A stretch of DNA of 62,046 bases, filler included, from Dirinaria sp. TL-2023a (taxonomy: Eukaryota), in NCBI GenBank assembly GCA_051941275.1. It is 11 parts of 11 records of this genome, joined end to end, with 100 filler letters (N's around TTAATTAATTAA, not from the genome) between each part and the next. Parts side by side here need not be neighbours in the genome. Positions count along the whole stretch, not along the records: positions 28,303 to 33,854 come from JAVEBF010001639.1; 10 more parts are not named here. One strand, given 5' to 3'. The position numbers and the translations under genes were made by a program. Of this stretch, positions 1-62,046 are shown piece after piece. How positions within the stretch are numbered: position 1 is the stretch's first letter; each line of letters begins with the position of its first letter. The notes beneath the pieces are model-generated. The model searched no databases. It was not told where the DNA came from and was given only the letters and a program-made list of their open reading frames with translations.

Positions 1-308
1 TAAGGAACCCGTATGATATTGAGTAGAAGGATCGGCTGCCGGGCGAGGTCGATATCGATTCGGTAGGAAATCGAGCTGTTGACCAAGTAGAACCCTTTAG
101 ACACAAAATCAAAGCAATAGGTGGCTTTTTGATGCCTGCAAAGACAAATGACAAAGGAAAGCAAACCACATCCTGACCTATCTATCCACGACTTATGGTC
201 CATTTCTTACCGAAGGTAATCCCGTCCGCTGAAGACCCTTGAAAAGGTGCCGTGCGTCTGCCTTATCGAAGGATGCTAACTCAAGCAATGGTCGTGTGCG
301 GAGGCCAT

Positions 309-1344
309 TTACTCGGCAGTGTCAAGCTCATCGTGAGCGGGGACCGGGGAGCCCATGTCTGCTATTGATCGATTAGCAGGAGATACCGATTACATGCCTC
401 AGCGCAAGTACCTTTTCGATCGTCTCCGTTGGCACGATCATCGCGATCATCGTCATCATCACGTCGGTCACGCACATCCTTCATCTCACGATCGCGGTCG
501 TCGGGGCTTCGAGAGCGGTCCCGATCACGTCGGTCGTAATCACGCTCGCGACGATCGTCCTTACGAGGAGAGTAGTCACGACGACGAGGCGGGGTTGGTG
601 TACGCCCTCGACGAGGAGAACGCTCACGACGGCTTCCTGAACGCGGGTCACGTCCAGAACCAGAATCAAAGCGCCAGGATGCTGAAGGTGGCGTACGGGC
701 CCACTGATATTGAACGTTAGAAGTGTAGACGAGGTATCAGACGGGAAAAGAGCGCACTTCAATCTTCAACACATCATCGCGCCCAATCCGCTTATTATGC
801 ATCTCATGATACGCATCATCCGCATCGCGACGGCTCTCGTACTCCACAAACGCAAACCTAGCCCTGTTTAGCGATCTGCTCAAGGTCGAGACCGGGAACA
901 CTCACAATCTGCTAGCCGCACTTCTGGGAGCTGGAATGTCGCAGCGCACCAGGCGTCCATATCTTTGAGGAGGAAATGTTAGATTGTGATCGCACTAGGG
1001 GTTTGAAGGCGGGAACGAGGACAGAGAAGCCTAATTTGGAGATTGTACTCGTGGAATATCCTTCGACACGGGACGAAGTTGACACGGAAAATTAGGGATA
1101 GGAAGGTTAGGAGCGGTCGATCGAGGAGATGGAGAGACGGAGGTAAGGATCAAGACTCGATACCGACACAGTCTTGATTTACTGGCGAGAGGGAGAGGAA
1201 AGGTTCGAAGGAGGAGGAGGAGGAGGGAACTTTCGAGCTCGGTTCGGTTAGGACGTACCGTTCGAATTCGTAGGCAAGATCGCGAGCGCGGGTGCCATGG
1301 CCGAAGCCAGTGACATAGAGGGTTGTACCGCCGCCACGAGACAT
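309..1344 (-). CDS. SR-family pre-mRNA splicing factor (single RRM plus RS/RD-rich tail, Srp1-like), 5 exons
   Basis: Manual splicing with GT-AG introns (first exons 1344-1259, 962-906, 857-~758) gives [91 protein letters not shown], then RSP/RDRD repeats, ending ELDTAE*. RNP2 (LYVTGF) and RNP1 (RLFAFVEY) are present. Confidence 0.9.
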
Positions 1345-1826
1345 GGTCGAAGTGCTATTTGCAGAGTGTTTGGGATAAGTGTGATGATGTTAGGATGGAG
1401 GCTGGAGTGTGATGAGAAGGTAGAGTAAGGTAAGGTCGGTAAGGTAGCTTAGATTGCGGTGGTGTTGAGAGCTGAAAAGAAGAAGCTGTTGAAGAGTTCA
1501 TCAATCTTGGCGTCCCGCTAAACCCAGAACAGAATATCTCTTGGCGTGCAGCGGGTATCCGGGAAGGCAACCGCGTTATTAGGAGGACTTACCTAAGGTG
1601 GTGAATCTTACATTAAGGTACTCAGGAAGACAGATCAGGTGTATATAGTATACCTTAACAATGCCAATGTCATTTGATTCGAATCGTGCTATCAGTGGGT
1701 ATCTACCATAAGGAGTACTCCTACCCCTGCTCCTCTCGCTATGCTATTACGGAAAACCATACTAAGCTGAAACGAGCTAGCCTGGTATCATCAATGCTAC
1801 CGAAGGCATTCCCCAGCTATTCAAGA

Positions 1827-4583
1827 CTACAGGACGCTTTTCCCTTCTGCTCTAGGCATTTTTCTGCCTACACCGAGTGCCTCCAGATCCTTGCTCTTGT
1901 AGAAGTGCGGAGCTGCATCGACAAGCCACTCTGGCTGGATCGGCATATTGCTCCTCATGTACTCCTTGCTTGTCAAAACTAGTTCGTAGTAAAGCACCCA
2001 TCTTGGATTGACCTCCATCAACGTCGAGCTGGGATGGATGTAGACAGTCATGCCATTTTTGACCGTCCGGTAGCTGTCGCCGCCTTTCTGCAGTCGAGCC
2101 GCGTTGGGGAAGAAGCCAGCGGTTAAAGCTTTGGAAATAGGTACGATGTCCCCGGCGCCCACGGTCGAGATGGTAACTTCAACCCTGTCGCATAGCTTTG
2201 CTAGCTGGTCTCTCACATCCCGTGCCCGGCTTAGCGATCGCTGCTGTAGGAAGTTTTCCCGAGACCAGACGTAAGAAAAGTCGCTGTCGACCCATTGATT
2301 CCATATGTTCAACAGCGAAAAGTGATCACCGCCTTCCTTGATGGTGAATCGGGCACGAGCAGAATCTGCGTGGATCTTTTTGTCCTTGGGCCGATAGAAG
2401 AGGGCTGAGGCTTCCCCGAGCATGGCGATGATGGAGAGGACTTCTTCAACACAGCCATATTTGTCAGACGCCAAAATGGCTTTGGCCAGCATAGGATCTG
2501 TGGGGAACTCGGCCATTTGCCGGCCAACCTTTGTGAGATCACCTTGGTCATTGAGAGCGCCCAGCGCGTAAAGCTGCTCCAAGGCACGAATTAAAGTGTC
2601 TGCAGGGGGAGGGTCCATGAAGTCGAATTCGAGGAGGTTGCTGATACCCAGAGACTTGAGCAGTAGGACAACGCTATTGAGGTTCGTCCGCTGAATTTCT
2701 GGCGTGGTATTCTCGTCCAATTCATTGTAATATGCGAATTTGGTGTACAGCCGAAAGCACTTGCCAGGCCCGACACGGCCAGCTCTCCCCGCCCGCTGAT
2801 TAGCTGATGCGCGCGAGCATGGCGTTATCATTAATGACTCCATGCCCGTACGCGGGTTGTAAACGTTCTCCTTCACGAAGCCCGGGTCTATCACATATAC
2901 GATACCGTCAATGGTAAGACTTGTTTCGGCGATATTGGTGGCTAGTACAACCTTTCTTGCCTTGGGCGGTGTAGGCTCAAAGATCTTCTGTTGTTGATCT
3001 GCGGGTAAACTTGCGAAGATAGGACAGATGATAAGCTCTCGTACTTTGGAGCCCAGCTTCCTTGCTGTCTCCTGTAGGTTCTGCTCCGCAGCCTCAATCT
3101 CCTCTTGACCAGTCAGGAAAACCAATATATCTCCAGGCCCCTGAGAAATGTGTATTTGGAATATAGTAGTAACAGCAGCGGCTAGGTAGTTGGCTTCAGG
3201 CTGAGGTGTATAATGGATATCAACGGTATAACGCCGCCCTGGGATATTGAAAATGGGGGCATCGTCGAAGTACCTGGCAAACTTCTGCGCATCCATCGTA
3301 GCAGAAGAGATCAGGAGTTTCAATTCTGGTCTAGAACGAGCAATATCTTTGACCAAGCCGAAGAGAATATCTGTGTGCAGCGTTCTTTCGTGTGCTTCAT
3401 CGATCATTAGTGCACTATAGCCTCCTAAATCTGGCTCAGTGAGAAACTCTCGTAACAGCATGCCATCAGTCATGTATTTGATAATGGTCTTGTCAGATGT
3501 AGCGTCTTCAAAACGTATTGAATAGCCAACTTCGTTGCCCACCTTCACTCCCATTTCTTCCGCCACTCGGGCAGCAACACTCATTGCTGCTACTCGACGA
3601 GGCTGGGTACACCCAATCTTGAGGCCTTCTTTGGTATATCCAGCCTCTTTGAGGTACTGCGTGATCTGCGTAGTCTTTCCGCTTCCTGTTTCGCCAACGA
3701 TGATCAAGACCTGGTACTGTTCGATCGCTGCCAGCAGCTCGTCCCTGTAAGAATAGATGGGCAAGCTCTTCCGAGTGTCCTCGATCGACTGCGCTTTCAT
3801 TTCTGCCGCTTTCAATTGATTCTGGAGGGCTTGTTGTTCTTTGGACAACGGCTTGAAATCGCTATTTAACCTTTGATCCATTACGAAATTGATCTTCTGT
3901 GTATCGTCAAATACATAATCGTAAGATCCTGGATCTGTGCGCTCCCTCTCCGCAATCTGCGCTTTGGCTTTAGCAGTCTGTTCTCGCTCCCATTCTTCCT
4001 GCTCCGTGACATATCGCTCCTGGCCCTGTTCGTCCCTCTCGACATAGCGCTTGTAGAGAGCATCTTCTTTCTTCTTCCGATCGATCTTGCCCTTCTCTGT
4101 AATGTAATCCTCGGGCAGCATGTAGCCATCTCGATAGTCGTCGATGAGTAATCGCTCCTCAGCAATAGCCAGCACGGACCGATTCTTTGTAAACTCGTCC
4201 TTCTCGCGGCGTGTAAGATCGGGATTGGTCCTGAGCTCCTCTGTTTCTTCCGCGACTTGCTTCCTCAGCAATGCTAGCTTTTCTAGTTCTCGTTTCTGTA
4301 GGTATGACTGCCGTGACCGTATCCGAAGGTCCTCCAATGCTGCCTCCCTGGCCACCGCATCGTCCGCCAAAGCTCTTCGACGAGCCGCATCTTTCCCGTC
4401 TTTAGCAGACGAACGGTCTTCGACCAATCTCTTCGTCTTTTCGGCATCCTTTCTGTTTAGCCTTTTTGCGAACTCATCACGCTCTTCAAGATCTCTTTGC
4501 CTCCGACCTTCCTCATCCAGGTCCGAATCTGCATCTCTAGGGCCCCGAGGGGAATCCCGGGTCCGCGCCTCTTTTGCCGACAT
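1827..4583 (-). CDS. PRP2: DEAH-box spliceosomal RNA helicase Prp2/Cdc28 (DHX16 orthologue), intronless
   Basis: ORF of about 918 aa from ATG 4583 with [23 protein letters not shown] and QRAGRAGR motifs, HA2/OB-fold C-terminus, and the DHX16-type '[18 protein letters not shown]' region. Confidence 0.93.
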
Positions 4584-5155
4584 CCTCAACGGGCAGCTAT
4601 GACGACAAGGAACGATTTCTATCCCAGAATAACGGCCAGCGAACGAACTTTGATCACTTCGCTGTAGCGGCCGGCATTGAGGTTACAACATTCTCTCAAG
4701 AGGCTGACGGTGCCCTGAAGCTGAAGACCAAGTGCGCAATAATCATATTTGATTGCTACTAGGTGACTTGAAAAAAGGGAACGGAAGGCAACAGGTAATG
4801 CCAGGAGGATGGGCTTCGAGCCCAATGCCAAGACACCTTTCGCCGGCAACTACTTGAACTGACTGACCCCTTCACAGTTCTGGCCTACGTGGGATCATGG
4901 GACATTTTAACCAAGGCAAGGTTGGGCAAGAGGTATGGCATTGATAATTTGGATATTGCTGAAGGCACTAGAGCCTCGCCACACTTGCTATGAACTCACT
5001 GGCCCAACTCATTTATGACTCAATGATGTGTTATCACTTATGTGAGGTGTTCGTCTGGCCAGGCTCACTGCATAACAGCTTACTACCAACCGAGCTCGCC
5101 GACTCCATGCAATAGATTCCACTTCAAGCCCTCTTATCTGCTCTGACCCACTGTC

Positions 5156-5531
5156 TTACTTATTCGCCTCTTCGTCGCCGGCCAATGCGTTCCTCTTGGC
5201 AGCGATACGCTCCTGTCGTCGCTCACGGGCAGCTTTGGCTTGTGCACGCTTCCTATCCATCTCCTCCTTCTGAAGACGCTCACGGGTCTTGTCGGCCTTC
5301 GCTCGATGAATCTGCATTTGACGAAAGTGAGCTATTGAGCAAAAGAAGCAACGCCAAGGTCAAAACCCAGTAGTACTCACGTGTTCGACTAAAGCGCGCT
5401 TGTGCTTGAAAGTGTTACCCTTGCTTAAATGGTATAGCTCGTGGTAGAGGTGCTTGTCAATCTTGCCCGAGGCGCGATATTTGACGAGGAGACGACGAAG
5501 AACGCGCAGACGACGCATCCACAAAACTTGA
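5156..5531 (-). CDS. RPL19: 60S ribosomal protein L19 (eL19), last two exons; 5' part lost at the contig end
   Basis: Exon 5531-5381 reads [50 protein letters not shown]. Exon 5311-5156 reads [14 protein letters not shown]...AGDEEANK*. The intron has a GTGAGT donor and CAG acceptor. Missed by the ORF track. Confidence 0.95.
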
Positions 5532-5570
5532 CTGTATATAGGAGGAATGATTAGCTTTTGGCGCTTGTAA

Positions 5571-5670
5571 NNNNNNNNNNNNNNNNNNNNNNNNNNNNNN
5601 NNNNNNNNNNNNNNTTAATTAATTAANNNNNNNNNNNNNNNNNNNNNNNNNNNNNNNNNNNNNNNNNNNN
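5571..5670. other. Artificial contig spacer N44-TTAATTAATTAA-N44 (first of 10)
   Basis: The same 100-nt spacer occurs at 5571, 11234, 16891, 22548, 28203, 33855, 39503, 45143, 50781 and 56415. The 12-mer places stops in all six frames. Confidence 0.98.
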
Positions 5671-8259
5671 CTTAGAGATCTTATGAATACACCTGCTTCA
5701 TACGCTTGCAAGGCGTACTAAATAGTGTAAAGACCTCCTGGAAAGAAGTTTCTCTATATTCCCCGACCAATATTAATGAACTACAGCGATGTAAAGACGG
5801 AGTTGCAAAATAGATTAGTATAAAAATTAATGTTTTGAGTTGGAAGTAAGGCATTATGCATTGAGCGAGCGATGGCAGACATCCTATGTACTGTGCCGTT
5901 TGGACATCCACTATGAAATTCTGATCCTGTGTTTAACATTCTTCGAGTAGAACGAAAAGCAGTTTGAATAATTTTGACCCAACGGCTAGAACACAGGATA
6001 TGTCGAATGGTTTTCTATGAGCATTTAATATTGATTCTCCTCACCGATGTGAAGAGAGAGACGTCTGTCGGTTAAAATTGAGAGACATGCAGTGATGAGG
6101 CGAAATGTAAATTCGTTCGATGCGTCCAATCTCAATCTCATCGTTCAATCGCTGAATCTTACGGTAACAAATTTACCACTCAAGTCAGCAATTCTAAACC
6201 AATGACTAGGATAATGCTGGAGATGTCAATGAAACCATGAAGTGAAATAATACATAGCCACGTTAGAGTTCTTCCCTTAGTGTCATCGTATGGCTTGCGA
6301 TGATTTCCTGCAGCACCCGCTATGTGAGGTCAACAACGGTCTGGCTATTTGGCGTTATAAGCCAAGTTGCCCATAGTATCCTGCAGTTATTGGTAACGTT
6401 CGATTAGCCGCTTTGGATTGACTGTCAGTCTGGGAATGCTGTGCAGAAAATGAAAGGCTCAAAACTAGCACGAGTAAGCTCGACACAGTTCATTGACTGT
6501 CCTTGACTGGAGATCGTTGCCCTGAAATGTGATATAGTATACGAAGTCGAATGTCTGGTCGATCAGTTACTCCGATCTAACTCGATTACTCTCAGTTAAC
6601 CGTCGAAGATCCGCGTGATCACTCTTCGTTGTGGTGGAGCTTTGGGGAAATGACACATATCGAAAGTGTACCAAGGGACATAAGGTAGACAAATTGAATG
6701 AGGCGAAAAGTTAGCCCAAGGCGAAGGCAGAAGCCAATATGAAAAACGATTTCCCTGAAAAATTGCGGCGCGTGAGCGTAGAGGCAAAAGCACGCGCCAG
6801 ACAGCCGAAATTGAAAAAAGCGTACTGTATACCAAAGATCAAATCAAACCCCTGAGGCAGGACACAGACAGTAGATAGTATAAAAAACCCAAAGATCAAA
6901 ATAGCAAAAGATTCATCAGGTCCTCGAGAGCAACCCTTCAACTCTCGAGGTCTCTGACTATAGAAACCCTCTTGTGGCCACCACAGCCGTCAGAAGTTTG
7001 CTTGTGTAGGGTTCGAACCGGCCACCTCTCAGCACCCCATCCTTTTATAGGGGTCTGTTGTAATTACCCTTAAGCTATCGAGGATTTGCTAGTGAAAAAC
7101 TACTTGTTTATTTAGCCTTATATTCCTTATTTTGCAAACCTTTAAAACTGCAAAAATGCTTTACCAGGTTTCTCAATGTCTGTAGCTTGACGCAAATCGA
7201 CAAAAGTAGGATATTCCTATTTTTGAAGCTTCACCTCTAGCATTCGTCGTTGGCAAACATGGGGCATCATAAGCAAAGATGCATCCACCGGTTCACTGCA
7301 GTCCTTGTCGAAAGTCTATGTACTGGCCAAATAGTGGGATATTCTCCCTACAAGTCGTGAATTGTCGCTTGACATCCTTGCGAGAAGGAGATCACATTGA
7401 CCGGCAAATTGATTCATCTTTGAGGGCGATGCCCACAATCTCAACGCACGCTCCTCATGTCAACAACGAGGCACTCCACCATATCTGCCAAATTCTGTAG
7501 CTTGGTCAACCGGGTGAACTGGCAGATGGCCATCGACCCTCGGTCTCGATAGTGAGTAGCACAGGTGGCGAGCGTATGGCGGCAGTACCGGACTCTCAAC
7601 AGTATTCTTGTGGAATCTTAAAACTTGGAGAGCTGATTGTTTGATTGCCACAGCTCTACCGCGATCATCCAACTATGTAACACATGTTCGAATTGGGAAG
7701 CCTGAGCCTCTGCTCAGGAGGATTCTAGTCTCCGTTCTGATGGATCTTGTTGCAAACCATGCGCTATTCTTTTCATCATTAACATAGCTCGTATAGGCAG
7801 CATCACAATACGCGGAGGATATTATGGGAGACTGGATATTAACAACCCTCAGCGTGCAGATACTCGTAATCGCCGGGAAGTAGTGATCTTCTAATTTGGC
7901 GCTCGTCAAAGTCGTCGAGCTCATTCCATCCTTGTGAATTTGATGTCCCCCGATCACACCTTGCGATCTAGTCTTCGTATCTCCATGTTGGTGAATGCCC
8001 CGTATGTGGCCAGAGGCAGATGTGCTGGATATTGAGACACAACGAAGGCAATAGCATAATTGTCTTCATGCATGGTTGCCAATTAGCTTGATACTTGCGG
8101 AAGACAGCGAACGGGAACTGCTTCAGCAGCAGCAACACGGGGTCAACAATGAGCAAAAAATATTGGCAGAAGCAACGGATAGTTGAGGTAGAAGATTTAG
8201 ATATTATACCTAGCATTATTCAACCAGTTAATTCTCGAATGCCCGTTCCCCCAATGCCT

Positions 8260-10994
8260 TTACAGCCTAGCTCTCATCTCGATCCTTTTTCTGCTCCTAT
8301 TTGGTTGCGTGCTCTCGATCACAGGTTGGGCGTCCGGTGTAGCAGCACTTGCAAACAAGTCTTTGCCCACGATATCTGCTAACTTGAGTACCCTCGAGCT
8401 CACAGTGGCGCCGTCCCTTCTATTCTTCCCTTCCCTTCGACTTCGCGCAATCATCTCTGTGAATTCCCACAATTTTCCCGTAGGCACAATATCATGCGTG
8501 GTAGAATCACGGGCCGGAGTCCAATCCGAGGCAAGCTTAATTGAGGAGGGGATTTTCGGATCCCTGCTAGGATTGAGGACGACGATGCCTTCCTCAGCAA
8601 AAAGCTCAAAGGCGTGCTTCAGGGTTTCTGTATTGACAGCTTCAAAGTAGGACAAGTCACCTTGGGCGTGGAGCGTTTTACCTAAAAGCTGAGCTTTATG
8701 TTGTACTTGCTTGAAATTAAGCCACGTATTTTTCTGTTCGGGTGTCCGCGGTGTCAAGCTGATAAGCGAGACTGCACCAAGCCATGTTGATTCGATGAAT
8801 GGCCAGATGAGGAAACAGTAAAAGTCGTAATTCTCACGCCCTCTACTTCGCTCGATATTACTCAGCTCTGCTGTAGTGATGGTGTTGGAGCTGTCACGGC
8901 GGAGGAGAACGACCTCGTCTGCTTCCAGGCCCCTGAGGGTTTTCTCCAGGTTGTGGAGAAGGCCTTCTGTCGGATAGATGAATTCACCTCGGAATAGCTG
9001 GTTCTAGTAAGTCTCTAGTGGATAGTGCTGGGGTAGAGGCATGGGTACCTGAGACAGGAAGAGAACTTGGTCATGCAGAGCTTCGAAGGAGATCCTTTGA
9101 TGATCAGGTCCACCCCCAAGCTTCACTCGAGTATACATAGACGCAGATACAAGTGCTTCTGATATGAATAAGTGTATTGTCATATTCCGGTAAAACGATA
9201 ATTGAAATCTGTCGACAGCGTAATATGTTGTATCCGCTAGATCATGCACGGTACCGATCAAGTCGGGACCGAGAACCTCCAAAGCCCGTTCAACAACGAC
9301 TTCGGTGGGCGCACCTGCGAAGTGAGCTACTCTACCTCCCTTATCTCTGACTCTTGCACTGAGCCAATCGACCCGTCTAACAAATTCAGACTTACCCACA
9401 CCACGGCCTCTAAGTGTCAGGAGGACTGTGCCGACGAGAGCAGTAGGCATAACAACGGAAACTGCATTGATGTCTGATAGCACCTTAAAACCTAAAGTCC
9501 GTAGCAAGCGAATCCTACTATCAGTGCTTTGGGGATCTCTAAGGCTGGCAGGTACCGACGCCTGATCCACCCTTGCCCGCTGTGTGGCAATGAAGCTTTG
9601 CAAGCTCCATGGCTCATGAAAGCGAACATCGACACGACCTAGGCGCAGTGAGAGTACTGAAGAAGCGGATAGGAAGTCCCTGAGGTTTTCCTTTGGCTTC
9701 GGTTGGCCTAATAGTTCGCTGATATATGATCTACCAAATGTAAGCCAATGTGGGTTTTCAGAAATACCATGGCAGTACGAACTCTGTCTCGATGACTTTA
9801 TCATATTGTGTACTGACAGGGCAAATGATTGCATCTTCAACACGGCCGCTTAGGACGCTATCAAGTAGGAAAGACAGTATTCCAAATTTAGGTGAAAGTA
9901 GCTTGCCCGTCCTTGACCGGCCACCTTCAATGAAGCATTCAAAATTGAATCCATTTTGAAGAAGGGTATCTATATAAGTCTGCACGAGAGTTGTGTAAAG
10001 AGAATCGTGGCCGAAGCTCCTTCTAATCCACATGGCACCTGCTCTAGTATCAATCAAGGGAATCTTTGTAGGTGAGAAGTGTTGAAAGAGTGGTGAGAAA
10101 TTTAGCTAATGTCAAAAGGTAGCGAGAAAATGCCTCCATCAGGGAAGCCAATCCTCTCAAAGGATTCCAACGTACCTACACGTTGAAGGAAAGCCCCAAG
10201 TACTGGCATGTTCAGGTTGTCGCCAGCAACAACCGTGGGCAACGCGATTCCTAGCCGATAGCATATAATTTGAAGGGATACGTAGTCGACATGCGAGCGG
10301 TGGCACGGTAGGAATATAATAGACTGCCGTTTCTTTACTGCTTCTTCAGCGACTGAGCGTAGCCGGAGAACTTCTTCACTAGAGACGTGTATTCCTAGAT
10401 TATTTTTATCATTATTCGTTGAAAATTCGTAGATAAACTTGGTATACCTTGGTGGTAGGCCCTCGTAAGCAGCTGTGTACACATGTAATAGGCGCCTCGA
10501 ATTATAGCCTTGCTTTCCAGCTTGCAAATCATGTTGTCTGTCATCTTCTCCGCCACTGCGTTTATACTATTCTTGATTTCTTCTTGTCTTTTCTCTTTCC
10601 TTCGAAGCCTACCATCCTCATCACCAAAAAGCCCCTGCTTGTCTTCCACCTCAACTCTGTTTCTAGCCAAGTCAGCCACTCTTCTTCTCAACAGCGGTGC
10701 CCCTAGCACTTCATTCTTCATATTCTCTGTAAAACCACTGTAGAAGATTGGCTGCCCAATAACATCATCATAGGATCTCCAACCGGCTCCTGAGACGTGG
10801 AGACTGACTTCTCGGAGGAAGTCGAAGGGAGATTCCCGGAAGCGGGCCATGTGCTCCACGAGGTTGCGTTCCTGGTCGCCATGGGTTGTCGGTAGAGGCT
10901 GGATGTATCCCGCTGGGTGTATGGTGACTTGATCACCAAGAATATCGAGATCTGGAGCTGAGTCTTGGGCATTGCCTGGTTTCGGAACGGACAT
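8260..10994 (-). CDS. Glycerol-3-phosphate/dihydroxyacetone-phosphate acyltransferase (PlsB/GNPAT family), multi-exon
   Basis: Acyltransferase motifs FLPCHRSHVDY (HX4D), GAMWIRRSF, FIEGGRSRTGK and ICPVSTQYD lie across consecutive minus-strand ORFs separated by short GT-AG introns. The C-terminus is ...EMRARL*. Confidence 0.9.
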
Positions 10995-11333
10995 GGTGGG
11001 CTTCAGGAGGAGGGCGTCACCTAGGTCAAGGCCCCTCGGTACGTATGACGACAGATCGCAGCATTCTGAGGTGTACGGAAGCTGTACAAGGGAGGGTTAA
11101 GTCACAAATGAACCGTCAAGTGAATGAAAGTTCCAATATCACATATAGACAGGAAAATGCAGAGGCCAAGACTGTCATTTCCTTGTACCCCAGATTTTAG
11201 GGTCTGCCGAGGCCCCTCCAGTCCCCCACGGCCNNNNNNNNNNNNNNNNNNNNNNNNNNNNNNNNNNNNNNNNNNNNTTAATTAATTAANNNNNNNNNNN
11301 NNNNNNNNNNNNNNNNNNNNNNNNNNNNNNNNN

Positions 11334-11442
11334 GGGTGTGTCCTTCCTCAAGCGTCCGTCCAGATAGCTCTCATCATCGAAGCCAACGTGTGGATTCCCG
11401 AGACTAGGGACGAGATGTGCTGGATCCACGGAATCCTGGTAT
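11334..11442 (-). CDS. Probable internal exon fragment of an unidentified gene running off the contig end
   Basis: A CTGAC branch site and CAG acceptor are followed by the open frame YQDSVDPAHLVPSLGNPHVGFDDESYLDGRLRKDT up to the gap. No family recognised. Confidence 0.35.
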
Positions 11443-12493
11443 CTGTACAGCGAAGTCAGTAGTGAGGTTGGCTCGGTACCAAAGAGTACATGAGGAGAGA
11501 TCGAGGGGTGGAGGTGGAGGTGGATTGGCAAGGCTACGCAAGACAGTGCTGCCAGTCAGTGGAAGGTCGGCGGCGCAACGAGTGGATGAAGCAGAGCCAG
11601 TTCATGGAGTCGACAGGTTGTGTGAGTGTCTGGCAGGGGCCAAGTGCAAGGCCGACGTGCAGATTGGGAAGGAACGCTAGTTCATCGGTCTGCCGTAGGT
11701 CTAGGTTAAGCGACCACCCCGGATTAGGATAGAGGGTACGGGGTGGTGGAGGGAGTGGGTAGGGAGTGGGTAGTGGGTAATGGAAGGTATTGGGTACTGG
11801 GTCGAGTGGGTTAAGGTATATCGTATCGTATCGTATGCCAGATTAAACGCAGGTCGGTACTTAGCTGGGGATCGAAGAACAGATATCATGGTACTTTTAC
11901 GACGAAAAACTGGTCCAAGGGAAGGAACCAAGGGAACCAAGGGAACCAAGAAAACCCGAAACCCCACGCGGAGTAATTCTTCCCTGGTTCAGTCAGGCTT
12001 GGGTTGCCAGTTGGGCTGCAATAGCGCAATGACTGCATGCTTATTGCTTGCACCGGTTTCCCAGAATGGAACTTATGCACGTATCCTGTTTGGTGCTCCT
12101 ATCAGCGGCGACCATCAAGCAGTAGTGGTCCTACGTGCAATGGCAAAGACGAAAAAGGTACAGTAGATATGTACATAAGGCACCTAGGTAAAAGGAAGCT
12201 CTCAAGCCAAGCACCGGTTCCGCTGAAATGAGGTGGGTGAGGTTTGTATAGTACAAACCACATGCTCATGACTTTGCCCAAATTGCACACTCACGTAGCA
12301 CCGTGCTCCTCCCCGCCGCTAAATGCTCAAACACCATGGTAGTCTGTTATGTGCGGAAAGATAATGTATACAAGCCTGTACTGTTGCCAGACCCCAAAGA
12401 ATGAGACAATATGCAGGGGGTATCAGATATTACAAAAATATACAGAAGAAAATTGTCATGGCCAAGACCTGTGGCTGGCCTCACTTCCCAGCT

Positions 12494-13877
12494 CTAAGCT
12501 GAGGTCTGTCGTAATGGGGTTGGATGACGGGTACCTGTAGTACCCCGGCGGTTGAGGACATGATCGACAAGCCGTTTTGGGCCCACGTATTCCATGTTCA
12601 CCTGCAGCGGTGACTTCATCACTGTGGGGTTGCTCTTCTGAACACCCTTTTTCTGATGCCAGCGACTCTTGATACAGTCGTCTACAAGGGCAATTAACCC
12701 TGTGGCAATGATGACCCTGACAGAATCAGTACAAGGGACTCGATTTTATTCACCCTAGGACTTACTCGGCAACATCTGACAACCGTTCGTGCACAATCCG
12801 ATCGTCGCTGATGTATATTGAGCACGGGGGAACCCAGCCGCCCTTGGCAGCTTCTTGTCGAGCTTCAGCGGCAGTCATTAAGTCAGGCATAATATGAGCG
12901 ACTTTGGAGCCCGTCCGAATATCCTCCAGATGGTAAGATATTTGCACCTGACCAGCGGACTTGGTCACAATCCGTTTCCAAGCGTAATCGGTGCCCCAGT
13001 ACTCAAATTCGTACCGTTTGGACTTACTTGCCCCTCGTCGTTTAACGTCGATATGAGCGTAATTTGAGAATTCGAGATGGGTGGTGTTGGTGGGGAGAGG
13101 TATACTACTAGCGCTCTTGGGCGGTGGTTTAACATCTTCCATATCCAAATCCTCCTCCGACAAGGAGCCGTAACCAGAATCGTGCCTCTTCAGACTTTCC
13201 AAGGTAGCTGTCTTTGACTCGGACTTGCCTCGCAATGTCGATAGAGCGCTGCTCATAGAGCGTTGAAGCATCGGCCGTCTTGATGCTGGCTTGGTGTATT
13301 TTCGGCTAGAGTGGCAGACTTCCCGCCCTGACTCACGACAATACCGACGCAACGAAAACTCGCGGTTTTTGAGATCATGCATACGTAGATGGAATAAAGT
13401 CAAATCGACCCTTTTGCCTTTCCGGCAAGTGTCCGTGTAAACCTGGAGATTTTTGTTCCCGTCCGAAGTTGAGTCGTCATGCCTCACGAAGAGCCTTCGG
13501 TTGGTGGGGAACAAGTGCGCAAAGTCTTCCGAAGAGGAAGGGATAACATGCGGTCCTTCAAGGTAGGGTACGTCATAGGTTTCCTGGTATTCCGGAGCCT
13601 CATCTCCAACAAAGTCCTCGTCTGAGGGAAGAGTCGAGGCATATGTGCCCACAGAAGCAGCATCATCGATATCTTCCTCGTACGAGGAATATCCCCATGG
13701 TTCCTCTGTGTACGGTCCGTCCAAGTATGGCTGAGCTACGAAATCGAAGTGCTTTTGGTAGGGTGTATCGCTGTGTTCGGTGGGAGCAGTGCTGTGCGAG
13801 CGAGCGGAGGTGTCACTGTGGCCGGACTCGGAGCTAGTGTCACTCCTTGTCCATCGTCGAGTGGTTATTGAAGCCAT
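12494..13877 (-). CDS. Fungal hypothetical protein, 2 exons
   Basis: A 371-aa first exon (acidic/Ser-rich N-terminus; LFVRHDDSTSDGNKNL, FSLRRYCRESGREVCHS, GGWVPPCS) is followed by a GTAAGT...CAG intron and exon 2 VIIATGLIALVDDCIK...YVGPKRLVDHV...RQTSA*. Confidence 0.8.
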
Positions 13878-16448
13878 TCACAGGGTTGGGTAGTACCGGA
13901 TGGGTTGAGATAGGGATGAGGGCGCAAAGGAAAAAGAGATATTTATTTCGATGGAGGTTACGGTTAAGGGTGAGCAAAGCTTGCGTAAGAATGTGAGCTG
14001 ACGGATCGGCGAGTCCGCTACTGCATTAAGTCCATTCTGGCGTATTCGGAAGCAGGCGATCGAGGCGTAGAGACGCTGGGGATGTTGGAAAAGATGGTTG
14101 GATATCAAAGATACCTTATTTTCGGGTGGGATTTTGAAAAAGGTAAGATATTCGAAGATGGGGGAGAAGATGAGAGGATGGCGAAGAGAGTTCGGGGAGG
14201 GGGCGAACGAGCAGTATCTGCCTGACAGCAAAGCGGGCGGGTGGATGACTAGAAGTAAAAAGGACGAAGGGGAATGGAAGTATTGGCGTGGCTGTCGGAT
14301 ACCAGCATCGGGCTAAGGTTGATTCGGCAAGGGCTGGATGTACCGGCAGGGGTTTATGGGCGATCAACAACTTGGATGACCTGTCATTGGTGATCGATAT
14401 TTCTGCAGTCCATCCCCCTGTCCCCCCATCCTGCCCGCTCAACCTACCTTCAGGTAAAGTCCGACTCCAGCACTCTCTCGACTGGCCACTGACGTTCGTT
14501 CTCCTACTCGCCGTCCCACCCGGGTGCCCGAGTCACATATTCTTCCGACTCCCAATAGAAAAAGTCCCACACACAGTACAATCCGCGGTCGACTCCGAAT
14601 AGTACCTCAAGGTAGCACATGACACTGCGTGACTTGCTGTTCCCATAGGAGAAATCCCCAACTAGAGGAGTGACGGCACAGACTACCTCTTGCATCAGGA
14701 AATAGATTATACTGGTCAGATGAAACCATGCGGGATCGCTTCCCCGCCCCCCGAACACGGACCATGTGCAACGCACGCGGTCACCGAGTCGCTTTTCACT
14801 CCGTATTCGCTGCGACTCGACAGTCGACACGTTGCGCCTCCAATTGCTTACTCAGAGGAGGAGGATGATTATTATTCTTATCGGAAGGCTTTCAATAATA
14901 ATAATAATCTCCTCCCAATTTTCAATTTTAATTACTGCTGTCCTTAACGGGCGTCGACTGATCATTGATATTGCCTTCCTCTCTCTTCCCGCAGAAGTAT
15001 GCGCCCGTGGCGTTCCCCCATATCACCGCTTTTCCACCACACTTTTTTTTTGGGCGCATCATGCGTGTGTCCAAAATTCCCTCTCTGCATAAGCTCTGAA
15101 TCTCAGGCGGTTGCAGCCGCAGCACCCAAATCCTTCGTTGCAATCCCCCACGGTCCAGCTGTCAGCCAATTACAAGTCTCATTTCCCCTCAAGGATAAAT
15201 TAACGACGCCGCTGCCTTCCTTTCAAATATGTGATTCCCAGTTGGCTGGATCCGGCACCTACGAGTGCCGGTCAACTCTCCACATCGGACAGCTTCTATT
15301 GATTGATCACCAACACCTCGTATTGTTCCTCTTCCAAACGGTCGTCCTTTGACATCGGTTTGAGTCTCGCAAGGCGACGAGTCATTGTTGTCCCTGCTCC
15401 TATGCACGCCTGGTCGCCTTGCCACAGCTGGCACGATCAGGTACAGTCTCACTTCCCTCATGGTGGGCGAGATTATCGGTCTCAACCTCCTGAGCTGCAC
15501 TGCGCACGAGGCACAAGGCTACTGACTCGTATGTTTGTTTACTCCGCACCACCTCGTCTCATCTGTGTGCCTGTTATCTCTGGAGACCCGAGTAGAGTGC
15601 GCTTACGCTGCGTCGTGTGGTTGCACCAACGCTTTTGGGCATGAAAGTTTGACGAGACAAAGCAGCTCCAATTCGGGGCAAGATTGACCTCGGTGAGGTT
15701 GTAGGTACAGTAATCAGTACCCAAATTGTCCCTCCCCTATACTTTAACAAAAGCGATCGAACCTCTCAAAACATGTTCTTGTGGGAAAGCGGTGAGCCAC
15801 GTGACGTGAGGCCTAGACCCAACTACGGTAGCGACAACCTGGAACGAGCCTCAGCCTCGTTCGTGTGCTGATGCACAACCAGCCTTGTCTCACCGCAATT
15901 GGGTCTTTTCACAACATGTTTGGATTAGGAACTGCAGCCACCGAACGCCCTGAAGGAGTCCGAACCCAATTCGTGTTACTGCAACGTTGGACCCTCGCCT
16001 AACGTCGCTCACCAATAAACTCAGCTGAGGGTAAAAGCCACAACCGTCTCCCTGGGTCACAATAATCGAATACTCCAATGTAAAGTCAACGATCTCATTG
16101 GAAAAGCTACCTTAGCCATATCTTGTCCATTTTCAGTGCCGGCGGGCTATGGGCTTGGCTTTCTGAAGCGGCGGTGACATTGGAATGACAGTTCAGCCAA
16201 ATTGATTTCCGTCTAATGAAAATGGTTCCCAAGGCAGCGACCAGGCGACCAATCATGGACTCTCAGCAATGGATGTTGACCGGATTTCCCAATGACCAGA
16301 TTGGTGCGATGCAATAAGGTAACGCTTGTTGCTAAGGTCAAATCATGGCTATCGGATACTATCTCCTCCACTTCTCAGCCATCTTCGCCGGTGCGAGATT
16401 TCTGTTCAGGTGGGTAACATGCCATTTCGTCAGGGGTTGTTATTATCC

Positions 16449-16660
16449 TTTTTGATCCTACCAAAAGACAGGCTCTCTTCATTTTGAGATGCTCAGAGGC
16501 GTCGTCTGAGATGCAATCCACATGGTAGACCTAAGAACCGATCGAGACACTGACATTTTTGATCCTACCACAAGATAAGGCCTTTTTTTTATGTGTATAT
16601 TTATTTTAATATGCCTAGAATTGCAGTCTGAAATCTAACCCACACGATAGACCTAAGAAG
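16449..16660. repeat. Degenerate tandem duplication of about 105 bp, running into (AAG)n and homopolymer low complexity
   Basis: TTTTTGATCCTACCA...GTCTGA...TAGACCTAAGAA occurs twice, starting near 16449 and 16556. Confidence 0.6.
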
Positions 16661-16990
16661 AAGAAGAAGAAGAAGAAGAGGGAAAAAAAGGAAGAAAGGA
16701 ACCCCCCCCCCAACAAAAAAAAACCAAAAAATCAAAAAAATCTAAACACCGCAAAAGCTCCATCTGCTCTCCGACCTAACCTCAGTTCCGCCCAGCATCA
16801 GCAACCCCCTTGTGCGATATATCAGAACATTACCAACCCCCCAACCCCCCTTAAAAACCAATAACACATCAATAAAGAATCCCCTCTCTCNNNNNNNNNN
16901 NNNNNNNNNNNNNNNNNNNNNNNNNNNNNNNNNNTTAATTAATTAANNNNNNNNNNNNNNNNNNNNNNNNNNNNNNNNNNNNNNNNNNNN

Positions 16991-17155
16991 TCTAGTCACT
17001 TGAATGGAACTATTCGAAGAGGTGTTGAAAGGCGCGGCTGATGCAGAATTCAAGCTATTGACCAAGGATATGGAAGGGCGACGAATGATAGCTGTGTAGC
17101 TAAGCGTATACAAAGAAAACAGCGCAACCAACAAAGACCACGGGAAAGAAGTCAT
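16991..17155 (-). CDS. N-terminus of a secreted protein, truncated by the gap
   Basis: MTSFPWSLLVALFSLYTLSYTA is signal-peptide-like, followed by an S/N-rich linker with N-glycosylation sequons. The frame stays open into the spacer. Confidence 0.5.
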
Positions 17156-18199
17156 GTTTAGAAGATGTGTACATCAGGCATTGGTAACACGAGGTGTGAA
17201 ATGCGATCAATGTCGAGGGTAGGCAAACCTTGCGCATAGGCGAAGCCTCAAAGCCGCCTGCCGCAGATATGCGCCCAAACCGCGCGCGACTTCAGTACGG
17301 TCAGACCGACAATTTACTAGGAGCTTAGGGTTGTGTTGACCAGATGTATAGGTCATCTTTGTCCCCACTCAATTTGGTCACTATTTCCTAAGCTGTAAGT
17401 GCAACCGCACTTCTTGGTTCGCCACTGCAAATGTCAATCAACCCTCCTAGGACCTGCTTTTTGGAAGTACAAGAGTACTCGCTAGAAGATGCCACCCCCG
17501 ATGGCCTTGCATTTTCAAGTTCATGCCGAATGTTAGTACATGATCCTTAAGGATCTCGGCCGAAATGTTGCCTTAGGCAAGTTAAATCCTTGCTCGGACG
17601 TATGATTAGTCAGTGAAGCACATTTGCGCTTCTGGAAGGAATTTTCTCAATCCCTGTTTGCTGAGATCTTGGAACAAATTATACACGTCAAAGTTTTTGG
17701 ATGAAGATGGAGCTTTTCCCATGATTCAGCCACGCTCGTGAGGTAATCTTACTAGGCCTAATAGAGCTAGCGTATAAACGCCCTCTTGACTATGAGCAAT
17801 CTACACGCCTCCAAGCATCTCGCTACCCATCTTATGTTGTAATTTTCATCCTCAAGTAAGGTATATCAAACTTCATAAGAACCTTAACATTGGTAAGATA
17901 GATACACCACGCCACAGCCTCGAATTTTACCAACTTACCAACAGCATCAAATTCCTACCTGACTGTCTATCTTACCTTAAAAATCTGCAAAGCTGTAAAA
18001 AACAGCCTCCTAACTGTAAAATTCCGCGCCACCATCTTCAACAAAACCATGAACGTGTTAAACATCATTGCTAAATAGCACAACGGCTTCGCAGTCGTTA
18101 TTTAGAGCAATCGATTTTCTATCTGGTATCTTACTGTAAATTAGACCTTGCGTAAGTAATCAGTCGCGAAAGGTCATTCATTATAATGTTTGACATGAC

Positions 18200-18613
18200 C
18201 CATTCTCGAGAGACTGATATCAAGACTTTTTGTCCTCTCCTCGCTCGAGCCTCCCGTCGTCCAACTTCTGTTTACTTTCGATGCACGGCGCAGATAATCG
18301 GGTATCAACCCATTTTTAGTGGAGCCGATACCGTTCAGTGAATGCGAGTCGATGAACGCTCAATGTTTCATACGATATATCCGTATTTTCGAGATTCGAG
18401 CAACCGGACAGCAAAGAATACGGTAGGTTTACACTGTTGCATATTCTTCGAATATCCTCTTGGTTGGGAAATCTCTTCAATTGAAAATTGGTAGAGAAGA
18501 AGGGGAAACATCCAGGTTCCATTCCCTTTTGCGTTTGTGATGTTTGGTGTGAAGGATGCTATTTTACACATGAACAAAGAGAGAAGCGAAAGAGTATGGA
18601 AAGAGCGATTCAT
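18200..18613 (-). pseudogene. Possible frameshifted remnant of a small secreted protein gene
   Basis: Signal-like start MNRSFHTLSLLSLFMCKIA in one frame; Cys-containing PGCFPFF...ICNSVNLPYSLLSGCS in an overlapping frame. No continuous ORF. Confidence 0.25.
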
Positions 18614-18810
18614 AAAAATTGATCAGTGAGCTAAAAGGTCAGGCAAGGAATAGAACCACCTGATCTTGCTAGATCATGGAACAGTCGGTCCATATGTCCC
18701 TGCAGGTGCATGTCATAAACATATTAAAAAAAAATCCTGTGATTCGAAAAGAAAGAACGAAAGAAAGCCCCCTCCAAGCTCGCTTACTCCTTGCCAAAAT
18801 ATCGGCAGAA

Positions 18811-20193
18811 CTAAGCTCCAATCTCCTCATAGACTAGCCCGCAGTTGCCGTCAAAGATGGTGATATCCCCTGCCTCATCTTGGGGCCCGGAAACGTAGTT
18901 CAACTGGACCTCCCGTTGGGTCGGGTCGCACGTACTGAATGGTTGAGTGTTGACGCAGACGCCGGTGTTTGAGTAGAAGAAACCACCTCCGCAGTTGTCG
19001 CTGGTAATACATTGGACGCAGCAGTCTGGATAAATTTGGAGAGGGATACGTTAGTGTAGCAGTAGTGGAGATGATGGAACGGTATGATAGATTGATCGAT
19101 CGAGTGATCATGGGGAATTATGGAAATAAAGCGAGGTTGGGGGCATTTCTGGGGGAAGAAGATGGAGGAACAACTAACCGTATGCTGAATCGGCGGTGCC
19201 GTATACTCCATCCCAATTTATGTCGTCGACAGCCAAACCATTATCGTTGATAGCACCGCCGGCGTTGGGAATGTTGTTTACAAGATTCTGAGAGTTGCAG
19301 GCGGCGTAGAATGTGGGACCCCGGGCGGTCGCGGTGGCAGTAATGGTCCCGGTGCTTGTGACCGTTATAGTCAATGGCACGGTCACAGTAGGAGACAGCG
19401 TGGTTGTCGTGACAATGGTGGTAGCAGCTCCACCTTGAACGATGGTTGATGTCACGGTCGAGGTTACTGTAGAGGTCTGCGGCACCACTGATGGCTTACC
19501 AGTGACCGTCGCTGTCTGGGTCGCTGTGATGGTCTTATGGTTTGTGGTGATTTCATCGACAAGGACGCCGCACGTAACACTTGCTTCATAGCTCTTGGTA
19601 GTTGGTGATCCCCCGCCGTTGCCGTTAGGATTCCGTGGGACTGGACGATTCCCGGCAAGAACATCTGCACGGTGTGCAGTTTTTGCAGCTCGCTTTTTAT
19701 TATCCGCGTTGAAGGGGTCGTATGTGTGTTCGGTGCTCGCCGCAATATCTGGAGCTGAGGATGCATAGATGAAGCCATCAGAGGTTGGCACCGTTACAGT
19801 TGATGTAGGAGTAACGGTCACATTGACGGTGCTCGTCGCAAACGCGGTGACCGTAGTGGGAGTCGTGATGGTCACTGGATTGATAACGGTTTGTGTAGAG
19901 GAGAGAGTTTGGACATTTGTCAAGGTCTTAGTCACTGTTTTGTAAGCAGTTATGGTGGCGGTTGTGGTAGTTGGCTTTGGTGTGACTGTAGATGTCGGAA
20001 TCACCTTTTCAACACATTGTACAGTTTGGTGGATAGTCGTGTATTCTGTTGTCGTTCCGACCGATTTGACGGGCGTTGTGGCATACCGGGTTGCGCATAC
20101 CTCAACAGTATAGTCTTTCACATCATTGCCCAAGACAGGAGAGAAAATAGATGTGAGAGCGATCGCCGCTCCGAGGATGGAGAAAGAATGCAT
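18811..20193 (-). CDS. Secreted Thr-rich (mucin-like) cell-surface protein with a Cys-rich C-terminal domain, 2 exons
   Basis: Signal peptide MHSFSILGAAIALTSIFSPVLG, two Thr/Val-rich blocks and a KKR dibasic site. After a GTTAGT...CTAAC...CAG intron, exon 2 reads DCCVQCITSDNCGGGFFYSNTGVC...TCDP...FDGNCGLVYEEIGA*. Confidence 0.85.
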
Positions 20194-23100
20194 CTGGAGT
20201 CGGAATAGAGAAAGTTGAAAGGGCAAGTTCATGTGGAGAGAACAATTGAAGTCATACGCCGCAGTGGATTATTTATGATACAGACTCACAACGGACTGAG
20301 CGAGATCCTAGCTCTCCTCGAGAGAGATTCCTAGCGATATCCATGTTTAGTTCGGAGGCCTACCTGAGAGGATTCAGTATTGTTGGATCGATGTTGGTCT
20401 CTGAGAGCCATAGAATCCAGACTAAGCAGATTTGTTTTGTCCAATTCAGATATGGTGGTTCTGTTAGCTCTCACAATTCGCTGCGATGGAAAGTTACCGT
20501 TGCGTGAACGGCCTGCATTGGTACACTACCTGGACACAAGTGCGCACACTACCTTGGCTTGAACTGTGAGTATTAGGTTTTGAGCGACACTAGTATCTAT
20601 TCCACTAGCAGTGGCTCAGCATAACGGATTGAGGTCGGAACAACACAACCTTGAGGGCAGACCAAAGGTCAGTCCGTCAGGGTATGAACACTGGGCACTC
20701 CATTTCAAGAGACGCCCACGTTGTATATGTTTCAATTAGGGCGGACTGTTTAAGAAAAGCTGCCCCGATTCGAGGCAGGCATCTATGTATGTGGAGAAAC
20801 GGTTTGAGATGCACGGTGGAGATGATTGATGAAGCTGAAGGTAGACCAAGATGGAGGCGACCTTTTCCCATGGAATCATCGACGCTCTCAAATGCACTCT
20901 CTGGAATCAGAGTTTAGAAACCACGGTATAACATAATGATAAATCGCATGGCCTTCAATGCAGGAACAGGAGTCTGGAAGCTGGTACTGGGTGAGGCTGA
21001 CCCACACCGTTGAAAGTTACTTCTTAGCCACAAACGCCGTTTGAAACGAGGCAAGGATTGTGGCCGTGCACACGGTTAGATCCGCGTCAGCAAAACGTCA
21101 TTCTTCATTTCTTGCATCCAGAACGGGCCGGAAATTAAACGACATCCCTGGCAGAAGCGGAGAAAAGACTTTAGCGTAGAGTCAATCGATCCCAGATATG
21201 CCCCTTTTTGGGGATGTCTAGCTTACCTTAGGAGAGCTTCAATTGCTCAAAGTAGCTTGGCCAGGGACAAGCGTGCATAATCAGCCTCGGTTTAACCTCG
21301 AGTCGTATGCCCTTTTCCCATGGCACATCCGCTCTTTGACTTTGCACCGTTTCCTACCTCTCCCTCATGTAAGGCATGTTTGTATAGCATACCAACGAGC
21401 AACTCAGTAGTAAATGTAGCCCCGATCCAAACGCTTAGCCGCTGACCAACAGCCCCCGCAGTCTCTTAAGGTTGACTGGGTTGAGCTAGCTAAAGCTACC
21501 CCGACGATCGCAATGAGTGTCGGGTGTGCAACGATGTGTGGGCGATTAGGAAACGGTATTGATAGAGAAAAAAGAACAAAAAAGTCGAAATCGGAACAAA
21601 AGGACAAGCGACCAAGCGCAAGTGGTGCGAGCGTGCGATACGCCTATGTGATATCTGAAGCTTTTTGGTCACGCGAGCCCGTGTGCTCCATTACTTCTAA
21701 GTGTCAGCTCTGTAAGCCGATTCAGCCAGTTCCTCGTCACTCGACTCTCGAGGACCTCGCCATCGTTAGCTATATTTCGCGGGAAAGTAGCAGCAAACCA
21801 AGTTCTCAATTGATTGGCTGAAAGCCAAATCTTGACACATCGCGTCCATATAGCAAGGGCCGCAAATAACAATACCCGGTTCATGACCCATTAGGGAGTT
21901 CCGAACTTCCGATGGACACGATCTTGGAGAGACGCTATCATTGCGACCGGTGGGAATATTGTTGGGCGGCCCGAAACACCACAGAGGGGAAATCCATGTC
22001 ACTGAATCGACAGTTGTCCATGGCACAACAAGCTCCACATAGCGGGCCGACCGAGTTTTGATTCAATGTCACCTGCGATCTCGCCTCCCCTCGACAACAC
22101 GTCGGGTTTCTGGCCTACAGATTTCTTGAAATGCCGCTACTCAAGTTCAGACCCAGCAATCTCACTTCGTAGTAAGGTTGAAAAGCTTGTGTGTTTAATA
22201 TGGTACCCGTGCTATATTGCTTCAGTGTGAAACGGAAATAGAAGCAGCTGACCAGGTTTCGCAATCCGCGGCTCAAAGCTCCACTCCGGGGACAGCAACC
22301 TCTCTATTAAGTCTCGCCGGGCCTCGGCACCAGCATGAACAAAACACTACGATCGATCCAAACATTTCAAGTTTAGTGTTAAGATTATGAGGGTGCAATC
22401 CAGAATAAGGTGCTAAGTACCCGGTGTGTGGGTGCCAAGCCGCTAGTGAAACGCGCTAAGCCTACTTGGTCAAACCATCCCCAACAACACCAGGTAGGTG
22501 GTTATTGCCCTTCTTAACACTCTGTATTAATGTATGACTAGAAGTCANNNNNNNNNNNNNNNNNNNNNNNNNNNNNNNNNNNNNNNNNNNNTTAATTAAT
22601 TAANNNNNNNNNNNNNNNNNNNNNNNNNNNNNNNNNNNNNNNNNNNNGAGTGAGCCATAGAGGGTGGCTGGCTGGTTTTCTGTTTAGCTACCTAGATGAT
22701 TTATTCTATGGAGTACGAAGCGAAGAGGCAAAATGTAACAACTGAGAGAGAAAGAGCGGTGGGGGCAAGTGTACACTGTGATCGAAGAGAAAAGAGGGTC
22801 TGTTTTTTATTTAATTGGTTGATATGGTTGTTTGGGGAAGACTGCAGGATCAGAGAAAATGGTTGGTACCAAGGTGCACGTTCTATGGGTAGAAGCAGGA
22901 TGCATTTTTCTTGGAACAAAAGCTCCAGCTAAAATACTAACTATTGATGATGACTAATTAAATGACGACACAGGGGGTCGCACCCCGCTCCTTCCACTTC
23001 AATCAGATTTAGAGATCCCTCTTCTGCAGGTTGCTCCCATTGGGTGAGGGAGTGCTCCGCCTTTTCCTGCCCGTTGCAGCGTTGCTCCAGGTAAAGCGAA

Positions 23101-23257
23101 GATCCCGAACCCATTCAGCCTCGCGCCCAAAAAGAAAGATTGCTAGAAAGTCTGACTATCACCCATACTACAAAATGATGAGAATATAAGACATTGTTAA
23201 CTCGATGTCCGAAATCAAGTAGTAACCTGCTTCATCTGAAATGTTTCTGAATAGACC

Positions 23258-24127
23258 ATGTGCACACAAATCGTTGAAGTATACACCACATGCCGATGCC
23301 CTTATTACACACATGCTGTCGATTATTGCCCCCTCTACCGCCGGCGCGGTCACTCAGTCACGGTCAAAATCGTTTCTGTTGGCTATCAATGCCAGAGCCA
23401 TTCATCTTCGAGTGTCTACCAGAGCGAGCACTTGATTCCTCGGCGCGGCCAAGCTTCGGACAGTCCGGCGACGGAACATCTTTCTCCCAGATTCCCTACC
23501 CATTCCACTCCGCAGTCTGGAAATAACAGCATTGAGGTAGTTGATGTGCAGGGTCCTCGCAGGGAGCAATATCATTACAATGCTGAAGATTTCAACGGGC
23601 TGCCGGTTCGTGATAGAGCCAGCGACCCAGAAACCGCGAACGATATTCGGTCAGCAGCTCTGTGCCTCCAAGAGCTACTCTATGTTCTGCAACCGAATTC
23701 TCTTAACCTGGACCGGTTCCCAAGCTTTGAACTGCTGCCTTTACAGTTACTCCCCAGGCAACAGATCAGTGGCCACGCGACGCAGTCTTCAACGTCGACC
23801 GGGGAAGGACATCATGCAATTTTAGCTCAAGAGCGTGAAGCCTCCCCGGCACCTTCCAACGGACCCACGACGCACCAATCCTTCCTGCGTGTCCGCCCAT
23901 GTTATCTGCTGCTCGCACTAGGCGTTCTGACCGTGGTCGGCAGTCTCGCTCCTGCGCTATGGCAAGCCAAATATCGGCATGATATGTCAGGAGGTTTCTC
24001 ATTGGCGCAGTATATCCTGGGGATCGGAGTCTTTGTCGTGGGAGGCGTGACGGCAATACATAGCAGAAGTTGCACGTGTTGGCAGAATCGGCGACCCAAA
24101 CATCTGGGCATCGACACAAATTGCTAG
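23258..24127 (+). CDS. Hypothetical protein: Cys/His-rich N-terminal motif and two C-terminal hydrophobic helices
   Basis: 289-aa ORF starting MCTQIVEVYTTCRCPYYTHAVDYC...GH...VGYQCQSH. Hydrophobic segments YLLLALGVLTVVGSLAPALW and FSLAQYILGIGVFVVGGVTAIH. Confidence 0.7.
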   Translation: MCTQIVEVYTTCRCPYYTHAVDYCPLYRRRGHSVTVKIVSVGYQCQSHSSSSVYQSEHLIPRRGQASDSPATEHLSPRFPTHSTPQSGNNSIEVVDVQGPRREQYHYNAEDFNGLPVRDRASDPETANDIRSAALCLQELLYVLQPNSLNLDRFPSFELLPLQLLPRQQISGHATQSSTSTGEGHHAILAQEREASPAPSNGPTTHQSFLRVRPCYLLLALGVLTVVGSLAPALWQAKYRHDMSGGFSLAQYILGIGVFVVGGVTAIHSRSCTCWQNRRPKHLGIDTNC

Positions 24128-25782
24128 CTTAGGATAGAAGAAGCAGCACACTATCCTCTGACTGATTTGAAGCGAATATATTTAGCAGTATTGGAAATAA
24201 GCATGGCAGTCGAGCAAGTAGAGAAAAAGCCCTCGAATGGAATGTGACAGCACTGTGGTGCCAAGAGAGCCATATGCACATCCGTCTTAGAGGACTACCT
24301 TAAGAACGAGGCTTACAGAGGTTAAAAACAGCACATATCCATCAGATACTTTCGATAGGAGAACGATGAAGGAACGCTCCCCTAACGCGCCGACGGCGAC
24401 GCATAGGATTAGTCGAATCAAGCGGGCCAGACTAATGGATATCAAAATTTAAACGAACAGAGAGCATCATTTCACTGAAATCAATGTTCCAGGCGCACCA
24501 GAAGTAGTGGACAGCGTTTTCCGGCACGACCGAAAGCCTACTCTGCAATAATAAGAAAGGATTCTCAACTTACGCACAAGCATCGCCACATGGCTAGGAA
24601 AGCTGAGGCCAAAGCCACAGCTGCGGCTCTATCTACCAACAGGATGTCGCTCACGCAGGAGGTGGTAGGGCTATCCAGTCAATCGAGAGGTCTGCATTTG
24701 CGCGCGTCTGGAAGCCCACGGGTTGCAACTTGCAACCAGGGGGCCTGCATAGCGATCAGGTCAATGGTGAATCCTTCGATGCTTTAGTGAGCCCGGTACA
24801 TAGCTCCGTATGCGCCGTGCATTGCTGGCAGGTGTTGGCGCTGGGGAAGGATTACGGAGTATTGGATTGTGAAAAAACACTCGAATGTGGCCCAAGCGAC
24901 CATCGGGCACAATTGGAAAAGTCTGCATTATTGTGCACTTGACTTATGCATCCTCTGCATCTTCTGCAGGTCTCGACCGAGTCTCGCGAGTCATTCTGAC
25001 GCCAAGCCCCAGGAAGCAGGGGGCATGCAGGCTTGCTTCATGCTTGCGGAGTTGCGGCCGCGGCGGTTTCTCGACACTTTCAAACTCGTGGTCGCGGCAG
25101 AAAGACAGGGACCCTGGATCTGGATTACTCGTAGTCTCGTAGTGTACCAAGATAAAACTATCCCTCCGGCTTTTTTGCTGAAAAATCTCCCTATTTTCTT
25201 CCCTTTTCATGCCAGAGTCCCCTTTCACCGGCCTGATTCCCCATTGACTTCACGCCGACGAGCTCTGCGGCCTCCTGGAGGCGTAAGTGGCAGGAGAGTA
25301 CGTCCTAGGCAGGCTGCAGCGAGGCAGGACTTGCTGAGCACCCGCTCAAAAGGACAGTAAGGTACGGTGGCCGAGGCGCTGCAACAAGGAGAAGGGTCAG
25401 TCTTGTAGCTCATATCAAGCTGCCCCAATCTGTCACTCGACTCGGAAACACAGTGTCTAATCGTGGATGATAACAGTAGATCTACCCTCAGAGAATACCT
25501 TACAGCTCTATTGAGCTAGCCGACCGCTCGTTATAAGATTCTTGAGGCCAGCCAGTGGCAACTGAAGTCTTGCTGCGCCGATTTTTCCTCTTAATTGCAG
25601 CTATTACAAACGCGTGGTCGAGGTAGATATCGCGACCGAGGTTACGCGCCCTTCTTATCTGCAATAACCCTGGGGGGCTTGGATATCCTGCTATCCCACA
25701 GCACAAGCCAAGTTCATCCGCCCACTTCACACAACGCGGGACAGTAAGATCAACATCTCGGGCTCCACTGTAAGCAGTCAAG

Positions 25783-26945
<1,163 letters not shown>

Positions 26946-28302
26946 TCGAGAACCAACATCGGGCATGGCGGTTCGAACATCGGCACACCTATTCTCGATC
27001 ACCAAGCAGGCGATGGCTTCTTTATTGTTGTCCTTTCACTTGACAAGGAGAGAGATGGCGCGCATAGCCCGATCCGCCAGTCGAAGATTTCCTTTCCTCA
27101 AGTCAGCGGGTTCTGGTCATCTGTCTGCGGACAGGAGCATGGTGTTGGGAAGCCTGGATAATCTGCGCGCCCGTTTGAGTGCGAGCAGGCTGGTCATCCG
27201 TCTTTCTCTGTGGGTAATCAATGCAATTTTACTCGTAAACCAAGCATCTCGATGTGCAAAGATTGAAAATTCGTGTGCTCGGCTACTATGCTATCTGCCC
27301 GCAATACCAATTCATAGAATACCGTAAGTGGCTTATCTCCCCCTTTTCCCCTTCCTTCCTGGTTTCTGTGCGCTCTCCGCTTTCCAGAAACCGGAAGTCG
27401 AGCAACTTCTCTATTTCGCTCCTTCTCCGTGATCTATCCCATGATCTCGTCCTTCGATCAGCAACGCGATTAAAAAAAAAAAAATTCTCACCACCCCCTT
27501 AATCCTCCCGGTGTTGGTCGTGACATCAGCTACTAGCTCTCTTCAAATCCACCCCAACCCCAACCTCTCGCTCTCCCTCTCGCTCTTCACCAAAACTTTC
27601 CCCCCATTTCCCTTGTTTGATAGTAGGCTCACCTTACCTTATCTATCTATCTACTTCCGTCTCCATACATACATACAATACTTACACCCACCCTCCCACC
27701 AACCGGGAACCGGGGTTCCGGTCCAATGACTTGATTGATTAGCTGATTATCTGTTCATTATTCTTCGTCCTCGTAAATCCCTAATCCCTTTCCCCCATTC
27801 AATCTCCTAAAACCTCGAATTCCTCACTTCCTTTCCTCCAAGATCCTGCACCAAAAAATCAGGTTTTTCTTCGGCCAGAAGGAAGGATGCATAGATAGAT
27901 GTTGACGTGATTTGTTCTTTCCTTTTTTTCTCATGATGAGCACACTGAGCCTTTTGTATGGTACCTTACTTTACCTATGGCACAAGCACGTGGGGTTTCA
28001 TCTAAGATATAGCGCGCCTTGGCGTCTCAAGATTGCTTATGTCATGACTTACGTCATCGTCTACTTTTCCTGAGCTCACTCTCTCTACCCAGGTAAGTAG
28101 CTCTCGAGCTTGCCTACCCTTCTATCCATACATCCATACCTATCATAAATCCTCCAGCTCTCCAGCTCTCCAACCCCAGATCCCTCTTCCCCCCCCCTCG
28201 CCNNNNNNNNNNNNNNNNNNNNNNNNNNNNNNNNNNNNNNNNNNNNTTAATTAATTAANNNNNNNNNNNNNNNNNNNNNNNNNNNNNNNNNNNNNNNNNN
28301 NN

Positions 28303-29097
28303 ATTCTTGAGATACTGAAAGACGTGTATGATGAAGTCAATAAAGAAAAGAAAATCAATCATGAGTATTATCATTTTAGAATGAGCATCGAGTTATTCAA
28401 TATTTTTTATTTCAAATTAATTAGAAATAATCGCATTTTTAAATATTTGAAGATGCAATTAATAACAGACTTGAAGCGAAAAATCACATATAAACTGCAG
28501 AATATGTTTGTTACTAAAGATGTTAAATTTACTAATTTATTTGAAATGAAGAATTTCTTGCAGATGATTGATATTAAACAACGCAATCTCATCTATAATA
28601 GAGCAGAATATGATCGACGATCAGCATCGCGTATTACATTCACGTCTAAACTCTTTATCGTATTTAATCGTTTTATCGATTATCGAACTCTCTTATCTAG
28701 AACATTGTCATCAAAATCATATCGCTCAGACGATCAACGTCAGAACGTTAATTCACTCAAACGATCTCATTGTTATGAATGTGAAAAGCTGAGTCATTTG
28801 ATCAAGAACTGTCCCGATCGCGATAAAAACAATCGAATTCACGAGATCTATATGAACTCGAATGACTCTGAGAGTCAATGATCATTAGAGAAAAAGCATG
28901 ATCATAAACATGATCAGACGAAAAACGCATAACTCTAGAGAGTGACGTTTCGAAAAACGATATAGTTATTTCAATTTCTAGCTTTGTTTACAATTTTTAT
29001 GAAAACACATCGCATAAAACAGCATTCATCGTGTCATGCATTTTGACGTCATCTTTTGAGCAAATCGATGACATCTGTCTTGTCGATACAAAGTCAA
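28303..29097 (+). mobile_element. Mutated Ty3/Gypsy gag (CCHC knuckle) and start of the aspartic protease, interrupted by an LTR
   Basis: CYECEKLSHLIKNCP matches CX2CX4HX4C. Downstream CLVDTKS resembles the protease LVDTGA motif and abuts the LTR at 29098. The sequence is AT-rich and CC/GG-depleted. Confidence 0.8.
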
Positions 29098-29344
29098 TGT
29101 CATGGCCTGCACAGCGCTCATAGGCATATGGGTACTACTAGACTAGGACACTAAGTATAAGGAAGAAAAGAAGGAAAAAACCAGAAGAAGCAGAAGTATA
29201 AGTACAGGAGGTGCAAGCAACAAATAGGGGATCGGGTATGCGGGTAACACGCCTAGGAGGGTATAGTGCAAAACCCCTTAATATCAGAGTCCTCAGGGTT
29301 CTTCAGGGTTCACACATAGGTGCTTTCAGGTCAGGTTCATGACA
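29098..29344 (-). repeat. 3' LTR of the mini-element (family 1)
   Basis: TGTCATG...CATGACA inverted termini. 18 substitutions versus the copy at 30166-30412 by manual alignment. Confidence 0.92.
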
Positions 29345-30165
29345 TTACCCCCTCCATCTAATTAGCAACGTCTCTGTTGCTGCCACCTCATATAGATTGT
29401 CTAAACAGATCTTGACGATGATGTCTGCCGCGCAGGGCTTTGAGGGTGTTATGGCGTTGAAGCGGGCCATGGCGCATAGGGTCAAAAGCATAATTATATA
29501 AACATGCATTGACGGTTTGGCGGGTTGTCGAGCGGTGCTTTCTTGAACTAATTGGCAGTTGTTTGCACCCAAATTTCCCAGGGGTCAACCCTTTTGCATG
29601 CCCTTATTTGGCGTTGGATTTGGTCCCACCATAACACAGGATGCCTAAGAAGGCCTTGAAGTGCCTGCCGCGCAGAGCTTTGAGGAGTGTCTGAACAGGC
29701 CTTGACGATGCCGTTGAAGCAGGCTCGCTGTAGGGAACGGAGGAGAAGAAGGAGTAGGATCGAAAAGAAGATAGGATTTCGAAGATGAGGTAGAAGCAAA
29801 GATAGACGGTGAGAGTGAGAAGAAAAAGATCTGCAGTTGCTTTTTTCTACTCGTGCAACGCTTAAAACGAGCGGTTTTTTTCTTCTTCTGACTATTGCTT
29901 TTGTTTACTCGTGCAATGTCAAAACGAGTGATCTTCTGTCTTTGTCGTGTAAGAACTTTCCGCATCGATGATGACACGAACTTGAGTCTGCAGTTGCTTT
30001 GTTCTACTCGTGCAACGTTTAAAACGAGCCTTTTATCTTCGCCGTGTAAGGATTTCCCGCATTCTGTCGAGGATGACACGAACTTGAGAGAAGATGACGA
30101 TGATTTAACTCGTTCGTCGCGAGTGTGAATTTTACATCGCTCTTCACGATAGATACTTAGTGTAA

Positions 30166-30412
30166 TGTCAAGGTCTGCACAGCGCTCATAGGCATATGAG
30201 TACTACTAGACCAGAATACTAAGTATAAGGAAGAAAAGAAGAAAAAAACCAGAAGAAGCAGAAGTATAAGTACAGAAGATGCAAGCAACAAATAGGGGGT
30301 CGGGTATGCGGATAACACGTCTAGAAGGATATAGTGCAAAACCCCTTAATATCAGAGTCCTCAGGGTCCTTCAGAGTCCACACATAGGTGCTTTCAGATC
30401 AGGTTCATGACA
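30166..30412 (-). repeat. 5' LTR of the mini-element (family 1)
   Basis: Same 247-bp sequence as 29098-29344, followed on the minus strand by the PBS-like 13-mer. Confidence 0.92.
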
Positions 30413-30846
30413 ACAATAACGTTGTCGCGTATTGTTTTCTGTGCGCTCGCGATGCTCATGATCGTTATTTTCGCTTCATTGCTTTTTTTCTGCACGTGTT
30501 TCTTTTTTTGTACAGCTTTTTCAAGTCTTTTGATCATTTTCTCAAATCGCGCAATCATCGCATCGTTATCATTTTATGTAATCGAAATAATTGCGATTTC
30601 GCTCTGACGCATCTTTGCGCGAATCATGTCGAACAAATTCTGTAGTTTAGTCATCGACATTATTTCGCTGACATTGATTTTTTTAAACTCATAAAATCTC
30701 ACAATCTTATTTATCTCATTCAATATTTCGCTCGATTCTGATATTTTTCTCTGCGAAAACGTCTCGATAATGTCTCGTTCATTTGTCGACGTCGCGTCGA
30801 TCGCGTTTATCTCATCGCGACGATTAAAATGAATCGCGAATCTCAT
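30413..30846 (-). mobile_element. Mutated retroelement structural-ORF fragment (gag or LINE ORF1-like, unresolved)
   Basis: CC/GG-depleted. The coiled-coil-like reading ...MTKLQNLFDMIRAKMRQSE...IARFEKMIKRLEKAV is broken by a stop and lies opposite to the flanking pol. Confidence 0.4.
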
Positions 30847-31241
30847 TGTCAGTGATAATTCTCAGTAATTTTTCGAATTCAAAGATAGTTTTAATTGATA
30901 ATATGATCGAGTTCTTATATTATTATTTCTCGAGTAAGTCAGTCTTTAATAAATTCAATTTCAAAATAATGTATCAAACGAGAGTCAAAAACGTTAAGAT
31001 CGATGCATTAACTCGTCGTTCTGACGATGCTTCACAGAACGACGATGAACGCATTCAATATCAATATCGCATCTTATTAATCTCGAATAAATTAAAAATT
31101 TACGCAATTGAACTCGATTCACAGACTCTCATTCATGATCGTATTCTTAATGTCAATCGCGATGACGAAGAATGTAACGATATTCGTCGATTAATCGAGC
31201 AAGAAAAATCTCATTATAAGAGAATATCTTTTGTAGAATAT

Positions 31242-31459
31242 TGTTACGAGCATGCATCTGATATACTACCTGAGGCAACATCTTTCAGAGCTCTCAGAGA
31301 TAATGCGCTAACTCGATCGAGATGTTTACCCGAAACTCGCACACACGCATATATACTCGGGACTCTTTATTGTATCTAGTTTTTCTTCTTCTTCTTTCCT
31401 TAGTGATAATATCTTAGTTAACTATATCTGCATTGACTTGCTCTGCATCGATTCTAACA
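31242..31459. mobile_element. Solo LTR (family 3) with 5-bp TSD AATAT
   Basis: TGTTA...TAACA, 218 bp, flanked by AATAT at 31237-31241 and 31460-31464. Confidence 0.9.
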
Positions 31460-31707
31460 AATATTTTATCAACGACATCTTATATTATTAAAATCGTTTA
31501 TAAGTTCTCAGTAATATAATCTTGCTAGTCGATTTACTAAAAGAAACTCACGAGACATCTATGATAGATTATCTCGACATCGCAAAAACAATGACTTTAG
31601 TGCGACGTTATTATTATTGACTCAGAATGAAGCAAATTATTATGCAATTCGTGCGCAATTATTATGAATGTTTGAGATTCAAATCCTCTCTGAACAAGTA
31701 TAACGAC

Positions 31708-31922
31708 TGTTAGAACCCGTGCAGAGCTCAGATCAATGCAGATATGATTAACTAAGATATTATCACTAAGAAAAGAAAGAAGAAGAAAAGCTAGATACAA
31801 TAGAGAGTCTCAGATATATATGCGCTTGTGCGAGTAAGAAACTTTATTGAGTTTGGCGTATAATCCCTGAAAAGTCTGAGCAAGTGCCTGAAGTCAAAAC
31901 CTCTAGGTTCATGCTCGTAACA
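31708..31922. mobile_element. Solo LTR (family 3, opposite orientation) with 5-bp TSD ACGAC
   Basis: TGTTA...TAACA, 215 bp, similar to the reverse complement of 31242-31459. ACGAC at 31703-31707 and 31923-31927. Confidence 0.9.
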
Positions 31923-32995
31923 ACGACTTGTTAATTCTCGCACAAGTATCTCAGCGTCGATGACAGAATATCTCAATTGATTTCGTTATCGAATTGTTTA
32001 AGTCAAAAGAAAAGAACGCAATTTATATCATCATCGATAAACTGACGAAAAAACGATATTACATATCGTGTACAACATTAAATAAAAACACAATTGCAGA
32101 GATTATCGCGCGCATCTTAATCAAATGAGTATTTCGTACACACGAATTGTCTAATTTTATAATCTCAGATCGAGACTCTCAGTTTGTGATTATCGTTTGA
32201 AAACACTTCTGCAAACTTTTAAACATTATCGTCAAATTATCAATTATCGATCATTTAGAATCCGATGATCAAATCGAACGCGTCAATCAGAATGTGAAAA
32301 AACAATTACGTTTATATTGCAATTATATGCAGAATGACTGAAAGAATTTATTATCTATCGCCGAATTCGCTGACAGCAACGTCGTTGTCGCGAAAATCGA
32401 AATGATCTCTTTTTATGTCAACAAAGAATTTTATCCGCGTATAACTTTTATCTCAGATGACACTCAGTACGCGACGACACGTGATCGCATACAGACTGCA
32501 AAGACAGAGAACATCGCGGACATTATGCAAAAGATGATAGATCTTATACGTAATAACGCGAAGAAGTCGCAGCAGACAATGAAGATGCAAGCGAATAAAC
32601 ATCGCAAGAAAGTCAATTATGAAGTTGACGATCTAGTATTTCTTTCGAGCAAAAATATAAGCACTGATTGACTCTCACTTAAGTTAAAAGATAAAATGTT
32701 AAGCTCGTTCTCGATAACAAATCGCGTTAACGTCTCATATGAGTTAGAACTGCTCAAAACAATGAGAATACACAACGTCATACATCTTAATCTACTTTGT
32801 AAAGACCTCGATGATTCTTTATTAGATCAAATACGCGAGTCTTCTAAGAAAATCGTCACGAACGACGACGACGAATGAGAATTAATCGAAGTCGTTAGTT
32901 CTAGATAACATTTCGATCGACTGCAATATTAATGTCGATGAATGAATGAGAGACAACGCGATAAAATCTAATACAACACTGATAAAAGTGAATTT

Positions 32996-33854
32996 TGTCA
33001 TGAATCTAGATCTGAAGCATCTTAGATCAGATCACATGATCAGATCACATGATCAGACTCAGCGTTCTCTCGAATCGATATTGCTTCGAATCTCTATTTG
33101 AGTCTTTCTGTAGATAGATTTTCTTTTCTTTTCTTCTTCATAGTTAGTGTTCTAGTTTACTAGCACTCATATGTCATTGAGCGCTGTGCAGATTCTGACA
33201 TTACACTAACTATCACTCTTATCTTTGCACTCGTCGACGTTGCACGAGTAGATCAAGCAATTGCAATAAAAGACTTTATAATTATAAAAATCAGAATGTC
33301 TAGACAGATATCAGACTCTCGAGCACAGCTCACTCAGACTCAGATCTTCTCGATCGTCAATGATCTCATTGACGATGCGATTTATCTGTCTCAGACGATG
33401 AAAGATCTATTAAAGAAGACGACAAATCGCCGCGTGTCGATACTGTTAAAAGAATCAGAAGATTTCTTTTCGAGAACAAATCAAGCAGACTTCTCGAATT
33501 TCATCAACACTGTCGATCAATTGAAGCATTGAGTTCGCAACGACGACAATGCAGTACTCGATTTTATTAAGAAATATCGATTGAAGCGCGATGCAGCATT
33601 ACGCTGTCTAGAAGATTGAAGCATTATGATGAACATGAGAGATAAGACAATGAATCAGATCAGACGTGTTTAAGATAAACTTCAAATGACTAAACAAGAC
33701 TTTGAGAATGAGAAAATCATGAATTTAAGTCTCAATGATCAGTTGCAAGAAAAGAACGATGTGATACGAGATCGCGATATTGAGATATCGACATTGAAAG
33801 AGCAATTGCTCGTTGTCGAGATTGTTGACTCTGATGAAAACTCGATTCACTCGA
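32996..33854 (+). mobile_element. 5' LTR (32996-33200, family 2, related to family 1), PBS, leader and mutated gag start, inserted in the chromodomain
   Basis: TGTCATG...GAGCGCTGTGCAGATTCTGACA shares both ends with the reverse complement of the family-1 LTR. It is followed by TTACACTAACTAT and an ORF from 33296 broken by stops. Internal tandem GATCAGATCACAT. Confidence 0.85.
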
Positions 33855-33954
33855 NNNNNNNNNNNNNNNNNNNNNNNNNNNNNNNNNNNNNNNNNNNNTT
33901 AATTAATTAANNNNNNNNNNNNNNNNNNNNNNNNNNNNNNNNNNNNNNNNNNNN

Positions 33955-36900
33955 CCCTCCCTCTCCCTCTCCCTCTCTCTCTCTCTCGCCCGCCTCACAA
34001 TCTCCTCGGGCCCGCGCTCGAACATCTCGAAATACTCGGCCGCGCGCACCAGCGCGGCGCGCGGTTCCAGGGTCTTGAGGTTCTGCTGCAGGACGAGGAT
34101 GTTGAGCTGCATGCGGGCGCAGCCGGGGGCATTCATGGCGCCTGTGAGGAGGGTGGGCACGAGGGCGATGATGGCGCTGTCGATGAGCGCGGCAAGGCCG
34201 CTGGTTATGAAGCGCTGCGCGGCGCGGGGCAGGAGGGTCGTCAGGGTGTCTGAGAAGGAGAGGAGGTCGCTGTTGAGTTGCAGGACGGAGGGGTCCGGTT
34301 CTTGGGTTGGGTGGGTGAGGAGGTAGGGCGCTGCGAGGGTGCGGGAGAGCATGTGGATTGTTCCCGCGCGGATGTCGAGGTGCAGGGTGTAGAGTGTGGT
34401 GAGGGATAGGGCGCGGATGGAGGAGAGGACCTGGTCGAAGGACGAGGCGGTTGCGGAGGTGAGAGGCAGGTGGATCGCTGGGCTGCTCGAGGCGCTGCTG
34501 GTTTGCAGGCTGAGTAATGTCCACCGCCCTTTGGAGGTTGGATCGGTGGATGGTTCCGGGGTGATGTGCCGCATTGCGGCGAGCCGGGTGGAGAGCCAGG
34601 TCATGCTCGTGTGCAGGAGGCAGAGCGCGGACACGCTGCGGCGGTCGGAGATGATATCTGCAGGCTGGAAGGGGGTTTCTTGGTTGGCGGATAGGAGCAG
34701 GCTGATTTCTTTGCGGAAGAGCTCGTCTTGATCTGAGTTGTCGCCATTCCAGAGTTCTTCGCAGTTTGCGCGCAGCTCTCCGTTTTCTGCCATGGAGGCT
34801 GCGGGCTTCAGACGAAGAAGGTCGTTTTCATCTTGCATTCGTGGGCGAGCAACAACCCCTGGAGGCATTAGCAAAAGTTACGAGAAAGGGAGAAATGTTG
34901 GTCCTACCTCGATACCAGTCATAGCATTTATTGTAGTATGCGACGATCTGCGAAATGATCAACTCGCTATGGGCTTGGTCTTGAGGTATAGTATCGAGCA
35001 GCTTGCAGAACGCTTGAACGAGTGCAAGAAACGTGCATGTGCCCTATTCCTGTGTTCAGCTGCCTGGTCGGTAGTTGGCAATGTGGAGGACGATATACCT
35101 TGAAGATGGGTCTTGCAGCATGTTGAGCCCACTGTGATGCTTTCTGAAAAGCATCAAGCTCCATAAAGGACTGCGTACAAAGCTCAACTACGGTTTCCTC
35201 CAATTGAGGATAAAAAACGTTGACAAGGAAGTCATCGAGAAAGGAAGTTAGTGTACTGATCGCAATACCCGAGTCTGGCGGTACGATGTCTTTCAGTCGT
35301 TGAAGGAATGATAGTGATGGTGGTAACAAAAGGCTGATATTGAAGACGTTGGGGTCGATGAGCAACTTATGGCCAGCGACCGGGCCATCGGTTGCTGGGA
35401 CACTATTGTTATTGCCCAATGCGGAGCGTCTCTGAGACTTAGATACCAGACCGGGTACAGATGCTTTGAGGATCTGATCTAATTCTTCTTGTTGTAACGC
35501 TAGATCGGTAGACTTCTGGTTTATTTCCGCCAATCTGAAGACGCGCTATGTAAAGTCAGCCAAGAAGCTACATGGGACGAGCAAGATACGTACTTTGTTC
35601 TTATCTCTGGGGTTCCTCTGGAATACATTGGCGTCTGCAGTGGGCATTCGACCTAACCGGGTCGAAACATCGCCGTCTGTTGCAAGATAATCATGCAACA
35701 AGGACCGCATCTGAACATGTTAGAAGAGTCTTATCAGGCTAAGCGGAGGGCATACCTCGCTTTGGTACAATTTCCACATCTCATTGAAGCCGCCCATCAG
35801 ATTATTGCGATTGCGAAACCCTTCACGTTTGGTAATCCCCACAACTACGTCGTGCACAGCACGGTGTCCTTCGGCAATCGCTTCGAATTTAGAGTACAAC
35901 GTCCAGAGTAGATCGTTCAAAACATCTTTTCGATTCTCATCGTCAATCCCAGGATCCAAAGCACCTATTTCGGGTCTATGAAGGCTTCGCAGATGAGACG
36001 GATGTCGCAAGTCAACTTCCTGATTTGTTCGCTCGACAATCTGGAAGAGCTCTATAGGCAGTCGCTGCTCCATTTTCTCAACAGCAGCATCCAGATGACC
36101 CATTCTGTGTAATGCTTCGAGTATCAAGTGCATATATTGAAAGGTGTTAGCTTCTGGATTTCTAAACGCATTTTCTTCCATCTACGTATCGCCAGTCAGC
36201 TGCCAAGGCTTGAAAGGTCGGAACGACATTTACCGGTGCTGAAACATCTAAGCCCTCAAGAAAGCGGTACAAGGGCCTCTCCCAGGCATTGGCTGCGTAC
36301 GATATCAGCAGCGTACAGGGTAATGACCAGCATACATACGAGTGGCTGTTGAGACATTCTCCGACGCTCGTGCACTCGATAAATTAGAGTAGGGCTTCCA
36401 GCGATCCTGACAATAAGGCGACTTGAGATAGACATGGTCATGGAGTTCCTCGATCAATATGTCAGTCAATGACTACTCTGGTGTCAGCGTTGCACCTAGT
36501 AAAGAAGCGTAATGACGGACGGTTTCCTGGTTGCTAAAATATATTCTGAGATCTGCCAGTGCCCCAATGGCTTCCATGTCGGACCGCCTAATGATGCGCA
36601 AGGCATCTTGTAACAAATCCACGGCAAGGAGAAAATGCTTGTCTGATATCCGTGCGTCAAGCTGTTCAGGAACGAGCTGTAATTTCTCACTGCCATGCCT
36701 GATTAGACAGTTCAGAAAACGAACTTCGCCAGACATACCTACATTTGCCCTAAGATCTGGAGCATGTCATCGTAGCTTTGCGATGAAGCACCCATGCCTT
36801 TCAGTTCCGGTCTTGCTGTCATAAGATTTGACTTGGCATCCAGGACTGAATTACGCAAGGTTCTGACACGGTTTTGGGAAGCCTGGATGCTTGATTGAAT

Positions 36901-37655
36901 GCTGTGAAACGTTCCGATCGAGCTATTGAACCCCTGATGATGCTCTGGTGAAGTCAGAAAGCCGCCCTTATTTTCTTCCGTTGATCTATTTTACCATTGA
37001 CAATTGCTTTGAGAGCCTTGTGCAGTTGCTTGCTAGTTCTCTGGAAGTCGGGATAATCACTACCACGACCGAGAGAACTGTGGTCCATCAATTGCAGAGC
37101 AATGTGTACGGGTACACAGTTATCGCGCGTCATCACATCCCAGTTTTCCTCAATGTGCTGAAGTACGTCTATTTTCGGTCAGCCTCGTGCGAATCGATCG
37201 AATCCAGTATTTCGGGCAGTCGAGTATATAGTCGGGATGGAGCCACATGCGTGAAATTTTCTAGGATGACGCAAAGAAAGGTTCTGCGACTAGCCTTCGA
37301 TTTGCCTTCCTCCAGGGCCATTGCCGTACATCCTGGCACTATTCAAGCTTGGACCGTCGCGCTCCTTGCTCCTGCGCCGCTCGTTATATCCAGCCCCATC
37401 TCTTTCTGGACTTTGGCGAGTGTTTTCTCCATTTGAGAGTCCGCCAAGCGCACGTTGGCGGAACGACGAGGGTTCATACTGGTCGCTTGGTGACGAGAGG
37501 TTGTCGCCCAAAAAACCGCCGTATCCACCTGCTCGTCGTGCGCGACTGACGGGCCCGGGACTTCCATCATGGCGATCACCGCTGTAGCCGTTCGATGTCT
37601 CGCGCCCATAGCTGCCGTTCAAATAACTGTTGCTCCCATTTTGCGAATAGGACAT
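33955..37655 (-). CDS. SEC8: Exocyst subunit Sec8, multi-exon, 3' end truncated by the gap
   Basis: Typical segments: CVPVHIALQLMDHSSLGR, KALKAIVN, VPEQLDARISDKHFLLAVDLLQ, RLPIELFQIVERTN, GHKLLIDPNVFNISLLLPPSLSFLQRLK, GCARMQLNILVLQQNLK. Confidence 0.9.
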
Positions 37656-38307
37656 CCTAGATTCTTGAAGAGAAGGTCCACAACATCAAGTCATCGTAAA
37701 CAAAGCAATGCATTTGGGTCTAGCATTCGGAGGCGATCAAGTTCCCTTTGGATTCGGTCATGACTGATCTCGCGTGACTCTGATTCCCCAAAAGAATATT
37801 CTTCACTGCTGACAGCATTCGTCCTGAACATGGCGAGCATGGATAATCGTATGCTCGGAAATTCGGTCCGCCTTCTGCCCCTGACTCATGATTGGTACAA
37901 AATCTCGGCCCGTTCCGCACCATCTCAGGTCTTGGCATCAACGCTCAGACTTCGATTTTGAATGAAGATGAGAAAAAAAAAAAAAAAAAAGGAATGAGTC
38001 AAACATGTAGATTGAAATGCATATAGTCGGGGGCCATCTCGCAATTTGAGATCGCTATGTGTTCATGATTTGTTTAAGACTGCGATATCGTTTAATTCCT
38101 CGTAAGCAATCCAAAGGTCAGATTCTAATATTTCTCAACGAATCTCGAAATTATTATATTTCTGTTTGAATCTGAGAATCTCTTTTTGCTCTTACTGACG
38201 GCCCTTGGAGAGGTGCTGCGCATGGAACGCCATGCTCCAAGAGCCACACGCTACAAAATTGTCATAAGGCTTGATAGATAGAAGGAGTCATTAGCGGGTA
38301 TTGCACG

Positions 38308-39502
38308 ATGCCAGTCCGTATTGAAAAAGGTCTGTTTGATAATCTCCTGACGTACCTGAGATGGAAATTCTCATTATCTTCTTCAAGCCGTCCCCCTGTT
38401 CCAAAGAACCTTCACGCAGAGCGCCATCTCCACTCAAACCCGATGCTACTCCGCCCCAATCACCGGCGCCATACCGACCGCAAAGCAGAAATACGTCCCC
38501 AAAAGCGGCACCTACCCTAAAGGCTTCCTCGTCTCCGGGACCCACGTAGGCGTCAAACCGACCAACAAGAGCCTTCCCGACCTCGCCCTGCTGTACTCCG
38601 AAACCCCATGCTCCGGCGCCGCAGTGTTCACCAAGAACAAGTTCCAAGCCGCGCCCGTGACCGTCAGCCGCGAGGTGCTGCGAGAGCGGAATGGGGAGGG
38701 CATGCGGGCCATCGTGATCAACTCCGGGTGCGCGAACGCCGTGACTGGCAAAGGCGGTCTCGAAGACGCGCGCAGCATGGGACGGGCCGTGGACTCGTGT
38801 TCGGGGTCCTCGTCTCCTCCTCCTCCCATCAGCAGCAGCACGCTCGTGATGTCGACGGGCGTCATCGGCCAACGGCTACCCATATCCCGAATCCTCTCCG
38901 GCATCCCTGAGGCCTACTCATCCCTCTCCGCCACGCACGAAGCCTGGCTGCAAACCGCGCGCGCGATCTGCACAACAGACACCTTCCCGAAACTCGTCTC
39001 CACGTCATTCTCCCTGCCATCGTCCCCCTCAACAACCTACTCGCTCGCGGGAATGACCAAAGGCGCCGGCATGATCCACCCGAACATGGCCACGCTGCTG
39101 GGGATAATCTGCACGGACGCTGCGATCCCGGCCTCGATCCTGCAACCTCTCCTAACGCACGCAGTGGATCGCTCCTTCAACGCCATCTCCATCGACGGCG
39201 ACACCTCGACGAACGACACCGTAGCCTTACTCTCCAACGCCGCCGCAGGCGGCACACCAATCCCCTCACTCACCTCCGCAGACGGCCGAGCCATGACCGA
39301 GATCCTGACTCGCTTCACGCAACGGCTGGCGCAACTAGTAGTACGGGACGGGGAAGGCGCGACGAAGTTCGTGCGGGTCCGCGTCGTCAATTCGGGGTCA
39401 TACGACGACGCGAAACGCATCGCGAGCACCATCGCCCGCTCCCCGCTCGTCAAGACCGCCCTGTACGGCCGCGACGCTAACTGGGGCCGCATCCTCTGCG
39501 CC
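38308..39502 (+). CDS. ARG7: Mitochondrial ornithine acetyltransferase (ArgJ family), 3' end truncated
   Basis: [73 protein letters not shown] (autocleavage Thr), [26 protein letters not shown]. The first exon and intron (38330-38387) are inferred. Confidence 0.93.
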
Positions 39503-40012
39503 NNNNNNNNNNNNNNNNNNNNNNNNNNNNNNNNNNNNNNNNNNNNTTAATTAATTAANNNNNNNNNNNNNNNNNNNNNNNNNNNNNNNNNNNNNNNNNN
39601 NNGGAGTACGAGTGCCTTTCTTTTACCTCGGAATGATGAGGTATTGGGCCATTGAATAATGTACTGTAATGCCATGGCCGGTAAATAAGGTATCCTCATC
39701 ACACAAGTTTTTTATAAGACAAAGGTATACAGTACCAGTACCAGTACGAGTAAAGATACATAAGATATGCATGATCCTATTCTTTTTGTCCAGAGGTTTC
39801 TTTTTGCGCTCGCTCGCTTGTGCTTGAAACCCATCTACTTATCTACCTTACCTTACTCTAACTGAGAGTCAGTTTCCATGTTTCTCTCCTCCGTCGGGGT
39901 TTTTTGTTTAAAGATAAAATATCATCGCTTTGGTTCTGCTTCACTCTTCTAAACACTTGCCCGAAAGAAAATTCCAACCCACCCGCTCACTTGCTAATTC
40001 GCTCGACTCAGC

Positions 40013-42557
40013 TCACGCGACATCGAAATCCTCCTCCGCATCCCCGACATCATAATCCATGCCCTGTGCCGCCGCCCTATCCTTATTCTGCTCCGCTTCT
40101 TCTTCTTCTTCGGCTACTACACCCTCCATCTTTTCTCCTCCTCCTTCTGTTGGGTTGGGTTTATGGTTTGTGGAAACTTGACCAGAGGAGGGAGGAGAAG
40201 AGGCGGTGTTGGAGACCCATGCCATGTCGATTTTGCCCACGCTGGGGATGTCGCGCGTCCCGAAGAAGAAGGTCTCTGCTTGCGCGCGCTGTTTGAATGT
40301 TATGATGAGTTGTTGGGAGGAGGAGGAGGGAGGGGGAGAGGTTATGTCCTCGTATTCGCCTAGGGCCTGTTTGTTTTTTAAAAAAGAGATAGGGGGTTAG
40401 TAAAGTAGGTAGATTCAATTTTGTGATTGTAAGATGGATAAAGAGGGAGTGCAAATTCAAAAGGGTAAGTTTTTGTGGAGGGAGAGAAGGTATGGCTTAC
40501 CAGCAAATACTGTCTCAGCCCTTCATCCCTCTCAGGCGTCCATTCCACTCCGCTCACGCTGACCTTTCGGGGTCTCAGGTCCAGATTGTACCCTCCGAAG
40601 CCGCCGCCTCTTCCGCGGTACGTTCCACGCCCTCTCGCTTGGTAAGTTCCGCGAGAGCCAGCGAAGCCTTCCCAGCCCCGATAGGACCTACGCCCCCGCC
40701 CTCCTCGTCCACGCCCGTACGGAGGAGCGTTAAAGTCTTCGCTAAGCGCGTGATCAAGCCCCAGGCTCTTCGCTTCCGCTTCCAGAGCCGCGACTTGCTC
40801 TTTGAGCGCCTTCGTGCGCGCGGTGGCTGCGTCGTCTTTTTCGCCGTTTGTGGCGGTGGCGGTTCCATTTACTGCATCCGTTGTGGGTTTGGGTGGTGGC
40901 GGACTTCCCTGGCCTTTGGCCGCGAGCTTTTCCTGCAGTTTCCGCTTTTCTTCCGCTTGCCGTTTCGCCAGCTCCGCGGTCTGTTTTTCGAGAGCTTGGC
41001 GCTTCTCTTCCGAGTCTTTGAGCGCCGCTCGCTTCTCTTCGAGTTTCTTCTGCGCAGCTTCAGCGTCCCGCATGAACTTCTCTTTGTCGAATTCTGGCTC
41101 TGAGGGTGATGTGGTGGTGGTGGTTGGTTTGCCATTCGGTGAGGGTTCGGTCGGGAGCTGCGTCGTTGGTTTGTACCAAAAGACTTTGACGAAGCGGTTG
41201 TCAAAGATTACTTTTGGGCTGCTGTAAGCGTGATTGGCTCCAAACCAGTCGCGGAATTTCACAAGAGCGAGACGTTTGTAGGGTCGCATGTCTACTTCGT
41301 CGATCGTGCCAAACTGAGTGAAGAAGTTTCGGACGGATTGTTCATCGAAGTTCTCTTCTGGAATTTGCTCTACCACAACCGTGGTTATTGACCGATCATG
41401 ATTGGGACCGGCATGTGAGAAATCGGCACGGTTTTTCCGGCCTGGAGTGTAGCCACCTCGATCGCCTCTACCTCTGCCTCTGGCCCCACCACGAGCGTGG
41501 CCATTGGTGTGAGGATCGCTCAAGGGGGAATTGAGGCCTTGCGGTATCGTAGGCAACATCTGGACATCGGTCATGACGGCGTTCTTAGGATCGTATTCCT
41601 GGTCAGGCATCATCACGCTGTTTTCGTGCTGAAAGGGGCAATTGACACCTCGCGTGCAATAGCCTTTGGTGTCGTAATCTCTACAGCGGGCGTTGATCTT
41701 GTTCTTGACCGGCTGTCCAGGCGATCCCTGTCCGTACTGTGGTACTGGTGGAGAGCCTGCTTGAGGAAAAGGAGGCATGCCAGGGAGAGGGGGAAGGCCC
41801 ATTGCTTGCATAGCCGTCATCATGGCCATGGGGTCGTCAAAGCTACCAGGCGGAGGAGGAGGTAATGGCATGCCCTGGAAGCTGGGACCGGAGGGCGGTG
41901 GCGCTCCATGGCTCATAGGTGGTGGATGGTAGTTTCCACGACCGCGTCCTCCGAGGGTATCGCCTCGGTTTCCTCTGCCACCACCTCGTCGCATTTGTTT
42001 GAACTGCCTTTCGCCTCGTCCATGGCCAGTGTCTTCGCTGCCTCCACCCTCGGTGCTCTCATTGTAAGAGCGCTTTCGGGCTTGCTGAGGAGCGCCAGAG
42101 ATATAGTTCGTAGGTGCAGGTTGTGCAGTGAAAGCGCTAGGCGCTGACGGTGGATCCAAAGGAGCAGACGTTGGAGCGGCTGGTTGCTGTTGTACGTAGC
42201 CAGGCATGTAAGATTTCGCATGCATGATCGTGAAGAGCTCATCGACAAAAGCCTTCGTCTCTGTATACATTAGTCCAGCGCTAAGGATCCACAAGAACGT
42301 GGGTGGTATCCGTTACTCACTTTCCTGCAAGAAATCTTCAAGATTCTCGATCGCATTTGCCCTTAGCTCCGGCTCCGGGGTCTCGACACGAACCAGTGCC
42401 AATACATAGTCGGCCAGCACGTCTGAGTCGGCATCCGAGCTGTTGTGCCATCAGCATGTTCTGTCAATCAATTGAGAGATTCAGAGCCCTACATATCGGT
42501 CAACTTTTGAACCACCCATTGCTTCAGATGACCAGCTTCTGGATCGGTGATGATCAT
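40013..42557 (-). CDS. RBM26/RBM27-like RNA-binding protein (PWI, CCCH zinc finger, RRM, coiled coil, RGG)
   Basis: PWI-like LKQWVVQKLTDI/SDADSDVLADYVLAL...LEDFL; CCCH CRDYDTKGYCTRGVNCPFQH; RRM TVVVEQIPEE...FFTQFGTI...PKVIFDNRFVKVFW; second RRM-like LDLRPRKVSV. Ends EEDFDVA*. Confidence 0.88.
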
Positions 42558-43258
42558 CGTGAGAATTTTCCCCCAGTACAGATCCGGGATGGGCACTTCC
42601 TCTTCTTCGCTGAACAAACACCTGTCTCCTGGAATATAAGTATCCCATACGGGACTTTGGCCAAAACGCGCCATTGATTTTGATTGGTGTTTCGGTGAGT
42701 AGTTTTTCCGGGTCCGTGCTGGAATTCAAGTACGTGGAAATTTGTTAGGGTAGCAGGGGAGGAGGCTGCAAATAACAAGCTAGAATACCTTAATCATCCA
42801 CAAACAACATATCAGGTTGTGGTGAATGAACGACTGCACAATAATGATGCAAGTCTTGGATGGTTCACCAACTAGAGTTGATTTTTGCAATCATGCATTC
42901 ACAGAGCTAACATCCTACAATCCTCATAATGAATACCCTTCCATCTTCAATTTCATCCTTCTCTGGGCAGACACAATACTGGGTCTCATGCAATTACGCA
43001 GGTAGAAAATGCGACTCTGATGAACAAAAAACTTTTTGGCAAGCTCCCTGGCAGAAGGTTCTTTCCCGGGCCAAGTTCAGCTGATCAGCCGTCTACCCCT
43101 TAACTAACATTGCGCGTTCTGGCCCTTGAGCACTCGGTCAGGTAGCCAGAAGAGGATCGAGGTTTCCTCCATGACTTCAGTAATAGCCTTAAGCGCGTTT
43201 TCGGCCCTTCATCATCTTACCGTATTATCATTGGTACCCAAATGTACCTCCGATCTCC

Positions 43259-44082
43259 TTAAAACTTTTCCTGAGCAGGCCTCAAATCCAGCTCATGCGT
43301 CCACAAAGTGGGCTCCTGCTGACTCAACCACAAATACGTCTTTCCTACCGCTTCGGCGCTCATCGTCTTTCCACTTCTCTGCGCCTCTGTATCCTCGTCT
43401 TTAATACCCCCATTAGCAATTGTATGTACGACTTGGATCCCCTTCTCGCTATACTCCTTCGCTAGGCCCTGTGCCAGCATCCTGACGCTTGCCCTGGACG
43501 CACCATATGCGCTGAACTGCGCGTTGGTTCGTAAAGCACCTAGAGTGCCTGTGAAGATCAGTGTACCCTTTTTCTCACCGCCATCAGCAAGAGGTTTATC
43601 GCCATGATGCTCAAAGAGAAGTCTTATGGTCTCTTGTGCAAACGCCATTGCGCCGCCGACATAGGTGTCAAGGCTAGAGGTAAAGTCCTCGTATGTCTCA
43701 TCCAAGAAGGGTTTCTTGGATGCATGCTTCACGCTGTAGACGGAGACTTTGAGCTTCAGGTTTGCGAAAGAAGGCTGGGCTCGGATATCGGCAAAGGCTT
43801 TGGAGAGCGAGGCAGGCGACGTGTCTGTGGGAAATGTCTCGACGGTCGCATTTTGGGTTTCGGAGCGAAGTTTAGAAGCGAGAGATTTGAGACTCTCAGG
43901 ATTGCGAGCTAGAAGAGCAACAGCAAGATTTCCGTGGGATGGATGGGCAAGGATCCTCGCTATACCGGCACCCTGACAAGTACAGAATCAGCTTCGCACA
44001 TCCAAATAGAGATCTAAGAAGAGCATCAAAATACAGTAGTAGGACCAGCGCCAATAAGAATTGCAAGACCTGCGGGCGCCAT
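43259..44082 (-). CDS. Short-chain dehydrogenase/reductase, 2 exons
   Basis: MAPAGLAILIGAGPTT|GAGIARIL (Rossmann motif split by an intron), TLIFTGTLGALR, FSAYGASRASVR, LWTHELDLRPAQEKF*. Confidence 0.85.
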
Positions 44083-44214
44083 GGGTTGTGACGGGCCAAA
44101 TCGAACATTAAAACACGAAAGAAAACACAATTCGAACTACGACTCCATCGCTACTTTATTCTACCTCAATAAGATATTTTCAACCTCTGGAACTGTGCAG
44201 TAATGACGTAAAGT

Positions 44215-44600
44215 CGGCAGCAACGATGCATGGAGTGCAAACAGAGCAAACTTCTGTTTTTGGCTGGAACGTGAACTGCTCTGCTCTCCTCTCTGCTATT
44301 CCGCAAGCCACCTCCTGAAGCAAGGTACACACTCTGGGTTTTTCCTGGACACTCGTCATTAAGGTATGTACCAATGTTGTTCTAATCGTGTTGCTGGTAT
44401 CTCTCATTCTTTCATTCAAGAGTCAATGGCTTTGAGATCATTGCTTTACGCATTTATACACAAACTCTAAGGTACATTACCTATGAAAGGATCGCTATCC
44501 GATATTTTTACCATTATCCACTAGGAGCTTAGCCGTCTCGAGTCGAGATTGAGTGCACGAAAGTAAAGGCGGGCAACTGAGAGAAAGGGTTCCCAGCCAA
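44215..44600 (-). pseudogene. Possible degraded ankyrin-repeat gene remnant
   Basis: Fragments PPLLSCTQSRLETAKLLVDNGKNI, TLLQEVACG and TPCIVAA resemble ankyrin consensus pieces and lie in separate short ORFs. Confidence 0.3.
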
Positions 44601-45562
44601 TGTGATATAGATATCAGCATTGTCACTTCGAACTCATCCACCCACAGTCCTTTGGCAAAAGTCGCATGCTTTCGGAGCTTTTTTTTTTTGGCTACCTCAA
44701 GAGAAGCGCTTTGCCCCCTTAGAGATCTTGACATGCTAGACAGCAATATATTTGTTATCATTTTGAAATTCCTGGAACACCTCTTATAGTAGACATCACC
44801 TAGATTTTGATGGTAAAGTCTATCCCGAGCTGTTCTACACCTACCAAAGAGGGAGGGGGGGGGAACACCGATTTTCAACATCACGCACTATTAAGCTCTT
44901 TTAAAGCCACCATACCGACAAACTCCCTCATCAAGCATCTCTGAGCGTTGATTGTCAATATCTCAAAATCTCATGCTCATACGCAACTCATTATTATCAT
45001 AAGGTAGATAATATCCCACCTCCGCCAAGCCCAGCCAAGCCAACCGAAAACACCTCCCCTCATTCCCCCCTCCCCAGCACTTCCACCAACCATATCCCCC
45101 AAAAAATATTCTCTCCAAAAGAAAAAAAAAAAAAGAAAAAAANNNNNNNNNNNNNNNNNNNNNNNNNNNNNNNNNNNNNNNNNNNNTTAATTAATTAANN
45201 NNNNNNNNNNNNNNNNNNNNNNNNNNNNNNNNNNNNNNNNNNGGAGGGGGGGGGGGGGGAAGGGAAGAGGCAGGGCAGTTGGTGGTATCGAGGGCTTTGG
45301 TCATGTACGGTTGATCTGTGGTGGATGTTGGGGTCGAGGAGATGGGGTCAGATCTGGGGGAGGAGGAAGGTGCAGGCAGACAGAGAAACGAGGCTGAGGC
45401 TGGATCGAAATGACGAGGCGCGGTATGAGAAAAAACGGTAATTCGCTCTTTAATCAAGCCTCGACGCAGTCCATTTACCTCTCAACTGCGTTTCTGCAGA
45501 TTCATGTAAGCCCATCCTCCCCATCCCCATCCCCATGCTCTCGCCCTTCTCAAGATCCTTGA

Positions 45563-46360
45563 TCACGCCATCCCCCCATTGATCCTCAAATTCTGCCCCA
45601 AAACCCAACGACTGTCGTTCCCGCACAAGAACGCAATCCCATCCGCCACCTCCTCCGGCTCGCCGATCCTGCCCACGGGGTTCATGCTCGAGAGCATCTT
45701 GATCGTCTGCTCATTCTGGTTCCTGAGGAACAGTTCCGTGCCAGTGGGGCCGGGCGAGACGGCGTTGACGCAGATGCCCTTGCGGCCGAGATCCTTGGAC
45801 ATGACGCGCACCATTTGCTCGATCGCGCCTTTGGTGGCGAGGTAGGGGAGGTAGGGGGGCATGACGGTCGATGCGGCGGTTAGGGTCGTGGAGATGAGGA
45901 CGATGTGAGAGCCGGAGGGCATGTGAGGGACTGCTTTCTGTTGGACCACATCATAGCGGTTAGCCAGGTCAACGTAAGTGGGTAGGGGAGTATGTACCTG
46001 GGCTAGAAAGTACGGCCCCTTGACGTTCAGCGCGAAGATCTTGTCAAAGAGCTCTTCGCTTGTTGCCTCCAGGGGGCTCATGGGGAGCAGCCCGGCGCAG
46101 GGGATGAGGATGTCGATCTTTCCAAAGGCCTTGACGGTCTGTTGCACCATGGCATCGATCTCGGCAACATTGCTGGCGTCGGCTTTGATGGCGGCTGCCT
46201 TGTCGGTGCCGATCTGCTTGACGACTTCCTCGGCAGCTCCAGCGTCAGAGCTGTAGTTGATCACGACGCGGGCACCGTCTCGGGCGAGGCGGAGGGCGGT
46301 AGCCTTGCCGATGCCCTTGGATGCACCGGTGATGAGGGCGACTTTGCCTGCGAGACTCAT
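45563..46360 (-). CDS. Classical SDR (FabG/hydroxynaphthalene-reductase-like), one 60-nt intron (45997-45938)
   Basis: MSLAGKVALITGASKGIG, catalytic YLATK, VNAVSPGPTGT, GQNLRINGGMA*. The intron GTACAT...GCTAAC...CAG is in frame. Confidence 0.9.
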   Translation of the reverse strand: MSLAGKVALITGASKGIGKATALRLARDGARVVINYSSDAGAAEEVVKQIGTDKAAAIKADASNVAEIDAMVQQTVKAFGKIDILIPCAGLLPMSPLEATSEELFDKIFALNVKGPYFLAQVHTPLPTYVDLANRYDVVQQKAVPHMPSGSHIVLISTTLTAASTVMPPYLPYLATKGAIEQMVRVMSKDLGRKGICVNAVSPGPTGTELFLRNQNEQTIKMLSSMNPVGRIGEPEEVADGIAFLCGNDSRWVLGQNLRINGGMA

Positions 46361-47977
46361 GGTGGGGGTGGTTGAGAGATGCTTTTCTTGGTGAGAGCTT
46401 GGGTTTTCTGAGGGGACTGATTTGTCGGAAGGTGAGTGAGAGGGTTCGCAGTGACCGTGTTCGTGGTTGTGAAGTGGGCGAGAGACGAGTTGCTTGATTG
46501 CTTGCTTCATTGACCGATGGCGGGCTGGAATCTGAAGTCTGAAGTCTGAGCTACGGCTGCCGAGGCTTGGTTATTTGAGGAGCAGGTCATGTAAGAGTGA
46601 GCACACGTACGTACCTTAAGTGATAGCTGAGGGAGAAAGAGGAAGTGAAGTTGCTTCAGCTGAGAGTTGTTCGTGGTCTCGATCCTTCCATTCCTTATAT
46701 TTTACTCGGGATCCGCTATTCCACATTGGGAGCAGGCAGAAACGCTGTGTCACCTCGTCTTGAATTGCTTCCATTATTGCCAACACTGCCTCAAGCAAAA
46801 GGAGACGAAGAGGATGGAGACCGGGTGAGAGCGATGAACGTGGGAAGGGATGAAATGCAGCCGAAGCTGCACCGCAGGTCTAGTGTATGCTTAGTCAGCT
46901 CGGCCCTGATTGGTCGGATGGGAAAAGCCTCTTCGACCAACGACAGACGCCAAAATCATATGGTAAGATACGATTGTTACATCACAACATCACTACACCA
47001 CAACATACTTTATCATCCCTTCTCCGCGTTCGGATCTGACCGACGCGTCTGTGGAATCATGCAATTGGCAGCCACGGAGTAGGCAATCTTCTGAGCCCCC
47101 AACGCGCCTGCATCGACGTGGCTTGCTAGAATGGCCAGGATATCCAAAACCGATATCAAAGGCGAGACGTCTGAGCCTACCCGATTCGACGTCTGATGGT
47201 CCTCACTAAGGACTACGGTCCGGCCCAGAGCGTTTGTACCTATCGATCCTCCGAGTAAGGGTGTGACTTCCAGAGTAATATGCATAAAGTCCCCGCCAAG
47301 GTCTGCCTGTTACTCCGGACCATGATCAGCCTCACCCATTCCGATGATCATCCATGATCCATCCCGATGACAAGAGGCATACCAAGCATCCAATGCACTC
47401 CATGCTTGCAACTCGCGTGGCCTTTGCATCTGCAGGCTGCAAGGTCCCGTTGATTTGGCGAATTCGGAAGGATGATCAGAGCCGCACAGCGAGGATGATG
47501 TAAACTGTGAGAACCGCGGAGCAATCGTGGCAAAGTCATTATTGATCATGGAATACGTATGAAACGATCCTGTTTCAACAATAGATGCCTCGTGTTGACC
47601 TCCGTCCCGCCCAAGGGACGGAGGTAGACAAACCAACATCAGCCACGGCTTATTCCTATCAACAACGCCAGCGGGCTGAACCTTTTCGTCTCACACCACA
47701 ATATTGCTGTGCCTTTGCCTTGTTCCCGTCACGAGCTATTCAGTCATCAGCTCCGTTGGATCTTCGCTCGGGGCCGTGATGATGGAGGGCACTGTGATCT
47801 GCTTTGTCTATATATTCTGTGATGTGTTTGGTTTCTGTCTATCAACGCTCCAAGGTGGTTCAATTCTCTCTTCTAGGTCTCTGCAGCTGAACATCACTAC
47901 ACTCACTTTCTCGCCGTCATTCTTTTCGATAGTCCACTCGTTTCAAGTTCAGCATCTACCAGAGCTATCTCAACGTC

Positions 47978-49741
47978 ATGTTCCTCAAATCTGTTGCAGC
48001 ATGCCTCGGCCTTCTAGCAGCAACAACATTATCTGCACCCACCGCTGAAGGGACAACCCGACTTGACACCTTCGAGAAGCGTGATGTGGCCTCCGAGCTA
48101 GCACCTCGTCTATCTCACGGCGCATCGATTGTCTTTCCTCAGGATCCCAATTGGCAGCAGGTATCAGAACGATGGACCAAGTACCAAGCGCCTTCCTTTA
48201 AGGTGGCAATTTTGCCCGCCTCGGAGGACGATGTCCGCCAAATCGTAAGGGGTATCTTCGGTACAATTACGAGCATCAGCTCATAGAGAACAGGTCAATT
48301 ATGCAGTCTCTCGGAATATTGACTTTCTGGCCCAGAACGGACGCCATGGATACGCCCCAGAGCTCCAGAACATCCAACAGGGTATCTTGATCAACATGGA
48401 ACAACTCGACCAGGTGACTATCGATCAAAAGACTGGCATTGTCACAATCGGCGGCGGGACTGTATATGAGCAAGCCATTAACGCCACACACGCTGCAGGT
48501 AGAGAGATGAGTAAGTGATGTTACACTGGTTCCCTATCCACAGCTAATCCAGACTCAGCCGTTGGCTCTTGCCCTTGTGTCGGTGTGCTCGGAGCCGGTC
48601 TCGGTGGCGGTCATGGCCGACTCCAAGGCCTTCATGGCATGAGCATCGACTCCATGCGCCGTATGCGTGTCGTGCTTGCCAACGGCAAAGCCATCAACGT
48701 CTCTCCCACCGAAAATTCAGATCTCTGGTGGGGGATCCGTGGCGCCGGACAGAACTTCGGGATCGTTATTGAAGCCGACTTCCAAACCTCACCTCAAGTC
48801 CCCCAAGGAACGCACTACGACGTAGAGATGCAGTTCGCAGACTCCCAATTGGAAGCCGTATTCAAGCTCCTAAATCAACAGATCACAGCTCCCCTTCCCC
48901 CTCAACTGGCCATTGACATCACCTTCGGCGCCAACACCACCACCCTCAAAGTAAGTCCCCTCCTCTCCCCTCGCCTCGCCCTTCCCCAGCATCCAATCTA
49001 ACCCTCCAACCAGCCCGTCATAGCCGTCAACTTCGTCTACGCTGGCCCGCAATCCGCCGGCCGGAATTACTCCGCCCCCTGGAAAGCGCTCAACCCGCTC
49101 ACCTTCGTCGAAGCCAACTTCCCCTGGAACGAGCTCCCCTTCAAAGCCGCCAACGGCCTCATTGCCGCCCAATGCCTCAAATACGGCTTCAAAAACACCT
49201 ACAGCGTGAACCTCAACACCTTCGACATCCCAACCATGCGCGCCGTATATCAATCCTGGGGCACGTTCCTCGCCGCGAACCCGAATGTCAATGCCAGCAC
49301 CGTGCTGTTCGAAGTGTATGGCCAGGAAGCCGTGCGCCAGGCGCCCAGCGCTGGAAGCGCGTTTCCAAACAGGGCCACTTCGGCGATCTTGACGTGTGTT
49401 TTCCCTTCTCCCCTCTCTCCCTCCACCCATCTATCCCTCGCCCACCGATCAAACTGACTTTCCATCTTCACAGCGTCATAACGTCCTGGTACACCAACCC
49501 CGCCCTCTCCCGCACCGTCGACACCTGGACATCCAACCTCCGCGCCCAAATGGCGCGCACCAGCGGCTTCGACAAGCTCCATGTCTACCAGAACTACGCG
49601 CACTCGGAGCCTGTGCAGGCCTTCTATGGCTATGAGGCATGGCGCTTGCCGAGGCTGCAGGGCCTGAAGAAGAAGTTTGATCCGAGGAACGTGTTTGGGA
49701 ATTATCATCCTATTCCTCTGCCGGCGAGCGGGGGGCATTGA
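47978..49741 (+). CDS. Secreted FAD-linked oxidoreductase (berberine-bridge-enzyme/VAO family), about 5 exons
   Basis: Signal peptide MFLKSVAACLGLLAATTLS; FLAQNGRHG, GSCPCVGVLGAGLGGGHGRLQGLHG, DLWWGIRGAGQNFGIV; BBE C-terminus YQNYAH...YGYEAWRLPRLQGLKKKFDP. Confidence 0.9.
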
Positions 49742-50880
49742 GGGGATTTTTGATGGAGAGCGGAAAGGAGGGCAGGAGTCGAGTGGGAATGGCAGAGGGG
49801 ATGACGGGGCGTTCTCTTGCGCGGGGCGCATGGGATGGGATAGGATGAAATGAGAGAGAGAAAGCTTGATTTGAGGTTTTGGACTTGCTATTTCGTTTTT
49901 TTTTTTTTTTTTTTTGGTTTTTTTTCAGTTCAACTCGTCTTATTATTCCAGCACCGCTCTGCGATTTTGTTAGTTAGCCGTTATTGTCATTCATGTTGCG
50001 AAACTGCGTTCCGTTCCGTTCGGTTCCGTTCTGCAATGTATGTATGTATGTATTACTTACCTACCTACCTATCTACCTAGCTCTATTACTCGATCTCTTG
50101 AATTATTTTCATTTTCCAGTTTCAGGTTCAGATATTTTTTGCGCGCGATTGTTCTGAGCCATGAACCACCGAATCGGCGAGCAAGATTGTTTTCTCATCC
50201 TATTCTATTCTATTCTACATACATACATCCCCCCCCAATCTACCTTACTTTTTTGTCCCACCTACCTAGCCTAGCCTAGCCTAGCCTCCTAGGGTTACGT
50301 AAAATGTCCTCCCCCTTCTAAAATGAAATATGCCTTCCTTCTACCTGCATTAAATGCAATCGATTCAAAAATAATTCTGATATATATATATATTTTCGTT
50401 TTTTTGGGGGGGGCAAATTCGAATGCTTCAAGACTGAAGATGGATACGAAGTGGTCTGCATACTGCCGTATGTAGTAGCTCTGACTAACTAAGGTAAGGT
50501 AGTCGTTTATCTTATCTATCTTGAAGTAAGCTATTGTAGTAAATAACTAGGTACATTACCTGATTTCCCACGCGAGACTGTGAGACTGTGATACTGATAT
50601 TAACCCCCCCTTCCTTCCTTCCTTCCTTCCACCCTCCATCGCATAGATTCATTATCCGAAATATTTGTCTCTTGAATCGATGCATCGAAGCATTTAGAAG
50701 TAGGAGCTTCTTTTTTATTGATGATAGGGGGGGTTTGGTCCATTGAGTTGAGGAACTCTGGGAAGGGAGAAGGGGAAGGANNNNNNNNNNNNNNNNNNNN
50801 NNNNNNNNNNNNNNNNNNNNNNNNTTAATTAATTAANNNNNNNNNNNNNNNNNNNNNNNNNNNNNNNNNNNNNNNNNNNN

Positions 50881-50983
50881 GGGCGTACAATACACAGACG
50901 ATGGGGCCTTTGGGGGTTGTGTTGGAGGGGTGAGAGGTTGAGGAGGAGGTAATGAGGGATGAGGATGGTTCGGCGGAAGCCAT
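50881..50983 (-). CDS. First exon of a probable LOG-family phosphoribohydrolase, truncated by the gap
   Basis: ATG at 50983 gives MASAEPSSSLITSSSTSHPSNTTPKGPIVCV(F), then a GTACGC donor. This fits the 'VCVFCG' start of fungal LOG proteins, but only a few diagnostic residues are visible. Confidence 0.45.
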
Positions 50984-53299
50984 GATTTGCGGTTGCAGAT
51001 CGTAGGATCGTAAGTGGTGTGGTGTGCGAAAAGCAGGGAGCCGTGTGTGCCTAGAATTGGGGTGTCTGATATCGAGCTTCGAATAAGTAAAGTACCGAAT
51101 TGTTAGCGGGACGTGGGAGGAAACAAGAAGGATATCAATATCCTCGGATTTTCAAAGTACGCGGAAGGAAAAGGAAAAGCGAGTGTTGGAAATGGATTTT
51201 TCTTTGGTTTCACACTTTCTGGAATTTAATAATATTGAATTGGATTTTCGGTGCTGAGGAAGTGAAACAATGACATCATATCTACGCCTACGGTAGGTGT
51301 TCCATTCGCGCCAAGTCAGGGAGGTCGATCTTTTCATTATTCCTATCATGCATTGTCAAGAGTGTGCTAAAGCTTTTTTACTCGGACATCTACCGCTGTA
51401 AGGCGAGGTCTATAAGCAGTTGGATTTAATCAGGTTGAGTGTCTAAGGTAATCTGAAGTGTTGAGCTGATTACGGTCTACTGACTCTACATGGAATTTGC
51501 TTGTGGTGGTCTCCACCTTTTCAAAAGCAAATATCTCGACAAACTTCGGGAACAATCGTGTCAATTCGCTTTTTGCAGCCTTGGGGTTTTCTGGCACCCG
51601 GTGTCATGCGAGAAAAATAATTTTGGTGGACTTTCGAACTACCAGGATTATGATCTGTCCAGTGATCAAGACGTGAGATAGATTTTCTTCTCGGAATGCT
51701 TTCGGGGAATCGTCTGCATGATCATTGCCTTTGGTCGTTCTTTCGTTTTTCGGCAGAAAAAGGAGCTTGGTGGCACTTCGAGATGATGATAGTTGGAAAC
51801 CTGATGAGCCCATGAACATCTCTTATGATCCACTATCGGGGAATCCAAATTGTCATGCCTTTTGCTAGAATTTCGGATCTTAGGTTGAATACATGTTCGC
51901 AGAGATTTCTTCGGTGTTGATAATGTTTTCATGCTGACCTTGAACTTGCTTCAAGGGGACCCGGGACTGATCATCTGGCTAGGATCCAGACTGATAAGAG
52001 TTTTTCTTAGCAAGTGCCTAACGCCATTTCTCCTTAAACATTCGAGAAGATCGGATATCTTGAAAGATCGAGCCTGACAAGGCTAAATTCTGTAGACATT
52101 GCACCTAGAGAACCCATAGACGGTGTGCAAGAAGAAAAAGGTGAGAATGTTGTAATAACAGAGCATATCGTGATAATTGGGAGTAAATTTAAAGGACTCG
52201 CAATTGGATGCATGGTAAAATGTCTAGACTTGTTTAATTGAAGAGAAGAGAAGAAAATCGGCAGGTGGAACGCTGATCTGAAATTGGAAGAAAGATGCCC
52301 AAGCTCATGAACCTGGCCGATCTTACACATCCATCAAGAGTAAAAGAAGAAAAAAAAAATCTCTAACTTTATAGAGCCGGGAACTCTCTAGTCTCGGTCG
52401 CTCGATGCGAAGGAGGTCCCGTTTCTCGTGCTCACCGGGCTAACTTGAGCGCTCATTTCGGGCCCATCCGCGGATTCGAACTCGGGACTGCTTTCCAATT
52501 TGGTTTTTTGGAAACTTGCTCGGATTCGAACTCCGGAGCTCGCAGCCCCCTGGCGATTAGACCCTTTTTTGACCCGAACCCCAGGTTTCGAGGTTAGAGG
52601 CACGCCCAAAGGGGAGTTTCGATCCTTCCGATTCGACCAAACCTGCTGGGCCAGTTAGTTGAGAATCCTTTTCTAATTCTGATATATAAAGAATTTAAAT
52701 TCAGGGTGTTGTCGACCTGTACGTGGGTTGAATATTTTGCATCTTTCACTGACTACATCCACTCTATTTTCGACCTTCGACCTTCCATTCTTCTCATCTG
52801 CTATCATTACTTTTGTTTTTGTTTTTCGATCCCCTATTCTTATATGATCGCTTGCAGATATCCTCGTATACTTATCGTCTCTTACTTACGTCAGTCCAGC
52901 TATTATGACCAGTTCACAATCAACACCCGCATCAATTTTCAACCCTTTTCTGGCAGCAGGACCCTAACAAGACCTTACCTAACCGAATGCTCTTTCATTG
53001 AAATTTAAGTATTCCCGCCAATACAACCAGCTCACTGGGGCTTCGTAGACAGGAAAATTTCACCGAGGGTTTTCACCCTTTCAGCCAGCCCAGCATCGCA
53101 ACGAGCGCTCTACCATCTCATCTCATCAACGGAGCTTTTAGTCTCCAGAATGAGACCGATTAAAACCAAGACAGATATATTCAATACGGAACAGAAGTGA
53201 ACATCCTGAAAATTCATAAGAATATAGGTATTACCACACAAGACATGAGCGATCTTAATCCACGGCCTTTGTTGATGCAGGATGGTTTGTACATAACGC

Positions 53300-53940
53300 T
53301 GACTTGGACCGCACTAATACTTTTCATCAACGCATCCGAGACCGCGAAATGAGATGACAATCAATAGTATCGATTCGGGAGAACGTTGGCATAACTTACA
53401 CACCCTGGGCAGGAGAAGACTCGTGAGACATACTTTCGCAAAGTCGGCCGATTTCTCTAGCAGCTTCCGAGCGTTACACTGATGAAGATTCTAGTTCGTT
53501 GGCCAGAAGAGCTCCGGTCCGAAGAACTACTTATAGAGTCATAGTAGCAGCACGAACGGAGCCCCGTCGTGCACATGGACAAGAAACCCATCAACTTCAA
53601 GGTGGTCAGCCGTGCCATCCTGGCAATAGAGAATCGAAGAGGCTGATGATGAAGCATGAACGTGTGCTCATGCCATGGTATAATGGGTAATTGATGACCT
53701 GGCGTGGACGCAACTGCCATTCTTCTTGGCCCGTCACGGATAGGTTTTGGAATTGTGAACCACACACAGGTCTATTTTTACCTCAACAACGACCATCTGC
53801 TGCAGAATCCAACGAGAAGTTGTATGGAAATATTTCAAAACTCACCAGGCGATACGAGTGTCATCCGGGCAAGACCTTGGTCTTCTGCTTTTTTGGCCTT
53901 CAACGCAAGACTAATGAGTCTTGAGGGAGCATTTTGAGAC
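53300..53940 (+). pseudogene. Possible protein-kinase pseudogene
   Basis: VVHMDKKPINF at 53566-53598 (HxDxKPxN-like), then IGFGI at about 53740 (DFG-like) and PWSSA (DxWSxG-like) in the expected order but broken by stops. Boundaries approximate. Confidence 0.35.
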
Positions 53941-54704
53941 AGCGACTACCTTCAACAACACAGTACAGGGCCGTCGATTCGGTGACCACTTAACAGTCGG
54001 CAAAGGAGAGAATAGCACCGCTGTAGCGAAAGCCACTAATAGCAACGATGAAAATCCAAGATTGCTGATTCCACCTGGTGCTACTTTCCTTCACCCCCAG
54101 ATGCTTTGACTGGTGTATGGAAAGCGCAGTATGTTCAGGAACGCGATAGTGCTGGAAACAATTCTTATCTGCTATTTGGTACGACTTGACAAGATTTATA
54201 CTCGTTGCTTTCGATCACGGAGAGACTAAGAGACAGATCGAAATGCACAAATGCCACTAGAATATACAAGAACGAAAATCATAAGTTATCAAAAAACACT
54301 ATGAAGACGTATCTACCTTCAAAGCTCCATTACCACCACCACTCAGGGCGTAATTCGGTGAACCGGTCACTTTCAAATTGGCCTTTACAGTCCCTTCCAG
54401 ATTTCGGGTCACCGTCCACTAGTAGCAGTCAGAACATTCGTATCCTGCAAAATATCCCCATTCTATGTGACCAACACAGTTCAGGAGGGATCTCAGGACA
54501 TTGCCTGCTCATCATCGTGGCATTGAGCATCGTATCTTTGCTGTCATCCGTTTGGCGGCGCTTGCTGACTAATCGTATTAGCCAAGACTTTCTAACTTCT
54601 TCTGGGCTTGTACTAAGTGGTGGATTAGTGGTGGCCATGGAAGCTTCGTCTTGATATTTACATTATTATCAATCTGCCAAAGCAGATTCGTCCTCCTACT
54701 TTCA

Positions 54705-56378
54705 ATGTCTCATGCAGCAGCTAGAGCCAGGGGCGGGGACACTACTGCCCAAGACTCGACTGCTGTGGTAAGCTATGAGATCCTATGAACTCAACACCAA
54801 TTCTTTTCACTGCTGCATGCTGACAGCTTCAAGACTACTTTCAAAAATGCTCTTCAGGGCGTCGCCATATTCTTTCTCGCCCAGTTCGTACTCCAGCAAT
54901 TTCTTGGCGGTAAAGGCAACCAGAATGCAGACGCCACTGCGCCAGGGGCAGGCGCAAGTATACCAGCCTACGATGCTCGGCCAGACCCGGCTTCAGTAAC
55001 AGGATACAATCCTATTCCCCAGAACATCGCACCGATATGGCCTATGAACAGCAGTCTCGACTTGCGTATCTACGTGTCGCCATCACTGGCTATGCCGGCT
55101 TTCAAAGCGGCCGATCCGGATAGCCTAGTGCTCGAGGAGAAGGGCTTTACGATTGGTGACTGGAAGGAGAACAGGGAAATTGATACAAGCTTTGCCGTTC
55201 CAAAGGAAGTGCAGAACAACGGTACACTTTGGGCGCACTTCTATGTCGCACTTCACGGCCATGTACTCGATCCAACGGCAAAAAATTACGATGCTGGTAA
55301 AGCGTACCGTTTCTCCCGGCCGCTAAACCATTACCTCCCAAAGAAGAAGGTTGCGAAGACAAAGAACCTCCTTGCCGGCTCCGAGGGAGACGACGAACCT
55401 GTGCAAGAAGAAAAGGGACGTATATTGGCCTCCTACTACCACCCAAATATCACCCTCTCCCTCATACCCGATTCTGGGACAATGAGCTACACGACCATCC
55501 ATCCCGCCCTACGCCAGTACGTTGTCCTCGAACCTACTGGCGCCCGTGATGCTTCTGGTCAGCACTCATGGTATTATCCGATCCTCTTCCCAAATGCGTT
55601 CTGGCAGCTGCGCGACCACATGACCGAACTGAATGCCACAGTCACCCGCTTACCCCTACATGTAAAGCTCAACAACCTCGCAAATTGGAAATTCAGCCTC
55701 TACGCCAGCATTGATGATAGTGTGAAGCAAACCCAGCGTAACGCTGCCACTGGCGGCCCCATGCCCGCTGCAGGCGATGGCAGTGAATTCGAGGAGTTTA
55801 AGCGGGTCCTCGTGGATACCAACATCTACCTGCTATCGACGACTGCCTTTGTGAGTATCTTGCACATGATCTTCGAAGGGCTGGCGTTCAAGAGCGATAT
55901 CTCGCACTGGCGCCACAAGAAGGATAATGTGGGCATCTCCGTGCGCACTATCCTCGGCAACGTGTTCATGCAAACCATCATCTTCCTTTACCTTATGGAC
56001 AACAACGAGAACACGTCTTGGATGATCCTTTTGGGCCAAGGCATGGGTATCCTGCTCGAAGCATGGAAAATCACCAAAACAGTTGATGTCCGCCTTCGCC
56101 CTGCCGAGCCGTCTTCTTGGCTGCCGTATAAGGTTACATTCGAGGATAAACACAAGTTAAGCGAGACCGAGGAGAAGACGAAAGAGTACGACAGTATCGC
56201 TTTCAAATACCTGTACATGATCGCGGTGCCACTGTTGCTGGCGTATGCAGCCTATAGCTTAGTATACGAGAGCCACAAGAGCTGGTATAGTTTCGTGATC
56301 ACGACGCTGGTGGGCAGTGTCTATGCCTATGGGTTTTTAATGATGGTGCCGAGCCTATACATCAACTACCGGCTGAAG
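54705..56378 (+). CDS. CLPTM1-family multi-pass membrane protein, 3' end truncated
   Basis: Exon 1 MSHAAARARGGDTTAQDSTAV, an intron, then an exon with NNGTLWAHFY, SYYHPNITL, YYPILFPNAFW, LAFKSDISHW, TSWMILLGQG, FLMMVPSLYINYRLK followed by a GT donor. Confidence 0.92.
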
Positions 56379-57308
56379 GTAAAAACCCCTTACCACAATC
56401 TCCTTCCTCCCCCCNNNNNNNNNNNNNNNNNNNNNNNNNNNNNNNNNNNNNNNNNNNNTTAATTAATTAANNNNNNNNNNNNNNNNNNNNNNNNNNNNNN
56501 NNNNNNNNNNNNNNCCACAGTCCTGACCCCTAAAGTCCCACACGCGGCCACACCCAGCGAATGCCATTGCCCGGTTCCCCCCGGCTGAAAGGTCATCTCA
56601 GGCGAGCTGGAATGGTCGTCAGGATTTCTAGAATATGCGTTAGATGCTGCATCCAGGCTGCGCCATCTCCCGCAACTTCGTCCACTGGGACCAATGCCCG
56701 TAAATCACGCAGGAACCACAACGTGGCATCCCGCTCCCATGTGGTCATACGGCCAGGCCGAGATGCAGTCCCTCAAGGTTTGTTTGTTAGTGTCAAGGTG
56801 TGGTGTGGTGTGGTGTCTTGTCTCAGGTAGCTTGACTTTTACGTTGAAGCATGACCTTAATCGTTGTTCGCTTCTGGGACTGCTTACGAACGCCAACCCC
56901 ACATGATTGTGGCCTGAAAAGCTACCTGACAAAGCACAATGGATGTCCAATGTCGTCCAATGTCGTCCAAGTCTGGACTTCGGTGTTTCAAGAAACATAA
57001 CAGCGAGCAGGCCGCCACCAATTTGTCGGACGAATCGTTCAATAATGATGCATAAGCCACGTGGGCATTCACACTATGCATCGAGTGGCTTGCAATCACT
57101 GCATCTCGGCCAGAGTCTCGGTATTGCGAAGTAGGTCTTAAGTGCGTATCATGAAGACAAGTGCCGACCCTTGTCCGCCTCTGCCAGCGCCTCAGAAACA
57201 TATATGGCATTGAGCAAGGGCACCATGCTCCCGAGCCCGTGGACTCGGTTCAAACTCGCGATCTTATCAGCCAACATCGGTCGCCTTGGATGACACCATT
57301 CGCTGGCC

Positions 57309-58100
57309 CTAGGTCAACGTTGCTCGCGCAATTGGCTGAGCGACGACCTGCTGCACTAGTTGAACCATCTCTTTGGTCTTGGTCAGGAAAGGGCTGTGGC
57401 TTGTTTCGTAGCGATGCTCGCCTAGGACCACACCGCTAGCCTTGACTTTGTCGGTCATAAGCTGCTGGTATATTGGTGGTACTGAAAGGTCCTCGGAAGT
57501 GAATATGTACGTTGAAGGAATATCTCGCCATGCCTCATATTTACTCTCTGCTTCTAATGCACCCTTTGGAGTGCGCACAAGCTGTGATAAGATCGTCTCA
57601 AGTTCATGTGAATTCACACCTCCGTAGAGGAGTTGTGTGGGATCCCTCGGGAATATCGAGCCATCGTCTGCTTCATCGATGGCCACGTCCCACAAATGCC
57701 CAAAGCCAGCTTCCGTCACCACCTGCGTCACACTGCCGCCGTCAAGCAAAATGTACGCACACATGTATACAAGGTGGACGACACCACCTGGAAGGTTCAT
57801 CTTTGCTCGATGACAGGTGGACAAATCGTGCAACGCATTGGAGCCAGGGACACCTCCGTAAGAGTGCATTATGACCAACACTTGCTTTGAAGCTTCCACC
57901 AAGGATTGGACGATTGTACGTACAGCCGCGACATCGTCAGCAAGCGAAGCTTGAGGCGGACGAGAGCCATTGGAAGTAGGGAGAAGAGGACAGTGGACTT
58001 CGAAGCCCACCTCGTCCAGCGCGCTGATGAACTTCTCGTACGCGAACGGCGTATGCCAAGCACCATGGACCAGGACAATGCTTGGCACAGGATCAGCCAT
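57309..58100 (-). CDS. Alpha/beta-fold hydrolase (Abhydrolase_6/methylesterase-like), intronless
   Basis: IVLVHGAWH oxyanion motif, MHSYGG nucleophile elbow, ED acid region, TSHSPF catalytic His. Confidence 0.9.
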   Translation of the reverse strand: MADPVPSIVLVHGAWHTPFAYEKFISALDEVGFEVHCPLLPTSNGSRPPQASLADDVAAVRTIVQSLVEASKQVLVIMHSYGGVPGSNALHDLSTCHRAKMNLPGGVVHLVYMCAYILLDGGSVTQVVTEAGFGHLWDVAIDEADDGSIFPRDPTQLLYGGVNSHELETILSQLVRTPKGALEAESKYEAWRDIPSTYIFTSEDLSVPPIYQQLMTDKVKASGVVLGEHRYETSHSPFLTKTKEMVQLVQQVVAQPIARATLT

Positions 58101-59193
58101 TTTCGAAGACGTCGTTGGAGAAGAGATCTCCAGAGAACATGAAAAGGAGACCTTTTGAAGCGGATGCAGGAGAAGAAGTAATTGCAATATATGTAGTCAA
58201 TTGGCTTATGGCTATCTATATTTCGTGCTCCCTGCAGCTGGTTGTTTATGTGTGCTAACAGTTTCTCAGCCGTGCCCGCCCGATCCCGCAGGAATTGTGC
58301 GGGAAGATGGCGCAGCTCCAGGCGCCTTTTCTCTGGGCCTCAAACCAAATCCTTGATGAAAATCGAGCAATGTGGTTCTGAGTCATGCAAACCGAACCCG
58401 GATTGCATACACATGTACTTGTGAAAAGGATGTAGTGCGAACAGTTGCTGGTGATGAAATACGAGAATTAGATTCTAGTAGAACATTTCATGAACAGACC
58501 TTTCGGCAAAGGAATAATGTGCGCTTCCAAAATCCTGTCTCACACACGCTGTTAGCTATACATACTTCGAAGGGGACAGCTCTGCTTTGGAGGAGGGATG
58601 CTATTAACAGTCGTAATGGCGGGGCCAAAGAGCCCCAATAACGTCCATGAGACGACTTAATCTAGACTCCCGAAGCTACAGGTATGTCGTCCCACCACAG
58701 GTTCTAACAGGATCCCACTGCCGCCACACCACCGTCCATCTACTGTCGTCTACCAATGTCTTCTTCCACACCTCGATGCTTCAGGATTAGAATTGCAAAT
58801 TTATCTTCCTTTTTTTTTAAAAAGCGTCTTCCAACATTTAACGATTTGCCGTTTTGACAGTGCCCTGTCATGGTTAATCGGTTCATCGTCACTTCGTGAA
58901 AGCATAGCATGTGTTTACCCACATTGAGTAATAAATCAACCGTAGTCGGCAGCTTAGATGCTTACGTAATGCGGAAATACTACTACGGCAACCGGCTCGA
59001 GCATCCGTGTATTATCATATCGCGGGTAAAAGCAAGTAGCGCTTCCTCCTGCCCCACTTTGACGTCGCTTTGAAAAAATAATGTGACCGGTTTGGCTGGA
59101 AACTCCTCACTGAAATTTCTGTCAGACATCATCATATTGCCTTGCACTCACTGCCCTCTACATCAATACCACCACACAACGATATCCGCAATC

Positions 59194-61507
59194 ATGCCCT
59201 ACGGAAAGGATGATCAGCTGGCAATCAATACAATCCGAGTCCTTGCGGTAAGTTAACTCTGCCCCCGGCAACGATCTCAAATCGTCACAGCTACCGTCCC
59301 CATTGAATGCCATTGCCATCCCAATACCACTTCTGCTGACTTCCGATCATTTTGCTAGGTCGATGCGACCTTCAAAGCGAACTCCGGACATCCGGGTGCG
59401 CCAATGGGCCTGGCCCCAGTGGCTCACATTCTGTTCAACAAATTCATGAGCTTCAACCCTTCAAATCCGGACTGGGTCAACCGGGACCGTTTCGTTCTAT
59501 CGTAAGTGAAGATAGCTCCCTCACAGTTGGCCGAGCTGCAGCAACATTTGCATTCTAAGATCGAGCTGCGGCCTTTGCATTGGTCGAGAATTTCAGTGCT
59601 GATTTGTCGTGATTGCAGTAATGGCCACGGGTGCTTGCTGCAATACGCCTTGCTCCACCTTTTCGGTTACAAGTTGACACTGGAAGATATCAAGCAATTC
59701 AGAGTACGTATCGCTCGTTCTCATCCTTCTCCAATCGGCGATTCTGATTCTCCTTCCGCTTGCAGCAAGTCGATAGCATCACCCCGGGTCATCCGGAAGC
59801 TCAAGACACACCTGGCATTGAAGTGACTACCGGACCACTTGGCCAGGGCTTTTCGAACGCCGTGGGTCTTGCAATCGCTCAGGCCCACACTGCAGCCGAG
59901 TTCAACAAGTCGGACTTCGAGCTGATCAACAACCATACATTTTGCTTCTTCGGAGATGGATGTGCAATGGAAGGCATTGCCAGCGAAGCTGCGAGTACAG
60001 CAGGTCACTTGCAGCTGGGGAATCTGATATGCATATACGACGACAACCATATTTCCATTGGTACGTTTCCCCTAATTTATTGATGTTTCCGAAAGCTAAT
60101 GAATACCTGCAGACGGCGATACCAAAGTTGCCTTCACAGAAGACGTAATGAAGCGCTTCGAAGCATATGGCTGGCATACACAGTGGGTCAAGGACGGCGA
60201 CCATGACTATGATGCCATCGAGAAAGCTATTGCCGTGGCGAAACAGGTCAAAGATAAGCCTTCAGTTATCAAGCTGACTACTACCATCGGGTTCGGCTCG
60301 CTATTGCAAGGTACGGGAGGAGTGCATGGAAATGCTTTGAAGGAAGACGACTGCAAACAAGTAAAACAGAAGTTCGGCTTTAGCCCTGAGGAGAGCTTCG
60401 TCGTACCTCAACCGGTTTACGATCTGTACCACGCGCGTAGTTCCGAGGGCGCCGCCAAGGAGAAGGAGTGGAACAAGACGTTTGAGACGTACAGCAAGAA
60501 GTATGGCAAAGAAGCTGCTGATCTCAAGCGGCGGTTGAGCGGCGCACTTCCCGACGGTTGGCAAACAAAATTGCCGACCTATAAGCCTACAGACAAAGCA
60601 CAGGCTTCACGAAAGCTATCCGAGGCAGTCCTCGAAGCGATACACGAAGCTGTCCCCGACCTTATCGGTGGCTCTGCAGATTTGACAGGCTCCAACAACA
60701 CCCGATGGAAGAACGCCGTCGACTTCCAACCACCAAATCTCGGCATCGGCGATTACGCAGGCCGCTATATCCGTTACGGTGTGCGCGAGCACGCCATGGC
60801 AGGAATTATGAATGGCATAGCAGCCTACGGCACCCTCATTCCTTTTGGTGGAACCTTCCTCAACTTCGTGTCTTACGCCGCCGGCTCTGTTCGTCTCTCG
60901 GCGCTCTCCCACTGTCGCGTCATCTACGTTGCAACTCATGACTCCATTGGTCTTGGCGAGGATGGCCCTACGCATCAACCCATTGAGACGCTCGCCCATT
61001 TCCGTGCTCTCCCCAATATGATGGTCTGGCGCCCTGCTGACGGCAACGAGACGAGCGCAGCTTACTACGTCGCCTTGACCTCCAAATCCACGCCGAGCAT
61101 CCTCGCCTTAACGCGCCAGAACCTCCCGAACCTGGAGAATTCGACGATCGAGAACGCCATCAAAGGCGGTTACGTCTCAGTTGAGACCGAAGGTGCTGAC
61201 ATCACCTTGGTTAGCACAGGTTCCGAAGTCTGCATCTGCATCGACGCCGTCAAGTACCTGAAGGAGAAACACAACATCAAAGCTCGGGTGGTGTCGATGC
61301 CATGCTTCGAGATCTTCGACACCCAGAGCAAGGAATACCGCCTCAAAGTCTTGCCGGACGGTATTCCTGCCTTGAGCGTGGAAGCGATGTCGACGCTCGG
61401 ATGGGAGAGGTACTCGCACGAGCAATTCGGCCTCAACCGCTTCGGTGCCAGTGGGCCGTACAAGGATGTCTACAAGGTCTGTTGTCCGATCCTTCACCCC
61501 CACCATG

Positions 61508-61541
<34 letters not shown>

Positions 61542-61710
61542 GAAAAAGGAAAAGGCGTAGAGAAAAAGAGGAACAGCTGCTAACCAGCATCGATAGAAAT
61601 TCGAATTCACCCCCGAAGGCATCAGCAAGCGCGCCGTCGCCACCGTCGATTTCTACAAAGGAGCCAAGCCCCGCTCCCCCATCAACCGGGCCTTCCAACA
61701 GCTCATCTAG
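59194..61710 (+). CDS. TKL1: Transketolase, 6 exons
   Basis: [68 protein letters not shown]...YDDN (ThDP motif), [24 protein letters not shown]. Ends [11 protein letters not shown]. Confidence 0.97.
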
Positions 61711-62046
61711 ATAGACAAACAGATTGGGTCGCAGCAATGAGAAAGGAGCGCAACGAAGTATTTATTAGCTTACCTAGTTTGCAAGAGTGATTAGTCTGCA
61801 GCTGCCGGTTTTTTTTTTTTCTTTTTCTTCCAGTACGAAAGCAAAGATAGAATCAATGAGTTAGATAAACGAATGGCAAAGTTTAGTGTTGTCCCTCTCT
61901 CCCCTTCTTGTGTCTGTCTGTCTCGCTGCCTCGCTCATCATCATCATCATCCGAGACTTTTTCCTTCCTTATTTTTGATGGTGAGAGACAGTAAAAATCT
62001 TCCGTGCCTCCCCTTCCATTCATTCATTTCCATAACATTTGTCATC

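Follow-up and report, generated by a model that had tools for sequence, protein, structure and literature searches.

CC-targeted hypermutation of mobile DNA in Dirinaria sp. TL-2023a

Retrotransposon remnants on one 5552-bp contig of Dirinaria sp. TL-2023a are nearly devoid of the dinucleotides CC and GG, and raise the question of which mutational process removed them and how it compares with RIP as described in other fungi.

Organization of the CC-depleted contig

The window analysed is the whole stretch of 62,046 nucleotides, in which 11 contigs of a fragmented, metagenome-derived assembly (3105 contigs) are joined; the interval 28303-33854 is one whole contig (G000:C1639) between linkers. 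Its observed/expected CC ratio is 0.39, compared with 0.90–1.09 for the other ten contigs of the window, and its three old tracts (3586 bp) contain 9 CC/GG where 212 ± 12 are expected from 1000 shuffles, in agreement with the near-absence of these dinucleotides from pol and gag remnants described in an earlier note on this DNA. CC is still present in the 247-bp LTRs, in about 480 bp between them, and in the two solo LTRs (Table 1).

Table 1. Elements of the CC-depleted contig, with positions counted along the window.
Feature	Position	Strand	Evidence or remark
Ty3/Gypsy-type gag remnant, heavily mutated, with a zinc-knuckle-like motif, nearly without CC/GG	28303..29097	+	28714-28836 matches, by tblastn, the frame of a different element, C1331
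247-bp LTR, copy 1 (TG...CA), lightly mutated	29098..29344	-	41 matches in the assembly
Non-coding stretch between LTRs, 821 bp	29345..30165	-	Purine tract adjoins copy 1; primer-binding-like site adjoins copy 2
247-bp LTR, copy 2	30166..30412	-	Bears 12 of the 15 CC>TC/GG>GA changes
Multi-copy repeat fragment without CC/GG	30413..30914	.	87–89% identity to C2636 and C2656
Ty3/Gypsy pol remnant (RNase H end, integrase), stop-broken, split by two solo LTRs	30948..33001	+	tblastn 55–59% to open-frame pol on C1265
Solo LTR, second family, 5-bp target-site duplication	31242..31459	-	Read from the sequence; aligned to 31708..31922
Solo LTR, same second family, opposite orientation, 5-bp target-site duplication	31708..31922	+	
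LTR between pol remnant and next gag	32996..33200	+	14/16 CC sites changed in 125 aligned bases
gag remnant, 83.7% identity to open-frame gag on C1265	33201..33854	+	50/55 CC[A/G/T] sites changed

The first gag remnant has CC counts of 0, 0 and 2 in three 250-bp bins, and a CC/GG-free run of 867 bp (30403-31269) takes in the multi-copy repeat fragment. The open-frame pol on C1265 contains RVT_1, RNase H, integrase and Tf2-type SH3 domains. Between the 247-bp LTRs there are 62 CC sites in the left part (29345-29829) and 8 in the CC-poor right part (29830-30165); the primer-binding-like site consists of 11 nt complementary to the LTR at 61 nt from the LTR's end. No target-site duplication was found flanking this LTR pair, and the pair is therefore not established as one intact insertion. 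The CC sparing of the intervening stretch was considered as a linker test and set aside because no unmutated reference exists.

Between the two 247-bp LTRs there are 18 differences, exactly as counted before: 15 are CC>TC or GG>GA, two are CA>TA and one is a transversion. The context bias persists after normalising for site availability, with 15 of 36 CC sites changed against 2 of 82 other C (Fisher p=1.4e-7). Counted by column without polarisation, 33 LTR matches show only a weak bias (CC 33/43, CA 21/40, CT 24/47, CG 3/9).

Direction and target of the mutations

Comparison of C1265:1-1324 with an open-frame copy reveals a dense one-way change of C:G to T:A: 95 of the 96 differences are transitions, all of them C>T or G>A, the other is a transversion, and the reverse T>C change is seen at 0/690 sites. 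By dinucleotide, 85/174 CC sites are changed, with CA at 3/196, CG at 2/100 and CT at 5/160; by trinucleotide, the counts are CCA 39/51, CCT 32/65, CCG 10/24 and CCC 4/34. The base 5' of CC has no effect (A 26/56, C 15/34, G 17/38 and T 27/46, or 46, 44, 45 and 59%), and the mutated C is not defined by a 5' pyrimidine, as UV or APOBEC-type mutagenesis would have it.

The gag remnant at the right end of the contig, aligned to its open-frame relative, has changes at 54/70 CC sites in sum (4/15 for CCC, the remainder as listed in Table 1), compared with CA 4/81, CG 4/72, CT 14/85 and 8/238 in the reverse direction, and the CpA preference of Neurospora-type RIP is absent from both comparisons. A DDE transposon (C140 against C2874) is changed at 25/29 CCD sites, 21/115 CT, 9/89 CA and 1/82 CG, so that CG is not the main target in any of the three, as it would be under CpG methylation-deamination (MIP, DNMT1 or DNMT5 type), despite the presence of a DNMT5-like gene. 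Six hand-picked unsaturated pairs together give CCA 48/80, CCT 68/138, CCG 17/53, CCC 12/70 and 50/1031 for other sites; saturated copies differ chiefly at CT (CTT 87/142, CTA 33/66). Pairs without CC bias also exist, including C47 (CC 4/36, CA 6/51, CT 11/42), the pair L056/L135 and the L130 tandem repeat. A copy with an open frame, next to a mutated copy of 93% identity, is free of CC-type changes; it may result from collapse by the assembler or have been inserted later.

On both strands it is the first C of CC[A/G/T] that is targeted, without any effect of the 5' base and with CCC mostly spared; CT is a weaker second target, joined by CA in heavily hit copies. The distinct, non-CpA context proposed earlier holds after normalisation, after polarisation against open-frame copies and in a second transposon class, but it is narrower than CpC. 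Alignment to an open-frame relative covers 13 Trp positions, with nine TGA, three TAA, one GAG and no TAG, matching the previous reading of Trp codons as mostly TGA. No strand clustering of changes was found (runs z=+2.1), those on the two strands being interspersed.

Distribution in the genome and in related elements

Judged by composition, CC depletion is confined to mobile DNA and gene-rich DNA is spared. The 500-bp windows with a CC observed/expected ratio below 0.4 number 31/214 in 80 systematically chosen short contigs, as against 1/720 when 6 kb was sampled from each of the 60 longest contigs. Classical RIP indices flag only one of 31 CC-poor windows, and the values for the interval (TpA/ApT 0.65, (CpA+TpG)/(ApC+GpT) 1.25) are similar to those of the rest of the window (0.71, 1.25); standard indices do miss this signal, as had been anticipated. 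CC-free and normal DNA occur on the same contigs, and mutation levels are graded across copies.

Contig C10 has a 37-kb tract that is evenly and moderately CC-mutated, carries genes of mobile elements and stops abruptly near 37 kb; a Starship captain was sought on C10 and none was found, and we therefore refer to the tract only as Starship-like. About 3 kb of classical CpA RIP is present at the end of C10 (CA 0.23, TA 1.57), and CpA-type mutation has thus also reached DNA in this assembly. Partner copies are present in the assembly for the LTR, Gypsy and DDE elements; none was found there for 5 kb of the C10 tract taken as a test piece or for the low-CC Copia contig C2088. The term 'repeat-induced', used in the earlier note, fits in that the mutations sit in mobile and not gene-rich DNA, but as a mechanism it is not secured, with the C10 piece lacking a second copy in the assembly and no enzyme tied to the mutations.

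Three rock-metagenome records (L079-L081) contain related Gypsy elements that have lost nearly every CC, and a fourth metagenome record has a Gypsy relative with classical CpA RIP. The runs containing L080 are labelled rock metagenome; four such runs hold a high-copy family in which transitions far exceed transversions, at too few sites to polarise.

Candidate methyltransferase genes

C1379 carries a gene with catalytic motifs I, IV, VI and VIII that we take, from its motifs and domain layout, to be RID; the contig breaks off before the gene's 3' end, which did not turn up elsewhere in the assembly. A second gene, presumably DNMT5-like by its motifs, is also present. No DIM-2-like gene was found by PF00145, TIGR00675 and BAH searches or by three motif patterns, applied without a positive control to this fragmented and incomplete assembly; of the two enzymes that the earlier proposal pointed to, only RID has a candidate. 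A chlorovirus-type CCD methyltransferase gene (M.CviPII type) was likewise not found, the RID-like and DNMT5-like genes being the only matches in the incomplete assembly.

Among 120 homologues, only the C1379 RID and its three closest relatives combine a P at the fifth residue past the catalytic Cys with SG replacing RR behind motif VI, and 100/120 have D and RR at these positions. The P is nevertheless the common state in distant RIDs (81/130) and was rejected as a marker of the CC target; the variable SG site is a weak lead.

Discussion

We consider RID-dependent RIP with a shifted target the probable explanation of the CC hypermutation. By analogy with Neurospora genetics, repeats would be recognised by homology before meiosis, RID would modify the cytosine, and deamination would then fix T. 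Repeated rounds would remove every CC, leaving TC repeats where there had been C-runs and TGA in place of Trp codons, and after CC loss, CT and CA would be hit at a slower rate. RID itself is described in the available part of PMC13297926 as without activity in vitro.

What is shared with RIP in Neurospora crassa and other Pezizomycotina (RID plus DIM-2) is that transposons undergo dense, directional change of C:G to T:A, that genes are spared and that a RID homologue is present; here, however, the first C of CC[A/G/T] is targeted, CA is nearly spared, Trp codons become TGA and not TAG, TpA-based indices are at background, and DIM-2 was not found in the fragmented assembly. RIP context differs among ascomycetes, and species-specific di- or trinucleotide targets in repeats are reported as CpT/CpG signatures in ascomycetes (PMC4352252) and TpCpG in Pucciniomycotina (PMC3318451); the available portions of both list no CpC signature ('CpC' occurs 0 times in that of PMC4352252), and CG is the least-hit context here. 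Our searches of the literature turned up no account of CpC-dominant RIP, although Clutterbuck 2011 or Gladyshev 2017 may list such species. RIP of retrotransposons and Starship contents is described in other lichen fungi, Cladonia rangiformis (PMC12542154), Xanthoria (10.1101/2025.11.25.690456) and Endocarpon pusillum (PMC3897900), where the accessible sections call it by GC content or TpA/CpA indices, without a CpC context; the GC of CC-mutated DNA here drops only to about 0.35. Two chlorovirus methyltransferases, M.CviPII and M.CviQIX, also modify the first C of CCD, and CCC more weakly (10.1101/2022.06.10.495194), but these viral restriction-modification enzymes methylate and do not mutate, and are a precedent for specificity only.

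Heterochromatin-guided methylation at CC[A/G/T] by a fungal methyltransferase, of DIM-2 type or another, with subsequent deamination in vegetative growth without pairing or meiosis, is unlikely, although it would accommodate the even, moderate CC loss across 37 kb of C10 in the absence of a visible partner, the interspersed changes on both strands, and the DIM-2 activity continuing in mitotic cycles noted for Dothideomycetes in the available text of PMC7882544. The mobile-element genes and sharp end of the C10 tract argue against it, as does the CpT preference ascribed to DIM-2 in the part of PMC13297926 at hand; the failure to find a DIM-2-like gene is a weak point, given the fragmented assembly and patterns lacking a positive control.

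A dedicated cytosine deaminase acting on transposon DNA or cDNA is improbable. It is mostly the 5' base that defines DNA deaminases, and this base has no effect on the CC changes; with DNA transposons and both strands hit, an editor of cDNA only is ruled out. There is an ankyrin plus SsdA_C-type deaminase gene at about 34.2–36.0 kb of C10, but there is no further PF24120 match, and this gene is itself interrupted by TGA stops; fungal deaminases proposed to act against selfish elements belong to a different clade (PMC3239186, in the portion available).

Lichens are light-exposed and CC and CT are dipyrimidines, but UV or other passive damage is very improbable: TCA (1/49), TCG (1/23) and TCT (1/28) are spared, as is the 3' C of CC (1/140 CCA/CCG/CCT sites with CC changed to TT or CT), and gene-rich DNA is untouched. 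An artefact of sequencing, assembly or binning, or DNA of another organism, is scarcely credible even for a fragmented metagenome-derived assembly with a possibly collapsed reference copy, against the gradation of levels from copy to copy, contigs that contain both CC-free and normal DNA, codon-level effects, and the same CC loss in independent public records.

Returning to RIP with a shifted target, we tentatively suggest that a lichen-fungus lineage may have switched its RIP enzyme from CpA to CC[A/G/T], a natural swap in more than one species that would be invisible to all TpA-based surveys and would leave host-specific scars, of the sort that the CpA-type and CC-type tracts of a single contig would represent, from which earlier hosts of Starships and transposons could be read. 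The way in which RIP selects and alters its cytosine is a standing question, which a natural variant of opposite preference makes testable. Surveys built on TpA/CpA indices would score such fungi as RIP-negative, and the dinucleotide scar may record the host through which a mobile element has passed.

Organization of contig C1639

The Dirinaria sp. TL-2023a assembly (27.7 Mb, 3105 contigs) carries on contig C1379 a methyltransferase gene with a 100% match to an NCBI protein labelled Dirinaria, a lichen-forming genus of the Caliciaceae, Lecanoromycetes. C1639, one of 11 linker-joined contigs, is composed of nested LTR-retrotransposon pieces in the order gag remnant, LTR pair around 821 bp, pol remnant, further LTR, and gag remnant; the pol remnant is interrupted by two solo LTRs, each with 5-bp target duplications. 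The complementarity of a short stretch to the LTR resembles Tf1-type self-priming of reverse transcription. The pol–LTR–gag order present in both C1639 and C1265 reflects either tandem copies with a common LTR or an assembly join. The genes of the other ten contigs, judged by eye, include DEAH helicase-, CDC42-, ArgJ- and transketolase-like ones.

Positions of features in the window and, where a contig is named, elsewhere in the assembly
Feature	Position	Content
Contig C1639	28303-33854	Entire contig
LTR pair	29098-29344; 30166-30412	247 bp each
Complementary stretch	30153-30163	11 nt directly after LTR end, complementary to LTR 61 nt from its end
Pol end, one LTR, new gag	31922-33854; C1265:1-2925 (L040)	
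Ten other contigs	1-28202; 33955-62046	Ordinary fungal genes
Mutated copy	C1265:1-1324	Beside open-frame copy
CC-depleted tract	C10:1-37000 (L233-L236)	DUF3723, ferric reductase, ankyrin and DUF7514 genes
Broken ankyrin and SsdA_C-type deaminase gene	L236:4178-6004	Within C10 tract
Classical CpA-type RIP	C10:56600-59671 (L238:6600-9671)	Last 3 kb; covers DUF7924 gene, adjoining SRF-type gene
Moderately CC-depleted stretch	C39, about 15000-25000 (L229-L230)	About 10 kb, in gene-bearing contig
Possibly mitochondrial DNA	C26:15001-21000 (L193)	GC 0.27, CC normal

Context and direction of the CC transitions

The earlier note had counted 15 CC/GG differences, two at CA and one transversion between the paired LTRs; the count stands, and the bias persists per available site (CC, 15/36; other sites, 2/82). 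The near-absence of CC and GG that it described is borne out by nine occurrences in three old tracts versus 212 ± 12 in shuffles, as is the reading of Trp positions as TGA rather than TAG (TGA 9, TAA 3, GAG 1, TAG 0; n = 13). Standard indices do under-call the signature, as it had anticipated, with TpA/ApT of 0.65 and (CpA+TpG)/(ApC+GpT) of 1.25 in C1639, which is background level.

Changes were polarised with a related element, of which C1265 holds an open-frame copy. In that copy the assembler may have merged young ones; even so, it serves for direction, and is no proof of a copy that escaped. The mutated copy beside it differs at 96 sites, 95 of them C to T or G to A changes away from the open-frame copy, with reverse changes at none of 690 T sites. 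CC leads here, not CA or CG (CC 85/174, CT 5/160, CA 3/196, CG 2/100), with strong dependence on the base 3' of CC (CCA 39/51, CCT 32/65, CCG 10/24, CCC 4/34) and no effect of the 5' base (44–59% across bases). Against the same reference, the C1639 gag remnant is changed at 16/17 CCA, 19/20 CCT, 15/18 CCG and 4/15 CCC sites, and at 14/85 CT, 4/81 CA and 4/72 CG sites, with 8/238 reverse changes and 13 transversions. A second close copy, on C1075, has CC changed at 67/145 sites, yet CA at 20/190 too, and in the more distant pol of C1639 ordinary divergence blurs the rates (CC 143/220, CT 99/210, CA 77/247, CG 17/145). The order of targets is CC[A/T/G] > CT > CA > CG.

Distribution in the genome

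The CC hypermutation is real and strong, and extends beyond C1639. A DDE transposon pair is changed at 25/29 CC[A/G/T], 21/115 CT, 9/89 CA and 1/82 CG sites, and 13 of its 16 reverse changes lie at CT; six unsaturated pairs, hand-picked from an all-against-all list, give CCA 48/80, CCT 68/138, CCG 17/53 and CCC 12/70, with 50/1031 elsewhere. Among 80 short contigs sampled at steps of about ten, observed/expected CC falls below 0.4 in 31 of 214 windows, from 15 contigs, and CA below 0.6 in none; classical thresholds flag one of the 31. The 60 longest contigs, sampled over 6 kb each, have corresponding counts of 1/720 and 0/720. Counting against a pure CC rule are the saturated copies, which differ mainly at CTT (87/142) and CTA (33/66), an unpolarised count over 33 LTR matches, where the bias is weak, and a few copy pairs with no context bias.

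The C10 tract is evenly depleted (CC 0.75, TC 1.34), CC is normal (0.96) in the middle of the contig, and its end has CA 0.23 and TA 1.57. We take DUF3723 and ferric reductase to be Starship accessory genes, and the tract is Starship-like, with no captain found on C10; captain loci elsewhere have CC of 0.50–0.68 in three of five cases. A search of the assembly with a 5-kb piece of the tract found no second copy. Large mobile-type DNA is also mutated. The CpA-type scars were either brought in from another host or reflect a second pathway.

Possible sources of the CC change

The spectrum and direction of the CC change, its occurrence on both strands and its distribution are established. It behaves as RIP does, except that the CpA preference is missing, and is thus classed as a variant rather than canonical RIP. 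Profiles PF00145 and TIGR00675 match two genes, on C1379 and C712, which we name RID-like and DNMT5-like, respectively, from their motifs. The former retains motifs I, IV, VI and VIII, its 3' end lying beyond the contig. Of the two enzymes that the earlier note proposed to identify, a RID-like gene is thus present, and DIM-2 was not found in searches of this fragmentary assembly, a weak negative. Candidate specificity residues in RID did not stand up on comparison.

RID-dependent RIP is probably the source, since no non-CG candidate apart from RID was found. A distinctly less likely route is methylation guided by chromatin and followed by deamination during vegetative growth. A deaminase is improbable; the one in the C10 tract is its family's sole match in the assembly. 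UV damage and artefact are each very hard to credit. A C5-methyltransferase-type enzyme would read two bases 3' of the target C, and the part of 10.1101/2022.06.10.495194 consulted describes a viral methyltransferase with the same CCD rule.

The main survey of RIP contexts is reportedly that of Clutterbuck in 2011. The parts of the literature consulted describe CpA, CpT and CpG signatures in ten genomes (PMC4352252), a TpCpG signature (PMC3318451), and RIPCAL, with CpC among its categories and CpA the dominant type (PMC2621366). No report of CpC-dominant RIP was found in literature searches, with these and further portions consulted (PMC5555474, PMC12543289, PMC7882544, PMC12542154, 10.1101/2025.11.25.690456, PMC3897900, PMC13535494, PMC13297926, PMC3239186), a scope that leaves out supplements and Clutterbuck 2011; the parts seen of PMC5602860 and PMC11381340 held nothing relevant. 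Novelty is not proven.

Related elements in metagenome records

With the pol protein as query over metagenome contigs, four loci were recovered (L078–L081). L079 and L080 are 99.7% identical, L081 is 84% identical to them, and all three, which carry a rock metagenome label and may represent one species, are 33–35% identical to the query. In these Gypsy nests CC/GG is nearly absent (20 occurrences in 10783 bp, 5 in 13629 bp) and Trp positions read TGA in 14/17 and 29/43 cases, composition and codons that suggest the same direction of change; CG is lost too (observed/expected about 0.2–0.8), while in the Dirinaria genome it is enriched. L078 (52% identical to the query) has classical RIP, with TpA/ApT of 1.55 and, among 18 Trp positions, eight TAG and no TGA. 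The scars of related elements differ from record to record, an indication that they stem from the host.

Follow-up and report, generated by a model that had tools for sequence, protein, structure and literature searches.

Self-priming of reverse transcription has been known since 1995, and the biological gain from further examples is therefore modest. Its founding cases are the chromoviruses Tf1 and Tf2 of Schizosaccharomyces pombe, along with Tj1, Tosmo1-3 and Tcry1. As described for Tf1, the first 11 nt of the element's RNA pair with a primer-binding site (PBS) just past the 5′ LTR, and no tRNA primer is used (PMC7175516). A “pretzel” RNA structure has been described for Tf1-type elements (bioRxiv 10.1101/2022.12.06.519325), about half of Tf1 cDNA is reported to have a PBS copied from the primer (PMC11042837), and tandem Tf elements are reported to share one LTR (PMC11042837). 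Self-priming is called common in the Tf1/sushi group, “from fungi to vertebrates” (PMC4600332; bioRxiv 10.1101/2022.12.06.519325), and it has already been described for Tf1, Tf2, Tj1 and several ascomycete elements; PMC6934838, citing Lin and Levin 1997, lists Maggy, Skippy, Cft-1, Boty, Grasshopper and Afut1. A working criterion for predicting it is an LTR complement of at least 10 bp beginning 0–5 bp past the 5′ LTR (PMC6317226; PMC7175516).

We analysed a window of 62,046 nt of DNA, filler included, from Dirinaria sp. TL-2023a, and compared two of its LTR retrotransposon families with these systems through their descriptions. The window elements resemble Tf1 in having an 11-nt self-pair at the PBS and no tRNA primer, in a duplex that joins LTR sequence just 3′ of the primer to the LTR end beside the PBS, and in an integrase with a chromodomain. 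Target duplications of Tf1 are 5 bp, as are those of relatives and solo LTRs of the window elements. The order pol-LTR-PBS-gag on the contig recalls tandem Tf elements, although assembly collapse could mimic it. In contrast to Tf1, the window elements are known from sequence alone, have other primer and PBS sequences and reside in a filamentous ascomycete rather than a fission yeast. With Maggy, Skippy, Cft-1, Boty, Grasshopper and Afut1, as those are described, they share host subphylum, superfamily and the lack of a conventional PBS. Their LTR complements lie in the same range as those by which self-priming is predicted for the Tcn1 clade (Tcn1 of Cryptococcus and Tcn1-like elements of mosses and club-mosses), which differs in its hosts.

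A stack of decayed LTR retrotransposons

The contig at 28303–33854 (5.5 kb) is a stack of decayed ascomycete LTR retrotransposons. Its host places with lichen-forming Lecanoromycetes; the top named matches show 74% identity. This repeat contig is unplaced and may be chimeric.

Judged from its sequence, family 2, the host element of the stack, is a chromodomain-bearing Ty3/gypsy chromovirus of a Lecanoromycete-like ascomycete; among the closest database relatives, one comes from Lasallia pustulata. The 205-nt LTR of family 2 (32996–33200, plus strand), with boundaries TGTCA...TGACA that were read directly, is flanked by the 3′ end of integrase on one side and by the PBS and the 5′ end of gag on the other; a second copy was not found within the window. 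Directly 5′ of the LTR is a purine-rich stretch, TGATAAAAGTGAATTT (32980–32995, plus strand), which by its position and its resemblance to the family-1 polypurine tract is likely a decayed polypurine tract. The integrase core, SH3 and chromodomain-like end occupy 31925–32995 (plus strand) with 10 in-frame stops, and match Pfam SH3_Tf2-1 (7.6e-7) and rve (0.014). This integrase aligned with P0014 at 43% identity, gapless over 350 aa, as far as P0014 residue 1209, a point within the Pfam Chromo domain of P0014 (1170–1219); the window copy, whose sequence is too decayed, gave no direct Pfam Chromo match. The zinc-binding part of the integrase, from the same pol (31456–31713, plus strand; Integrase_H2C2, 1e-8), has a family-3 solo LTR on either side. 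One (31242–31459, plus strand) bears the 5-bp target duplication AATAT/AATAT and shares homology, in its 3′ part, with the other families' U5; the other is inverted (31708–31922, minus strand), with the 5-bp duplication ACGAC/ACGAC. An open reading frame 3′ of the family-2 PBS (33296–33853, plus strand; 3 stops) reaches the contig end and is presumably gag-like, given its position. A gag piece at the contig start (28303–28881, plus strand) contains a CCHC zinc knuckle that we spotted by eye. Pfam searches of both returned no match.

Nested inside family 2, on the opposite strand, lies family 1, a non-coding LTR element of 1,315 bp. Its 5′ LTR (30412→30166, minus strand; 247 nt) is 92.7% identical to its 3′ LTR (29098–29344, minus strand), directly 5′ of which lies the polypurine tract GATGGAGGGGGTAA (29345–29358, minus strand). 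The internal region (29359–30152, minus strand), searched in three frames, matched 0 Pfam families. It holds three copies of a leader motif, GTTGCACGAGTAG, that also occurs once in the family-2 leader (33239–33251); a search for this motif gave 6 matches against 1.09 expected, these four leader copies among them. An identical 6-bp stem forms at all four, with an energy no better than that of shuffles. A target-site duplication is absent from family 1 (flanks GTCAA vs ACAAT), which reflects either a recombinant copy, mutated flanks or a chimeric contig. The window copies of both families are dead, their function lost.

Primer-binding sites and their LTR complements

It had been predicted that neither PBS starts with TGG, and direct reading after both LTRs bore this out: TGG is absent from the first bases past either LTR, which read TT ACACTAA.... 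A PBS of the tRNA 3′-end type is thus excluded. The window contains 0 tRNA genes.

The family-2 PBS, ACACTAACTAT (33203–33213, plus strand), begins 2 nt (TT) past the LTR end. Its exact complement, the candidate self-primer ATAGTTAGTGT, is found at 33140–33150 (plus strand) with a CT-rich tract immediately 5′; the original prediction had the 11-mer right but placed it at 33139–33149, one base off. From this arrangement, the transcript is predicted to begin with ATAGTTAGTGT. In family 1, the PBS ACACTAAGTAT (30163→30153, minus strand) likewise begins 2 nt (TT) past the 5′ LTR. The complement that had been proposed within its own LTR, intact in the 29098 copy, was found there by direct reading: the 3′ LTR copy of the primer, ATACTTAGTGT (29158→29148, minus strand), is the full complement of the PBS, whereas the 5′ LTR copy, ATACTTAGTAT (30226→30216, minus strand), carries a G>A change relative to it and so one A-C mismatch. 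Pairing between PBS and LTR is therefore 11/11 in family 2 and, in family 1, 11/11 with the 3′ LTR copy and 10/11 with the 5′ LTR copy. In both families the pairing ends on both sides at exactly 11 bp, the 11-mer starts 61 nt upstream of the LTR end, and 2 nt separate the LTR from the PBS.

Primer position 4 (C vs G) and PBS position 8 (G vs C) distinguish families 1 and 2. This is one both-sided change, a C:G to G:C swap that keeps the 11-bp duplex, in agreement with the original prediction. A search with the pattern ATASTTAGTGT, allowing at most 1 mismatch, gave 6 matches against 1.11 expected, and 5 of them are the primer and PBS sites; the sixth, at 22934, is an unrelated chance match. Both ends of the family-2 LTR are homologous to the family-1 LTR, and at the 3′ ends the two are 82% identical over 96 nt, so they do not count as independent draws. 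Taken by themselves, families 1 and 2 offer a single covariation event, which 161 of 500 shuffles match, and the test is powerless.

Homologous LTR-PBS junctions in other assemblies belong to three elements, one at locus L005 and two at L006, and each has its own exact 11-bp pair: ATGCTTAGTCT / AGACTAAGCAT at L005 (11103–11174), and at L006 AGTTTAGAATT / AATTCTAAACT (8199–8268) and ACAATTAATGT / ACATTAATTGT (22793→22722, minus strand). The element with the junction at 8199–8268 is full-length (5.9 kb), with an LTR pair, a polypurine tract and the 5-bp duplication ATACC; the minus-strand element (22918→21652) is only ~1.27 kb long and has a perfect 5-bp duplication, TGCAT. We aligned five rows (window families 1 and 2, L005 and the two from L006), two of which had been located via their complementarity. 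When the proposed covariation check was run on this alignment, both sides had changed at 6 of the 11 pairs, which 0 of 500 shuffles reached, and pairing held in 53/54 cells (98.1%) vs only 23–39% with slid partners. A covariance model scored the five 5′ LTR-PBS junctions at 70–84 bits (84.4 for family 2, 74.2 for family 1) and three 3′ LTR copies, taken with flanking sequence and followed by no PBS, at 31–42 bits; it found no further match in 806,540 bases.

Three more distant elements (L084, L085 and L086) have the same layout with unrelated pairs of 10, 9 and 9 nt, respectively: a CT tract, the primer, 82–103 nt to TGACA, a 2-nt spacer, the PBS, and gag-pol on the same strand. These eight elements carry an ascertainment bias, in that L005x, the L006 minus-strand element, L084, L085 and L086 were spotted through complementarity, and only the window elements and L006:8199–8268 were located without using it. 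In a survey of LTR pairs, TGG lay within 8 nt of the LTR in 16 of 25 pairs, all from distant relatives, at loci of 29–38% pol identity. Fifteen of these 16 lacked an LTR complement of at least 7 nt, the exception being L023 with 7 nt. L015 and L016 (44–45% identity; four LTR ends) are ambiguous, having no TGG and just a 7–8-nt complement ~215 nt upstream.

Priming, structure or coincidence

Both window elements very probably start reverse transcription by Tf1-type self-priming, independently of tRNA. This reading, put forward in the original prediction, is supported at the sequence level by the lack of a tRNA-type PBS, by the 11-nt LTR complement and by a helix closing the U5 hairpins. By analogy with experiments on Tf1, the transcript would start at the 11-mer ATA(C/G)TTAGTGT, right behind the CT-rich tract, and the RNA would fold back so that its first 11 nt pair with the PBS and the helix encloses the U5 hairpins. 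The element's own RNase H would cleave after nt 11, a cut with which the duplex of exactly 11 bp in 5/8 elements is compatible, and the released 11-mer would prime minus-strand DNA. Plus-strand synthesis would then copy the primer back into DNA, and a change in the LTR 11-mer could reach the PBS inside one or two cycles. Primer and PBS would change together because the plus strand recopies the one into the other. Mobilisation of family 1 may have depended on a family-2-like element acting in trans.

The minimum-energy fold placed the 11-bp helix around two U5 stems in both families (−22.8 and −21.8 kcal/mol; z −3.1 and −2.5), and the central duplex of the pretzel and its adjoining U5 duplex are present and kept in both. 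Folds alone do not tell whether a helix serves priming or structure, and conserved U5-leader stems occur in retroviral leaders. The helix could be a structural stem of the leader, serving packaging, dimerisation or translation control, with priming by other means. The third pretzel duplex, between sequence downstream of the PBS and U5, is not supported by the folding model in the window elements: its energy was −12.4 kcal/mol in family 2, matched by 125 of 1000 shuffles, and −7.5 kcal/mol in family 1, matched by 931 of 1000. That it was not found here, a further difference from Tf1, would fit a structural stem. However, the 3′ arm lies where a PBS is required, 1–2 nt past the terminal CA of the LTR, in 8/8 elements, and there is no alternative TGG PBS close by. 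The 5′ arm directly follows a CT-rich tract in 7/8, as expected of a start site, and the helix length (9–11 bp overall, exactly 11 bp in 5/8) fits the Tf1 primer as given in PMC7175516. We therefore regard a structural stem as improbable.

Priming by an unseen host RNA, with the LTR complement as a side effect, is more improbable still. The primer might, on the model of copia- or Ty5-like elements, be a half-tRNA or an internal tRNA fragment, and half-tRNA PBSs are known in some plant Ty1/copia lineages (PMC6317226). In that survey, however, the half-tRNA type was confined to Ty1/copia. The eight elements, moreover, have eight different PBSs, each matched by its own LTR, and the five homologous elements covary at the positions given above; a host RNA could not track each of them.

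Self-priming was also set against coincidence with dinucleotide shuffles of the LTR (n = 5000), accepting any PBS offset of 0–5 nt. An 11-nt complement was reached in 0 of 5000 shuffles for family 2 and in 3 of 5000 for the family-1 PBS with the 3′ LTR copy; against the 5′ LTR copy, which is mutated, exact pairing extends over 9 nt at most, and 60 of 5000 shuffles reached that length. A blind scan of related loci, which was noisy, found complements of at least 9 nt at 14 of 2115 TGACA+2 sites vs 25 of 8460 control offsets, and 9 per 29.8 kb upstream vs 11 per 40.3 kb inside pol. Although such control hits speak for a chance inverted repeat in AT-rich repeat DNA, chance is hardly credible here, given how rarely shuffles reach 11 nt and given a position and layout that recur in homologous elements with their changes compensated.

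Miniature elements and their own primer pairs

Most described TRIMs have tRNA-type PBSs. Family 1 has the features of short TRIM/LARD elements (two LTRs, a PBS, a polypurine tract and zero coding capacity) and, like the ~1.27-kb L006 element, it is small. Unlike those TRIMs, both carry a self-priming pair. With these two as its examples, we tentatively suggest, as a reading that may well prove wrong, that the primer-PBS pair acts as a private, fast-drifting address in this ascomycete chromovirus lineage, and that freedom from host tRNAs lets tiny non-coding LTR elements ride autonomous ones. Recopying of the PBS from the 5′ end of the element itself would leave each family with a private pair of 9–11 nt. 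The miniature riders would retain no more than the LTR ends and U5 fold, a private primer-PBS pair, the polypurine tract and the repeated leader hairpin motif. If this is true, self-primed miniature LTR elements are a variant of which our limited literature search found no description in fungi.

The window families add elements of lichen-type ascomycetes to the list of self-priming retrotransposons, and the natural compensatory changes at six of 11 positions in five related elements back the mechanism by comparison alone. Annotation tools that rely solely on tRNA matches would call these families “no PBS”; a check for LTR complements at 0–5 nt past the LTR would class them correctly. Most noteworthy, in our view, are family 1 and the ~1.27-kb L006 element, each small, non-coding and equipped with a primer-PBS pair of its own, together with the odd way in which family 2, the host element and one saturated with mutations, has mutated.

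Complementarity between LTR and primer-binding site in the window

Two LTR families on one contig (28303-33854) carry an 11-nt LTR stretch, the putative primer, that is complementary to a PBS (primer-binding site) just downstream of the same LTR. In family 2, the Ty3/gypsy element that hosts the others, the 11-mer ATAGTTAGTGT lies at 33140-33150 and the PBS ACACTAACTAT at 33203-33213. In family 1, a small non-coding element on the minus strand, the 11-mer reads ATACTTAGTGT in the 3' LTR and ATACTTAGTAT in the 5' LTR, and the PBS is ACACTAAGTAT (30163->30153). The original prediction had proposed an 11-nt LTR complement for each PBS; both are present, although the family-2 coordinates had to be moved by one base. 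The 11-mer of either family begins 61 nt short of the LTR end, the spacer between LTR and PBS is 2 nt, and the complementarity is exactly 11 bp long and does not extend beyond. Neither family has a TGG after the LTR.

Chance complementarity was evaluated by shuffling the LTR 5000 times and seeking an 11-nt complement at offsets 0-5. None of the 5000 shuffles gave one for family 2, and three did for the family-1 PBS against its 3' LTR copy. With the mutated 5' LTR copy, exact complementarity ran to at most 9 nt, a length reached by 60 of 5000 shuffles. When the RNAs were folded, the 11-bp helix closed two U5 stems in both families, with energies of -22.8 and -21.8 kcal/mol; among 200 shuffles, 2 and 1, respectively, folded as well. 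The two families are homologous over their last 96 nt (82%) and therefore represent one lineage with one both-sided change. For covariation judged from just the three window sequences, the control by shuffling was without power (161/500). In a literature text search, 19 papers contained one or more of the four 11-mers, and the 10 of them that were listed have unrelated titles.

Relatives in other assemblies and covariation

Scanning metagenome contigs with the conserved U5 motif returned only four loci (L001-L004), each of them GC-rich, unrelated DNA matched by chance, and searching viral contigs with the decayed integrase alone gave nine pattern matches, none of them confirmed. Relatives were recovered with an alignment of 17 intact polyproteins, which yielded 79 loci from a prokaryote genome collection and four from a viral collection. 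The former (L005-L083) were kept from 103 stretches encoding Ty3/gypsy polyproteins, in records whose titles name bacterial or archaeal genomes or MAGs. Many show paired LTRs, target duplications and PBSs of the TGG type, and some are on contigs that range from hundreds of kb to several Mb; the loci look like eukaryotic retrotransposon contigs binned or labelled as prokaryote.

LTR pairs were located first by self-comparison, blind to the PBS, giving 25 pairs in 21 loci. In sixteen of these pairs a TGG lies no more than 8 nt from the LTR end, all of them in loci with 29-38% pol identity to the query family; fifteen of them lack an LTR complement of at least 7 nt, and the remaining one (L023) has a complement of 7 nt. 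For two further pairs (L042, L043) the alignment ended early and a TGG lies a few bases beyond. Four pairs in two loci at 44-45% identity (L015, L016) have no TGG and a complement of only 7-8 nt, leaving their priming type ambiguous. One pair belongs to a full-length element in L006 (46% identity), with LTRs at 8107-8256 and 13897-14046, a polypurine tract (PPT) and a 5-bp duplication, ATACC. This element has no TGG but an exact 11-nt complement, AGTTTAGAATT / AATTCTAAACT, and its U5 has CTAGTCTA and CCCATATG in common with that of window family 1. One further L006 pair is probably not an LTR. The AT-rich loci L007-L011 yielded no convincing LTR-PBS junction.

Five more junctions were found by complement scan. 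The first, at L005:11103-11174, reads ATGCTTAGTCT / AGACTAAGCAT, and the 21 nt upstream of its primer nearly repeat what lies upstream of the primer in family 2. The second, at L006 22793->22722, is an exact 11-bp pair, ACAATTAATGT / ACATTAATTGT, and belongs to an LTR element of ~1.27 kb (21652-22918, minus strand). This element has two LTRs, its PPT is AGAGAGGGGAGTAA, and its 5-bp duplication, TGCAT, is perfect. Its LTR resembles that of window family 3, and no long open reading frame was seen in it by eye. It is a second miniature, putatively self-primed element, in another assembly. The other three junctions are in more distant loci (L084, L085 and L086; 42, 41 and 36% identity), where pairs of 10, 9 and 9 nt follow TGACA + 2 nt, upstream of gag-pol and on its strand. 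All six new junctions fold with a closing helix (z of -2.1 to -5.2). The complement scan is noisy by itself, as complements of at least 9 nt occurred at 14 of 2115 TGACA+2 sites versus 25 of 8460 control offsets, and with a looser filter matches inside pol were as many as those upstream of it. The added loci were therefore judged on other features: where they lie, their LTR ends and spacer, the CT tract, duplicate LTRs and homology of the flanks.

Five homologous junctions, two of which had first been noticed via their complementarity, were aligned by sequence with MAFFT, and primer and PBS fell in register. Of the 54 cells in the alignment, 53 pair. Both-sided changes affect 6 of 11 pairs (10 cells), and none of 500 shuffles matched the observed pairing, the number of changed pairs or the covariation score. 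When partners were shifted by 1-3 columns, only 23-39% of cells paired. L005 alone contributes two more compensated positions relative to family 1. Covariation among family relatives, the check that the original prediction had called for, thus came out in its favor in an alignment with two of five rows noticed via complementarity.

A covariance model built from this alignment scored 70-84 bits at the five 5' junctions and 31-42 bits on three 3' LTR copies, flanks included. It is therefore only after 5' LTRs that the complement occurs, as required of a PBS. Apart from the rows used to build it and the corresponding 3' LTR copies, the model found no members over 806,540 bases.

Comparison with known self-priming elements

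On sequence grounds, the best reading of the window elements is Tf1-type self-priming. In priming of this type, named for the S. pombe retrotransposon Tf1, RNase H is described as cutting between bases 11 and 12 of the transcript, after which the short RNA primes reverse transcription (PMC7175516). Tf1 is reported to need a three-duplex “pretzel,” which other fission-yeast elements can also form (bioRxiv 10.1101/2022.12.06.519325). Two of these three duplexes are present and kept in the window elements, whereas the third, which pairs PBS-downstream sequence with U5, was no better than shuffles and is not supported there.

The coupled change of primer and PBS would be expected because, in the standard reverse-transcription scheme, the plus strand copies the primer, and a primer change would thereby pass to the PBS. 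For Tf1, about half of the cDNA is reported to have a PBS copied from the primer (PMC11042837). Directly before the primer, 7 of 8 elements have a CT-rich tract. Plus-strand, gene-proximal CT tracts are described as common upstream of Aspergillus genes (PMC3730340), and the tract would be compatible with a transcript start at the primer.

Self-priming is described as a common feature of the Tf1/sushi group, from fungi to vertebrates (PMC4600332; bioRxiv 10.1101/2022.12.06.519325), and a proposal of self-priming exists, too, for Tcn1 of Cryptococcus and for Tcn1-like elements of plants (PMC6317226, PMC7175516). A published sequence criterion is a complement of at least 10 bp located 0-5 bp after the LTR (PMC6317226), and the window elements have such a complement. 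To judge from their sequence, they are a further example of already known self-priming. The small, putatively self-primed LTR elements may be a minor new variant; a limited literature search found no account of such elements.

Organization and decay of the contig

The window strings unplaced contigs, with sizes descending from 5,570 to 5,532 bp, into a pseudo-molecule by means of 100-nt linkers (44 N + TTAATTAATTAA + 44 N; 5571-5670, 11234-11333, and so on to 56415-56514); contigs adjacent in it are therefore not adjacent in the genome. The contig that bears both putatively self-priming elements has a GC content of 37%, versus 47-53% in neighboring contigs. These carry ordinary eukaryotic genes (DEAH helicase, ArgJ, CLPTM1 and transketolase), and the best named relatives of the CLPTM1 fragment are lichen-forming Lecanoromycetes (~74% identity). 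The window contains no tRNA genes, and an Rfam search of the contig returned a single sub-threshold chance match (16.9 bits versus a cut-off of 60).

The contig was read in six frames and then translated with X for stops. The host element, on the plus strand, comprises a gag piece with a CCHC knuckle (28303-28881), an RNase H end (30870-31250), an integrase zinc-binding domain (31456-31713; Pfam Integrase_H2C2, 1e-8) and an integrase core with SH3 and a chromodomain-like end (31925-32995; SH3_Tf2-1, 7.6e-7). The product of 31925-32995 aligns without gaps, at 43% identity, with a database polyprotein, and the alignment extends into the latter's Pfam Chromo domain; family 2 is therefore a chromovirus. 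There is a purine-rich stretch between the integrase and the 205-nt LTR (TGTCA...TGACA, 32996-33200), which is followed by TT, the 11-nt site and an open reading frame reaching the contig end. This pol-LTR-PBS-gag order could represent a tandem pair with one common LTR or, equally, a collapsed repeat assembly. Both window 32980-33300 and positions 1-230 of L085, an IMG/VR contig, hold PPT-LTR-PBS-gag in one piece, with the 3' end joined to the 5' end via a single LTR; each would be explained either by elements in tandem or by a circular-looking repeat assembly. Tandem Tf1/Tf2 elements with one LTR in common have been described (PMC11042837).

Family 1 runs on the minus strand from a 5' LTR (30412->30166), followed by TT and the PBS, through an internal region of ~800 nt with no Pfam domain in three frames, to a polypurine tract, GATGGAGGGGGTAA, and a 3' LTR (29344->29098) of 247 nt, like the 5' LTR. 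Of the 18 differences between the two LTRs, 17 are transitions, and target duplication is absent at the element's flanks. Directly upstream of the 5' LTR, in element sense, is an open frame of 146 codons with one stop (30415-30852, minus strand); it matches no Pfam family above noise and shows a CC/GG loss like that of the host element.

Families 1 and 2 have in common their LTR ends, U5 fold, priming-signal layout and a 13-nt leader motif, GTTGCACGAGTAG. One copy of the motif is in the family-2 leader, starting 26 nt beyond the PBS (33239-33251, plus strand), and three are in the family-1 internal region (30016->30004, 29917->29905 and 29859->29847, minus strand); a search gave six matches versus 1.09 expected. 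It provides the 3' half of a short hairpin with an identical stem in all four copies, the fold energy of which was no better than that of shuffles (35-90 of 200 folded equally well or better). The motif may be a packaging or dimerisation signal common to both families. We infer that family 1 is non-autonomous and rides on an element like family 2.

Neither window copy is functional any longer: in family 2 the integrase piece by itself holds 10 stops, and the primer in the family-1 5' LTR carries a mismatch. We compared the dinucleotide content of the host element (28303-29097 plus 30413-33854) with that of family 1 (29098-30412) and of all other contigs. The host element contains 8 CC where 121 are expected and 1 GG where 101 are expected. 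Its symmetrised CC/GG odds ratio is 0.05-0.10, versus 0.93 in the nested family 1 and 0.98 in other contigs; TC/GA (~1.6) and CG (1.8-1.9) are raised, and CA/TG and TA are normal. Between the family-1 LTRs, 15 of the 17 transitions are at a C before C. The pattern suggests a C>T process directed at CpC, not the usual CpA. The classical RIP indices do not flag this contig (TpA/ApT 0.65), and RIP in the usual CpA sense was dropped as a label. Among the four possible forms given by RIPCAL, CpC>TpC is only one (PMC2621366). Strong RIP is reported in a lichen-genome paper (PMC12542154). Among 1464 1-kb windows, five had a CC/GG ratio below 0.3, every one in contig 28303-33854; the depletion was absent from the 1-kb windows of 83 related loci. 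CC and GG, the dinucleotides removed by this process, are absent from the 11-mers and PBSs, and the survival of these sites is therefore uninformative on selection after element death.

Family 3 is represented by two solo LTRs inside the integrase gene, in opposite orientation and 248 bp apart, each with a perfect 5-bp target duplication (31242-31459, plus strand, AATAT; 31708-31922, minus strand, ACGAC). It has no PBS in the window; its self-primer is predicted, by alignment with the small L006 element, to be the 11-mer after the CT tract, and the complement of that 11-mer would be its PBS. These solo LTRs probably arrived once the host element had undergone most of its mutation, because their CC/GG depletion is only partial.
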